Shown one piece after another: positions 1 to 64,000 of a stretch of DNA of 64,000 nt. Position 1 is the stretch's first letter, and the number at the start of each line of letters is the position of its first letter. Location of the stretch: NCBI RefSeq assembly GCF_009914755.1, contig NC_060931.1, one strand, 5' to 3'. Both the position numbers and the translations under genes were made by a program. The notes below the pieces were generated by a model. That model searched no databases, had not been told where the DNA came from, and saw only the letters and a program-made list of their open reading frames with translations. This stretch comes from the human T2T-CHM13v2.0 reference genome, Homo sapiens.

Positions 1-150
1 TGTTCAATCCTGTATTCTCCTCTGGTCTGTGTATTCATTGATCTCTACCTTTCTCCTCTTGTATGTCTCATAGGGATTTCAAACTTGACTTGCCTTGCCC
101 CTAATATAATTCTTCTGGTATCAGTAAATATCTGGTACCAGTAAATAGCA

Positions 151-277
151 TGGCATGATCTTGACCTCCCTGGGCTCAGGTGGTCCTCCCACCTCAGCCT
201 CCCAAGTAGCTGGGACTATAGATGTGCACCACCACACCTGTCTAATTTTTTATATTTTTTGCAGAGTGGGGGTTTCA
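151..277 (-). mobile_element. Old Alu fragment (AluJ/FLAM-like)
   Basis: gggctcaggtggtcctcccacctcagcctcccaagtagctgggactata. Confidence 0.85.
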
Positions 278-289
278 GCTGGGAATCCA

Positions 290-690
290 TCCTCTAACTC
301 TACCTTCAAAATACATCCCCAAACTTACTGCTTGTCACTACTGCAGGTCCAAGTCACCATTACTTCTTGCTTCCACTTTTGCAAAAGCTGTCTCACTTGT
401 CCCATGGCTTCTACTCTGCCCTTTTATAAACGCTTCTCCAAAAAGCAGTCTTCTTAACACCACACATTCTTTCACTCCCTGCTTGACATTTCTCATCATT
501 CTCAGAGCAAAATCTACATTCTTTATTGAGGTCTACAAAGCCTTATGAGGTCTGGAGCCTGGCTGTCTCATCTTCCCACCTTCTCCTCTCCCGCCTACTC
601 ACTCTGCTTCAGTAACACTGGCTTTCTCTGCAACAGGCCAAGCTGTTTACTGCCTTTGCATTTGTTCTTTTTGTTCAGATGCTTTTCTCT
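290..690 (+). mobile_element. L2 LINE remnant
   Basis: ctaccttcaaaatacatcc...ggtccaagtcaccat..., pyrimidine-rich L2 3' region pattern. Confidence 0.6.
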
Positions 691-696
691 CCAGGT

Positions 697-780
697 AGGG
701 TAAACAGATAAAAAACAGGGTACCAGTAACAATTGAATATCAGATTAAAAAAAAAACAAATACTTTATATAAATGTATTT
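697..780 (+). mobile_element. MER53-like hAT fragment (half palindrome)
   Basis: agggtaaacagataaaaaacaggg...aattgaatatcagat resembles the recalled MER53 left arm. Confidence 0.45.
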
Positions 781-2177
781 CATACACAGAAGAGTGGCTA
801 GATACATAGCAACGATTTGATAAATGAAGAGTAGGTACTCAATAAAGCAGCACACATGGACTGGTTAGAAACACTATGAGGTATTAACTTAAAGAAGTCA
901 TTGTCACTTAAACAGGAGTACTCCCCAGTTATGATTAAGTGTTAATTTGAATAAAAATTACCACACAAGACCCATTTGTGTATTAATAACATATTTTGTC
1001 ATCTTTATACTCTACAAATGTGTTATGGAAAGAAAAATATTCTCTTTGGCCCTTATTTCACTGTTTTTATTTTTATATATAATTTTTGTTTAATTTCCTC
1101 TGTGTGATGATGAGATATGTCTGTTTCTATTTGGGAGGTGGTAGTTTAGATAAGTTATTTGGGCTCCCTGTGGTGTGCATGTCAGTTCACACTGAAAAAT
1201 GTGTCTTTTAAGTTTCCTGATCATGTCTTCCCAAGCATTTTGCATGGTGCAAGTCCATGTAATGTATTTCATAGAATCATTTCAAGTCTTATTATGGCAT
1301 ACATTCTACACAAATGCACTGATGTGGGAGGAACTCAGCATTATTTCTGTCCTATAGAGACTGAAATCCCACTGACACCATGACCAGATATAATAAATCG
1401 GTCTGATTTTTAAATGATTATTTAAGTAGAAAATAACAGATTGGTACTTTCAGTTTAGAACATTAAAATGGAAAAAGAATGCAGTGCCAATATTATATAT
1501 ATATTTATTTTAAAATATGATAAAACTAATTTTATTAGACTTCCTTATAGGGGAACCTCCCTTAAAAGACTGTGTTATTAAAGATATCAACTAAGAATTC
1601 TTTATTCCTTTCTCATTACTCTTTAAAAAATCTAAACCATAGTAAAATTCATATGGTTTTTGCCCCAAAGTTTTCTTCATACAGCATGCGTTACCAGTGG
1701 CTAAAATCTTTTGAAGTTACTGTTGCTAAACTCTTACTCTGCCTTTCTTTCCCCATTCAGAACCTGGGACAACTAATTGCATACAGTACAAGCTTAATAA
1801 TTTTTAATTTATTAAATTTAGAAGTACATGTTTCAAAAGAAAATGTTCTGGTCATTTGGCTAAAAGGTTTTTGATCTTTTTTTCTGAATTATAGCCATCA
1901 TTTAATTTCCTTCAAAATGCAAATCGCTGGTGAAGACAGCCATCAAATCATGGACTAACTTTTGAATTCAGGTAAGTCTGTACTAAAGTTACCACCAGCA
2001 ACTTTGAAGACAATCTATATTTAAAAATTTTTAGGCATGTAGATACTGCATAATAATAGGAATAATGCCCCTAGCAAATAATTTGTTCTCCGACATGTCA
2101 CCTTAACACTCTTACACATTAACTCGTGAGATAGGTAGGTAGTAGTATATTTATTCAACTCTTTAAATGTAGACAGA

Positions 2178-2995
2178 TTATGTACCCAATAATATGCTTT
2201 ATAAATTGGGTTTGCATAAAATAATAAATTTCTCAATGGACAGAATTGGCTTGCTTTACTTCTTTGATTAATAAATGTTAGCTTTTTGAGTCTTCATAAA
2301 CTTGTTATCAAAAAGTCTTGTTTGAACACTTGAGTTCTGATGAAGTCCTCATGGTATGGAGCTTCATAACTGTTTTTGTATAATCTATATCCTTCCGGAC
2401 TCTACCGGGTATAAGGGCCCCTTGGTAGGCTTTGGAGATTATACTACCATTCTACCTTGCTTGTGAGCAGAACCTAATCCAACAGAAATTGCTAGTTTTA
2501 GCCAGACTACATTGGAGCATAGACCATAACCTTTATGGTCCTTAATGTGGGAAACAACTGCCAACTAACATTTCAGTATTTTTTGTAATGATTTTTTTCA
2601 ACTTAATTGTTTCAGAGAAAATAATACTTCCTTTGATATCATTATATCAACATTCAAATAGCACTAAGTGGATTCACTGTTCTATACAGATAACTGTGTT
2701 TTTAAATACTGAAAGCATATTTTGTTAATGTAAAATATACATCATCGATATTATGTATTCCTTTGATACAATAATATAAAGGAATCTCAAATGTTTTCTT
2801 TTTGGAGATCAGAAGGATATAGATTATACTTCTACAATTATGAAGCTCCATACCATGAGGACTTCATCAAAACTCAAGCAAATGAAAAAGCTAACATTTA
2901 TTAATCAAAGAAGTAAAGCAAGTCAATAATTGTCCATTGAGAAATTTATTATTTTATGCAAACACAATTTATAAAGCATATTATCTGGTACATAA
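2178..2995. repeat. Long non-Alu inverted repeat (arms 2178-2395 and 2812-2995, loop about 415 nt)
   Basis: Manual alignment: about 104/111 and 61/67 reverse-complement identity in two blocks, separated by a 41-nt versus 6-nt asymmetric bulge. Confidence 0.95.
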
Positions 2996-3094
2996 ATATC
3001 CTAGTTGAGTCCATGGTGATATATAATTATTGCCATGATAGATTTATAATTATAGTTCAAGGAAAGTACCATAATAGGAAAATGTTATTTTGGT

Positions 3095-3110
3095 GGGGGG
3101 GGGGGGGGGG
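3095..3110 (+). repeat. G16 homopolymer
   Basis: directly visible, flanked by tggt/tggtggt. Confidence 0.95.
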
Positions 3111-3150
3111 TGGTGGTCTTAGGTTAAAAAGATTTTAAAGTCACTGTTGC

Positions 3151-3463
<313 letters not shown>

Positions 3464-4621
3464 GTTGCTATAAGTTTTTAAGAGAAAGGTAAAAAGAGAG
3501 CTGGCCTACTCAAGAGCAATACTTACATATTTTTTAGTGTAACTGATAACCTATAAATCTTATCTAAAAATTCTATGATTGACAGAAGTAAGCTTTTGAA
3601 TCAAAAGGGAAAATAAGGACAATTATAGAAATATAATTTGATTACACTTTTCTTGTGTAATGGTTGACTACCTATGAACTTCTTTCAGGAATTAATAATA
3701 ATTCAAATAATTGCCTATATATCAATTTTTAAAATGTGTATATGAAGATATTAAAGCAACGTTTCCTTACTTTGGCGTCTTTTGCCATGAAAACTATTCT
3801 TTTATTATGCCAGAAGACTTGTGGTTATTTTCTGAGACTCCCTCTGCTATTCTACTCCCCACCCTCTATCACCCCTGCCTGTGAATTCACTCCATTCATA
3901 GTAATGGCCACATCTCCATCTAGTGGCTTCCTAATCAATGACTACTTGGAAACCAATGACAAACACAACGAAAGTGCGTGCTCTAGTAATACATCATGAT
4001 GATTCCAGAGCATTAGAAAAGAAATTGCAAAACAGTAAATGAAGAACTAAATGCAAATCCAAGACCCAAAACATCTCTTTAGTAGTATTGAATAGAGAAC
4101 TCAGAAATTTCTTAAAAGGTTAATTAATAATTTTGGGCTAGATAATGTATATTAAATAAAATGAACTTAGAAACTAGAAGCACTTATTCTAAAATATTTC
4201 AATAAGAATATTTTGAGAGTAAAAAATCTAAAAAGTTATTTAAGTCAGATTTATTTTAAAAAGTAGAAAAATCTGAAAGGAATTGAAAGAGTGCATTAAA
4301 TTTGTGTTAGCATCTTTTGTAAATAAATTGAGATAACCACCTCTAAAAATTGTCATTAGGTAGTTCTCATAAAATACCATGAAGCCTGTATATCTGTCTC
4401 TGTAATGACAATTTTTACACAAAAACTTTATGAAAAATGATTTTTACATAAATATTGAATATGTTTCATTTAGGATTAGAAATGTACATGCCATTTGAAA
4501 TCAGCTATTTACAAAACAACAACATTGGTCCTGAGATTTTAATAACCTGGTTTCAGGAACATTAATATCGCAGATTTAGGAATATGGGTGATTTTCTAGA
4601 ATTTCAAGCCAAAAACAAAAA

Positions 4622-4738
4622 CTAAGAAAAATTAGAGAAAGTGACTGACCATCCACACCACATGAAAACTTGCAGTAAAATGAAGATAGGAGCTGACATC
4701 ATGGTACAGGCACGACTCGTTGTGCACTTAAGTTGATC
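4622..4738 (-). CDS. Candidate alternative terminal coding exon of CACNA2D1: DQLKCTTSRACTMMSAPIFILLQVFMWCGWSVTFSNFS* (GPI-signal-like)
   Basis: Pyrimidine tract, about 80-nt AG-free zone and TAG acceptor at 4739-4741; in frame with phase-0 exon 38; 38 aa + stop, same length as the recalled canonical last exon, with similar C/S/I/Q/W/S spacing. Confidence 0.7.
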   Translation of the reverse strand, partial: DQLKCTTSRACTMMSAPIFILLQVFMWCGWSVTFSNFS

Positions 4739-5994
4739 CTATTAATAACGGGCAAAGTAGCAAGTATAGGAAAAGGAAAGAAAACACAGAAGACATACAA
4801 GATGAGATTTCATGCAATTTGCTGGCAGTTAACGTGAGTCTCCATCCAGAGCAGATTCACAGTGACCATTGCAAATAAGCATTACCAAAATAACTCCACT
4901 GCTAAAGAAACACAAGATATTATTAGCACACCAAGCTACTGAGCAACAGTTGTACTTTCACACACAACCCATTTATAGGAGCTTCAATTGCTGAACATTT
5001 TTGTCTTGGTCAAATCCTTTTAATGGCTTGATCATAAGATATAGCCTCCTAGAATAATATTTTGGGCAATAGGCTTTTAAGTCACTTTTCAAGTTCATCT
5101 GAATTTAATATTTCTAGTGTCAAAAAACTGGTGACAAATAGTTGATGAGCGAAGTTTCTCTAATGAGTGACATGACCCTTGGCCCTTCATAAAACATTCT
5201 TTGGGGGAATAATTTTACATGGGCAACGTGCTGAAGTTGCAGTAGACAGAATAACAGGAGTCCGCCTATCTGGACTTAATATATCTTAAAAAGAAAAAAA
5301 AAACGCTTAGTTGCAATGTTGAATTACTCTCCCTAGCAAGGATCAATAATCCCTCACAGAGATAACTGGGATTGACTGGCTAATACATCTTTCATTTTTA
5401 GTCCCCATTACTGATTTTATTACTTCTTTGTGCTATTTTTAATTTATATTATCTAATTGCATAATATTATCTGTGAAAATGTTTTGTCCTTTCTGGGACA
5501 AATGCAGCTATGTATTTGAGTAGGTAAACTAAATAACTCAAATAATTTATGAGATAATGCTTTACAAGTTTGGATATTCATTGGTGTGTGCACACACTGA
5601 AGAATCAGAATTAGGAAGTATTGTATTTAAAATTAGTTAAAAAGAGGTAGACAGAGATTTTTATGTAGACTTCATCTTTGAGAATAGATTAATATTTCTT
5701 AAGAATTTTAAAAGCATAAAGCTAATGTAGTACATACTGATGACATATTACCTACCTTGTATATAATCAATACACAGTAAATCAGAATAGTATTTATTAG
5801 AGAAAGATAGCTGAACTATAGGAAAAGTAGTAAGCCATCTTTAAGTGACATATATTAAATATGATTTGTAATATTTTATCAAACCCTATGTAATTGACCT
5901 GGTCTAGTTTCAAACACTAGAAAAAGAAATTAGTACAATTAAAGGAAATAATAGAAGTCTAATATGTGATAGCATCAGAAACCATCCAAAAGAA

Positions 5995-6102
5995 ACTAGA
6001 ACTCTGTAATAATAAGACAATGGCTGTATAACAGGTTTTTCAATTCACACTAGAACTCTGTAATAATAAGACAATGGCTGTATAACAGGTTTTTCAATTC
6101 AC
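5995..6102. repeat. Perfect 54-bp tandem duplication
   Basis: actagaactctgtaataataagacaatggctgtataacaggtttttcaattcac occurs twice (5995-6048, 6049-6102). Confidence 0.97.
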
Positions 6103-6431
6103 TGAAGACAAATATAACTAACAAAAATATAATAAAATTAACTTTTATATCTTCAGGATTGGAATATAAATGGAGGCAACAAATATACCATAATTAACAT
6201 TTACTATGAGTTAAATTGATTGGAATTGTGTTTGAAAGCACAATTTCTGTGGGAAGGACATATAAAAGAAGCAACTGTCAAGTTTATGCTAACCATGAAA
6301 ACTACTGAAATGAAAAAAATCTACCAGCAAGTATGTCATGTTAATGAGAAAAACTATGGTTAAGACATTACGTTTGAGTTAAAATTGCAATTTGTATCCT
6401 TGAATTCTTGCGGACAGTGACCATTAATTTA

Positions 6432-7090
<659 letters not shown>

Positions 7091-7448
7091 TTACATATTA
7101 AAATGAAAGACAAAATATGACATCTGAAACAGAAACCATTCCCAGCACAATAGGAGTATGATTTTAGAAGAAAAAAATGCTTCATTTATTAGCATGAACG
7201 TATTACCTATGTCAAATGAATAAAAAAATTGCAATATATGTTTTATGTGTGACCATTTTAAAGTATTAATCCTCATTGCAAAATAAGCACAATTTAGTTG
7301 TTGATGTACATAGAAAAAAGTTTTTCTTTACACATACAAAGAATTGTGATGCTTATGCCAAAGTTGCCTTATTTTACAGATAACACAACAGGGAATACAA
7401 AAATGTCTAGGCATCTTGCCCAACCTAAGGGCAGAGAAAAGTCTGGAA

Positions 7449-7651
7449 CAGTGCTATTAAGCAAACTTTCTGTGAAGATGGAAAAGTTGTTCGCACTGTC
7501 CAATATGGTAAATACTAGCCACTCGAGGGTATTGGGCACTTAAAATGTGACAAGTGTGACTGAGGCACAAAATTTTAATTCTAATTAATTTAACTGTAAT
7601 TGAAATTTCAATAGCCACCTATAGGTGGTAACTACTGCACTGGGCAACACA
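7449..7651. mobile_element. MER3-like hAT-Charlie MITE
   Basis: aactttctgtgaagatggaaa...gtccaatatggta...tagccac...cacttaaaatgtg...gtgactgagg. Confidence 0.7.
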
Positions 7652-9054
7652 GACATGGACAGAATCAAGGGTTTTGAATTCCATCCCCTGTTTTGTCCAC
7701 ACCTTAAGCTGCTCTTACTTTAGTAACCAACATAAAAAATGTAAATATATCACTAAAAAAGTAATTTCTTTATCATTATACATTTTGCAGAAAAGTGGGA
7801 TTTTCTTTTTGCCCTGTTAAGCTTTGATTTCCATAAAGCAAATCAAAAGGAAAGTATGATGCAATTTAACATCTTGGTTATACTGACCTTCTTCACTTTA
7901 CAATTTAACTTACTTCTTTAAGCACACCAATTGCTCTTGCTGGATGTCAATTAATAAAAGGCCAATGTCTGTGAAACTCTGATGTATCCAATAAACATGC
8001 CACAATCCCATTTCCTGAAGTCCATAGCCTGATATGCTAATCTCCTCTAAACAAGACAGTCTGCTTTTTTTCTGAGTTCATGCTTGACTCTTCCTTCCCT
8101 TTCCTCTCCTCTTTATATACTCTACCTCCTCCTTGGAGATAGAGGTCTGCTAAAGAAAGTCATAAAACATACTGACCACGTCTCCTAAAAATTCATGATA
8201 GGTTGCTTAGCCCCTCTTGCAAAATTTTTTTTTTTAACTATTCTGGCACTTTCATAATCTCAGATTACCTCACCTCCTCCTATTTCTTCTTCCGCTATGG
8301 TAACATTTCTTCTAGAATAATCTTCCCTCCACCTCTAAAAACAAAGTGTCTCTACTCTGTGCTTTGTAAGCTGTGACTTGCTGCTCTCCTCTCAGGAATC
8401 CTGTGGCATTAATTATTACTTTCCCCTCAAAATCCCCATCTTGCCTTTCTCCTCTACCCTCATTACAACAAAATTAAATTCTCCATCTCTTTTTAAAAGA
8501 TATTTTATGGATACTGACTAACATTAACCATGACCTAAAAAAACTGTATTTTTCCCAGTTCCTTCAAATTCAAATAAAGATAACATTCAGTTCTTCAAGT
8601 CAGAGAAGACTAGAAGTAAAAACAAAACAAAACAAGACTTTTTTTTTGTAAATCTGTTTAGTTACTATATAGAAAAATAAATAATATTTGGCTTAGAATT
8701 ATTTAAATTACTAATATATTTAATAACTTTATATTAGAAATTTTTAATATGGGTTATTTTAGGAAAAAAAGTTAAAATATAATCAAATTTCTCTATGTTC
8801 TGCCTAAAGAGAAAGGAATTATCTTGATCATGTAATTATTATAGTTGAAGAAATAACAGCTTATCAAAGTTAGAATTTTAAAAATTACAAATTTTAAAAG
8901 TCTACAGAGAAACTAAAGATTGCTGACATTTTCAGCTTAAAACAATTACTCACATCTCTGACTCCAACACAATTTTCAGTTTTTTCTGTAATGATTATAA
9001 CAGTATATACAATTTCTTAATGAAATAGGACTACTCCTGAAATAAATAAATTAC

Positions 9055-9184
9055 CTGGAACAGTTTCCACAGTCTAATACACCACTGAATGATTTACTGT
9101 CGTTATCGAAGAAATACTGGGTTTGTTCAGTAATGCAGCTCTGCTTGGACAGGGAGGCCGTGAAGTCATCATCCTCCATCTCAA
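9055..9184 (-). CDS. CACNA2D1: CACNA2D1 exon ~36 (130 nt) [43 protein letters not shown](R), start of delta
   Basis: unusual aag acceptor, gtaatt donor. Confidence 0.96.
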
Positions 9185-9600
9185 CTTGGGTGGCGGGGGA
9201 CGGTGTAAAAACAAAGAACACCATTAGGAGGGGTCTCTGTAGTCACTCCCCTCGAGTCTTCACTTCTCACAGAGCAAAATAAACGTATAAGACCAGGACC
9301 CCTCGACTGGCTTGTTTACTGCTGTGTAATATCGTGGCAGCCCGTAATAGATGCCTGATAAATATCAAGAGAATAAATGAATTCAAATACAAGATGGCTA
9401 TGAGATCAGGCCCGTGTGACCTAGGTAATTTCTAAAACATTAGGAAAGGTTGGACAAAAAGTTTCTAGCTCTAAAATTATGAGATGGGTGACCTGTTTTC
9501 TCTTTCACACAAATATTCTCTGAATTTGTTGAACTTCAAGCACATCCCAAAAGAAAATTTGTATTGTTATGGCAATGACAAGGTCTGAGCATTTACATAC

Positions 9601-9656
9601 CTGCCTCAAGGAGTCGTGGAAAGGTCAAACTCAAGAGAAACTGCTGTAGAATAGAC
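9601..9656 (-). CDS. CACNA2D1: CACNA2D1 exon ~35 (56 nt) SILQQFLLSLTFPRLLEA, end of alpha2
   Basis: cag acceptor, gtatgt donor. Confidence 0.97.
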
Positions 9657-11216
9657 CTGAATTTTTCAAATAAAAAAAAAATAAACATCTAGGGAAAAAA
9701 TGTGTTTTTACATGTACCCATACACATAAATACTGTTTCCCTTTATCTTTTTGGGAAAGAAAGTCTTGGAGTGTTTTTATTTAAGTATTTTCAAAATTAT
9801 ATAACACATTGTAACCTTTTTGTAATGTGTAAAAGAAGTCATGAAATCAGAAGTGTTCAGATCTTGTTCAGGATCAAGTGGGACACAATGTGTGAAGAAA
9901 CCTAACAGGCAATGTTATCAAGCAGAAGAGTTCACTCTAAGAGGGAGAATGTCTGTTTCAGCGCGTAGGTTTTCACATTCATTACGTCTCCTTATTTTAG
10001 TTTTTAAAACCATTTGTTTTTTGGGTTTCCCCCGCCCCCAACAAAGAAACAATGCTGTTTATACCATGGGTTTGAATTTGTTAACTATTTACTTTGTAAT
10101 ATAGAATATATTTGTAAATATGTAATGTAACTTTCATGAAACAAAATATACATATTAGAGAGATACAGCACATTTCAGTTTTACAGTAACTGACAACTGA
10201 GCCAAATTTCTAGAACTGAATTTAGTTTAAAAAAAAGTGGGGGTGGGAGGGGATATAGGATAAAGCCAAGTATTTCAGGGTCATGATGAAATTTTAAAAG
10301 CCTACTGAAATTAATATATAAAATCACATCAGAAAATACCATTTTTCAGAATAAAACAGAATTTTCTAAATCTTTTAAAAACTCTCAAAATTTTAAAATC
10401 TTTTTTGCTGCTTTAATGATATAGTCACTTAATTTTAGCTGGGCAAACCTCAACATCAAATGAATATTGTACATTAATCTACATGGAATAGGGCTAACAA
10501 TACAGTGTGATGATACAAAAAAAAAGATTAGAAGGGAGAGAGGGAAGAGGGAGATCATGGATTCCAGACGTAACAGGAGGTTTAGTTACAACTAAACAAT
10601 GAGAAATGTGATCTTCCAGACCTTCCACAGTGCCACAATTGACCATTTAAATGTCTTATTTTCATAGGTTGTAGGGTCTACAGGTGAGGGTTGAGGGAGG
10701 TTTGGAAGGTAGCATCAGTGAAAAGAAATAATTAGATCCATGTCGGCAACCTGATGCCCCTAAAACAATACTAGTCCTTGTATCAATAGTAAAGAGGTAG
10801 AAGGTTGCCATCATGCCATGAATTTGATGCATGTAGACATCCAACTGGGATATTAAAGACAAATTGTAACTTCTTACAGATCAATACACCTAAAAGAAAT
10901 TAGTGTAATGTTTTTATAAATATTTAATACAAATGAAAAGAGTTTCAATAGATATGTAGAGGAAGGAAGACTCTAAAGAGGCTGAAGTTTACATCCGCAT
11001 AACATTGTTTTCATATGAGAAACTGAATAATGGTAACTTTATAGTGTTCACTTAGGAAAAACTATAAATATTACCAATAGGTGATGTAAAGAATGAAAAC
11101 AACTTAACTCCCTTAATAAAAATTTGAATATCCCCTAAATCCATATTTTCATCAGATGCTTTTTTATTTTACAACTTCTTTCTTTCATTACCAATAAAAC
11201 TAAAATTTTGACTTAC

Positions 11217-11269
11217 CAGGCAGCAGCAGTGGCCCACCAGCCAATTTGTAATATGTCTGCTACTGATGG
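11217..11269 (-). CDS. CACNA2D1: CACNA2D1 exon ~34 (53 nt) PSVADILQIGWWATAAA(W)
   Basis: tag acceptor, gtaagt donor; follows a 98-nt intron. Confidence 0.97.
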
Positions 11270-11298
11270 CTATAAAATAAAATAATAAGGTCATTTCA

Positions 11299-11625
<327 letters not shown>

Positions 11626-11810
11626 CTACAACTGAGGAGCTTAAAAACAAAAGCAAATGAGAAACGTGTATATGACACTGTGAACAAACTAAAATGAGAG
11701 TAAGTGTTCTCATTACTCAGTGGGGCTGTGTGATATTTTATTTGTGGAAAGAATGGACACACATTACTAAGCATTAAATCACAATCAAATGCTTCCCAGA
11801 TGAATAAAAC

Positions 11811-12091
11811 AGGGCCGGGGAATGGAGAGGTATAAGTGGAAGGGTACAAAGAAGCAGTTATGTAGAATGCATAAGCCTAGAGATTCAACATACAACAGAG
11901 GACTGTAGTTAATAATACTGTGTTGTCTACCAGAAATTTGATGAGAGTAGATTTTAAGTCTTCTTACCATACCGCAAAAAAGGTTAACAACCTGAGATGA
12001 TGGATATGTTAATTGGCTTGACGCAGTAATCACTTAACTATGCAAATCAAAGCTTTTTTTTGTACACCTTAAACATATACAATAAAAAAAA
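11811..12091 (+). mobile_element. Old L1M (L1MA/MB-like) 3' end
   Basis: gggtacaaag...actgtagttaataatactgt...gagagtagattttaagt...gtacaccttaaacatatacaataaaaaaa. Confidence 0.8.
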
Positions 12092-12673
12092 GATCAAATG
12101 CCCCCCTGGGGAATGGAAAAGTGGCATAAATGAGAGAGCAGGCTGGCCTAGAAAACGAACTTGTAGGGGCTGTGATGAACTGGAACAAGTCCCATCTAAA
12201 GGGGCAATCATGAGTGAATCAGCTCCACCCCATAAATCCTGTCATCCAGAAAAAAAACAAACAAAGCCCAGGGTTGAGATATTTTTGCTTTGTTTTTTCA
12301 AAAGAAAGAAGCCAGGAATGCAGATTCAGAAGTGAAATTAGTTGGCATCTACTTCAAATTTGTTAAAAATAGCCTATGTGCTGCTCATTTGCAGGTTTGA
12401 GACTAGAAATCACATCAGTTTTAACAAGCTATATATTAAATTAGATACCATCAACTGACAAATGTTGAAGTGAAAGTTTTCTAAATATCAGAAAGATTAA
12501 AAGTTCATGTCATGCTAAAATCCTTAACTGTATGTTTTAATGATACCAGTACTAAAATGTAAAATCAAATAACATAAAAACTAGACTTAGCATGCATTTC
12601 TTAATGGTTTACATAACATTAAGCATTTTACAAATTATTGTATGACAGAAATAAAACAACTCATCGATTTCTA

Positions 12674-12826
<153 letters not shown>

Positions 12827-14334
12827 CTATCAAAATAAAGTGAACAGTTAACACATTTTTAGAAAGGTTAGGAGGCTGCATTGTCTTTACCCCATTATAT
12901 ACATGATTAGAGCAATAAAAATAGAAAATTTTAAATGCCTATCTTCTCTTGAACATATATGTTCATTAAATTCTGGTGAAATAAAGGCATGCATAGATTT
13001 ATATCAAACCATCAGGCTTGATAATCCAACACCAACCATCCACTTGAGACTGTCAATTCAGTCTGAACAAATCAGAAGAGCAAATTAGAAATAATCTTTT
13101 TACCATTTCCGGGTCATCTAAATGATCCAGAAAACTGGATAGAGAAAATTATTTAATAATGAGTAACTGATTTAAACACATACTTAGGATTTTGACAAAA
13201 AGATATTTTAAAAAAATATCATTTTAGTTGTCCTGTTTCACAGACTTAAAACACATCAGTACTATAAGACTATTTATAATTATTTCATATTTTAGATTAA
13301 AAATATGTAGTTGGATAATTGGAGATTTAAAAGCAAAACGCAAAACAAAAAATGTCCATGGTTAAGAAAATACTTACTTCACCCTGAAACACAGGATAAA
13401 TTCCCACCTAGTTTAAATCATGTTTTAATGTATGAAAATCAATATAATAATTTGTATTGAATAAAAATCACAAATAAAAACATGGTTTTCAAAGTTGAGG
13501 ATGTAATGCATTGCATTTTCCTAATGTGGAAGCAGTTTATTACTAAAATATTTGCTCTTAAAACAGCTACTGCATAGTCTATGTGAAATAGATAAGTTAC
13601 AAAAATCATTAAAATTATTGGCTCATAATTTCACAGGAGTAGGAGTGATAAAGACGATATGAACCCCCTGCTTCCCTTGGAGATATACAGACACACAAAA
13701 GAGGACTGGAAGAAAATATTGTTTCATCATTGTTATTCAATTTTTAGAATTATTTATCTAGTATCATTCTTAGAGCATCTTCAACTTTTGAACAAAGTTC
13801 ACATTTCCTTTTTCAATTTCTCAAACAGAAGTGAAAGTAATACAAGACACCTTAAAACTCAATCCATGTAACTATAACTTTATAATAAACTGTAATACTT
13901 CCAGGTTTAGTTAAAACATTTTTCCTGTAACTATATAATACAGTGTGAACAAATTTAGAGAAAGTGTGATAGGTGAGAGAAAACTGCATTGATAACCAAT
14001 AGGGTTGCTTTGGTTAGAAACTTCCTATCCAGAAATAGAGCTAAAGATAAATATGTACAAAAGAATGTAACACAGTTGAGACCGAAGAGAACCATCATAT
14101 TGACATGACCATTTTTTTACCTTCCAAGGATACATACATATTTTTAAAAATTCAAGCACTTTACATTCAAAATCAAAAGCATACAAATTCAAATGAATAT
14201 ATTATTTCACATTTCCATAGAATTTTTTAGCCTTTGATTAAAAAATTCCTGCATATTTTTTCATCACTATAGTCTTAGCAAGAGTAACACAAGGAAATAT
14301 TGTACTCAAAAGTGATTTTAAATAGTTTTCTTAC

Positions 14335-14373
14335 GTCACTGTTTCTTTTGCAGTCACAAACTGGACCAGCACA
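14335..14373 (-). CDS. CACNA2D1: CACNA2D1 exon ~31 (39 nt) CAGPVCDCKRNSD
   Basis: cag acceptor, gtaaga donor. Confidence 0.96.
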
Positions 14374-14761
14374 CTGAAAGACAAAAATGCGATTATCACC
14401 TCACTTTTAAAAGTTGGATTTTAATTATATTATTACCATGTTATAATTAGAAATTCTGAAATAATTTATCCAGTAGAAAAATAAGATTAAACAGTCTAGT
14501 CTATAAGAAACAAAAGTTTTATCTTATTAGACAATGTCAATCAATATATAAACTAGCATTGCATGTTATAACCTTGAAATACTTCTATTACATATTGACT
14601 AATTTAAACAAAAAAAGCTTTGAAAAAATAGGAATTCAGAATTCTACTTCAGTGTAGTGGTATTGAGAATGTATTTGCCACTGTATAAGGACCTTATATT
14701 TTTTTCTATTGAATTTTGAAAACATTAAACATAGCATAAGAATTTTTTAAAAATATCTTAC

Positions 14762-14829
14762 CGGATCTCTGATTGAGGTTTTGGTGAAATTCTCTATCCA
14801 GGAATTTACATCAATTTTAATTCCAACAA
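14762..14829 (-). CDS. CACNA2D1: CACNA2D1 exon ~30 (68 nt) [23 protein letters not shown]
   Basis: cag acceptor, gtaaga donor. Confidence 0.97.
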
Positions 14830-15144
14830 CTGAAAAATTAATTTGAATTAATTCAAAGGTATAATTAGATGTAATACAACCTTTGCAATATGACAGTTAT
14901 TTTGATAGCAAGTATCAGACTATAGTTTATTACAGAAGTTTTAGTTTTGTGTTCATTAAGAAATAATGCTAATAGCTCTTAAACTATTACATAAATTGTA
15001 ACATATTCACAAAAGAGTGTATTCATTAGCCACAACCTGACCAATTAACTAATACAATAAGCTAAATAAAAAACAGTAGTGTCAGGAGAGCCTCATAAAC
15101 TTGAGGTCATTCAAACGGTATATTTTAAGATGTTTCCCTAACCC

Positions 15145-15345
15145 CACCAGTGCTTGCAGTAGGTGCTTAATAAATCTTTGCTGAAAGAGTGAACAGATGA
15201 ATGGATGAGTAGGTGGGTTAGTAGGAGAGTGGGTGAATAAATGAATGGCTGAGAGAATAACTGATTTAGTAAGTAATTGAGCAATTGAGTGAATGAAGGA
15301 ATAGGTAAGTGAGTTAGTGAGTAAGTGATGGAGTGAATTCATGTA
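15145..15345 (+). repeat. L2 3' tail with degenerate (TGAA/TGAG)n simple repeat
   Basis: gtaggtgcttaataaat followed by gagtgaa/atgaatg repeats. Confidence 0.7.
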
Positions 15346-16038
15346 ATAGATCCGCTGATGGGGTAAAGCTGTCCTCAGGAGCAGGAAGGCTCAAAATACT
15401 CTCCTTTAAAACTTCAAACACTGAATCATACAATCAAAAAAACTAATAGCTTTTACTTTATTGTATTCACTCACTCTAGCCCACTTCCGATCCTCATTAA
15501 TGCTCACTTTTACTATGTTTGTTTACTTGCCTATTTTTCCAAAAAGTCATTTTTCTATATATTTTATAGCAAGTTTTTAACTGAGCCCTACCTAATTCAC
15601 TTTAACAGACGCCTACTAGAATATAGTATAAATATGCCATATTTATCTTTTCCCTCAGGGCTGGAAACTTAACTTTTTTGTACAAATATGTAACTCCTTG
15701 GCCATATAACTTTGTACGTATTTTAAAGTATTAAGAGAGACTTCTGGAGGTGGGTTGCTAATCCAACATTAAAAATTTTGATTATTATACTAAATTGATT
15801 CCATCAATTTGTGTCAGAGTATAAACATACACACTGTTTTGAAAATTCCTCAAATCTATGTAGTATCAATTTGATTTTATCCCAACTTCAGAGGTAACTA
15901 GTCATATTTTATTTAATTTTTTTAAGTGTGCATGCCTTTATTTTGTTTGACACCTTTTGATGACCTTCTTGATAAACATTGCCAGTTTATAATATAAATG
16001 CCAAGTAACATTTAATTTTGATTGTGTTTTTGTATTTA

Positions 16039-16167
<129 letters not shown>

Positions 16168-16479
16168 CTATCAAGATATATTGAATAATAATATTGATTT
16201 TCCGTCATTAGATACAAATGGATAGTATTTTGCTTAAAAATTCTAGCATCTACAAACTATAAAATGTTTGTGCTCTCCTTCCTCTCTTCTTCCGTTGTAT
16301 ACACTAGGCTAACTGGTATATCCATGAATTGGTTTGTATTAATTGATTCGGGGACATTAATTAGCTTGGTTGCATCTGCTTTCACAACATAATGAATACA
16401 TGCCAAATCTCTACTTCACAACATTTGTTAAAATATTAAGTAGTTCTGCTGAAGTGAAGTGGAAAGATTGATCCTGGAT

Positions 16480-16620
16480 GCATAAAACTGACTTTGTCTT
16501 TTATAAGACGTATGTCACTGGGCAAAACTTTGAAATTCTCTGAACTTGTTTCCCCATTTAGGAAAATGAAGGTAAATACTACCTATGTGCAAAGATGTTC
16601 AGGGATTAAATTACAAGGTT
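16480..16620 (+). mobile_element. MIR remnant
   Basis: ctgggcaaaactttgaaattctctgaacttgtttccccatttaggaaaatgaaggta core. Confidence 0.6.
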
Positions 16621-17008
16621 TTTGGGAAATAAGTCAATAAAATATTTTAAAAGATAAGCTATTATTAATTGTATAATTATATTTTATAATACTGATAAAA
16701 TGTAATTAATCAATGGAATTACTCTATTTAATTCCTTAAATGTTTTTCAATACATTTTCAGTTGTAATATGAGGGATTATCTACATGTGTTTCTATTTCT
16801 TATGCATGCCTAACAGATATGCTATCTCTAAATTACTGGAAGACTGTTTGCTGTGTATGCATTTTGCTTCTTCAACTAAATGATGTTTCTTTTCTATTTT
16901 CCTAATGCCTTGCAAATACTCTATTTTTAATGATGACTATTCTGAGTAGTTAACATAAAATGTAGTGATTTGGGGGGAGAGCAGATAGTAGCAGTAATTT
17001 ATTATTTA

Positions 17009-17182
<174 letters not shown>

Positions 17183-17839
17183 TTAATCTACCTGATAACC
17201 TACTTTATCCTATGTGGACTTGCTGAGCTTTACAGATACGCCTACATCTCAGGTATGTCTAAAGAAGTTAGTGGTAATTGATAGCATAACTGATACTCAT
17301 TACTGAGCAATGCATCAGCATAGCACTAAATTAAGAATCAGAAAAAGCTAACTCCTAGTTTTACTCCGTTGTTTACTAGTCAGGTAACAGGACAAGTAAG
17401 TTAATAGGTCAATTAATGTTAGTAAGCATTGGTGCCTACTCAGCCTACTTCATGGACTGTTACGAAGATAATAGAGATAAGATGCATCAAAGAAGAGTGA
17501 AAGATAATAAAGTGCTACATAAATATTGCTGATTGGTTATAATCATTGTGTTCATTTCACTGGTTTAGCTTGTATCTACAAAGAGAAAAATCTCTTTAAA
17601 CGTCTCTTAAATGTTGTAATAAACATATTTGGCAAGCAAAAACATCATTGAAGAATTTTATAATGTCATTTTTCAGAGAAATAAAATCTTTTAATAATGT
17701 AAATACTGTAAACAATGGCTCCAATGTAATCTAATGGCAATCAGTTTATTTGAAGAATGGCTTCCTTAAGCAGTAATGTACAAATCCTTGGCGCAGTCTT
17801 TTGTAATGTACTTGTTTTTACAGATGTTATTTGAACTTA

Positions 17840-17947
<108 letters not shown>

Positions 17948-18941
17948 CTAAAAAACAAAGTTAGGTGTTGGTGATACAAAGAGAAGTAAGTTTAGGAAGT
18001 AAAGGAAATATATCAATAGATACACAACTATGTTTTAATAATTTAAGTATCTATTAAATTTGTACTTGAAGGATGTTTAAGGAAGACATCTCATAGGAAA
18101 TAATGACTGAGGTGCAGTTTGAACATGGAGTATGAATTGACAGCAATGACACAGAAAGCAGGAAGGTATCACTTGTAGAGAGGAATGTATACATAAGGGA
18201 AAGCTACCAGAGATGGCTGGTGTTTGGTATAGAAAAAAAACGTAAGACAAAAGGAGAGAAACAGTAAGAAGTAAAGTTTCAAGTGCAAGTTTCTCAATGG
18301 TCAGCTAATGAATGATTTTGAATTCCATCTTAGAGAGCTTCACCTGTATCTTGAACTTAGAACTGCATTTTAGGAGTTAGATTCTGGCCAATATGAATTG
18401 TATGGAGAATTGTCTAGAAGCTGCATGTGGAGGAATGGAGAACACTAAAGGCAGAAAAATCAGTTGCTGTGATTTCTTAGAAATGGGATCTTAGGGCCTT
18501 CATTATGAGGTAGAGAAGAAAACATTGCTAGGAGAAATATTTAGCATTTAGTGACTGAAAATGGGGTGGAGAAGAGATTTTAAATAAGAATCATACTCAG
18601 ATTTTCTCAACTGGATGTATGGTAATGCTATTAGAAATCCAAATAAACACTGACTAGAAATCCTACTTTAGCACAAACAGAAACACACAATCATGCCCAT
18701 TTAATTTGGTGTATTCACCCTGAAGTGTATGTGCATGAAAAGTTGAGTAATAGCAGACATTAGTACTGAAAAACACCCACAACTGAAAATGCAAGTTGTC
18801 AACAACTGTATAGTGATTTTCTTGAGAAATATTAAACATTATTAATGAACTGTAAATTTATGAGATTCATACCCAATTTCCACAGGAGAAACTAAATTGA
18901 AATGCAGAATACATATTTTTATTAATAAGAACAAATACTTA

Positions 18942-19046
<105 letters not shown>

Positions 19047-21620
19047 TCATCAGTTACACTCACATTTCTAAAATTATGATGATAATGAAAAATATATTTT
19101 CTATTTCCAAAAGCAATTTAGAGTAGATATTTCTATGAATTTTAAAATATATTCCACATTCATTTTCTTTGTAATTTTAATATTGTTCATCTTGCCTCAC
19201 AGTTTTTCAGGAAATGAATGGATTTAGTAGTAGAAAAATCAATTCTAAATGAGCCAAATTATTTTGTAAACTTTATCAAAATAAGAAATAAGCTATGTTA
19301 AGAAACAGGAAATAGTCCTTCTTTTGTGTTTTTGTTTATTTCTGTATGGTAGCATGGCGATTCCCAACCATCATAATTTTATGACAATTTAATGTATACA
19401 CACATAAAATTTTATATATGTATATAAAATTTATATATATAGAAACAGAACTACCACTGAAATTATCAAGTAAAAACATTCAACAAAAAGTTACTGTCTA
19501 CTTTCACTTTCATTTGTTATAAGAAAAGCTATTTTCATTCTTTTCTATCACAAATATCAAAACATAGGATAATCTTGGAGTAAATAAGACTATGAAAAAT
19601 TCAGTGCCGCATATCGAGGAGCAAGGAATGGAATGAGCATCACAGAGCAGTACAATCCCAAGAATGTTTTTGAAATCTACTGGTATTGGTCAAAGAACCA
19701 ATACCTAAGTAGATAATAGGTTGTCATTTCTAGAATAACTGAAGTGCATATTAGCCCAAGTTTAAAGATAATTGAGGAAACAGGTGATGAGGATCAAAGG
19801 CCAATTATTATGTATTCTTAAACAAAAACCTCTGCCTTCTTCCCATTCTCCTTGTTCCTCTAAACCCATTAAGCTCTGAAATAGCCTAACAGGTACCCTC
19901 TGAAATTGCACATTTACGACAAAATTTGACTTTTTCAGATAAAGAATATATGTTCTTAACATCCTATTACTATACAACATGGTGGTGAGATAGGCTGGAA
20001 ACATTTTTGTTGCTTTTAATTATTTTAAGTTAATATATCTTACACCTGGGATTAAAGGATCAATGTAATCCCTATTTTGGAGTACATTTTAATTCATTCT
20101 AGACACTCTTTTTTACTATATTGTTTTAGAAACTGAATCATTTAAAAAACAGTTCATTTGGAAAGTAAATGTTCTAATTGCCTCCAATCCCTTTAGGTAA
20201 AACAAAATAAATAGATACAGATATAAAAAAGAATGATTCCAATTTTCATGGTGTTCTGAAAAGTTATATGTTAGGAAAAACATTTCTGATAAACTCATTT
20301 TTGCAAGGAATATGAGAGTGTTTCATAATTTTGGTATCCAATTAAAGGAACATTCAACAATCTTATTACAGTTCTCTCTTGGAAATGCCTAGTACTCATT
20401 AATAGGAAATAAACAATGACATAAAATAACATTTCAAAGGCAGTGGCTCAGTCTCAGTGAGCTTGCACTGAGTAGAAAGGTTTGGAATCATCATGTTAAG
20501 ACATGATCAATGTAAACTCTGGCTCCCATGACAGGTTTTCAGAGTGGCTCACTGAAGCCGCTAACTAATCTGTGCTAAAGTGAAGGAGCTAGGAAGTTAT
20601 TTCTTCTCATATGCAATAAATCGAAGTTAAGAGTCAGCTTTAAGAAAGCCTTTGCCTTTTTGATAACTGATAAAGTGCTTTGACCCTTCCTAATAGAAAG
20701 ATAAATAATTGAAAAACAAAAAGAAGGGAGGAGGAGAAGGAAAAGGAGGGAGGGAGGGAGAAGAGAACAAAGAGACTCCTCTTTGAGAGAGAACCAAAAA
20801 AGTCAATTATGTGTACTTATTCTTTTTTCAAATTTTATTTATGAAGATAAATTTTGCCATGAATTTGGTTTTCCTCTTATTTCCCATTTGTACGGTATTT
20901 GTTTTGGTAGTGCTTTTATAATAAATATTTTTAGAAGAAAAAATGATTTAGATTTTTTAATGATTTAAAAGCCAAGAATCCATAATTTTCTATTAAGCTT
21001 AGAGTATGAATGATGCAAATTTACCTGAAAGACAAATATAATGGTTAAAAACTAATTACTAATTTTCTGTTGTCTATTTTAATTTGATTTACCTCATAAA
21101 TGAAAAATTACAGAAGCATAATTTTTTAAGACATAAAGTTAACTTGTGATCAAAATAGAATGTCAGGAAGGAAGAAAATCATTAAGTGATATTTCTTTAT
21201 ACTTCGGTTTTTATTCTACCCATATTAAAACTCATTATATTATTTGAAGCATATAAATAAATTTATAAAAATGTACGTTTTCCTCTACCAGGCAAAATGC
21301 TATAAAAAAACCTTCAAAAGATCATTCAAAATTAAATTTCCTAAATTTGAGAGGAGCTAACATGAGCGTGCCATATTTACGTTTAACCATTTGAAAGAAT
21401 ATATTACCTTGTTTTGAAAATTTGATTTAACTAAATAATGAAATAACATTTCTTTAGTTTGCAAAATTAAGGATCAAATTGTTACATTTTACTATTAAAA
21501 AGTTGTAAAGTAAATAAACAACCAGCACAATATAAAGTAATATGATTATCGTATCCTATGATATACTATAAACCAATAGAACCACACTCAAGCAATCATT
21601 TTGAATTAATGCATACTTAC

Positions 21621-21718
21621 ATGATGGGTTGTTTGGAGTTTTTCTATCAATAAACTCGTTGAAATTTAAAAGAAATTCAGTGTTATTATCCGATATTTTC
21701 AGGTCATTGCAGTAATCT
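21621..21718 (-). CDS. CACNA2D1: CACNA2D1 exon ~25 (98 nt) [32 protein letters not shown]
   Basis: cag acceptor, gtaagt donor; inside ORF 21556..21759. Confidence 0.97.
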
Positions 21719-22035
21719 CTGAAAAAAAAACATTTTGAGATATTAGATATTAAAATCAAAACTTTACAGGGTAATTAAAGGTAGTGAAAACACTATTTTT
21801 TTTTTTATTAGCCACAAGACTTTGCAAACTATTGAGCTTCTTGTTACTTCCATTTCCTCACTTCTATAATGGACCAATACTTTACCAGTAAGTGGTGATT
21901 ATAGGCAATATGAATTAAACGTTTGGCCTTTGGACAGTAGGTGCTCAATAAGTATTAGGTTTTGGTGTAGTTATACTATTATCATTGTATATCTTAGATT
22001 TAGGAGTCTCATATAGCAATTAAAACAGAAATCTT

Positions 22036-22209
22036 GGGGCATCGGGGGCAAGGGGAGGGACAGCATTAGGACAAAAACCTAATGCATGCGGGGTTTAAAA
22101 CCTAGATGACAAGTTGATAGGTGCAGCAAACCAACATGGCACGTGTATACCAATGCAACAAACCTGCACGTTCTGCACATGTATCCCTGAACTTAAAAAA
22201 AAAAAAAAA
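22036..22209 (+). mobile_element. Heavily 5'-truncated L1PA (PA7/8-like) 3' end with poly(A)
   Basis: ttaaaacctagatgac...gataggtgcagcaaacc...aacctgcacgttctgcacatgtatcc + A-tail. Confidence 0.9.
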
Positions 22210-22220
22210 TTGCCTGGAGT

Positions 22221-22440
22221 TACACACATATACAAACACAACTGAGTGGACATAAAGCTAGTGAAATCTGAATAATATCAGTGAATTGTGTTTATGTCAG
22301 TTTCCTGGTTGTGATACTGTGTTAAACTTATACAAGATGTTGCCATTGGAGGAAACTGAGTAAAAGGTATATAGGTTCTCTCTGTATTATTTCTTGCAAC
22401 TGCATGTGAATCTATGACTGTCTGAAAATAAAAATTTAGA
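22221..22440 (+). mobile_element. Old L1MC-like 3' end
   Basis: caagatgttgccattggaggaaactg...tatttcttgcaactgcatgtgaatcta. Confidence 0.75.
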
Positions 22441-22524
22441 CAATAAAAAAGCCCAGAAATCTTAAAGTTCATTACATGTTAATATATTTTAATAAAATAT
22501 TACCATTATTTTAAAAAATATTTT

Positions 22525-23348
22525 AAAAAGTGGCAATGTTTTACATATTTGCAAATTATCTTTAATTCCTGACAAGAGAAGACAAGTATGTCTCTGCAAT
22601 CAATTGCAAGAGTTTGTTTTGGTCTATACAGAAAATTTGTCCTCACAGAGACGAGAGGCTTGTTTTTCTTCAGATATTGCGGCTGTTCTGTTTTTGATAA
22701 CATACTGAAACTTGTTTATTTGTAATTCATTGATGGGTAGTTGTAACATGGAATCTGAAACAATATTAATAGTTTTTTTGCCTTCTGTTACATTAAAATT
22801 CCATATTCTTTCTTATACTTTAAATGAATCTTTTAAGCATCCGTGATTTTGTAAAATCATAAACTGGTTATTTAGAAAATGAGTTGTGTACAACTTCCAA
22901 ATAATGACACATTATACAATATTGAAAATTTACACTCATTATTATCTTCAACTAAGTAAGTATTGGGAATGAATCATGTACATAGTAGTGTATACAACTT
23001 TCCCAAAATTCTAATTTTCGTTGGAAAGCTCAGTTTCTGTCATTGGCAGCAAATACTCTTAGTTGTTTTCTTCGAAGTCAAAAGCTCATCTGATTTATTT
23101 TTGAGAAACTATCTGCTGGCTATCCAAATCTGAATAACCATAGTTCTGTAATTTGTTCTTTCAAGTAATGTTACATTAAAAAAAAAAAGCAGAAAGCACC
23201 TTGTTCACTTCCTAACACAATCATACAGGTCCTTTATTTTTTTGAGACATCCAAGTTACTCTGGGATGCAGTAGCACTTCTAGTTTTATCACATATAATA
23301 TTAAAAGACATGCACTCAAGGGGAAAACTTCAATAAAATTTATAATTC
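22525..23348. mobile_element. Charlie1-like hAT DNA transposon remnant
   Basis: gtggcaatgttttacatatttgcaaat..., cattggcagcaaatact..., aaagacatgcactcaaggg motifs as recalled for Charlie1. Confidence 0.55.
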
Positions 23349-25920
<2,572 letters not shown>

Positions 25921-25933
25921 TTTTTTTTAAAAA

Positions 25934-25944
25934 GTGTGCGTGTG

Positions 25945-25979
<35 letters not shown>

Positions 25980-26012
25980 TGTTCAAAACAGCACATATAT
26001 ATATATATATAT
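25934..26012. repeat. Compound (TG)n(TA)n(CA)n...(TA)n microsatellite
   Basis: directly visible after the L1 tail. Confidence 0.9.
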
Positions 26013-26169
26013 TTATTTATTTATAATCAAGCCCATAAAGGGCTTAACATACGTTAATTGAAGTGGACATTCATTGGCCTGTCCCACAAGCCAAATACTC
26101 TCCCTTCTCAAGTACTTTCTCCTTCCCTAAACACGTAAGTAAATTTCGATCTTCTAGTCAGCTGTATTG

Positions 26170-26500
26170 ATATCATTCAGCTATAAAAAAGTACTGATAC
26201 GTGCAACAACATGGATGAACCTTGAAAACATCATGCTACGTGACATAAGGCAGATACAAATGGTCACATATTGTATTGTTCCATTTATACGACGTGTCTA
26301 GAACAAGCACATGGCCATAAGAGACAGAAAATAGATTAGTGGTTGTTTGGGTCTGGGGAGGGTTGGGGAAGGATGGGTAGGTAACATTTAAGGTTACAGA
26401 TTTTCTCTTTATGATGATGAAAATGTTCTAAAATTAACTCTAGTGATAGTTGTACATATATGTAAATATATTTTAAAAGTTTGAATTGTAAAAAAAAATA
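26170..26500 (+). mobile_element. L1MB-like 3' end
   Basis: acaacatggatgaaccttgaaaacatcatgcta...gagacagaaaatagattagtggttg...gatgaaaatgttctaaaatta. Confidence 0.8.
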
Positions 26501-27351
26501 TGAAATGTGACACTGACTACAGAAATGGTTCATACACTAATACCTGCTGGATTAAACAAAATCCACTGCCTATGAATTAGGAATTAGAATTGAGAGATAT
26601 ATCTATCTTTCTCTATGTATCTGGATTCTACCCTAGTTTCCACCTTGTCTTATAGTGAAGCTGAGAAAGCCAACATGCATAATCTGCTACTTAATAACTG
26701 GGAGAGACAAGGGAAGAAACTGTAGACAACAACACAGACCTGAGATGGAGAGTCTTGCCAACATAGCAGGCCTAATTTCAATCTCTTCCTAAATTGTTTG
26801 CTATGTTAATATTCTGCGGGACCCTGTTTTTGTTGTTTTTGTTTTTTCTAGCTAATGTTCTCCTTAATACTGAGAAAATTCTTTCTAGTTAAAGTGGGTT
26901 AAAGTTGTTCTCAGTAATTCAAAGTAACTTGAAATTAATTAAAGTGACTTGTGTCCAAAAACTACTAATAAGATTGCAAGTATTATTAGTGATACAATTT
27001 TTAAGAATATTCTTTATATATTTACAGATTCTCCAGTCACCAAGTATTTATTCAGCACCTACTGTGTGCCAGCAATGGATTCACTATTGGGTATTGAATG
27101 TTAAGTCAAATAGACACAGTCATGGTCTGTTGAGGAAAGTAAATAAAATGTGGCCAGTGCTCCCCAAGAGAAATAGAGAATTCTATGAAGCAGTCAGGAA
27201 GGATGCGTATACCAGTGAAGAAAGGAAAGAAATCCCCACATTGAGGAATTTTTAAGTTGGGATTTCGGAGGGAGCGGGATGCATATGTATGTGTGTGTAG
27301 TCCAAAAGGGAAAAGAGAATTAATGGAAAAAAGAAGGTAAAACTAAAACCA

Positions 27352-27385
<34 letters not shown>

Positions 27386-27432
27386 AAGTGCATTTAGGAA
27401 CTGAAAGACGTTAGTATGGATGAAATTTAGAG

Positions 27433-27641
27433 TACGGGTAGGGAAACTTTCCCTGACAGGGCCATGTAGCAAGTGATTTAGGCTTTTGTGGCCCATAAAT
27501 TCTATGACACGACTACTCAACCCTGTCTTTGTAGAAAAAGCAGCCAAAGACATTCCAGAAACAAATAAGCATCACTGTGCTCCAACAAAAATTTATGTTT
27601 AAAATTGATAGCTGATCTACAGGATGTAGTTTGATGGTCCG
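27433..27641 (+). mobile_element. MER58A-like hAT-Charlie MITE
   Basis: tttaggcttttgtggcccata...actactcaacc...aaagcagccaaagaca...tgtgctccaacaaaaatttat. Confidence 0.75.
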
Positions 27642-27659
27642 TAGTTTAGAGTGTGGGGG

Positions 27660-28600
27660 ACCACACTGGTACACCAGGACTTGGTGGAAGAGCATTTGAA
27701 AGCTATAATATAAAGCACAGATAATCATAAAGACAATATACAATCACTGGCTCGTATTTAGCAGATGAGAAATATGATTTTTTTCACATTTTAGAAACTC
27801 TCTCTGGTTACAGAACAGAGACAGCATTAAGAAATACAGGGTAAATATGAAAGTAGGGAGATCAAGTAAGAGGCAAATGTAGTAGTTTAGGTGAGAGAAG
27901 GCAGTGACCTGGATTAGGGCAGAGGCAGCTGAGATTGACAGATACACTTGATACTCATACGACAGAACTGGCAAGACTGGTGATTGATTAGAAGTGAGAT
28001 ACAAGAGAAAGGAAGCAGAGAAGGACAACTAACAGGTTTCAAGATTGCTCGTTTGGGAGGATGGCATTTTCTCCTCTGAGGCAACATAGGTAGAACTTTC
28101 CAAAGGAAACAATTATTTATAAGATGCTAAATCTGAAGCACATTGAAGAGATACTCTTGTCTGGTTTCCATGAGATGTGTCTCATATTGAAATATGTAAA
28201 GTCTGGAAATAGATATAATATAGGATTAAATAATATAATGTAATATCAATGAAACACATATGTCTTTGTCTCTAGATATTTATGGCCATCATATAGATTT
28301 GGGAATTATGAACCTAACCTGTAGGCAGAGAACACATGGGTGGCTTGTGGTCTGAATGCAGTCTCAGGTAAAAAGACAGCCTAGGCTAGCATCCTTTGCA
28401 GCCTTCTTATATGAGTGATCAGCAGAAGAAATGAAACTCATGAAAGAGACAGTGAATATGCAGCCAGAGAGGGAGTAAGAAAAACAGAATAGTGTGTCAT
28501 CAAGCAAGAGAAAGCACACTGTCAAAGGACAGCGTGATCAACAGCGTCACACATTAAAGGAAATTCAAGCAAGAGAAGCTTCTCAAGGATACGGGCATTC
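27660..28600 (-). mobile_element. L2 remnants
   Basis: purine-rich antisense L2 pattern (gaaagtagggagatcaagtaagaggc...ggtgagagaagg); boundaries approximate. Confidence 0.5.
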
Positions 28601-29309
28601 AAAAAGCCAAGAATAGGCTTTGTTAACAGAGATTTTTCAAAAAACCCATATTCCCTACGTTAAAGTAGAAACAATTCAGAAATATCCTTTTGCAAGAATT
28701 AAAGGGTAACTCAGAACAATTTATATGCATCTTTGAGTTTTTGGAATAATTTAAGAAAAGTGAAAAATTAACAATCCAAGCTTCTATGTAAATTGTTCCC
28801 AATAATTTGGCCTAGATTAATAGGAATTATATTTGAATATTATATGTGTCTGTCATGGAATAGGAGTCAAAAACTGAGGAAAGAAAGAAGAATAAAGAAC
28901 ACCCTGGGACTACTGAATAGTTTCAAATAATTACAAGAAAACTGAGATGGAGAAAAAGATGTACATGCGTGATGAAGGGAGATTATATGAGAGATAAATA
29001 AAATTGGGTAGAAAGAAATGAGGTGCATCTAAAAAGCTATGTAAAGCAATGCCACTGTAAACATGTTCTCCCAGAAAGTTGAATTAGACCATTAAAAAAA
29101 TCCATTATTATGTTCATTCTACCCCTACGTGTATAGATACACATAAATATTGGTACATATATGTGTATATATGTGTACATATGTGTATATACATATTCAC
29201 AGGTAAAAATACACAATTTTCTATTACTGTTGGAAGCACTGTTTGTTCTACAAGAGCAAAGCCTATGTCCATCTTATTCCCATTGTGTCCCAGAGTCTAC
29301 ATTGCTTAG

Positions 29310-29568
<259 letters not shown>

Positions 29569-29732
29569 CTCGTATTTGAATGAGTAAAGAAATGAATAAA
29601 TAAAGATTTTGTTTCAGTTTTAAAGTAATTATTTCCTTTGATTCCATAATGTGATATGGAACTAACCCAGAGCAGTCTTGACTCAATTCTGAACTACTGT
29701 TGAAGGCCTAGCTACTGATAGAAGATGTATCA

Positions 29733-29834
<102 letters not shown>

Positions 29835-30498
29835 TTAGATAGGTAATTCAGAGTATATATCCAGAGATTCTATAACAATAAGAAGGCATGAGAAAGATTA
29901 CCTAATAAGAAAAATTGAAAATAGAGTACTTACATCCTAAAATTGAAACATATCAATGAATATAAATGTCCTCAATGCTTCCCAAAATAATAAAATTATA
30001 ACATGGATTAACTTCATAACATGGATCCCCACAGTTATTTCAAAGAAAATGCTATGTCTATAATTTTCTGATCTAACCCTACTATAACCGAATATCTTTT
30101 AAAAAGTGATTGATATGAATGTTATACCAGAGGTATTTTAAAGACCAATTATTTATATAAAGTTTACCAATATTATGATCCAGAAAATGATGTTAAAAAA
30201 CTCATTAATGCCTTTAGTGAGTTAATAACATTCCTCATATTAGGTATGAATTAGTAAGTGGAAGGATACAAAACAAAGCTTCTTAAGTCCAAGAAAAAAA
30301 CTTGAATGTGAACCAGCTTGCATATGAAAACACAGCATATTCTTTCTACCATTTTTTTGCTGCTAAGTTTTGAGTGATCATGAAGGAAAATTTAGCAAAT
30401 GAGAAGCACAGAGGATAATATCCAATAGGAAGGAAAATATCAGTGGAAATGTCAAGTGTACTAAACAGAAAGAAGTTGAGCAACAAGAAAATACTTGC

Positions 30499-30519
30499 CC
30501 TTCATTTTGCCCTTTTTTG
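30499..30519 (-). CDS. CACNA2D1: CACNA2D1 alternative microexon ~23 / region C (21 nt) SKKGKMK(D), GC donor
   Basis: cacag|CAAAAAAGGGCAAAATGAAGG|gcaagt; long pyrimidine tract upstream; skipping gives ARYSETL. Confidence 0.93.
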
Positions 30520-31727
30520 CTGTGAAAATCCATCAGAAAGAGAAAGCAGGGAAACAAAAAAAAAAGAGGGTAAAGCAAAGGGGGTCATAAACAATATTTT
30601 ATTCAATGACTTTCTTGAATAAAAATATTGTGCATAGATCAAAGGTTCATTTATGTACAGCTGTAGTCTGAGGAAAAAAAAGACATATTTTGAAGACTGG
30701 ATAGTATGTCCTATCAATTATAACTAGATTACCCTCTCTGTACTGTGGTTATTTCAAGGGTCTGTTTTGCAAAGTGATTAATGCAGGTGTAATACCAATG
30801 ACGTCAGGCTATAAACATAAGCATTTACCAATCAAAGACTCACGAGTTATCCCCTCATTTATCAATTGAAGAACTAGCTCATGCAGAATTGCTGGTTGTG
30901 AAAAGACCATCATATCTATCTATCAAGTGAAAGTGGAAATATAAATGTACTATGTATAATGCACAGTGAACACCAGGCCTGATGCGGGCAAAAAAGAACT
31001 GACAGAGAAATGAAAGAAACTGTAGCTTACTTTAAGATCAGATGTAAAATATATACGTATATTTTTGGTATTCTTTTGTATTTTACTTCATCCTCACAGA
31101 AAAATTTAAGGTTGTTAGCAATAATCGGCAGTGTGCAAAGGATATGATGGTCATTTTACTTTACAAAATCTAGTCACCCAAAACAAAATAAACAATAACT
31201 TGAAGTATGCACTAGTATTAATTACTCTACATTCCAAATGAGGCTTAAAAAAATTAATCCATTTGCATTACTGAGACATTAATTTGGATTACGAAAAGAA
31301 AGTTAATTGCCAAACCAAAGCCAAAGACCAGTGCAATTTAATTTATTCAAAGTAGAAGAAGATGTGAAGCACAATATTATTCTGGCCAAATGCAAAATAA
31401 ATAAATAAATAACCAGAAACAAATAAAAGGAAAGAAAAGGAAAAGCTTTACTAGCACAGTGCCATGAGAGTAGAGACTATGTTGATAAGTAGCATGTGAA
31501 ACATTTTGCTCCAGCTAGCAGACCCTTAAAACGACAGCAACAGGACACAGCACTGCAATGATTCTATGAGCACATAGCAAGGCAGGGAAGGGTGGTGGGG
31601 ACTGCCAGTGAGACTGGAGTACCTGCTCATATTCTATCCATGTAGAATATTTCTTGTTCCTTGCATGTTTGGAATGGGTTAGAATCATTGCTGTAGATTT
31701 GGTAATAACACCTACTAAAATATTTCA

Positions 31728-31997
<270 letters not shown>

Positions 31998-32382
31998 TCA
32001 TGGGAAGGAAAAGACATATTACTTTGACAAGAAAATGCATTCAGCAAATACAGTACTTAATTTCAGTCTTGCCATCCAGAGTCATCTAGCTCTCTACATT
32101 GTAGGGAATCAGAAGAGACAAGTGGAAAATAAGTTCCTGAATGAACCCATAAATTAGCCAAGGAAGGAGTGTCATGGCCCCCTACTATGTTTCCAGAAAA
32201 TTATATTAAATTACTTTGAATTTTAACAAAAAATTGAAGAACATTAGGGGTATGTTTAAACAAGGTAAATACATAATACCATTTGGACACACTTCCTTAA
32301 CGTATTATATATAATGTTAAAGTGCTTTGTATAAAATGGACACTATTAAAATACAAATGGAAGAGTTACTATTATCATTACT

Positions 32383-32662
32383 TTTTTTTTTTTTTTTTTT
32401 TTTGGAGACAAGGTCTCACTCTATCCCCCAGGCTGGAGTGCAGTGGTTTCGATCATGGCTCATCACAGCCTAAATCCCCTGGGCTCAATCGATCCTCCCA
32501 CCTCAGCCCCCGAAGTAGCTGGGACCATAGGCACATGCCACCACGCCCAGCTAATGTTTGTATTTTAGTAGAGACAGGGTTTACACTATGTTGCCCAGGC
32601 AGTCTGCCTGCCTCAGACTCCCAAAGTGCTGGTGTTACAGGCATGAGCCTCCACGCCTGGCC
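32383..32662 (-). mobile_element. AluJ-like with internal deletion; TSD attatcattact
   Basis: TSD at 32371-32382 and 32663-32674. Confidence 0.93.
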
Positions 32663-35600
32663 ATTATCATTACTATTGAACAATGCATAAAGTCATCTAA
32701 AATATATTCTTTTGAGGGATTAAATACCCACTATTTTAAAACTCTAATCCTTGGGCAAGTTCTCTAGTACTAGTCTACTCATAGGCAAATTCAGATTCCT
32801 TTACTGCACTAACAGAAATTGTTTGCTAAGCTCATTAGTTTATACCCAATAGTAAAACTAAGTCATAGTATTTATTTCAAGTTTATTTACTGTGATTATT
32901 CCACATTATTTGGAAGATTGTTATTAGATGTAATAGGAAATGTGTCTTGAGTTTTGTAGTTAACAAGAGCCACGGCGCTACTCTAGTCTTACGGTAGATG
33001 TCCAAAGCAGAGGAGGGTTCCAGTGAAAATCTTAGGCCAAATTCAGAATGTTTTAGACACAAAAAATGTCAGACAAGCTGGCCATCAAAACTTGCCTTAA
33101 TGACTGCCCAAAATAAAAAGCTGTTAGGCAGGTAATCTTACTTATTTTGAAATTGCCAATTAATAAAATAAAATAATAAAACACATCAGAATTGTTAAAG
33201 GATTTCAGAATTTTATGCACTTTCCAATAACACAACTGCATATGTGTAATTCTCCTATTCTCATGCTAATACTCAAATGTAGGACATAACTTTTCCATAT
33301 CCACATGTGCTATGGAGCCACATGATCTTTGCTATGCTTTGAATATAGAAGAAAACTTGTGAACAGTGGGTTTACCTCTAAAATGCCCAATCTAACTACT
33401 TTCCAAAAGTAATACTTGTTTAATGTAACCCACTTGGTCACCTTCAGCATCCACTTTTAATAGCTAGCTCAAATTTTAGTAATGTGCAGGAAAAGGTGTG
33501 TATATCTATGCTTTTGAGTATTTCCAGGCATGTGTAGATCCTTTAATTAATTAATTAATTTTTAATAATTTCAACTTTTAGATTTAGGGATTTGTAGATC
33601 TTCTGAATCACTTAAGCCTCACGTAGCCCCAGTTTTGGGACTGGATATCCTAACATCATTATATATTTTTATGGACAATATAGAATAGGGAAAAACATAA
33701 AATTTCAAAATTTCATTCTTATGACTATAAATATTAAAATTTCACTCTATGAAAAGGAAAAAAAAAGCAAGGGTTTATTTGCTAAAATTTAATTATACAA
33801 TAAAGATAGCAAAATGAATGGATGCTTGTTACCTCCAATTCCCAAATCTTTCTCTATTATTAAGTAATTCATAGACTTTCCTTATGGGAAAAGGTCAGGG
33901 AAATAAAATGTTATGTAGACTTAATGAAAATTTCTATATTCATTTTATAGGTAACTTCCTTTAAGTGGAGGCAGAGATTAAAATTAAAATAAGCAGTGCA
34001 ATCACTCTGACAGCAAGATGACCTTTCATGATTCACTTGCCATTTACAAAATGTACAGCAGAATTACTGAGCACTGAAGATTGTCTCCCAGAAATTCTTC
34101 TCAAGGGAAATTAGGACATTTTTATTGCCCCATCAGCATTTATTGCTAAGAGAAACTTCTAATTAAAACCGATAACATTATATCATACAACTGCTAAAGT
34201 GTCACTGGATAAGCTTGGGTTACATCTAATATACCATAAATATAGTATGGAAACCCATGAGGAAGAAAAGAGAAGTTTTAAAACTAGCACATCTACTATG
34301 CGTTTTGTTGGCCTGTAAGTCTTTGATTGTTATTAATAGCTACAGTCCGTTCTATAGAAAAACATAGCTATACTTAATTTAATTATGTCCATCTCAAGCC
34401 AAGTTAATTTTTCAACATATAGTCAGATAAGATCTTTATCAACATTCCTAGTCAATGGTGCTGTCATATACAATGTTTGCTGTCTCTGTCCATATAAAAC
34501 TGATAGACCAAGACTGCTTTATTTCCTTCTAGAGATTAAAGTTTAATAAAGCAAGTGGCCACCAGATGAATAGTATAGCCCAGGCAGTGTTTTGTGACTG
34601 ACAGAAACATGGTTAACTGAGTTAAGTGGACTATAACACACTTTTCAACTCATTTATCTCCATAAAAGTAAATTATTCTCTAAAAAAAGAGAAAGCATCC
34701 TATTAAAATAATTTATTACATTTCAAAATATGGTACTTGGATCAAGACTTAAGAAGAGAGAAATCACCAGATGAAAATTTTGTATCTCATTCATGAAATC
34801 AAAACATATCATGTTTTTTCCTTCAACTTAGATGTAACATTTTGTTCTAAATTGCTCTTTGTGAATTTGTACAGTGATTCAGAAAAGTATTTCCAATGGA
34901 AATAGATTTAATCTGGCCCAAAGTTGGAGACTTGGAAAGCGAATGTGTGAGGAAACGCAAAGGTGGGAAAGTTGGGGCCTTGTCAGAGAACAGTGATATG
35001 TATGGTGATGGAAGTGGCAGAAATGACAGGACAGATACATTGGGTTAGAAATGTGTGAAGGGACTATCAGACTTGGAAGTTCAAATTAAACTTGATGATG
35101 AAAATGGAAGGAGACAAAAGTTTTGTCAACAAAGAGTGACATGAACTCGAGAAAAGAACATTCGCCTGCCCACACTGTGTATTATCACTGGGTGCATGCG
35201 GAAAAGAGGTTGAGCATAGAGGCCATTTGTGAGACACGTAAAACACCCCAAAAGTGTCCTTATAACTGTAGGAGAGCCAACTATCACATTGTAAGGGTCA
35301 AAAGAACCCAGTTTTTCTCAGAATTTGTTCATCTAAGCAACAAAGACACAGAATGCATTCTCATACGATGCCCTGATACTTTGTTTTATCATAAAATCAT
35401 CTCTCAAGAGACAGACCTTCAAGATTTCCTCTCTTTTTGCACCTTTTGACAAGTTAATCCAAAAATTGAAAGGTGGCAATAAGGAAGAGGGAGGAAAAAG
35501 AGTAACTTGTGTATACACATAAAGATTGTGCATGTATAAAGAAATGCCTAGAAATTAGAGATAGGAATCAGTTGACAGAAAAAAGTAAAATAATTAAAAC

Positions 35601-35949
35601 AGCCATTCTGGTGTTTTGCAATATGCTCTCCTCTTCTGTCTATTCTACATGCAATCCTAGGAATACTAAAGGAGATAAGTTCCTATGATAATAACATAGG
35701 CTCCCATTAAAGCTTATGTGTATGTTCTGGGGAGTTGGTTTGATTTTTATTAGGAGAGAAATAGTTGAGTTCACCACAGCCTACATATTAACTGTATATT
35801 AATATGTAGTTAAAGAGACTTCCGTACTTAAATATTGCAATGGAAGTTCTGTACACCACTATATGAATTTGAAAGGATGAGACAGATTGAAAATTTCTTC
35901 AGTTGGAAAATTCTTCCATTTCTCCAAATTGAAATTCTTCAATTCTGTG

Positions 35950-37330
35950 AATATTTGTAGAGTGCCAACTATGTGCCACTGTCATACAAGCTGATGATTC
36001 AGAAGTAAATAAAGCAGGGAACAATCCCTGCCCTCTTGGAACTTACTAGTGAGAGAACAGATGATAATCAGTAGAAATAAGTTTCTCTATATATGTTTCG
36101 TGTGTGTGCATGATGTTAAATTTCAATAAGGGTTATGGAGAATATGAAGTGGAAGAGGGAGATAGAGTGTGGTGAAACATTATACATTTTAAATAGGATC
36201 GTTGGAGAAGGCCTTTCTGAAGAGATGAAAAGTAAGTAAAGATGGGAAGATGAGGGAATGAGCATGTGACTGTTTGGGAAAAGTAATTCCAGGCAGAAGT
36301 AATTTCATATACAAAAGTTCTGAGGCAGATGGGTGCCAGTGTTTATGTTGTGTGGCAAAAAGGACAGCGTGGCTTAACCAGGGACTTTTCAGTGGAGAAT
36401 CTGGAAGATAAATTCACAGAGCTGACGGTCAGTAAGGTCAAATGATTTACGCCACTGATGGCCGTGCCAGACTTCGGGTGTCAGACTGAATGAGGTAGCA
36501 AATTTACTGGTGGGAGTTGAGTAGAGAAATGAAACAGTCTACTCAAGGGTTAAGATCCTTCTTGTGATTGTGTTGAGAACAGAAATAACGATAGACGATG
36601 GAGATACAGATGCAAGTAGTTATGTACTCTAATAGTGGGAGTTCTTTCTGACCACTTCTATTTTTCTCCGTGAAATGGAAAGCAAATTCATCACCTGAGC
36701 GAAAATGATGAGACAGTATTACAGGTTTGGAGAGTGAAGTGATCAAGAGTCATCTACGAGAGTCCTAAAATTACAGGATTATGGATACTGCCAGCTACCG
36801 CTAAGGCCCACTTGAGGTTAGAGGTCATGAATTTTAGGTGATATGTCAGCTAGTGAGCATTTTACTCCAGTCACTTTTAGCTGTATGGGTGCAGTGTGGT
36901 GTGGCTAATAATTTGAATTTAACCAGGACTGGTATTTTGCCAAATTGCTGTATGCCAAATTCAACTATGATGAAAGGAGTTGGTGGTGTGCACAAGACAG
37001 TGAAAGACCCAAGGAATTTCTGCTAAATAAAGAAGGGCACAAGGACACAAAGAGGGCAAGACAGCAAAAAGGGAGAAGGGATTGATGGATTTCATGTCTT
37101 GAGTCAAGGATTACTGCAGTTGGGCTACTAGCAGGAGAAGATGGAAAGCTAAAATGTGGTAACCTGAGAGTTGGATGAAAAATTCTCATGTAAAGACTAT
37201 GAAGGCATTGCAGACTTGACACTGTAAGAGCTGCAGAATATGATTTTGGAGTCAGTGACTAAGGTAGGGGGGTGACAAGATCATTAGAGGAGAGAAGGCC
37301 AAAAGTAACAGAGCCCAGGTATTAGAAACA
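35950..37330 (-). mobile_element. Long L2a-like remnant
   Basis: aatatttgtagagtgccaactatgtgcca...tccctgccctcttggaacttac...ggagaaggcctttctga; boundaries approximate. Confidence 0.65.
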
Positions 37331-38374
37331 TCATCTATGTCAATGCTACTTAAAGTGTTTTCCATGGACCTAGCCAATTTGCAAACTGTCTATTACAAGC
37401 CCGTGATAGCAAAATACAGAAATTGGGAGAAGTATTTAGAAAATTTTATAGCAATGTAACAGACTAATTTTATGTCTGTGAAATATAATAGTAAAAATTT
37501 TGAGCTTATGTTTTTTCTTTTAAAGTTTATTTTATTAAATAATTTTTATTTTTCTTTACACCAGTGTGGGTATGGCATCATTTGCAAAACAGTGAACTAT
37601 GTGAATGTAGGAGAGAGTGACAATGAGCCAGGAGTTGAAATCTTTATAGGAATGAGAGGGATGTGACTGTTAAGAAGGAGGAATAGCAGGTGGTGTGGTT
37701 TGGTGTCATGAGATTAAAAGATGGGAATTTCAGAAAGGAAAAAAAAAACAGAATGAGTAATGACGACACACTCATATCACCCTCAGTATTCTAAAGACTT
37801 CAGAGGAAGCAGTGAGCTCAGAGGAGAGTTAGAGCAAGAAAGTGAAGGAAGTGTTGAGCAAGTGTTGAAGAATGGAGAATTACCAAGAGATTACTAGGTT
37901 TTAGGCTGTCCAACTTTCCGAAGCCCAGCCAATGGGAGGAATCACAATATTATAGAACTGATACTCATGGAGGTAAATTATATCAACTAAACATGTTATA
38001 TCAGATACCACAATGATGAGATAAGCTTTATATTTTAGTTAGTTTTCAACTCAAATGTACCTAATGTAAACTAAACAACAACTAAAAGAGGAAGTCAGTG
38101 AAAGTGAACCCTACATATTATTATGGGTATTTGTCAACATTTCTCATGTAAAAATACAAAATATATATATTTATATCACATAGGTTTTCATTTCTAAATT
38201 TTATATTACTAGAGTTTTTCCATCTTTTCCATTTTAAAAATTAGTCTATAAGTTTAGTATGTTTTCATGTTGGGAACTTTTCTAGTGAAAATCACATGAA
38301 AATTCACTTGTGAAAATGCAGACTTAATATTAATCCATTGGAATACACAATACACATAAAATACAGTTAATTAC

Positions 38375-38436
38375 CTGTAATCTGTGCCATTGACAGGTGT
38401 CCATGTGTATGTCCTGTTTCCTTTGTCAATATATCT
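38375..38436 (-). CDS. CACNA2D1: CACNA2D1 exon ~21 (62 nt) RYIDKGNRTYTWTPVNGTDY(S)
   Basis: tag acceptor, gtaatt donor. Confidence 0.97.
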
Positions 38437-39028
38437 CTAGAAAGAAGTTTAACGTGGTTATTATCACTTTACATTTTGTATGAATATATACGAAAAGTAA
38501 AGCCGTAGAATTTACTTATAAATTTTGTAGTCATTTAATACTCATCTTTACAAAGGTATGATCTATTTTATTCTATATTTATTTATTTTCTGGGTGTGTC
38601 TAGCAAAATTTTTGACAGAAACAAATGTAAGTGAAAAATCTTTATAGTTTATGCCAAATTATTATCTTCAAAACATTGAAAACAGTATTTCCTGAAAAAC
38701 AAATTTTAATAATGAAACAGGACTATGAAGTATTTAGACAAGGCTCGGATATGTCCATACTAAAGTATGTTAAGAGTAATAGGCAACATCAGGACATTAA
38801 TGCAGTGTGTCTAGATCCAAATTTATGATTAGCATATGACTGTTTTTATGAAGCCACTATTATAGCATTATTATGGTATCATAAGAGGCTACTCAGTATC
38901 ACTGAAGGTTAGGACAACATCTAATAAACCCACCAGGGAAAGAAAATACAGAGCTAAGGAAGTTCATGCATGGCTCTATCTTTTATACATTCTGTCTTCC
39001 ATTAGGTATTGCGATGGCACATGTATAA

Positions 39029-39332
<304 letters not shown>

Positions 39333-42006
39333 GCTGGCACATGTATAATTTTTAATTTGCTTAGTTATTTTTGAGTTTCATCATTCTCACCAAAACAGTA
39401 ACATGTATTGAAGTATTTCTTGGTATCAGGCACTATGCTAAGCACCTGTCATTCTGTCACTTAGTCCAACCACTGGAGTATATACTTTTATATCCTGCAA
39501 TTTATTGATGAAGAAATAAGTGTTAAAGAAGAGGTAAGGTGCTTAAGTTGGCAAAATATATAATGCCAAATTCATGTTTGTGACAACTACACAATGAATG
39601 TGTGCGTGTTTGTGTGTGAGCATGTGTGGGGTGTATGTGTGGCAGATGGAGGGGGGAACAGGGTTGTGAAGAGGGCTTTGGACTAGCAATATTCTTAAAA
39701 GAATTAGAAGAAACAATGCTTATATATTTGTTACTACTCATAAAAAAACAGGGCAAGCAAGTGTTGGTCTGCAAGTTATAAATAAAATACAGTATCAGAA
39801 AACAGTATCAGAGCAGAGAAATAAAAATGTAAGTTTTTTCAATATCAGTAGCAGAAATTATAATCTTGTTCAGTCTTCAATTTGTAATAAAATAATCAAA
39901 CGGACAATTTTAAACATTATTACTAATTTTTTAGTCAAGAAATCTATTTTTCAACTGCTTTTGAAGTTTGAAAGTATTCTCAGATTAGCTTCTTAAAAAA
40001 GTCATTATTCAGTAAGTTTATCCTTACTAAATTCTACCATCTTTCAGTAAATTTTCTGCATGAAATAGTACAAATGAATTCTAGTTTTAGCCCAAGCATA
40101 TAGTTATAAACAAAGGACTGTTGATGGAGTATGCATAATAAATACAAACTATTTTCAGATTCCAACAAACCAGATTCACTTGGGCATAAATTAAGTTGAA
40201 AAGTTCTAATTCTATTTTAAACTTATTTCAGTAGTAATACTAAAATCCATAAAAATGCAGTATCATAAGGGTTAGCATATGTGCATTAAAAATTTGATTC
40301 ATATAATTTCTCATTTATTCTATACACTTACAATTTTTATAGAATAGTAAGACTCATGAAAGACATGACCATGAAAAAAATGTTTACAAATTAATTTCAG
40401 ACAGATTGTAGTGAAAAATATTCAATAAATCAGGTGTAAATAGAGGTTCTGTGGGAAACATTTCCTAGGTGAGGAATTTCAAATTACTTGCAACTCATTA
40501 TGCCAAACATTGTGAAATGTGCCAAACTGGAGATTCCTAGCTCATCAATATGGAACATGGTACAAGAAAGGTTCTATAATTCCTACAACAACCACAAAAA
40601 TGAACTTCAAAGTTAATAGCTAACCTAAGCCTGTGGAATTCAGCTACTTTGGCTAAACCAAATAACACTATAATGTGAAGGTTACTATCACATCTTAAAT
40701 ATCTCTGCCAAACCCCTTACATAGACCATATAGATAGAGCTTTTGAAAGATATCACCTTAAAATTAGAATAATACGTATGCACAGTGTTGTAATTGTCTA
40801 TAAAATAGTGAATAGTGATAAAAATTATAGTCATTCATAGAATAAATAACTTTTCTTGAAATACCAATATACATAGAAATCTGGAGTACAAGGCAATGTA
40901 GTAATTGAAAATTAGCAGTTATATCTATTTACAATAGTGTGTTCATCAGAGACATTTTAAAATTCTAAGACAGGAAAATATAGTCTTTAGGTGAATATTT
41001 GTCAAAAAAAGTAATTTGCAATAAATTGAAGGAAGAAAAATATCAATGGGAGTTAATAGAATATTACTTTGTAATCTGAGAAAAGAATGTGCAAAAGTCT
41101 AAGCAAATAGAGTTGAAGTTTCAACAAAGACTGAAAGGTAAATATACCTCCCTTTGCGTTCTGTAATAGGGACTCATTATGATATTAAAATGAGAAAGGC
41201 CATGTGCTAATGAAGGATCATAGTCAGATCCTAGCTCACCTTCCACCTAGGGAAGGATCTGATGAGGAATTTCAGAGGAATGTAATTCATCTAGAAATGA
41301 TGAGATTGTGAGGAAAAGGATATAGGTTATACATAAAAGCTTAAGTTAAAATTTCCAGGCTCAAAAGCTTCTGAGACTTACATTTTTCAAATACTCAAAT
41401 GTATAAATGTCTGTATGTACTCCACATCTGACTAATAGACATAATCCTCTGACTGATAATAGATATACTCCAATATGATAATAGACATAAACCAATTATT
41501 TGTGGGGGTAGTTGTGTTGTCACAGGATTTAATTTCAGATCTAAGTGCTGGGAAATTTTAAAGTGTGTAACTAGTAAAAGAAGATAAATCAAGCCAGAAA
41601 CAAGTAAACAAAAAGCTAAAAATAAAAATAATTAATATGTGGAACTCAATAATTAGAATAAAAAGGCAAATCATGTAAAACATATAGCTATTAAATATTA
41701 ACTTCAATTTTGTAACATTGGCATAGTGTAAAACAACATGGCAACATTATATTGTGTATTCTATTTCTCATAAAATATGTATGTAAAATATAATTTCAAG
41801 AATATACTGTTAATGTATAAGAAAACATCAAGAAACCTAAAGCAATAGTATTTTATAAAAAGAAAAAGAGGGTTAAAAATATATCTTAGTGAAAATATCC
41901 CTCCAGCTAAGAAGTGCTTTAAAAAGAAAAATTGTTTCCTAGAGATCTCCCTGTTTTATAAGTAAATAGTGGATTAATAGAAAAAAAGGACAAGTTACCA
42001 ATATCA

Positions 42007-42129
<123 letters not shown>

Positions 42130-42645
42130 CTAAGAGTAAATGAAACAACTACTTTATTCCAGAAACAAAGCTGACCTGCCAAAATATGACTATTAACATG
42201 GTAGTTTTTCAAGTTCTTTACCTTATTTAGAACAAATAAAATAAAAATAGGGGGTTAGTTTTACCAGTATCTGCAGTTGTTCTCAGGGAATTTTTTTAAG
42301 TTACCATATTATAGTCATTTTACATTATTTTAAAATAATAAAACACCCTTAATGAAATATTTTCAACCTGTTGGTAGTTTTTGAAACGTAATTAATAAAA
42401 TGTTCAATTATATTATGGCTAGCCACATTGGAGTGGAAAGTAGTCATTGAGACATAGAAATGTATATGTACAGAATTACATATAACACGGAATGCTTCAA
42501 ATTTCTGCCTTACACAATGAGTTTCATGTGAGAAAAATATTTTTAAGAGGACTCTTTACACTTTTTAGTTTGTAATTCTTATATCTGGGTACCAAAAAAA
42601 TCTAAATAAAGGACAGAGAAAACTATAAACACCTATTTGGATTTA

Positions 42646-43086
<441 letters not shown>

Positions 43087-43279
43087 TCAACCAGTGATTT
43101 ACATGTGGCTTCGGGAAGCTGCAAATGATAAGTAAACAAACTTGGTGTGATTAAAGGAATAATTTGAATTTGAAGAACACGAATGTTTGATGTATCTAAT
43201 TTAGTTCAAATATTTGGGTCTTAAAGGAAGGAGTAGATAACAGCTTCTAATGTAAGTTGAGTGTGCACTTATGAGGAGC

Positions 43280-43830
43280 TCAAAAATAATAAAGACTTTA
43301 CCATGAACCAGGCCTTTTGCTAAGTCCTTTCTATATATTATTTCATTCAATCACTATTACTGATTGATTTAGAAGAAACTGAGGCTTGCAGAATCTAAGA
43401 TCATTTTGGTCACTCACTGGAGTAAGAGTCCAGACACCAAGCTTGTCCCCATTACTTTATCCTACTTTATTATGTCAATTACTTTACAACAAATACTATT
43501 AATCACCTAAACACCCTAACACAAGGCCACCGTCTAGGGTAATTATAATAAATCATTAAATTCTATTGTTCTACAATTGAAATGCAGTGACAAGTTATAA
43601 AAGAAACATGATGGCATTTGCAAGGGAGTTAATCCATCTGGAAAAATCCTAAAAATCTGTAATCTAGAATGCAAGAGCCAAGTTCTGCTACTTATTAGCT
43701 GAAGAACTGTAGAGAAACTATTTGACCTCTCTGTACCTCAAATGTATCATCAGTACAACAGATATTATAATTTGAAATAAAAATACCTATTTCCAAGCCT
43801 CTTGAGAATCCATGACTAACATATATCATA
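43280..43830. mobile_element. Two MIR remnants in opposite orientation (about 43280-43460 -, 43660-43830 +)
   Basis: gaagaaactgaggctt; tttgacctctctgtacctcaaatgtatcatc. Confidence 0.5.
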
Positions 43831-44227
43831 TAATGTTATTTATTATATATTTCTAATATTTTTATTATTAATATAATACTCTCATTATTATGGAAGACTC
43901 TCTCAGAGGAGGAAATATGCAATTTTGCTTTTGAAATAAAATAGATTGCCAAGTAAAATGTATTAAGGCAAACATGACAGCTTCTACTCATGCTATTTCT
44001 TATGTGTTTGGGTGGTTGGATTCCTTCCAACTTTTTTTTCAACACTATAACAACATCCTCCATCTCTATGATTTTTACTGAAGTTTACAAGATACATTTG
44101 TATTAGAATAGTGAAAATATGTCTACCTTTAGGAAGAGAAAGAAGACTAAGGTCGAACCCAACTTAAACATTTATTCCTTTTCATATGATCTTTTGGATA
44201 GGAAAACCTAGGATCTAGAAAATTTTA

Positions 44228-44440
<213 letters not shown>

Positions 44441-47168
44441 CTACACAGAAAACAATAATAATTAGGTACATGTAACATTATACAATGATGCTGTGTATAA
44501 AACAATTTAACGGGTATTTATGAAATTGTGCAAAAATTACCTAGGATACAATAATTGTATAAAGGTATCTTCTTTCATATATATTTTATATATATATATA
44601 GCTTATATATAAAAGCTAGAGATTGAGCTTTAAGTGCAGGAAATCTTAATAAGCAAGTGAAGACAGTGTCATTTTGAGTGCTGTATTTGATACTGCATTT
44701 ATATTCACAAGCTCTTTGGGCACATCACTTTTGAAGAACCATTCACAACTTTCTTTTCATTAATTAGCATGGGAAAGGGGCAAAATATAGCCATTTGGAT
44801 GACTTATTTGGTAATAAAACAATGGCAACATGTAAGCATACTTTTAAAATTTGTAAAAAAAAAAAAAAGTGTATGAGAAAATGTTTTAAAATTATGTCTA
44901 CACTTGCCAAGTAAAACATTCTATTGGACCTGTTCTTCCTTCTGAAAGTATATAAAGAAAAGGTGCAAGTTTGCTTCATATATTTCAATCTAAGAAATTT
45001 TATATTTTAATAATTCAAATGACATCAGAATGTATAAGATAAATTTTGTGGTTGTCATAAAGATTTTAAGATTAGCTATTATAATTAAAGTCTTACTAGG
45101 ATAATAACCCCTGGGTTCAATGAATACTATTTCCTATTGCTTCTTCTTGCTGGTGTATAATAATAAAGAAAGAACACTGGGGAATAAGATAGATTCTTAT
45201 TTATTCATATCATTATATAAAATGATACTGTTAGTCTGGCAAATTTACCTCATATGATATTATTTTAATGTCTCAATTGCAAAATGAAGATTCATTGAAC
45301 TATTTGATAAACAAAATACAGTCAATTCCTCTATAACTTCCTAAGTAATGTAACATGTCATACTAAAATTTCAAAGCTTACTAGACCAATAAAATCGTAA
45401 TAGGTATATGTAATTTCATAATTGCAAAATTTTAGAAACTGAATTTTTAATTTTTATTAAAATATTACCTAAATCTGATAACTAGATTCCAGTAACAAAC
45501 GCAAACTATGCTGGATTAGTGCAAAGGTCACTCAAACTTTAATAATATAAGCCTCACAGACTCTTTCAAAAGATGTTCAAATTATCACCATTTTAAGCAC
45601 TGTTTTAGGAAGAAACTTCCCAAGGCAGTTGCAATAAGTAAAAATGTACTAAAATTAAGCATATCTTATCAAGATGTTGAATGACATAGTATACACGGCA
45701 TGTATTTACTGACAAAAATGCCTTCCTTCAAAGAGTAATTCCACCTAAAGATGAAAATTTTTGATTCCTATGGTTTTTGATAAATGAACATTCTTAAAGG
45801 CAAATTTTAAAAAATAGCCATGTCTGGCACTTTAATTGAAAAAAATATTCACTGCTTAAGTACTCTATCACTACAATCAGAAGATTCTAGAATACTGAAA
45901 ATAAGTATTAAATTTTTCAAAGGTGAAAATGCTGACCAGTATTGGTAAGATACTGATGACATCTTACTGCGTGAAAAGGAAATACTCATTTGAAATGCAG
46001 CGTATTTTAAAAGAATAAAATAAAAGCCAATGTTGAAAATTCTTCTAATTTCTTTGTTTAAAAAATGAAACCTAGAAAACCCCTAACAAAAGGATACTCT
46101 AAAGTTTACAACATTATTCAGAATTGCTCATTTAATGTCCCATGAAATAAACTGTCCTCACACAAACACCATCATATCAGCATTAAAATTTTAACAAACT
46201 CACTGCAAAGCAAAGTCAAAATAATGAAAATAATAAAAAGTAAACAGAAATAAGAGTATTTATCTTACATGCAATGGATAATGCATAGCATGACCAGACC
46301 CAAACAGCATGCATGGAGGAGGCATTATCAGGAAGAATTGGCAATATGAAGATCATGTCCCAATCCAGCATACAAAGACACAGAGAAGAAAATGAAATCA
46401 TAAAAGAAAAATCTCAATGCATAAGTTGTACTTTTAATATAGCAATCTAGCTGACCATTTTTTAAAAGATTCACCACGGGCATGGTGACTACAAAATTCA
46501 AAAGCATAATCTTTCAATAAGAAAGCACCAAGAGAGGCTGAAGAACTGGAATATAGTCTCTGCACACCCATTGTTTTTGTCTGATATTAAAATACCTAGT
46601 ATTTCTCATTTGCAAAATTTGGTTATCAATGGAAATAAATACCACACCATTTGTGGAAACGAAAGAATGAAATGTTAACAAATTTTAAATTGAAATAATT
46701 ACTAGATAGTATTACAAATGCTACTTAGTTCAAAAATAGCCTTCAAATTGAGGAGTCTTGTGTGGTTGCTAGTTTGCCATTTAGAGTTTTCTTAGAATGA
46801 AAACAAAAATAAAACAGACCATTTTCAGGTTGTTTATTTTTTAATTATATTGTTAAGAGTTACATGCAATATTTGAGGCTGCTGCAAAAACAAAAATTCA
46901 CTAAAATGCACATGACTGCAAAAGTATAAGATAATACATAAAAAGAAACATGCAAGGACAGTAACAAAACAATTTACTATATCAAGAAAGGCATAAACAT
47001 AATTTTAAACTTTATAGGAATTATAAAAGATATGAAGACTTTCATATGCAACAATAGGAAATTCAGTTTGTTCTAAAATTCTAGCACTGGAAGAGAGCTA
47101 AAGTTTCTCAACTAGGGCAGTGGCTCTGCACTTTAGACCTCCATGGGGAGCTTTAAAAACTATTTAGA

Positions 47169-47479
<311 letters not shown>

Positions 47480-47783
47480 AAAAACTATGTAGAGGCCTGG
47501 TCCCATCACTGCCAAATTAAATCAGAATTTTCAGAGGATGAGGCAGGGGACTGACATATATATATTTAATTTCCTAGGTGAATATACTGTGTAGGATGGA
47601 AACTAGTGACTAGTTCAATTCTCCTGCTTTTCAGATGAAGAAAATTAAACACTACAGGATTTAGTGGAGTGCTCAAGAACACAGTGTTGGCTTTCAGAAC
47701 CAAACTAGCACTCAATTCTACTAATTCACAGCTTATCCATCTCTTAATAACATATTACCTCTTCATTTTAATGTCACCAACTT

Positions 47784-48106
47784 ATTTATTTACTCATTTT
47801 GTTTTTGAGACGGGGTCTCGCTCTGTCACCCAGCCTGGAGGCAGTGGCACACTCTTGGCTCACTGCAACCTCTGCCTACTGGGTCCAAGCGATTCTGCCT
47901 CAGCTTCTTGAGTGGCTGGGACTACAGGCATGTACTACCATGCCTAACTAATTTTTCTTTCTTTTTTTTTTTTTTTTTTTTTTTTTTTTGTAGAGGCAGG
48001 GTTTCACTATGTTGGCCTGGCTGGTCTCAAACTCCTGACCTTGTGATCGGCCCTCCTCAGCCTCCCAAAGTGTTGGGATTATAGGCATGAGCCACCGTGG
48101 CCGGCC
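47784..48106 (-). mobile_element. AluS with expanded middle A-rich linker; TSD ttaatgtcaccaactt
   Basis: 16-bp TSD at 47768-47783 and 48107-48122. Confidence 0.95.
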
Positions 48107-48836
48107 TTAATGTCACCAACTTTTTCAAAGAAATGGTAGGCTTACCTACACAATCTTAAATAATGTTGAACATGCTTTGAAATTCTGAAATTCTCTTGCT
48201 AAGCTATAGGAAGTATCCTTTTATGTTGATTATTAATAGTTTTACTGTGCATTTAGAAATATTGTATACATGTGATAACTGAAGTTTTGTTGCCAAAAGG
48301 AAAAGCTTTCGCAATGAGTTTACCAGGCAATAAAAATTCACTACTTATTTGCACTTTGGTACATTTTTAATTAGCTAAGGGAAACTTCTTTAACTTCTAA
48401 CCCAAAATTACACTTTTTAGAAATTTTGGCTTAAAATCTGTGGCTTATGGAAACTGTCATATAGGAATTGTATTTTATTTCCACGTAGAAGTCAATTTAC
48501 AAGCAAATTGTTAGGATCACATGAATTTGACATTAATTTTACAATTTTAATAACAAATTTATTTTTAGAAGCCATCTCGTTATGATTTCTCTGATTATTA
48601 ACTTGATTCCATAATTGACTTTGCAATCTTTGGTTAGCCAATACACACCCTCTACCATCATTAATAACATTTTTGCTCCAGCTTATTAAGAAATGATGCT
48701 CATCTCATTTCATGCTCTGGAAGCTTGATGTCAGGAAAGGCAGCTTTAATTATAAGCTTTAAGAACAGAAGCTTAATCCCAACTTGGATTTAGCAAATTT
48801 GAAAGCACTGTTAAGGCTACCTTCATTCACAGTTAC

Positions 48837-48893
48837 CTGGATATTGGGTCTCCTTTTTCTTAAATTAATTGTTGGTATACCTACACCAATAGG
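48837..48893 (-). CDS. CACNA2D1: CACNA2D1 alternative exon 18a / region A (57 nt) PIGVGIPTINLRKRRPNIQ
   Basis: cag acceptor, CAG|gtaact donor, phase 0/0 cassette; matches the known skeletal-muscle insert. Confidence 0.95.
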
Positions 48894-49199
48894 CTGAAGC
48901 AACAGAAAAATGGTAATTCATCATAGTACATGTCAACATAGGTACGGGTTCTATCCTATAATCAATTTTCGTCAGATATTTCCTTGATTGCAAAAAGGTC
49001 TAAATGATAGAATTCAAAATATTTGGTAGGTATGGAGTTCATGAGTCAATAAAATAAGAATGTAAAAATATCTTCAATGAATACAAACTGTTACATTTTT
49101 AAGAAAAATGACTATTATTTTTCTTTTTCTAGAAAAGTACGTATTTGGGAAGTGGGAAAAATGGTTGTTTGTCCCAGATTACTTTTCCATTGATTTGAC

Positions 49200-49241
49200 A
49201 AAAAAAAAAAAAAAAAAAAAAAAGAGAGAGAGAGAGAGAGA
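49200..49241 (+). repeat. Poly(A) followed by (GA)n microsatellite
   Basis: directly visible. Confidence 0.9.
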
Positions 49242-49286
49242 AATAACAATTTTCTCAAAAAATTGACCCAAATATAAATATTTTTA

Positions 49287-49628
49287 ATGTCCATCCCTCA
49301 ATTCATATGTTGAAATCCTCATCTCCAGAGATGATGGTATCCAAAGGCTTTTGGGAGGTGATTAGGTCTTGGTTGGTGGGTCCCTCATGAATGGGACTGG
49401 TGCCCTTGTAAAAGACGCCCTAGAGAGAGACACGTCTCACCCCTTCTCCTCCATGTGAGGTTAGAGTGAGAAGATGGCTGTCTAGAGGGAGGCAAGCCCT
49501 TACAGAACACCAATCTGTCCAAGCCTTCATCTTGAACTTCCCAGTCTTCAGAACTGTGAGTTACTAAATTCTGTTTATAAGCCACCCAGTCTATAGTATT
49601 TTGTTATAGCAGCCTGAATGAACCAAGA
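49287..49628 (+). mobile_element. MaLR solo LTR (MLT1A/MST-like)
   Basis: attcatatgttgaaatcct...ctcatgaatggga...cagaactgtgag...ataagccacccagtcta...ttgttatagcagcc. Confidence 0.85.
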
Positions 49629-50924
49629 AAATTGTACGATATTAAAAAGTTTTAACGTTTCATATTTGTGCCTTTGTTTTCTGAAGTGATACCAAATGTT
49701 ATATCTATGAAACTAATAGAGAATGTAACCATAACAGTGTAGATTTATTTTAAATATTAACTTCTCAAACATAGATTATGCACAATTTCCTATACAATAC
49801 ATATTTCTTAGAATTGAACAAAATGAGATATCTAATTAAGTAGACCTAACCTGGCTACTTCAATGACACAAAACGGAAGAAAGTTAAAATCCATTTTGGA
49901 ATAAAGCAGAATACATAATTCAACATACGTCAAAATGTGGTCATGCTGGTAAAAGTACACACTGAGAAAATGTTATGAATCCTTAAAAAATTAAATATGT
50001 GAAAAGTCCGTAGCTATTTTATGATATTCTGGGGGCTTTTAAAGAACACTCATCTTCTACAAAAAAAAAAAGAGGAATACTTGCATAACATTAGACTTTC
50101 ACCTTGTTAAATAATAATGGCTGCTATAGATATAGCATTATTTTTCTTCACTTGTATTAATGAATTTCTGATAAAATAATTAAGATTTTGTTAGTATACT
50201 GTTACCATATGTTCCTTTGTATTTGTTGATTTCTAAAGCAATTATCTTATACTATATCATCCTTTTATGAGGTCTTGTATCAATCTGTATAGCGTGCTCC
50301 TTTAGCCACTAAATGGAATCATAAATGGAAATCATAATATTTACTGAATTAATGATGAGAATTCATAAGCATGAATTTCAGAAATAAAGAATAAATTGAT
50401 GTTCAGAATAATTTCTTTTTCATGGTGTTCTGAAATAGTATTTTTGGAAATGTCTTTCTGTTACATATTAATATTTGCTTTAATAAAATCCAAATATAAA
50501 GATATGCAAAGCTAATTTATAATATGGAAGAAAAATATCAATTGGGCTTTAATGAAGTTGCTAAAGAATTTGTTTTCTCTGTAATATTATAAATTTTAGT
50601 GAATTATTTCAAATACGAGCCAAATATAGGTTAATGTCATTCAAATAGTAATATTTTCTACATAAATACTGGTTATTAGTAGAAGAATGTAGAAAAGGAA
50701 AAAAACTTCAAATTATTACTTCTCTTTCACTATGAAAACTGCCTAAATTGTTACAGCCCTTAGATGGTAGATTTATATATATAGATATATAGATATATAT
50801 ATATAAATCATATATGCATTATTGTACTTATTCTTCTGTCTATGATATATGTTAGTTCCTTTGGGTAAGGGTTAAGGTTTATAATCACAAAAGTAGAGAT
50901 CCTTCACACCCTTCATCACATTAC

Positions 50925-51246
<322 letters not shown>

Positions 51247-52593
51247 TGAATTACTTTAGTTAGGGGAATTTAATTGAAAATACACTGGATATACAAAGCC
51301 CAAACAATAATACTTCAAAATTATAAAAAAATTTAAGATATAAAAAGTTTTCAAGCTATAGCAAAATCATAGGATGATTAGCCAAACATAAATTACTCTT
51401 TTAAGAGGAATTTAACAGGATATGCTTTTAAAGAGCTGTGGTAGTTTAATAATAATATGAAAAAGTACTTATGCAACATTTATATTAAAACAACACATTT
51501 AAACATAACTAGGGTGATCAACAGCTACACGTGCTACAGATAATTATGTGATGAATTTGATATGGAAATACGTTCCAAAGTCAGATAAACTAAAATAGAC
51601 ATTAGTTATAAAATGTAATATTATTTAATGTATTAAAATATATAATTAATATATTACATTTAATGTATTTTTGCATTCAATATCAATAGTTCTCTTATGG
51701 ATTTGAACCATATTTAAATAACACAAGTTTTTGTGTGAGTATGTTCACACACTTGTGATATATTCTAATATATGACTAACATTAACTATCCATGACTCGG
51801 GAGAAAGTAGTAGTATGCATAAGTCTGCATGGTTTAAAGGATCTTCAACATTATCTTCAAAGTATAACAATAACTAAAAGGATGCTTCTAAAGTTACAAT
51901 TATAAGACGTCTAAATAAATTTTGCTATTAATGCCCTGTGAAACAGTTCATGAAGAGTGAAATGAGTTGTACAAGGTAATTTGTGAAAATATCTTGTATC
52001 TTGAGAAAATAGGCATAAAAATTAGGATAATATGGTTCATCGATGGCATTTTATCTCTTTCAGATTAACTTGCTGATTAATAAATACTTCCCATTTCTGA
52101 AGCCCATCACATGGATTTTACTTATACAATCTCTTACATCTGTTTACAGGCCTGTCCTAAAGTAAAAGGAAAACCATTCTGGGAGATGGAAAGCAGAGTT
52201 AATTACTAGAAGAGAAGGGCAATAGAAAATGTGGCCTGGACATAAATAAACATTACTAATATTTATCAGGTTCACACTCCTGTCTGGAGCAATATCCTTT
52301 TTATCTTACAGCCTTAAAATCAAAGTCAGAAGTGGGATGCATGAAATTGAGGCTCAGTGGGTGATAATGGCTGTCTTTGAGATAAAAATGTTGCAGCTAA
52401 ATTGGTAACAGAAAATGAAAACTGCTTTCACACTTTCATATAGTATCATGTGTGGTCCTTGTCATCTAAGAAGAGAGACGCATTAGAGACTGTACTTTGA
52501 TATTTAGTGTTATACGGTAAATTTTAAAACAACAATCCTATTAAGAACATTAATCATTAATTCTACAAAACACTAATCACTGTAAACAAATTA

Positions 52594-52731
<138 letters not shown>

Positions 52732-52944
52732 CTATATTCTTTTAAATACATAATGTATTAAATACACATTGTATAGCATGTTGAAAGATAACATGGAATC
52801 ATTTTATTTTAGAGATGCTTTTAACCATTTAGTTCCTTTGCTAAGATAACTGCCCATAATTTTTGAGAATTACCTAAGTGCCAAGCTAAGTTAGTACAGA
52901 GTTCTAAACTAGAAAGGGTATCAAAAGAGCAAATTTCATCTTAC

Positions 52945-53019
52945 TGTAAAACGTGGTGTCAGTCTTTTAATATCTTCCAAAGACACATCTACTCCCATCA
53001 CACCAAGAATCAGCTGGTT
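52945..53019 (-). CDS. CACNA2D1: CACNA2D1 exon ~17 (75 nt) NQLILGVMGVDVSLEDIKRLTPRFT (dCache1)
   Basis: tag acceptor, gtaaga donor. Confidence 0.97.
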
Positions 53020-54858
53020 CTATAATAAGAGGGCAAAAAATGGCATTTTATGTCAAAAATTTACGTATTTTTACACAATTATCATATGATCATCTTTTGC
53101 TTGCATTATGGTTATATTCCACATTAGTTTAAATGTATATATAGGGTGAAGCACTCTCAGTGTCAATTTACAAGGATTCTCAGCTTTGTTTCCCACAACT
53201 TTATCATCATCATTTAACTTAGCAAAGAAAATCTAGATAATTGAGGCTAAAATATATAAAGGATAAATAAAAATGTTTGACACTTCTTGTACCCTTTTCT
53301 TCTAATATTTATTTTCACTGCTATTGTACGGTCAGCCCTTATAGCTGTGTGTCTATATATGTGAGTTTAGATTGACTTTATGGTTTACTATAATTAAGAA
53401 ACCACAAGAATGTCCAGCTTAAAGATTATACAATATAGAATAAGAACACATTGGATTTTTGCTGCAGATAGTTCCTGTGTATGTAACTATCCTAAAAGTA
53501 TGTGACCATATTGGTGATAAAATCCTCAAAACACTATTTCTAGTCACTGCTAATAACTTCTATATACCAAGCAACAGGCATCATAGTTTTAGGTGCAAGT
53601 AGAGGAGGCTTGTGGCAAACTGCTATCATAATCTTCTATGGGACATAAAGATGGAAATTGTTTTAAAATTTTGGGTCCAAAATTGTTGTTTCAAATGGAA
53701 TTATATAAATTATAAAATAATAAGCAAAAAATTATAAAATCTAGTAATTACAAAAACATTTAAACCTTGTGTAGGCACAGATAGAGTAAGAAAGTTGTAT
53801 CAACAACTATGCTCTTTTCCATGAACCAATCCTAGTCTGAGCAAAAACTTCCCAACTGAAGCAATCTCTTAGTTCACAGTGAGATCTGTGAACACGTATG
53901 AGAAAGTGAGAGTTACTCTTTTATGAGTTACAATATTTAGAACCTGCAGATAGTTAAGAATGGTAATAGGCCCCCAAAGAGAAATAACTGTTTTCTATGG
54001 CCACCTTATTAACATAAGGAGTTCAACTGAGATATATAATAACTGATCAAACAATGCTTAAGTGCAGCAGACGTCATGAAACCATAAACTGGAAATAAAT
54101 ATCTACTCAAATCAAGTATATCACCTACATTATAAAATCAGTTTCTAGTATTAAAAAAGTCTTAACTTCAAAATCTCAAATTCCTTCTGAATCAAGCTAA
54201 AAAATTGGAATGCAATCCTATTTAAAATCAAAAGCATTTAACAAATAATAAGTACAAGATAAATAATTTTTAGAACTTTTAAATAGGCATTTTACTGCAT
54301 TGACAAAAAACCAGTGCTATAAAAATTAAGCATTCTATGAAATTATTCTTCCTGTATCCTAAAAATAGAAAAAAAAAGAGAAATATTAATTTAAATCAGA
54401 TCCTTAAGTTACAAGATAATTTTTAAAAAGCTATTGTTTGGGAGTTGGGGAGGAATGATTTAATATACCAATGTACACCTGATACAAACATCGCCATGCT
54501 TTTGGTCTTTGGATTTTTCTTTCTAAACTCCATTAATAGCTCAGATGGATTCTTAAAATGTGCACACAATATTACTGTCCATTTATCATATAATTACTCC
54601 CAGAGTCTGACTCTGTGTTCTCATCAGGTCATAGTTAAGTGGAGTTAAGTTGAATCTTGGCTCTAGGGCAACAGAGAGTTTGACCTGCATTTCCTTTTTC
54701 CCAGGTGGTTATCGCATAGGCAGCTGTTGCCTTTGACCTCTGGCCTCACAAGACAATTACACTGCATGTATTTTCTTATGGAAATATCTTATCCATGTTG
54801 AGCTTCAACGTCACAGTTTGTCATTTATTATTATTAATTTTATCAATTAACTTTTAAC

Positions 54859-54936
54859 CTTTAAGTTTGTCTTATTTTCAAATTGGCCGGTTATGTTGAA
54901 GACCGGAAGAGTTCCAGTAATGACAAGTCCCAGTTC
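54859..54936 (-). CDS. CACNA2D1: CACNA2D1 exon ~16 (78 nt) ELGLVITGTLPVFNITGQFENKTNLK
   Basis: tag acceptor, weak AAG|gttaaa donor. Confidence 0.96.
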
Positions 54937-55856
54937 CTAAAAATAGATTCAGAGAGAAAGGGCAAATTAAAATTACAATTTAAGCTTTGTCAGAGTGCAC
55001 TAACCTTTGATATCTGAGATTGCATTTTATAGTTACTTTATAAAGAGCCACAAAAACTAGTAACTCATTTTGAATATCTATTAAAATTTATTTTTAAAAT
55101 ATCAAGGAAAATATCTTGGAAATAATTAGGACCTACTAGGCACCTACTGAAGCATGCAACATTTAAAATAATCCTCTAAGATAACTTCAAAAATAATCAG
55201 CTTACACAAATAGTCAACAGCCTGTATGCATTTCAGTAACCCTGTGTCCTCCCCCTTTTTCATAGTGATAGTTCACCTAATATCAGGGCCTCCATAAGCA
55301 GAGTGATAATAAAATATTATTTTAAGTGATTATTTAGCTTCCCTTTTTGTAGCCTTATTCTTTATTTTTTATGCCCTAAGCCAAAGACTTCATGCTAAAT
55401 GAAAAATGTGCAGTTGAATAACATGATAAATAAAAGAAACATTCTATTGATACTGCATATCTGGGATATTCTAAGTAAATGTTACGCTCTTCAGAAGCAG
55501 TACTACTTTTCTAAGTAGACCCCAAAATAAGCAGTACTTTTTGACAAGTAAAATTATGAAGAAAAGACAACTGCAAGCATCAAATATAAAAGTCTAGTCT
55601 GAAGAGTTTAACATAGTAGAACTAATGCCATCCTATTAATCAGCACATAATTTAATACATTAAATGAATCCATACAGATTAGTCAAAATAAACTGATTTT
55701 CAAGTCAGAGTTTGCTTTTGTTACTGACATCTATATCCATTATAATTTTAACCATTTCATGTCAAAACTACATTTAACAAAATCACTCTTTAAAATAATT
55801 TTTATTGTTTGAAATTTTGAATTTGCTAAATGAGAAATTATTATTAATCTTCTCAC

Positions 55857-55948
55857 GAATAGTGATTCCAAATCCAAATCTCAAGAACTCAGAACAGAGT
55901 TCTGGAATCAGAACCGAGTTCATAAAGTTGGATTTGGAATAATTATTC
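55857..55948. repeat. Imperfect palindrome/hairpin with a 13-bp perfect core
   Basis: attccaaatccaa (55865-55877) / ttggatttggaat (55928-55940), plus gaata/tattc and gaactc/gagttc pairs. Confidence 0.85.
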
Positions 55949-56168
55949 ACTAGAACATTAAAAATATTTATTAATATCAGGGAGCAAATGTTGTGGTATC
56001 AGGTTGTGGTTCATAATTGTGCACATAGGAGGCCCAAATTCAATGGGAATATGAATGAATTAGGGAGGAGAGACAATAATAGAGAAGCTTCCAGAAGACC
56101 AAAATACCAAATTATTTGCAGCAAATAAAACTAAGGAAACAACCATACATATTTGGGTGCATGATGAT

Positions 56169-56524
56169 TGATATGGTTTGGCTGTGTTCCCACACAAATC
56201 TCATCTTCAGTTGTAGTTCCCATAATCCCCACGTGTTGTGGGAGAGATCCAGAGGTAATTGAACCATGGTACGGTTTCCCCCATGTTATTCTCGTGATAG
56301 TGAGTAATTTCTCACGAGGTCTGATGGTTTTTAAGTGGCTTTCCCCTTCGCTCAACACTTATTCTCTCTCCTGCTGCCTGGCGAAGAGATGCTTTCCGCC
56401 ATGATTTTAAGTTTCCTGAGGCCTCCCCAGCCACATGGAACTGTGAGTCAATTAAACCTTTTTTCTTTATAAAGTACTCAGTCTTGGGGATTTCTTCACA
56501 GCAGTGTGAGAACAGACTCATACA
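56169..56524 (+). mobile_element. THE1(C/D-like) MaLR solo LTR
   Basis: tgatatggtttggctgtg...actcataca ends, 5-bp TSD atgat/gtgat. Confidence 0.92.
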
Positions 56525-58239
56525 GTGATAGACACATGTTGGCGCTTATAAAGTCCTAACCAAGAACATTAGACAATGAAACATCCTTAATTATATAAAT
56601 TAATGCTTCCAATGAAAACCTCCCACCTCAATAAAGTCAGGCTATAGATTAATTCGTAAAACTGGTATCCAAAAGATAATTTAGTAAGGATTTGGTGAAG
56701 TGTCTGTTAGAGCTATAATCTATATGCATGGTTTTAAAAATGCTACCATGGTTTAAGACAAGGTAGATATGGATGTAATCATTTCCTTTGCATTACTTTT
56801 GCATTTATACTGCATACCATAATTTGCTTCTAAAAATGGTAAAATGTAGCCTAAAGTGAGTTACTAGATTACTAACATATTAAAGATAATTATGAATGAA
56901 CTCATTTGGGCCCAACTTGAATTTTTTTCTCATTTACTAAGCAGACCAAAAACTTGTACTCTACTCCTGAGTACTGCACATGTCTCTAGAAAATAAGAGA
57001 GAAATAAAACAAGATTTCTCTACCCTGGAATTTTAAAAATATTTTCTAGAGCCCAACTCTTGTCATATCTCTTTTTATAAAGAGCTTCACTTTGTCTCCT
57101 AATTAAAATGAACTCTCCACAATATTGTCCTAATCTCCCCTTATTACCAAAAATGACCAAGGTATCATTTTTTTGATATACTCAGTGCTTCCCCAACTTT
57201 TATGCTATACCCCATTTTTATGGTTTCACTTTTCACCACCAATTGCAAAAATCTTACACTAATATCAGCTAAAATGTCTCCATTTTCTTAACCACAACCC
57301 ACTTTGCCCCCAATATTGGCTTCATTTTGAAGTCAAAATTCTTTTTCTCATTATATCCATTATATTTCGTTTTGAAATATATTTACCTTTTCCTTTTTAA
57401 TATAACTGTTTATTTTTGACCAACATATATTTTTAATCTGCTGTGTGGAGAGATTATAAACAAATAACTAGGAATATATGAGGATCACTTTATCATCTTC
57501 AAAACAGTAAAAATAACGCTATATGTGTCCAATGAATAGCAAATTCACGTGTTCCTTTTTTTTTTTTTTTTACATTCAGTTTCAGCTTATAGCACAGCAC
57601 ATTTAGAACCAACATTTCCTCCTAATGTCATTTGTGCTATCAGTAAGAACCTTACCAGCAATGCAGACATGCTGGCTAATGAACTTCCAGTCAAAGGAAA
57701 CACAACAGGGCATAATTATTGACTCCTCCTATCATACACTGTCCTGTGATGGATTTGAAAAGTGCAACATTTTGACCACAGCTTTGGATCACTATGTGAC
57801 CTTAAGTAAATATGTGATGTCTAAAAGGAACACTGGACAGTAATTTTAAGCTAGGGCTTGAGGTAAGCAAGCTTCATTTTATCTTCCTTAGCGTGCAAGG
57901 CTGCTGTTAATAGTGCCTATTTTTCTTCTAACTTCCTGTATATGTTTATTTTCTAAAAACCAAATGATAAGTAATTCTAAATGGACTGCATTTTGCCCTA
58001 TGGGTTCATCATTACATTTGGAAAAGTAGTAAGAACATATCACTGAACTCCAAGTAGGGAAAAGGGTTACTGAATCAGCATTTATTTTCAGGTCTTATTA
58101 TTTTGATTCTCTCCAAATATATTATTTTAGTAAATTATTCATAAGTTCTTCTCATTAAGACTAAACATAAGAATAAAGCTTAAGTGCGATGATTATTATT
58201 TATAACTTTCATGTCAGGAAAGTAAAAATTACATTTAAA

Positions 58240-58665
58240 AGATTTTCAACTTTGGCCCTATTGACATTTTTGGAGGGAAAATACTTTGTTGTGTGTGGTA
58301 GGCATTTTCCTCTGCATTACAGGATTGTTTAACAGCGTGCCTGGCCTCTGTCCACTCAGGGGTGTCCAATCTTTTGGCTTCCCTGGGCCACACTGAGAGA
58401 AGATGAATTGTCTTGGGCCACACCTAAAATACACTAATACTAACAATAGTTGAGATTTTTAAAAAAGCAAAAAATAACATAATGTTTTAAGAAAGTGTAC
58501 AAGTTTATGTTGGGCTGCATTCAAAGCCATCCTGGACCACAGGTTGGACAAGCTTGCTCTAGATGCCAGTAGCAACCCCTCCCCTCAAGCCATGACAATC
58601 AAAAATGCAGATTTTTTCCAAATGAACTGTGAGGGGCAAAAAGACCCCCTTGTTGAGAACCACTG
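58240..58665 (-). mobile_element. MER20 (hAT-Charlie) interrupted by MER30
   Basis: ctattgacattttt...cctggcctct | ctagatgccagtagc...ttgagaaccactg. Confidence 0.85.
58357..58556 (+). mobile_element. MER30 (hAT-Charlie) nested insertion
   Basis: caggggtgtccaatcttttggcttccctgggccaca...ggttggacaagcttg. Confidence 0.9.
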
Positions 58666-59324
58666 CTTTTAAATATAATGACATATCTTTACTAAAATGT
58701 CAATTGTGCGATGGACAATTTAACATGTGTTTGTTATTTCACACCAGATTTGATCACCTCAATGACGTATTTCCATAAAAAGTATGAGGTTGAATCTAGC
58801 ACAAAAGATTATATTAATACATGAAGAAGTTTGTGATGATTTCAGTATAAGGTAAAGTTTTTGCCTATCTAATCGCATGTACTCCTGAGTTTTAGCAGAT
58901 CCAGCTATAGCTGTGGAGGCTAGACATGCTTCTACTAGCTCCTCTACTTTAAAAATACTTTCTTCAAAATTATTGTTCTAACTCTGCAAAAATAGATTCT
59001 AATTCACAAAGACTTTCATCTTTTTTTTTACATTAACAATTAAAAAACTTATTGAAATGCCCATGTATTCAACATTCCAGGTTGGAAATTCTACATTCCC
59101 AATGAAGGGATCAAGTAGACAATAAGCTAACACTTTGCATTTGTAGTTTTCTACTACATACGAGTCTATGTTTTTATGTAAATTATATAAATTCTAGGAA
59201 AGAAGTCTGTGATAGAAGAAATTTTGGGGAGGGTTTAATGAAAAGGAAAACAGAGACATCATCTAGAAAGAAGTAGAAATCATCTGTGTGCTTTTGTTAT
59301 GACAGTCTTTGACTGAATAGCTCA

Positions 59325-59486
<162 letters not shown>

Positions 59487-60640
59487 TTACAGAGAAAAAA
59501 TATTCTAGAGTTAAAAATGAATATAGAATCAAAATTATTGAGACTGAATATATAATCAGTTAATTTCTATTTTGGGTACTCCATAGGTGGTATGGCTACG
59601 TTATTTTGAATGAACAATATTTGACTTACATTATTTATACAATATATCTACCCCAGTTTTTTTCTAGTAACAATCAGAGCATTGTTTTTCTGTGTTACAG
59701 CCAGTAAGTGAAATACGTTCCCTGTGAATTGTTTCATGTTAATCTAAACTATTTAAGGCTCTGTGATTTACTGCGTGGAATTGCACAAATTTAAAATCAT
59801 ACAGCAGCCACATACTTTCTTTCATATCACAGATTGTTTGGCTGAAATTCAAAACTACATTTAAACACATCAAAAAATAAAGGAAATACTGTGCCAAATC
59901 TAGACATCAGACTCAAATGCAGCTGCTGTTTCATTTCAACATTCAGTGTATTCAGTATTCACGTCCACAAATGCCATGTTATTTATGCTAAATTTTGACT
60001 TCGTTTATTTTGTAGATCTTCAGCTATGTTTAAAAAGGAGTAGCAATTTTCATAGTAATTTATGATTATTTAAAAAGAATAAATATTTAAATTAACTTAA
60101 TTACTACATTCTACAAAAAGTTATTTAACAGGCATGTTTTCAAGTGAATGATGTTAGAAAAATCATCTCCTTGTTGTAACTTTATTTTAGATTGATAAAT
60201 AGATCCACAGGGGTTATTTGGGAGGTATTTAAGTTCCAACTAGGTCCCTGTAAAATTTGTCCAGCATAATTAGTGTTTAATTTTATACACAGTACCTACA
60301 ATTTGAAGAAACTTTTAAAAATTATTTGTAGTAGACTCAAGTTCAAATTACATGAAATGTATTTTTAGAAAATTTGATTTTATTTATTTTCTATGATGTT
60401 TGTAACATCTGAAAATAACAATATACTCATTTTATTAACCTGAGTTTTGGTTATTTGAAAACACTTGCAATGTTAATGAAATAAAACCAATGTATCAACA
60501 AGATACTCAGTATTTTAATATAGGTGTAATATTATAGATCTTTTCATTCTTGCTAATTTTCTCCATATTGAGCATATTTAAACCAGAAAAATATCTTTTA
60601 CTTGAAAAAAATAATTTAAACAAGTTTTAAATAATCATAC

Positions 60641-60690
60641 CTGAGTATTGATTCTTATTGCACCAATGGAAGGAATTTCATAATAATAAC
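60641..60690 (-). CDS. CACNA2D1: CACNA2D1 exon ~14 (50 nt) GYYYEIPSIGAIRINTQ
   Basis: cag acceptor, gtatga donor, phase consistent. Confidence 0.97.
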
Positions 60691-61560
60691 CTGAAATATA
60701 CATATATGTTTTTATACATAAATGTTACTTTATAATAAAGGGCCACAAAATTATTTTATTTTATAAATATTTTATAAAGAGTATTTTGAAAACAATATAT
60801 TTCACTTCAAAACTGAGCTAATACTGAAATATCAAAATTAAGGATGGTTAATGAATCTTCACAACAAACACACAGGCTTTGTGAAAAATTTCATTACATT
60901 TCTTAGTTACTATAAAATAGGTATTCTTCTATGAAGGAATAGGAAACATGGTATCATTAAAAATATTTTTTCATTGGATAAATTATTAAAGATGCATGAT
61001 GGATAATTATTATATTTATATAAAATCTTTGCCTAAATATAACTTTCAGAAAAAATTTAAGTTCTTTTTGTTGCCATGGTATCACAGTTCATTTCTCAAA
61101 TTAACATATGTTTTTCTCAGTAACATCATTCTTTCTGAGTGAAAATATGAGCTCACTGCAAATATTTGAATTATCCTGGAATGTATAAGGTAATATTTTT
61201 CAAAAACAGTAATTAAACCACTCAGAGAAAAAAATATGTATGTCATACTCTCATATTTAAGCTTTATGAAATTCAGATATTGTTTCATTCCTAATTTTTC
61301 ATTTAAGATTATATCTGATATATATCATTCAGTATAATTCAGTGTAATACATTATTTTATGAATGTGGAAATATAATCAGATATCAGAATTTTCATATAA
61401 TGTAATGCCAGTGTCAAAATTGGTATGTGTTTTCTCTATAAAAACATGTTCAGAATCTTACTCTTGTCTGATTCCTATAAAAGTTAGCTACAATTTTAGC
61501 TTATTTTAAATAAGTACACCTAATAACAACTACCAAAATAGTTTTTCTTCTAATTTATTA

Positions 61561-61683
<123 letters not shown>

Positions 61684-61951
61684 TCATTAGGCTGAATAAA
61701 ATTTAATTCAATGGCAAAATAAAACAGCTAAAATTTCTATTGAAAAGAGTGCTTTCCAGTTGAATGATATGACAAGAAAAACTGAGGCCAGTAAAGCCTT
61801 CAGAAAGAGACCAGAGGAAAATCACATAACCTACTGTAAACACAGACTCCAGTTGCTACATTTAAATTTGTACCTGAGTGTCATGTTGCATATTCCAATC
61901 CTCAGGCAGGAGTATGACTAATGTTTCATTCATAGAAAGTACATCTTTCAT

Positions 61952-62264
<313 letters not shown>

Positions 62265-64000
62265 AGAAAATACATCTTTGAGGTCCAACCTCACTTCACC
62301 TGTCTCACCTGGTTATATATGTTATCTACATAGCTAGTCACTGCAAAAAAAGCTTATTTCCCTATTTCATAGGTATGTAGTAATGAAAAAGTATTCAGAA
62401 AGGTCATTGTACTTCAAAGTTGCTTAACACAATTAAACTTTGTGATGGTTTTCACCATGGAAATATTTGGGATGCACACATATAATTATGTTGTTAGTAT
62501 ATTACTTATTTTCTATAAAAGTTGGCTGACACATATAAATAGATATTCTAAGCTCCTAGGATTTTTAAATATAATCAAAATATTGACTGTTCCTAACATG
62601 CTATAAAGTATGCAAATATTTTAAAATCAATAGAGAGTTTTTATAATTTATTTATTGAAAGACATTGAATTTAAATAATAGTGTGAAAGTATAAAAGGTA
62701 AATTCCATGAGGTCAACCTATACTTAATAAAATTATTTTTACATATATATTGATTTTTACTAATTTAGTAATCTAAGTAAACCCATACTCTCAGCTCAAC
62801 ATTTTAGCTATTTCTAAAAATAGACATGCAGAAAATCACTTTTCCATGAGTTCAAATTCCAGTTTGAACTATGTTAAGAGCTTTTCCCTAATTCATGTTG
62901 ACTGACTATTTGAATGGACATTTTCTAATTGTTTTGTATCTTTTAACTGTTGCACATGATTTCAGAGTACAAATCTCAAAAGAGATTTCACATCTGTTCT
63001 CTGTTCTTTCACTGGTCTTGGCCACACAGATCACATTATAACAATCCCTGCCCCCAAAACGTACATCAGGGATGTTGCTATTTCATTTGTAAGGTTTTAG
63101 GTGAGCCACTCTTACATCATCCAGGTTTGCCTTAGCTGGTTACGTAAGAGGCCACATGGTGAACATAATCCAAGCTTTAAATACTTCAAACTGTAAGAAT
63201 AAATAATTGTTTCTAAGTGAATGACAGAAGTTGGTTTTTTTCTCTCTCTCAATCTATCTTTCTCTCCAGGAATTCCCAATCAAAATGCAATGGTTTCATT
63301 TTCTTTAATTCATCAGTTAGGTCATTTTTGGGTCTGTCTATAAATTTCAATGTAGGGTTACTGCTTACAGAGTTGAGCTTCTAAATGGAAATATTTTTAT
63401 AAGCAGGTTGACCACCCTAACTGATAATTCAATTTAAATGCCATACCCTAAACAATCATCAAATGAATTCAAGTCAGGGAAAAAGTCCAGATGCTCCAGG
63501 AAGCACTGGGGGATCTCTCTCATAACTAACATTTGAACCCATACCTCAAATTTTCAACGGAAGCATGGCTTTGCCTAGAAGTTCCTGTTACCACAACAAT
63601 CATCTAGTAAAACATTTTTCATAAAATACTTTTCAGTAAAAAAATAAACAAGTAAGACTATATGAATCTTATATCTATGTCTCAGAAAGGCAAGCACTTC
63701 TAATAACATCGAGGCTACACTCAGATCCACACATATGATTATTTGACTGATGTTATCATTCAAATAGTCCAAATAAACACTAGCCGCCCGCCCCCCCCCC
63801 CAAAAAAAAAGCTTGTTGCTTTATTTATTTTGCTATAAAAGTTTCACTTAACTTCTACGTGTTTGCTTACATGGACCCCTCAGAGGTTGTCAAAATTAAG
63901 GTATTTGGGATCAGGGCTGGGGTAGTGCACATTCTGTCAGCTTTAATTATAATTTTTGAAACACGCCAAACTCTTTTGTAAACCTCTTTGTTCTTTTTCT

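What the first reader, a model, noticed from the sequence alone, without database searches (positions are those of the whole stretch)
2178..2995. Long non-Alu inverted repeat in the last intron: predicted ~175-bp dsRNA stem
Seen: 2178-2287 pairs with 2885-2995 (about 94%) and 2329-2395 pairs with 2812-2878 (about 91%), around a loop of about 415 nt. I do not recognise it as a transposon. Read on the CACNA2D1 (minus) strand, three of the substitutions become G-U wobbles, one is an A-C mismatch, and most others cluster in small internal loops. Established: long imperfect intronic duplexes are ADAR substrates, and A-C mismatches are favoured editing sites. Inference: a selected RNA structure that recruits ADAR or other dsRNA-binding proteins and influences last-exon choice.
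Basis: partly seen in the sequence, partly recalled or inferred. Interest (0 to 1): 0.8.

Follow-up and report, generated by a model that had tools for sequence, protein, structure and literature searches.

The report
Single-copy intronic inverted repeat in CACNA2D1
A real, unusually long hairpin-forming inverted repeat lies in an intron of the calcium-channel gene CACNA2D1; it looks like a one-off local inverted duplication that would form double-stranded RNA, and nothing found here shows it was selected for a function.

Summary
Window 2178-2402 and 2805-2995 are inverted copies: 168 of 186 aligned columns are identical, with a 1-nt indel and a 35-nt insertion in the left arm. The CACNA2D1-sense (minus) RNA folds into about 174 bp of interrupted duplex around a ~400-nt loop, with MFE -354 kcal/mol and z = -22.8.

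It is not Alu. Apart from its own two arms it has no other copy in the T2T genome, whereas two true interspersed repeats from the same window gave 5868 and 4280 first-look candidates. There is no target-site duplication above chance.

Best reading: a young (primate-age), single-copy inverted duplication. It would be an incidental nuclear dsRNA and a probable promiscuous ADAR substrate.

Selection is unsupported. On the minus strand the transitions give 6 G:U against 3 A:C (p = 0.25). Half the mismatches sit in multi-base clusters, and a 41-nt versus 6-nt bulge interrupts the stem.

Conservation, editing and a Dfam match could not be tested with the tools available. Such non-repetitive predicted dsRNAs are already catalogued genome-wide (PMC11838218). 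Interest is modest.

The parts
2805..2995 (-). 5' arm of the hairpin in the CACNA2D1-sense (minus-strand) RNA. It is the right arm of the inverted repeat and carries two AAUAAA hexamers (2950-2945 and 2902-2897).
2403..2804 (-). Spacer or loop of about 402 nt. It is unique sequence, 31.6% G+C, with only small local hairpins.
2178..2402 (-). 3' arm of the hairpin in the minus-strand RNA. It is the left arm of the inverted repeat.
2288..2328 (-). 41-nt segment of the left arm that faces only 6 nt (2879-2884) in the right arm. It is a 35-nt insertion or deletion and makes a large asymmetric internal loop that splits the stem into an outer part of about 105 bp and an inner part of about 69 bp.
   Evidence: No local template for the insert was found.

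Best explanation
This is a single-copy local inverted duplication: one arm copied from the other in reverse orientation, about 400 bp away. It most likely arose by a replication template switch or fold-back repair in the primate lineage, and has since decayed by ordinary point and multi-base mutations. Because it lies inside a CACNA2D1 intron, both arms are transcribed in one pre-mRNA. On the minus strand it starts about 200 nt downstream of the annotated end of an alternative terminal exon. The arms should fold into about 174 bp of interrupted dsRNA. That duplex would be bound and promiscuously A-to-I edited by nuclear ADARs, as inverted Alu pairs are, and removed with the intron. Shown here: the repeat, its predicted fold, its uniqueness in the genome, and the absence of a target-site duplication. 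Inferred: the mode of origin, the age, the editing, and the lack of a selected function.
For: The two arms are each other's only relatives in the genome.
- DNA searches with the whole element, one arm, or the loop gave 1, 2 and 1 first-look candidates, all of them self.
- A search with 2.2 kb including the flanks added only simple-repeat hits.
- Two controls of similar length from the same window, an Alu at 29314-29566 and another interspersed repeat at 22042-22242, gave 5868 and 4280 candidates.
- An exhaustive 26-mer scan (2246-2271, up to 3 mismatches) found 3 places: the two arms and one place on contig C10. The C10 hit does not extend beyond 26-41 nt. The reversed control pattern gave 0 hits.
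- That scan would catch 93%, 50% or 21% of sibling copies at 6%, 14% or 20% divergence.

There is no target-site duplication. The best perfect flanking direct repeat is 5 nt, at asymmetric boundaries, and 371 of 500 random placements do as well or better.

Arm and loop composition (28-32% G+C) matches the flanking intron (27-33%).

Arm divergence is 18 of 186 columns (9.7%, CI 5.8-14.9%). Counted as mutational events it is about 10 of 186 (5.4%). That is far too low for two independent old insertions.

The decay pattern looks unconstrained. There are 9 transitions and 9 transversions, four multi-base clusters, and a 35-nt indel. G:U against A:C is 6:3, which is not significant.

In a published genome-wide scan (PMC11838218; sections 6, 7, 9, 10 and passages of section 12 read), long, well-paired, non-repetitive dsRNAs are a catalogued class. 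Evolutionarily conserved dsRNAs are described there as shorter and weaker (mean -42 kcal/mol), unlike this one.
Against: No outgroup genome could be consulted, so lineage restriction is inferred only from arm divergence. Gene conversion or selection for pairing would make the arms look younger than they are.

No Dfam or RepeatMasker run was possible. A family whose copies differ by 25-30% or more would largely escape my searches: the 26-mer probe catches only 8% and 3% of such copies.

The repeat boundaries are compatible with a TA dinucleotide on each side, which is uninformative but does not exclude a Tc1/mariner-type insertion.

The position just downstream of an alternative terminal exon, in a neuronal gene, and the slightly better fold on the transcribed strand (-354 against -339 kcal/mol) are what a functional element might also show.
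Confidence: 0.62

Rival explanations
1. It is a relic of a palindromic (foldback or MITE-like) DNA transposon with long terminal inverted repeats. It would be either the only surviving copy of a very small family, or an old element whose arms were kept alike by intra-element gene conversion.
For: The architecture fits: arms of about 200 bp, a unique 400-bp core, AT-rich sequence, about 820 bp overall. The sequence allows a TA on each side of TGTACC...GGTACA. Arm divergence of 5-10% is not far below what I recall for the last wave of primate DNA transposons. Family libraries (Dfam) were not available.
Against: There is no second copy in 3.1 Gb by DNA search or by the exhaustive 26-mer scan, while real repeats gave thousands of candidates. 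There is no target-site duplication of 4 nt or more at symmetric boundaries, and the best flanking repeat is at the chance level. The ends carry no terminal motif that I recognise for hAT, Tc1/mariner, piggyBac or Harbinger elements; this is from recall and was not tested. Composition is identical to the host intron.
Confidence: 0.15
2. The repeat is a selected RNA structure in the CACNA2D1 pre-mRNA that recruits ADAR or other dsRNA-binding proteins. It would modulate the choice between the proximal alternative terminal exon (4738-3195 or 4738-4269) and the distal last exon, for instance by pausing polymerase or by sequestering the two AAUAAA hexamers in its 5' arm.
For: The duplex is very stable and has perfect runs of at least 33 bp. 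It starts 200 nt downstream of the annotated 3' end of an alternative terminal exon (hub annotation). Two AAUAAA hexamers lie in the 5' arm. On the transcribed strand there are 6 G:U against 3 A:C, and the fold is 15 kcal/mol better than on the other strand.
Against: The wobble bias is not significant, p = 0.25. A 35-nt insertion and four mismatch clusters disrupt the stem. In PMC11838218, conserved dsRNAs are described as short and weak, and long well-paired ones as generally unconserved (passages of section 12). AAUAAA density in this AT-rich intron is 2.7 per kb anyway. The annotated exon end at 3195 sits exactly at the A-tail of a sense Alu, so it may reflect internal priming rather than a regulated poly(A) site. 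No paper links this gene to such an element.
Confidence: 0.1
3. It is a DNA-level element: a cruciform-prone or fork-stalling inverted repeat that matters for genome stability rather than for RNA. Alternatively it is a hairpin-RNA (endo-siRNA or miRNA-like) precursor.
For: The arms are long and similar, and both strands fold well (-339 and -354 kcal/mol).
Against: By established knowledge, a 400-bp spacer strongly disfavours cruciform extrusion. No Rfam family matches inside 2178-2995: all 6 matches at E up to 1 lie in the Alu at 3194-3462. Small-RNA data were not available.
Confidence: 0.05

Closest known systems
Non-repetitive intramolecular long dsRNAs of the human 'dsRNAome' (dsRNAscan, Andrews and Bass, PMC11838218)
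   Same: Both are intronic, the arms are not annotated repeats, and the loops run to hundreds of nt. The paper's edited non-repetitive class has a median of 144 bp, 30 contiguous bp, -185 kcal/mol, 87.5% paired and a 509-nt loop (Table 1). This element has about 174 bp, 38 contiguous bp (46 with wobbles), about -250 kcal/mol for the arms alone, and a loop of about 400 nt.
   Different: This element is longer and more stable than the class median.
Inverted Alu pairs (IRAlus), the main ADAR substrates in human introns
   Same: Two inverted copies lie within about 1 kb in one intron and form an imperfect duplex of 170-300 bp. The expected fate is the same: promiscuous nuclear A-to-I editing. A true example lies in this window at 47168-47471 / 47782-48107.
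   Different: The arms here are not Alu and have no other copies in the genome (against the Alu control). The arms derive from each other, not from two independent insertions, and they are more alike: about 90-94% here against 73% for the window's Alu pair.
Foldback or MITE-type DNA transposons with long terminal inverted repeats
   Same: Long inverted termini flank a short unique core, the sequence is AT-rich, and the size is under 1 kb.
   Different: There is no family, no target-site duplication above chance, and no recognised terminal motif.
Hairpins created by replication template switching (Monttinen and Loytynoja, PMC8794818; Loytynoja and Goldman, PMC5453318; seen as search listing and abstracts only)
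   Same: An inverted local copy is made in one mutational step, producing a ready-made stem. Later differences between the arms come in clusters.
   Different: As I recall them, the published cases are mostly tens of bases long. This copy is about 190-225 bp with a 400-bp spacer. No template for the 35-nt insert could be found.
Conserved editing-site complementary structures such as the GRIA2 Q/R hairpin
   Same: An intronic sequence pairs within a neuronal pre-mRNA and could recruit ADAR.
   Different: Those are short (28 bp with 2 mismatches, as quoted in PMC11838218 section 7), deeply conserved, and pair with an exon to recode a protein. Here both arms are intronic, no exon is involved, and conservation is unknown.

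Membership tests
Non-repetitive intramolecular long dsRNA (predicted ADAR substrate class) | Two complementary inverted arms of at least 25-30 bp in one transcript, folding far better than shuffled sequence | tested here: met
   About 174 bp of long-range pairs. MFE is -354.3 against -174.3 +/- 7.9 for shuffles, and 0 of 20 shuffles fold as well.
Non-repetitive intramolecular long dsRNA (predicted ADAR substrate class) | Arms do not overlap interspersed or simple repeats | tested here: inconclusive
   There are no other genomic copies, against thousands for two control repeats. The stretch is not in NCBI's mask (hub table). RepeatMasker and Dfam were unavailable, so an ancient family cannot be excluded.
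Non-repetitive intramolecular long dsRNA (predicted ADAR substrate class) | A-to-I editing sites on both arms in RNA-seq | not testable with these tools
Palindromic DNA transposon / MITE | Target-site duplication flanking the terminal inverted repeats | tested here: not met
   The best perfect flanking repeat is 5 nt at asymmetric boundaries, and 371 of 500 random placements reach 5 nt or more. A 2-nt TA cannot be judged.
Palindromic DNA transposon / MITE | Multiple dispersed copies in the genome | tested here: not met
   First-look candidates were 1, 2 and 1, all self. The 26-mer scan gave only the two arms plus one non-extending chance hit. Copies diverged by more than about 25% would mostly be missed.
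Palindromic DNA transposon / MITE | Match to a curated consensus (Dfam/Repbase) | not testable with these tools
Inverted Alu pair | Arms are Alu (7SL-derived) elements | tested here: not met
   SRP and Alu-derived Rfam matches occur only at 3194-3462, with none in 2178-2995. The arms have no genomic copies, whereas an Alu query gave 5868 candidates.
Selected / conserved RNA structure | Conservation and compensatory changes across species | not testable with these tools
   No vertebrate genome other than the window's own is held.
Selected / conserved RNA structure | Substitutions biased toward pair-preserving (G:U) changes on the transcribed strand | tested here: inconclusive
   6 G:U against 3 A:C among 9 transitions, one-sided p = 0.25. 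The other 9 differences are pair-breaking transversions.
Known miRNA or other Rfam RNA family | Covariance-model match | tested here: not met
   No match inside the repeat at E up to 1.

The most novel reading that the evidence does not exclude
A primate-born, single-copy hairpin of about 174 bp has been co-opted as a cis-regulator of the CACNA2D1 3' end. It sits 200 nt past an alternative terminal exon, locks two AAUAAA hexamers into dsRNA, and recruits ADAR or other dsRNA-binding proteins. In this way it would tune the ratio of truncated to full-length alpha2delta-1 transcripts in neurons.
Probability: 0.06. Interest if true: 0.65.

Novelty: new member of a known kind. Interest (0 to 1): 0.27.

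Why it matters
Long, well-paired dsRNA built from unique sequence is rare compared with Alu-derived dsRNA. It is a cleaner object for studying ADAR, PKR or MDA5 substrate rules, because reads map uniquely. This one lies in a pain- and epilepsy-relevant neuronal gene, the gabapentinoid target, next to an alternative 3' end. If it were edited or conserved, it would be a tractable case of a de novo RNA structure. As the evidence stands, it is most likely one more neutral intronic hairpin of a class already mapped genome-wide. Its value is as a candidate to look up in editing and dsRNA catalogues.

Tried and rejected
1. I first used the NCBI-masked stretch 8609-8791 as a 'repeat' control for the genome search, and it returned only itself. 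Reading it showed AT-rich low-complexity sequence, not an interspersed repeat. I dropped it and replaced it with two real repeats.
2. More sensitive family searches in the own genome were not possible. Sensitivity to old families therefore stays limited.
3. The hit on contig C10 from the 26-mer scan was rejected as chance: similarity extends only 26-41 nt.
4. I looked for a local template, direct or inverted, for the 35-nt insert in the left arm. Scores were 24 and 25, against a shuffle median of 21 and a 95th percentile of 28, so there is no support.
5. The target-site duplication scan was at chance level.
6. The Rfam scan found nothing in the repeat.
7. Literature searches. 'CACNA2D1' + 'inverted repeat' + 'RNA editing' gave 0 papers. 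'CACNA2D1' + 'ADAR' + 'intronic' gave 13 papers, 11 listed, none about this locus by title or abstract. 'CACNA2D1' + 'A-to-I' gave 4 papers. The one I opened (yak muscle, PMC9274240, passages only) names the gene only in a pathway list.

Full report
**Observation.** The sequence and the repeat finder show three collinear inverted pairs:
- 2178-2242 / 2931-2995 (65 nt, 95%)
- 2245-2287 / 2885-2927 (43 nt, 98%)
- 2329-2402 / 2805-2878 (74 nt, 88%)

I aligned the left arm to the reverse complement of the right arm. Between 2178 and 2398 there are 222 columns:
- 168 are identical.
- 18 are mismatches: 9 transitions and 9 transversions.
- 36 are gap columns: a 1-nt indel, and a 35-nt insertion in the left arm (2288-2328 facing 2879-2884).

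**Predicted fold.** Folded as RNA on the CACNA2D1 (minus) strand, 2150-3020 gives -354.3 kcal/mol. Shuffles give -174.3 +/- 7.9, so z = -22.8, and 0 of 20 shuffles fold as well. The long-range helices are 9, 21, 33, 4, 38, 46, 20 and 3 bp, 174 bp in all, with 7 G:U among the 185 long-range pairs of the whole fold. A self-BLAST of the 64-kb window finds one other pair of separate inverted copies with a spacer under 3 kb, an Alu pair at 47168-47471 / 47782-48107. It also finds two short self-complementary stretches.

**What it is not.**
- Not Alu or a known RNA family. All 6 Rfam matches at E up to 1 in 1500-3700 lie in an Alu at 3194-3462, and none lies in the repeat.
- Not a member of any detectable repeat family in the T2T genome.
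  - DNA searches with the whole element, the left arm, the loop, or 2.2 kb including flanks returned only the locus itself, the two arms matching each other, and simple-repeat hits at the (TA)n/T-run.
  - My first control was flawed. The masked stretch 8609-8791 also returned only itself, but it is merely AT-rich low-complexity sequence.
  - Two proper controls of similar length from the window gave 5868 and 4280 first-look candidates, with matches at 87-92% identity. The search does see families of that kind.
  - An exhaustive scan with a 26-mer from the best-conserved part of the arm (up to 3 mismatches) found the two arms and one place on contig C10. The reversed control pattern gave 0 hits. 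The C10 place shares only 26-41 nt with the element.
  - That scan would have caught 93%, 50%, 21%, 8% and 3% of sibling copies at 6, 14, 20, 25 and 30% divergence. A family as young as the arm similarity implies is excluded. A small or very old family is not.
- No target-site duplication. The best perfect flanking direct repeat is 5 nt at asymmetric boundaries, and 371 of 500 random placements in the window do as well. A TA on each side is possible but carries no information.
- Not compositionally foreign. G+C of the arms and loop (28-32%) equals that of the flanks (27-33%).

**What it most likely is.** Each arm's only relative is the other arm. They differ by 5-10%: 18 of 186 columns, or about 10 mutational events. 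The simplest account is therefore one inverted duplication of local intron sequence.

- If the arms have drifted neutrally, that divergence corresponds, by recalled primate divergence figures, roughly to the human versus Old or New World monkey range. That is a primate-age event. The confidence interval is wide and the sequence is CpG-poor (0-1 CpG per arm). Gene conversion would make the arms look younger.
- Replication template switching is a published route to ready-made hairpins and to clustered differences (PMC8794818, PMC5453318; listing and abstracts only). The scale here is larger than the cases I recall, and I could not find a local template for the 35-nt insert.

**How it would work.** By the hub's annotation, the repeat lies in the intron between the exon at 6465-6547 and the distal terminal part of CACNA2D1, which is outside the window. 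On the minus strand it begins 200 nt downstream of the annotated end (3195) of an alternative terminal exon. Both arms are therefore in one pre-mRNA and should form the duplex. By established knowledge, perfect runs of 33 and 38 bp, and 46 bp with wobbles, are ample for ADAR binding and promiscuous editing.

The element resembles the 'edited, non-repetitive' class of the dsRNAscan survey, which has a median of 144 bp, 30 contiguous bp, -185 kcal/mol and a 509-nt loop. It does not resemble that survey's conserved class, which is short, averages -42 kcal/mol and is rarely edited (PMC11838218). Being intronic, the duplex would be degraded in the nucleus and would not meet cytoplasmic sensors. Editing itself is inferred, not shown.

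**The case for selection.**
- On the minus strand the 9 transitions give 6 G:U and 3 A:C, one-sided p = 0.25.
- The other 9 differences break pairs.
- Four clusters and a 41-nt versus 6-nt internal loop interrupt the stem.
- The plus strand folds almost as well, -339.4 kcal/mol.
- Two of the three A:C adenosines have a 5' G, which I recall as disfavoured by ADAR.
- Two AAUAAA hexamers lie in the 5' arm, but the intron averages 2.7 such hexamers per kb.
- The nearby exon end at 3195 coincides with the A-tail of a sense-strand Alu, so it may be an internal-priming artefact rather than a regulated site.

None of this refutes a function, and none of it supports one. Conservation, covariation, editing and duplex-capture data were out of reach.

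**Literature.** No paper connects CACNA2D1 with an inverted repeat or with editing at this place. The searches gave 0, 13 and 4 papers, and the one paper I opened was irrelevant.

**Verdict.** This is a real, statistically overwhelming, single-copy, non-Alu inverted repeat. It is best read as a young local inverted duplication that yields an incidental intronic dsRNA (confidence about 0.6). The rivals are a solitary or ancient foldback transposon (0.15), a selected regulatory dsRNA (0.1), and other roles (0.05). It is a new member of a known and already catalogued kind, and its interest is modest unless editing or conservation data say otherwise.

Noticed in passing
window 3171-3462 (minus strand): A sense-oriented Alu with an A-tail of about 25 nt lies here. 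The annotated 3' end (3195) of the alternative terminal exon 3195-4738 falls exactly where this genomic A-run begins, so that transcript end may reflect oligo-dT internal priming rather than a true poly(A) site.
   Followed up: partly
window 3087-3170: Between the Alu tail and the inverted repeat lie a run of about 24 nt of G (C on the gene strand), interrupted by T, at 3087-3113, and a (TA)n microsatellite at about 3141-3170. Both are potential non-B DNA or polymerase-slippage sites.
   Followed up: no
window 47168-47471 / 47782-48107: A classical inverted Alu pair (73% by BLAST, 311-nt spacer) lies in the same gene. The first Alu overlaps an exon of another annotated transcript (46269-47220). 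It is a more conventional candidate for ADAR editing.
   Followed up: no
window 55836-55969: A self-complementary stretch of about 134 nt (73% to its own reverse complement) has ends ...ttccaaatccaa... / ...ttggatttggaa.... It could be a small palindromic element or hairpin, and lies about 390 nt upstream of the first exon of CACNA2D1-AS1 (56357).
   Followed up: no
window 25925-25988: A compound microsatellite (GT)n(TA)n(CA)n is its own reverse complement. This explains the self-inverted BLAST hit.
   Followed up: yes
window 8609-8791: A stretch masked in NCBI's file is only AT-rich low-complexity sequence with no other genomic match. The mask in this window (10%) is therefore not a guide to interspersed repeats.
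   Followed up: yes

What the first reader, a model, noticed from the sequence alone, without database searches (positions are those of the whole stretch)
4622..4741. Hidden alternative terminal exon encoding a second GPI-anchor-like C-terminus for alpha2delta-1
Seen: 1726 nt after the phase-0 exon-38 donor, a TAG acceptor opens an in-frame 117-nt ORF, DQLKCTTSRACTMMSAPIFILLQVFMWCGWSVTFSNFS*. It is too short for the supplied ORF track and retains CpGs in a CpG-poor intron. Recalled knowledge: the canonical last exon (outside the window) encodes EDYTDCGGVSGLNPSLWYIIGIQFLLLWLVSGSTHRLL*, also 38 aa/117 nt, and is a GPI signal. The two share S15, I20, Q23 and S31, with C5/C6 and W27/W28 offset by one. 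The new peptide has GPI-signal architecture: candidate omega S8, omega+2 A, 7-residue spacer, hydrophobic tail without charged residues. Inference: an anciently duplicated, mutually exclusive last exon giving the gabapentinoid target alpha2delta-1 a different membrane anchor and 3'UTR, which could alter trafficking and C-terminus-dependent interactions such as the reported NMDA-receptor binding. I cannot verify whether it is already annotated.
Basis: partly seen in the sequence, partly recalled or inferred. Interest (0 to 1): 0.93.

Follow-up and report, generated by a model that had tools for sequence, protein, structure and literature searches.

The report
Conserved alternative tail exon of CACNA2D1
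An optional 89-base exon near the end of human CACNA2D1, already in gene models and conserved from fish to mammals, replaces the membrane-anchoring tail of the gabapentin target alpha2delta-1 with a different tail that apparently nobody has studied.

Summary
The acceptor at 4738, the phase-0 join from exon 38, the 38-codon ORF and the recalled canonical tail are all correct.

The exon is not hidden. The hub's RefSeq table already lists three terminal exons that start at 4738.

It is old. Predicted alpha2delta-1 isoforms of 22 other vertebrate species carry a homologous tail directly after exon 38. They span 3 mammals, 5 turtles, 3 crocodilians, 6 squamates, 4 amphibians and a paddlefish.

The conserved unit is an 89-nt cassette, 4650-4738, with donor ATG|GTCAGT. 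Its inclusion shifts exon 39 into the +1 frame. In human that frame reads RIILTVVVFLD-stop, identical to the donkey isoform's tail.

There is no sign that the exon is a duplicate of exon 39: 4 of 38 identities, at chance level, and hhalign probability 0.2%.

Either alternative tail replaces the whole canonical GPI signal and the published NMDA-receptor-binding peptide. GPI-like architecture is plausible but untested. Nine literature searches found no description of it.

The parts
6465..6547 (-). CACNA2D1 exon 38 (annotated). Phase-0 donor TTG|GTAAGA at 6465|6464.
   Evidence: Hub table.
4739..4821 (-). 3' splice region of the alternative exon: AG at 4740-4739, a pyrimidine-rich tract, and an 83-nt stretch without any other AG.
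   Evidence: Pyrimidine fraction 0.77 over -50..-4. AG-free distance 83 nt, against a median of 35 (range 10-90) for 26 annotated acceptors of this gene in the window.
4650..4738 (-). 89-nt conserved core ('exon 38a'): 29 codons plus the first 2 nt of codon 30. It encodes DQLKCTTSRACTMMSAPIFILLQVFMWCG and the first two bases of the Trp codon. Its downstream partner lies outside the window and so cannot be listed as a part. That partner is the first 37 nt of canonical exon 39 (window -2340..-2304, L003 7160-7196), which is dual-coding. Frame 0 reads EDYTDCGGVSGL.... The +1 frame, after cassette inclusion, reads (W)RIILTVVVFLD-stop.
   Evidence: Orthologous tails in 36 predicted proteins of 22 species. 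Identity to human over the first 28 residues is 19-26 of 28 in 18 species representatives and 15 of 28 in one frog. Exon 39 frames. The human +1 frame is identical to the last 11 residues of donkey isoforms X18/X20. The full 41-residue human cassette tail is 39 of 41 identical to donkey.
4644..4649 (-). Candidate 5' splice site ATG|GTCAGT. It is inferred from orthologous models and is not in the hub's RefSeq table for human.
   Evidence: crude score 6.54 against a mean of 7.46 for 26 annotated donors, within the top 3.2% of 3230 minus-strand GTs. Two annotated donors of this gene are also GTCAGT. Tails of 30 of 36 orthologous models switch at this point.
4622..4649 (-). Read-through of that donor: the third base of the Trp codon, then SVTFSNFS and stop TAG (4622-4624).
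   Evidence: The same read-through residues occur in the rhinoceros, elephant-shrew and one painted-turtle model. In rhinoceros and elephant shrew a Leu stands at the human stop, and the frame runs on through the residues that follow the stop in human (one search compared).
3195..4738 (-). RefSeq alternative terminal exons sharing the 4738 acceptor (3195-4738, 4269-4738, 4270-4738). They form a composite terminal exon with its own 3'UTR.
   Evidence: Hub table; hexamers ATTAAA at 4543, AATAAA at 4255 and 3806. No listed hexamer lies 10-35 nt upstream of 4269/4270. The end at 3195 abuts a genomic A-run of an Alu (masked 3121-3467).

Best explanation
Window 4650-4738 (minus strand) is an ancient, protein-coding alternative exon of CACNA2D1. 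It lies between exon 38 and the last exon.

In its conserved form it is an 89-nt cassette. Exon 38 (phase 0) joins at 4738. The exon ends two bases into a Trp codon at the donor ATG|GTCAGT (4650|4649). It then joins exon 39, whose first base completes the Trp. Exon 39 is read in the +1 frame for 11 codons up to a TAA. This gives a 41-residue tail, the 30 residues ending ...FMWCGW followed by RIILTVVVFLD, in place of the canonical 38 residues. The stop lies in the last exon, so nonsense-mediated decay is not expected (inference).

If the donor is not used, the same exon runs on as a composite terminal exon.

The exon 38/39 junction sits 5 residues before the predicted omega-site Cys of the canonical GPI signal. 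Either form therefore swaps the entire anchor signal for another module. That module has an invariant Cys, a conserved cluster of small residues (TTSRA), a short spacer and a hydrophobic stretch of about 15 residues.

I infer that this gives alpha2delta-1 a differently anchored C-terminus, GPI or a short transmembrane segment. The new C-terminus lacks the peptide reported to bind NMDA receptors.

Shown: the sequence anatomy, the frame logic, and orthologous predicted isoforms. Inferred: use of the 4650 donor in human, translation, and the kind of anchor.
For: 1. Anatomy.

2. The 4738 acceptor is used by three RefSeq exon models (hub table).

3. One search found 572 proteins with E<=0.001 among 576 candidates and listed the best 120, mostly mammals. 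Of those 120, 111 have the canonical tail, 3 have the alternative tail (rhinoceros P0053, donkey X18/X20 P0078/P0079), 3 are fragments and 3 have other ends.

4. A search with the rhinoceros tail gave 22 of 22 candidates, all alpha2delta-1. A profile of 10 tails gave 36 proteins with E<=1 among 676 candidates. All 36 are alpha2delta-1, from 22 species reaching to the paddlefish. In all 36 the tail follows the exon-38 homologue directly.

5. Of the 36 tails, 30 continue after the core with [KR][IM]..TVV...-type ends, 3 read through (SVTFSNF...), and 3 stop at ...WC or ...WCG.

6. The human exon-39 +1 frame equals the donkey end exactly. The human cassette tail is 39 of 41 identical to donkey.

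7. Nineteen of the first 28 columns are invariant in the 10-sequence alignment A1. One in-frame single-residue deletion (elephant shrew) is the only indel in the core.

8. Within mammals the core is as well kept as the canonical tail. Alternative tail, human against donkey: 26 of 28. Canonical tail, human against Przewalski's horse: 25 of 28.

9. The donor score lies within the range of the gene's annotated donors.

10. The canonical omega-site is 'C in CGG' (PMC3460456, passages). The NMDA-receptor-uncoupling peptide covers residues 9-38 of the canonical tail (PMC5873963, passages).
Against: - The hub table lists no 4650-4738 exon for human, so no human transcript using the 4650 donor was visible to me. 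No RNA-seq junction data could be consulted.
- All orthologous proteins are computational gene models. Models with a broken frame would not be listed, so there is ascertainment bias.
- No bird, rodent or other primate model appeared. Clustering at 90% identity can hide isoforms: one canonical cluster holds 1167 members. Only 3 of the 22 species are mammals.
- No non-human DNA was available. Codon-level selection was not tested, and nucleotide-level conservation, as for a regulatory exon, would give the same protein identity.
- Conservation continues past the human stop (FLFLA; one search compared). This shows that at least part of the conservation is not due to coding in human.
- The three annotated human 3' ends lack a canonical poly(A) hexamer at the usual distance.
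- In the cassette form a Lys or Arg follows the 15-residue hydrophobic stretch. This is not typical of a textbook GPI signal (recalled rule).
- The representatives search found nothing, though this is uninformative.
Confidence: 0.8

Rival explanations
1. The functional human form is a stand-alone alternative last exon (4738 down to an intronic poly(A) site) that encodes the 38-residue tail ...WCGWSVTFSNFS as a second GPI signal with its own 3'UTR.
For: Three RefSeq exon models have exactly this structure (hub table). The ORF is open. It has an uncharged hydrophobic end, which is rare among random frames: 117 of 7874. The read-through residues SVTFSNF recur in rhinoceros, elephant-shrew and one turtle model. 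ATTAAA at 4543 lies about 80 nt past the stop.
Against: Only 3 of 36 orthologous models read through, and they are named as 'hypothetical protein', '-T1' and a UniRef entry, not as NCBI 'isoform X' models. The human stop is a Leu in rhinoceros and elephant shrew, and the frame stays similar beyond it, which suggests intronic DNA conservation beside a regulated donor. The annotated ends 4269/4270 have no hexamer 10-35 nt upstream, and 3195 abuts a genomic A-run, so internal priming is possible.
Confidence: 0.25
2. A conserved regulatory exon, not a second anchor. The exon is kept at the nucleotide level because its inclusion disables the normal GPI signal. The result is a poorly anchored, retained or unstable protein, and inclusion tunes the dose of functional alpha2delta-1.
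For: The cassette is 89 nt and frame-shifting. Conservation extends into the flanking intron (one search compared). The long AG-free zone and the pyrimidine tracts on both sides are typical of regulated exons (the motif reading is recalled). The +1-frame end is fixed mostly by constraint on the canonical frame DCGGVSGL (and inference).
Against: The stop falls in the last exon, so there is no decay-based dosage control (inference). The frame stays open over 30 codons in all 36 models. The only indel is in-frame. Substitutions are mostly conservative (I/M, L/F, A/S/T). The new tail keeps a Cys, small residues and a hydrophobic segment laid out like the tail it replaces.
Confidence: 0.2
3. The exon is an ancient tandem duplicate of exon 39, as in mutually exclusive homologous exons.
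For: Same phase. The human read-through ORF has the same length as the canonical coding part, 117 nt. Both have a Cys at residue 5 or 6 and a hydrophobic stretch at a similar place.
Against: 4 of 38 identities; at least 4 arose in 3524 of 20000 shuffles. Global BLOSUM62 score -14, reached by 833 of 5000 shuffles. DNA identity 37 of 117, with the global score reached by 563 of 3000 shuffles. Profile-profile probability 0.2%, with 1 aligned column. A translated search of the genome finds only the exon itself plus a chance hit at E=1.37. The conserved unit is 89 nt, not 117.
Confidence: 0.05
4. A chance ORF in an intron behind a noisy splice acceptor.
For: 39 of 567 AGs in intron 38 are followed by at least 38 open codons.
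Against: Homologous tails in 22 further species, from paddlefish to mammals.
Confidence: 0.01

Closest known systems
Canonical last exon (exon 39) of CACNA2D1: the GPI-anchor signal, or putative transmembrane tail, of alpha2delta-1
   Same: Same gene, same upstream junction and same phase. Both have a Cys near the start, small residues, and a hydrophobic stretch of about 15 residues followed by 8-11 more residues. The omega-site predicted in print is the Cys of CGG (PMC3460456, passages).
   Different: No detectable sequence similarity. The alternative tail has no CGG and lacks the 30-residue peptide used to uncouple NMDA receptors (PMC5873963, passages). In the cassette form a Lys or Arg follows the hydrophobic stretch.
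Published alpha2delta-1 splice regions A, B and C (cassette exons 18a and 23, and an alternative acceptor)
   Same: Alternative splicing of the same gene, with tissue-specific cassettes (PMC3988960, abstract and passages; PMC5577920, table passage).
   Different: Those regions lie in alpha2, are in-frame, and do not touch the anchor. The abstract of PMC3988960 states that alpha2delta-1 has 3 spliced regions. The passages I retrieved from a 2020 and a 2025 review (PMC7351808; PMC12303104) mention no C-terminal variant.
Frame-shifting penultimate cassette exons that give an alternative C-terminus
   Same: The length is not a multiple of three, the position is next to last, and the effect is 'C-term.'. 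Examples in the table passage of PMC5577920 are Camk2d (89 bp, exon 19 of 20), Atp2a3 (73 bp) and Atp2b3 (154 bp).
   Different: [quoted passage not shown]
Alternative splicing that switches between GPI and transmembrane anchors (NCAM, acetylcholinesterase).
   Same: Alternative 3' exons give one ectodomain different membrane attachments.
   Different: For alpha2delta-1, neither the kind of anchor of the new tail nor its expression is known.

Membership tests
Conserved alternative cassette exon | AG acceptor and GT donor flank the exon in the genome | tested here: met
   AG at 4740-4739 and GTCAGT at 4649-4644.
Conserved alternative cassette exon | Orthologous exon included in transcripts or models of other species, joined to the same neighbours | tested here: met
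   36 models of 22 species. The tail directly follows the exon-38 homologue. 30 of 36 continue in the +1 frame of exon 39. These are predicted models, not cDNAs.
Conserved alternative cassette exon | Human transcripts that use both splice sites | not testable with these tools
   The hub table lists only exons that read through the donor. No junction database was available. The supplementary tables of one long-read heart study held no matching CDS end, but they cover regulated isoforms only and their cells are cut.
Alternative last exon (composite terminal exon with intronic polyadenylation) | Acceptor used by transcripts that end in the intron | tested here: met
   RefSeq exons 3195-4738, 4269-4738 and 4270-4738 (hub table).
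Alternative last exon (composite terminal exon with intronic polyadenylation) | Poly(A) signal 10-35 nt upstream of the annotated end | tested here: not met
   none of 12 hexamer variants lies at that distance from 4269/4270 or 3195. Unannotated candidates are ATTAAA at 4543 and AATAAA at 4255 and 3806.
GPI-anchor attachment signal | Small residues at omega and omega+2 (rule recalled) | tested here: met
   S8-R9-A10 is invariant in A1. A10-S11-A12 occurs in most non-mammals. C5 is invariant. This was by inspection only.
GPI-anchor attachment signal | Spacer of about 5-10 residues, then 12-20 hydrophobic residues reaching or nearly reaching the C-terminus, with no cytoplasmic tail (rule recalled) | tested here: inconclusive
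   Human read-through tail: a 29-residue run without D, E, K, R or H reaching the end, and a best 15-mer hydropathy of 1.9. Cassette form: about 15 hydrophobic residues, then Lys or Arg and 10 more residues. The canonical tail has the same ambiguity.
GPI-anchor attachment signal | Call by a dedicated predictor (NetGPI, PredGPI, big-PI), or release by PI-PLC | not testable with these tools
Duplicated, mutually exclusive homologous exons | Significant sequence similarity between the two exons | tested here: not met
   (no second copy in the genome).

The most novel reading that the evidence does not exclude
A splice switch shared by ray-finned fish and tetrapods lets alpha2delta-1 choose between two unrelated membrane-anchor signals. 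[quoted passage not shown] This produces an isoform with a different anchor (possibly a true transmembrane form) that keeps the gabapentin- and channel-binding ectodomain but lacks the C-terminal peptide implicated in NMDA/AMPA-receptor coupling. The cassette form is missing from the human RefSeq models in the hub table and from the alpha2delta literature I could search.
Probability: 0.35. Interest if true: 0.8.

Novelty: new member of a known kind. Interest (0 to 1): 0.6.

Why it matters
alpha2delta-1 is the receptor for gabapentin and pregabalin. How it is held in the membrane, by a GPI anchor or a transmembrane segment, has been disputed (PMC3460456; PMC3112168, search listing only; PMC5873963). 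Its C-terminal tail is the part reported to couple it to NMDA receptors in neuropathic pain (PMC5873963).

An evolutionarily old, regulated exon that swaps exactly this tail would be a natural experiment on both questions. The isoform would keep the drug-binding and channel-binding ectodomain but carry another anchor and lack the receptor-coupling peptide.

It could also bear on several practical matters:
- reading of variants in this intron;
- antibodies or peptides aimed at the C-terminus;
- knock-in designs that tag the canonical end.

The abstract of PMC3988960 and the passages I retrieved from PMC7351808 and PMC12303104 name only splice regions A, B and C.

Tried and rejected
1. A direct search of the 5.8-billion-protein set with the 38-residue peptide was not possible. 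The minimum is 40 residues, and extending the reference ran into the stop codon. I reached the orthologues through the exon-36 peptide instead, then through the tail region of a hit and a tail profile.

2. The representatives search with the peptide gave 0 hits. This is uninformative, because isoforms collapse at 50% identity.

3. I first supposed that the [KR]I..TVV.. ends came from a separate small exon. The best human match was near window 3594 (score 28, next best 17). I rejected this once exon 39 in the +1 frame gave the donkey end exactly. The 3594 match is chance.

4. Tests for duplication of exon 39 were negative.

5. A translated search of the human genome found no paralogous copy, for example in CACNA2D2-4. 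The 361-nt region is single copy, so it is not a repeat.

6. Literature: nine searches found nothing on an alternative alpha2delta-1 C-terminus. They included a 13-residue stretch of the peptide as a text term. The library holds only CC-licensed PMC papers and bioRxiv. Searches were loosely framed and add little.

7. Supplementary tables of the long-read heart paper PMC12905364 held no CDS end at the expected places and no peptide match. Their long cells are cut, and they list only regulated isoforms.

9. No structure or complex prediction was attempted. Neither would settle the kind of anchor.
Full report
**Observation.**
On the minus strand, annotated exon 38 of CACNA2D1 (6465-6547) ends in phase 0 at ...GTC TTG|GTAAGA. 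After an intron of 1726 nt (4739-6464), the sequence ...TTATTAATAG|GAT puts an AG directly before 4738. From 4738 the frame stays open for 38 codons. It reads DQLKCTTSRACTMMSAPIFILLQVFMWCGWSVTFSNFS and stops at TAG 4622-4624.

I fetched the 9.5 kb below the window (L003). The peptide lies at L003 7083-7196(-), which is window -2417..-2304.

**Is it more than chance?**
The open frame alone is not remarkable. Of 567 AG dinucleotides in the 8768-nt intron 38, 39 are followed by at least 38 open codons. So are 8.9% of all minus-strand positions of the window.

The composition of the tail is unusual. Only 117 of 7874 random open frames of 30-60 codons (1.5%) end in an uncharged hydrophobic stretch. 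By a crude, post-hoc GPI-like rule, this ORF is the only one of 62 AG-preceded ORFs in intron 38 that passes. The canonical tail fails that rule because of one Arg, so the rule is only a rough yardstick.

CpG is modestly retained: observed/expected 0.41 in the ORF against 0.17 in window 1-6464. The region is single copy in the genome.

**Already annotated.**
The hub's RefSeq table lists three exons of other CACNA2D1 transcripts that begin at exactly this acceptor: 3195-4738, 4269-4738 and 4270-4738. The exon is therefore not hidden. All three read through to intronic 3' ends.

Those ends are weakly supported by sequence. None of 12 poly(A) hexamer variants lies 10-35 nt upstream of 4269/4270 or 3195. 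The end at 3195 abuts a genomic A-run at the tail of an Alu. Unannotated candidate signals are ATTAAA at 4543 and AATAAA at 4255 and 3806.

**Relatives.**
The peptide is too short for the large protein search, and the 50%-clustered library gave nothing. I therefore searched with the 42-residue exon-36 peptide. That search found 572 hits with E<=0.001 among 576 candidates and listed the best 120. I inspected their C-termini:
- 111 of 120 carry the canonical tail;
- 3 are fragments;
- 3 have other ends;
- 3 carry a tail homologous to the new ORF (black rhinoceros P0053; donkey isoforms X18 and X20, P0079 and P0078).

A search restricted to the rhinoceros tail returned 22 of 22 candidates, all alpha2delta-1. 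A profile of ten tails (A1) returned 36 proteins with E<=1 among 676 candidates, again all alpha2delta-1.

They come from 22 species:
- 3 mammals (rhinoceros, donkey, an elephant shrew);
- 5 turtles;
- 3 crocodilians;
- 6 squamates;
- 4 amphibians;
- the paddlefish *Polyodon*.

In all 36 the tail follows the exon-38 homologue (...CFDxxxx) directly. Identity to the human peptide over the first 28 residues is 19-26 of 28 in 18 species representatives and 15 of 28 in one frog. In A1, 19 of the first 28 columns are invariant. The only indel in the core is an in-frame loss of one residue in the elephant shrew.

Within mammals the new core is kept as well as the canonical tail. Human against donkey is 26 of 28 for the new core. 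Human against Przewalski's horse is 25 of 28 for the canonical tail.

The exon therefore predates the split of ray-finned fish and tetrapods. Its dating is recalled knowledge, not tested here.

**What the conserved unit is.**
After ...QVF[MI]WCGW the orthologous tails fall into three classes:
- 3 of 36 continue SVTFSNF..., as in human;
- 30 of 36 continue [KR][IM]..TVV... and stop after about 11 residues;
- 3 of 36 stop at ...WC or ...WCG.

The switch point coincides in human with ATG|GTCAGT at 4650|4649. On a crude matrix built from recalled frequencies, this site scores 6.54. The 26 annotated donors of this gene in the window average 7.46. The site ranks in the top 3.2% of 3230 minus-strand GTs, and two annotated donors of the gene are also GTCAGT.

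I first looked for a further small exon and found a weak match near 3594. The true explanation is simpler. Human exon 39 read from its second base translates RIILTVVVFLD-stop. That is letter for letter the end of the donkey isoforms.

So 4650-4738 is an 89-nt cassette. It ends two bases into a Trp codon, and the first base of exon 39 completes that codon. Exon 39 is then read in the +1 frame up to a TAA that lies inside the canonical codons for G-L-N. The human cassette tail would be 41 residues, 39 of them identical to donkey.

The non-mammalian ends (for example ..TVVGSLD) are what the +1 frame of a ..DCGGVSGLN.. exon yields. This is my own codon reasoning. For human it is shown directly.

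The first 37 nt of the last exon (window -2340..-2304, outside the window) are thus dual-coding.

The read-through residues are conserved in rhinoceros, elephant shrew and a turtle model. However, the human stop corresponds to a Leu in the two mammals, and similarity continues beyond it (one search compared). I read this as conserved intron sequence beside a regulated donor, not as proof of coding.

The acceptor fits a regulated exon. Its AG-free zone is 83 nt, against a median of 35 for the gene's 26 annotated acceptors. There are pyrimidine tracts on both sides and a TGCATG 78 nt upstream. The reading of these motifs is recalled knowledge.

**Not a duplicate.**
- The two tails share 4 of 38 positions; at least 4 arose in 3524 of 20000 shuffles.
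- The global BLOSUM62 score is -14, reached by 833 of 5000 shuffles.
- DNA identity is 37 of 117, and its global score was reached by 563 of 3000 shuffles.
- Profile against profile gives probability 0.2% with one aligned column.
- A translated search of the genome finds only the exon itself and a chance hit at E=1.37.

**Likely function.**
The predicted omega-site of the canonical GPI signal is the Cys of CGG (PMC3460456, passages). That is residue 6 of exon 39. Any alternative exon after exon 38 therefore replaces the whole signal.

The new tail offers:
- an invariant Cys at residue 5;
- an invariant T-T-S-R-A cluster (candidate omega S8 with A10 at omega+2; in most non-mammals also A10-S11-A12);
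- a spacer of 5-7 residues;
- about 15 hydrophobic residues.

In the human read-through form the hydrophobic, uncharged run reaches the C-terminus. In the cassette form a Lys or Arg and ten further residues follow. That could equally suit a short transmembrane anchor. The canonical tail has the same ambiguity, which has fed a published dispute (PMC5873963, passages; PMC3112168, search listing only).

Both alternative tails lack the 30-residue peptide that was used to uncouple alpha2delta-1 from NMDA receptors (PMC5873963).

I conclude that the exon most likely provides a second membrane-anchor module. I cannot tell whether that module is GPI or transmembrane.

**What is known.**
The abstract of PMC3988960 states that alpha2delta-1 has 3 spliced regions, A, B and C, all in alpha2. 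Passages retrieved from two reviews mention no C-terminal variant (PMC7351808; PMC12303104). Muscle and smooth-muscle splicing papers refer to the 57-nt exon 19 or to unspecified cassettes (PMC5577920; PMC5062968).

Nine full-text searches found no description of this exon or its peptide. The library covers only CC-licensed PMC papers and bioRxiv.

Supplementary tables of one long-read heart study list a CACNA2D1 isoform with the canonical CDS end. None has the ends expected here. Their cells are cut and they cover only regulated isoforms.

The exon is thus known to annotation pipelines in many species. It is not, as far as I could see, known to the alpha2delta literature. The cassette form is absent from the human RefSeq models in the hub table.

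**Limits.**
- No non-human DNA and no RNA-seq junction data were available.
- The orthologous proteins are predictions and are subject to ascertainment.
- Clustering at 90% identity hides isoforms. The absence of birds, rodents and other primates says little.
- Codon-level selection, human use of the 4650 donor, translation and the type of anchor remain untested.

**Verdict.**
Interest is moderate to high, because the gene is a major drug target and the swapped part is the disputed, interaction-bearing tail. Novelty is limited by the existing gene models.

Noticed in passing
L003 7160-7196 (window -2340..-2304, just below the window): The first 37 nt of the canonical last exon are read in two frames: EDYTDCGGVSGL... 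and, after cassette inclusion, (W)RIILTVVVFLD-stop. The +1 stop TAA sits inside the canonical G-L-N codons.
   Followed up: yes
window 3195 and 3121-3467: The longest RefSeq alternative terminal exon ends at 3195, directly before a genomic run of about 24 A at the tail of an Alu. This end may reflect internal priming and not a true cleavage site.
   Followed up: partly
window 4269-4270, 4250-4255: Two RefSeq exon ends lie 14-15 nt upstream of an AATAAA (4255-4250), not downstream of one. No listed hexamer precedes them at the usual distance.
   Followed up: partly
window 4811-4816 and 4739-4821: A TGCATG hexamer lies 78 nt upstream of the alternative acceptor, within an 83-nt AG-free zone. That zone is the second longest when compared with the 26 annotated acceptors of the gene in this window.
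   Followed up: partly
window 3560-3600: A frame here resembles the donkey tail (SLLLSIIEFLD against RIILTVVVFLD; score 28, next best 17). It turned out to be a chance match once the exon-39 frameshift explained the tail.
   Followed up: yes
proteins P0038, P0055, P0069: Three mammalian alpha2delta-1 models (narwhal, wild camel, lynx) have other, unrelated ends after exon 38. The narwhal end looked to me like a read-through of the exon-38 donor; this was not checked.
   Followed up: no
proteins P0139, P0151, P0152, P0153, P0138: Some amphibian and one amphisbaenian model end right after ...WC or ...WCG, leave the exon earlier, or run on for 18 residues. The 3' boundary of the cassette, or its models, varies outside amniotes.
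   Followed up: no
window 3100-3200: Adjacent low-complexity runs of (C)n, (TA)n and (A)n lie beside the Alu. They are likely length-variable between assemblies.
   Followed up: no
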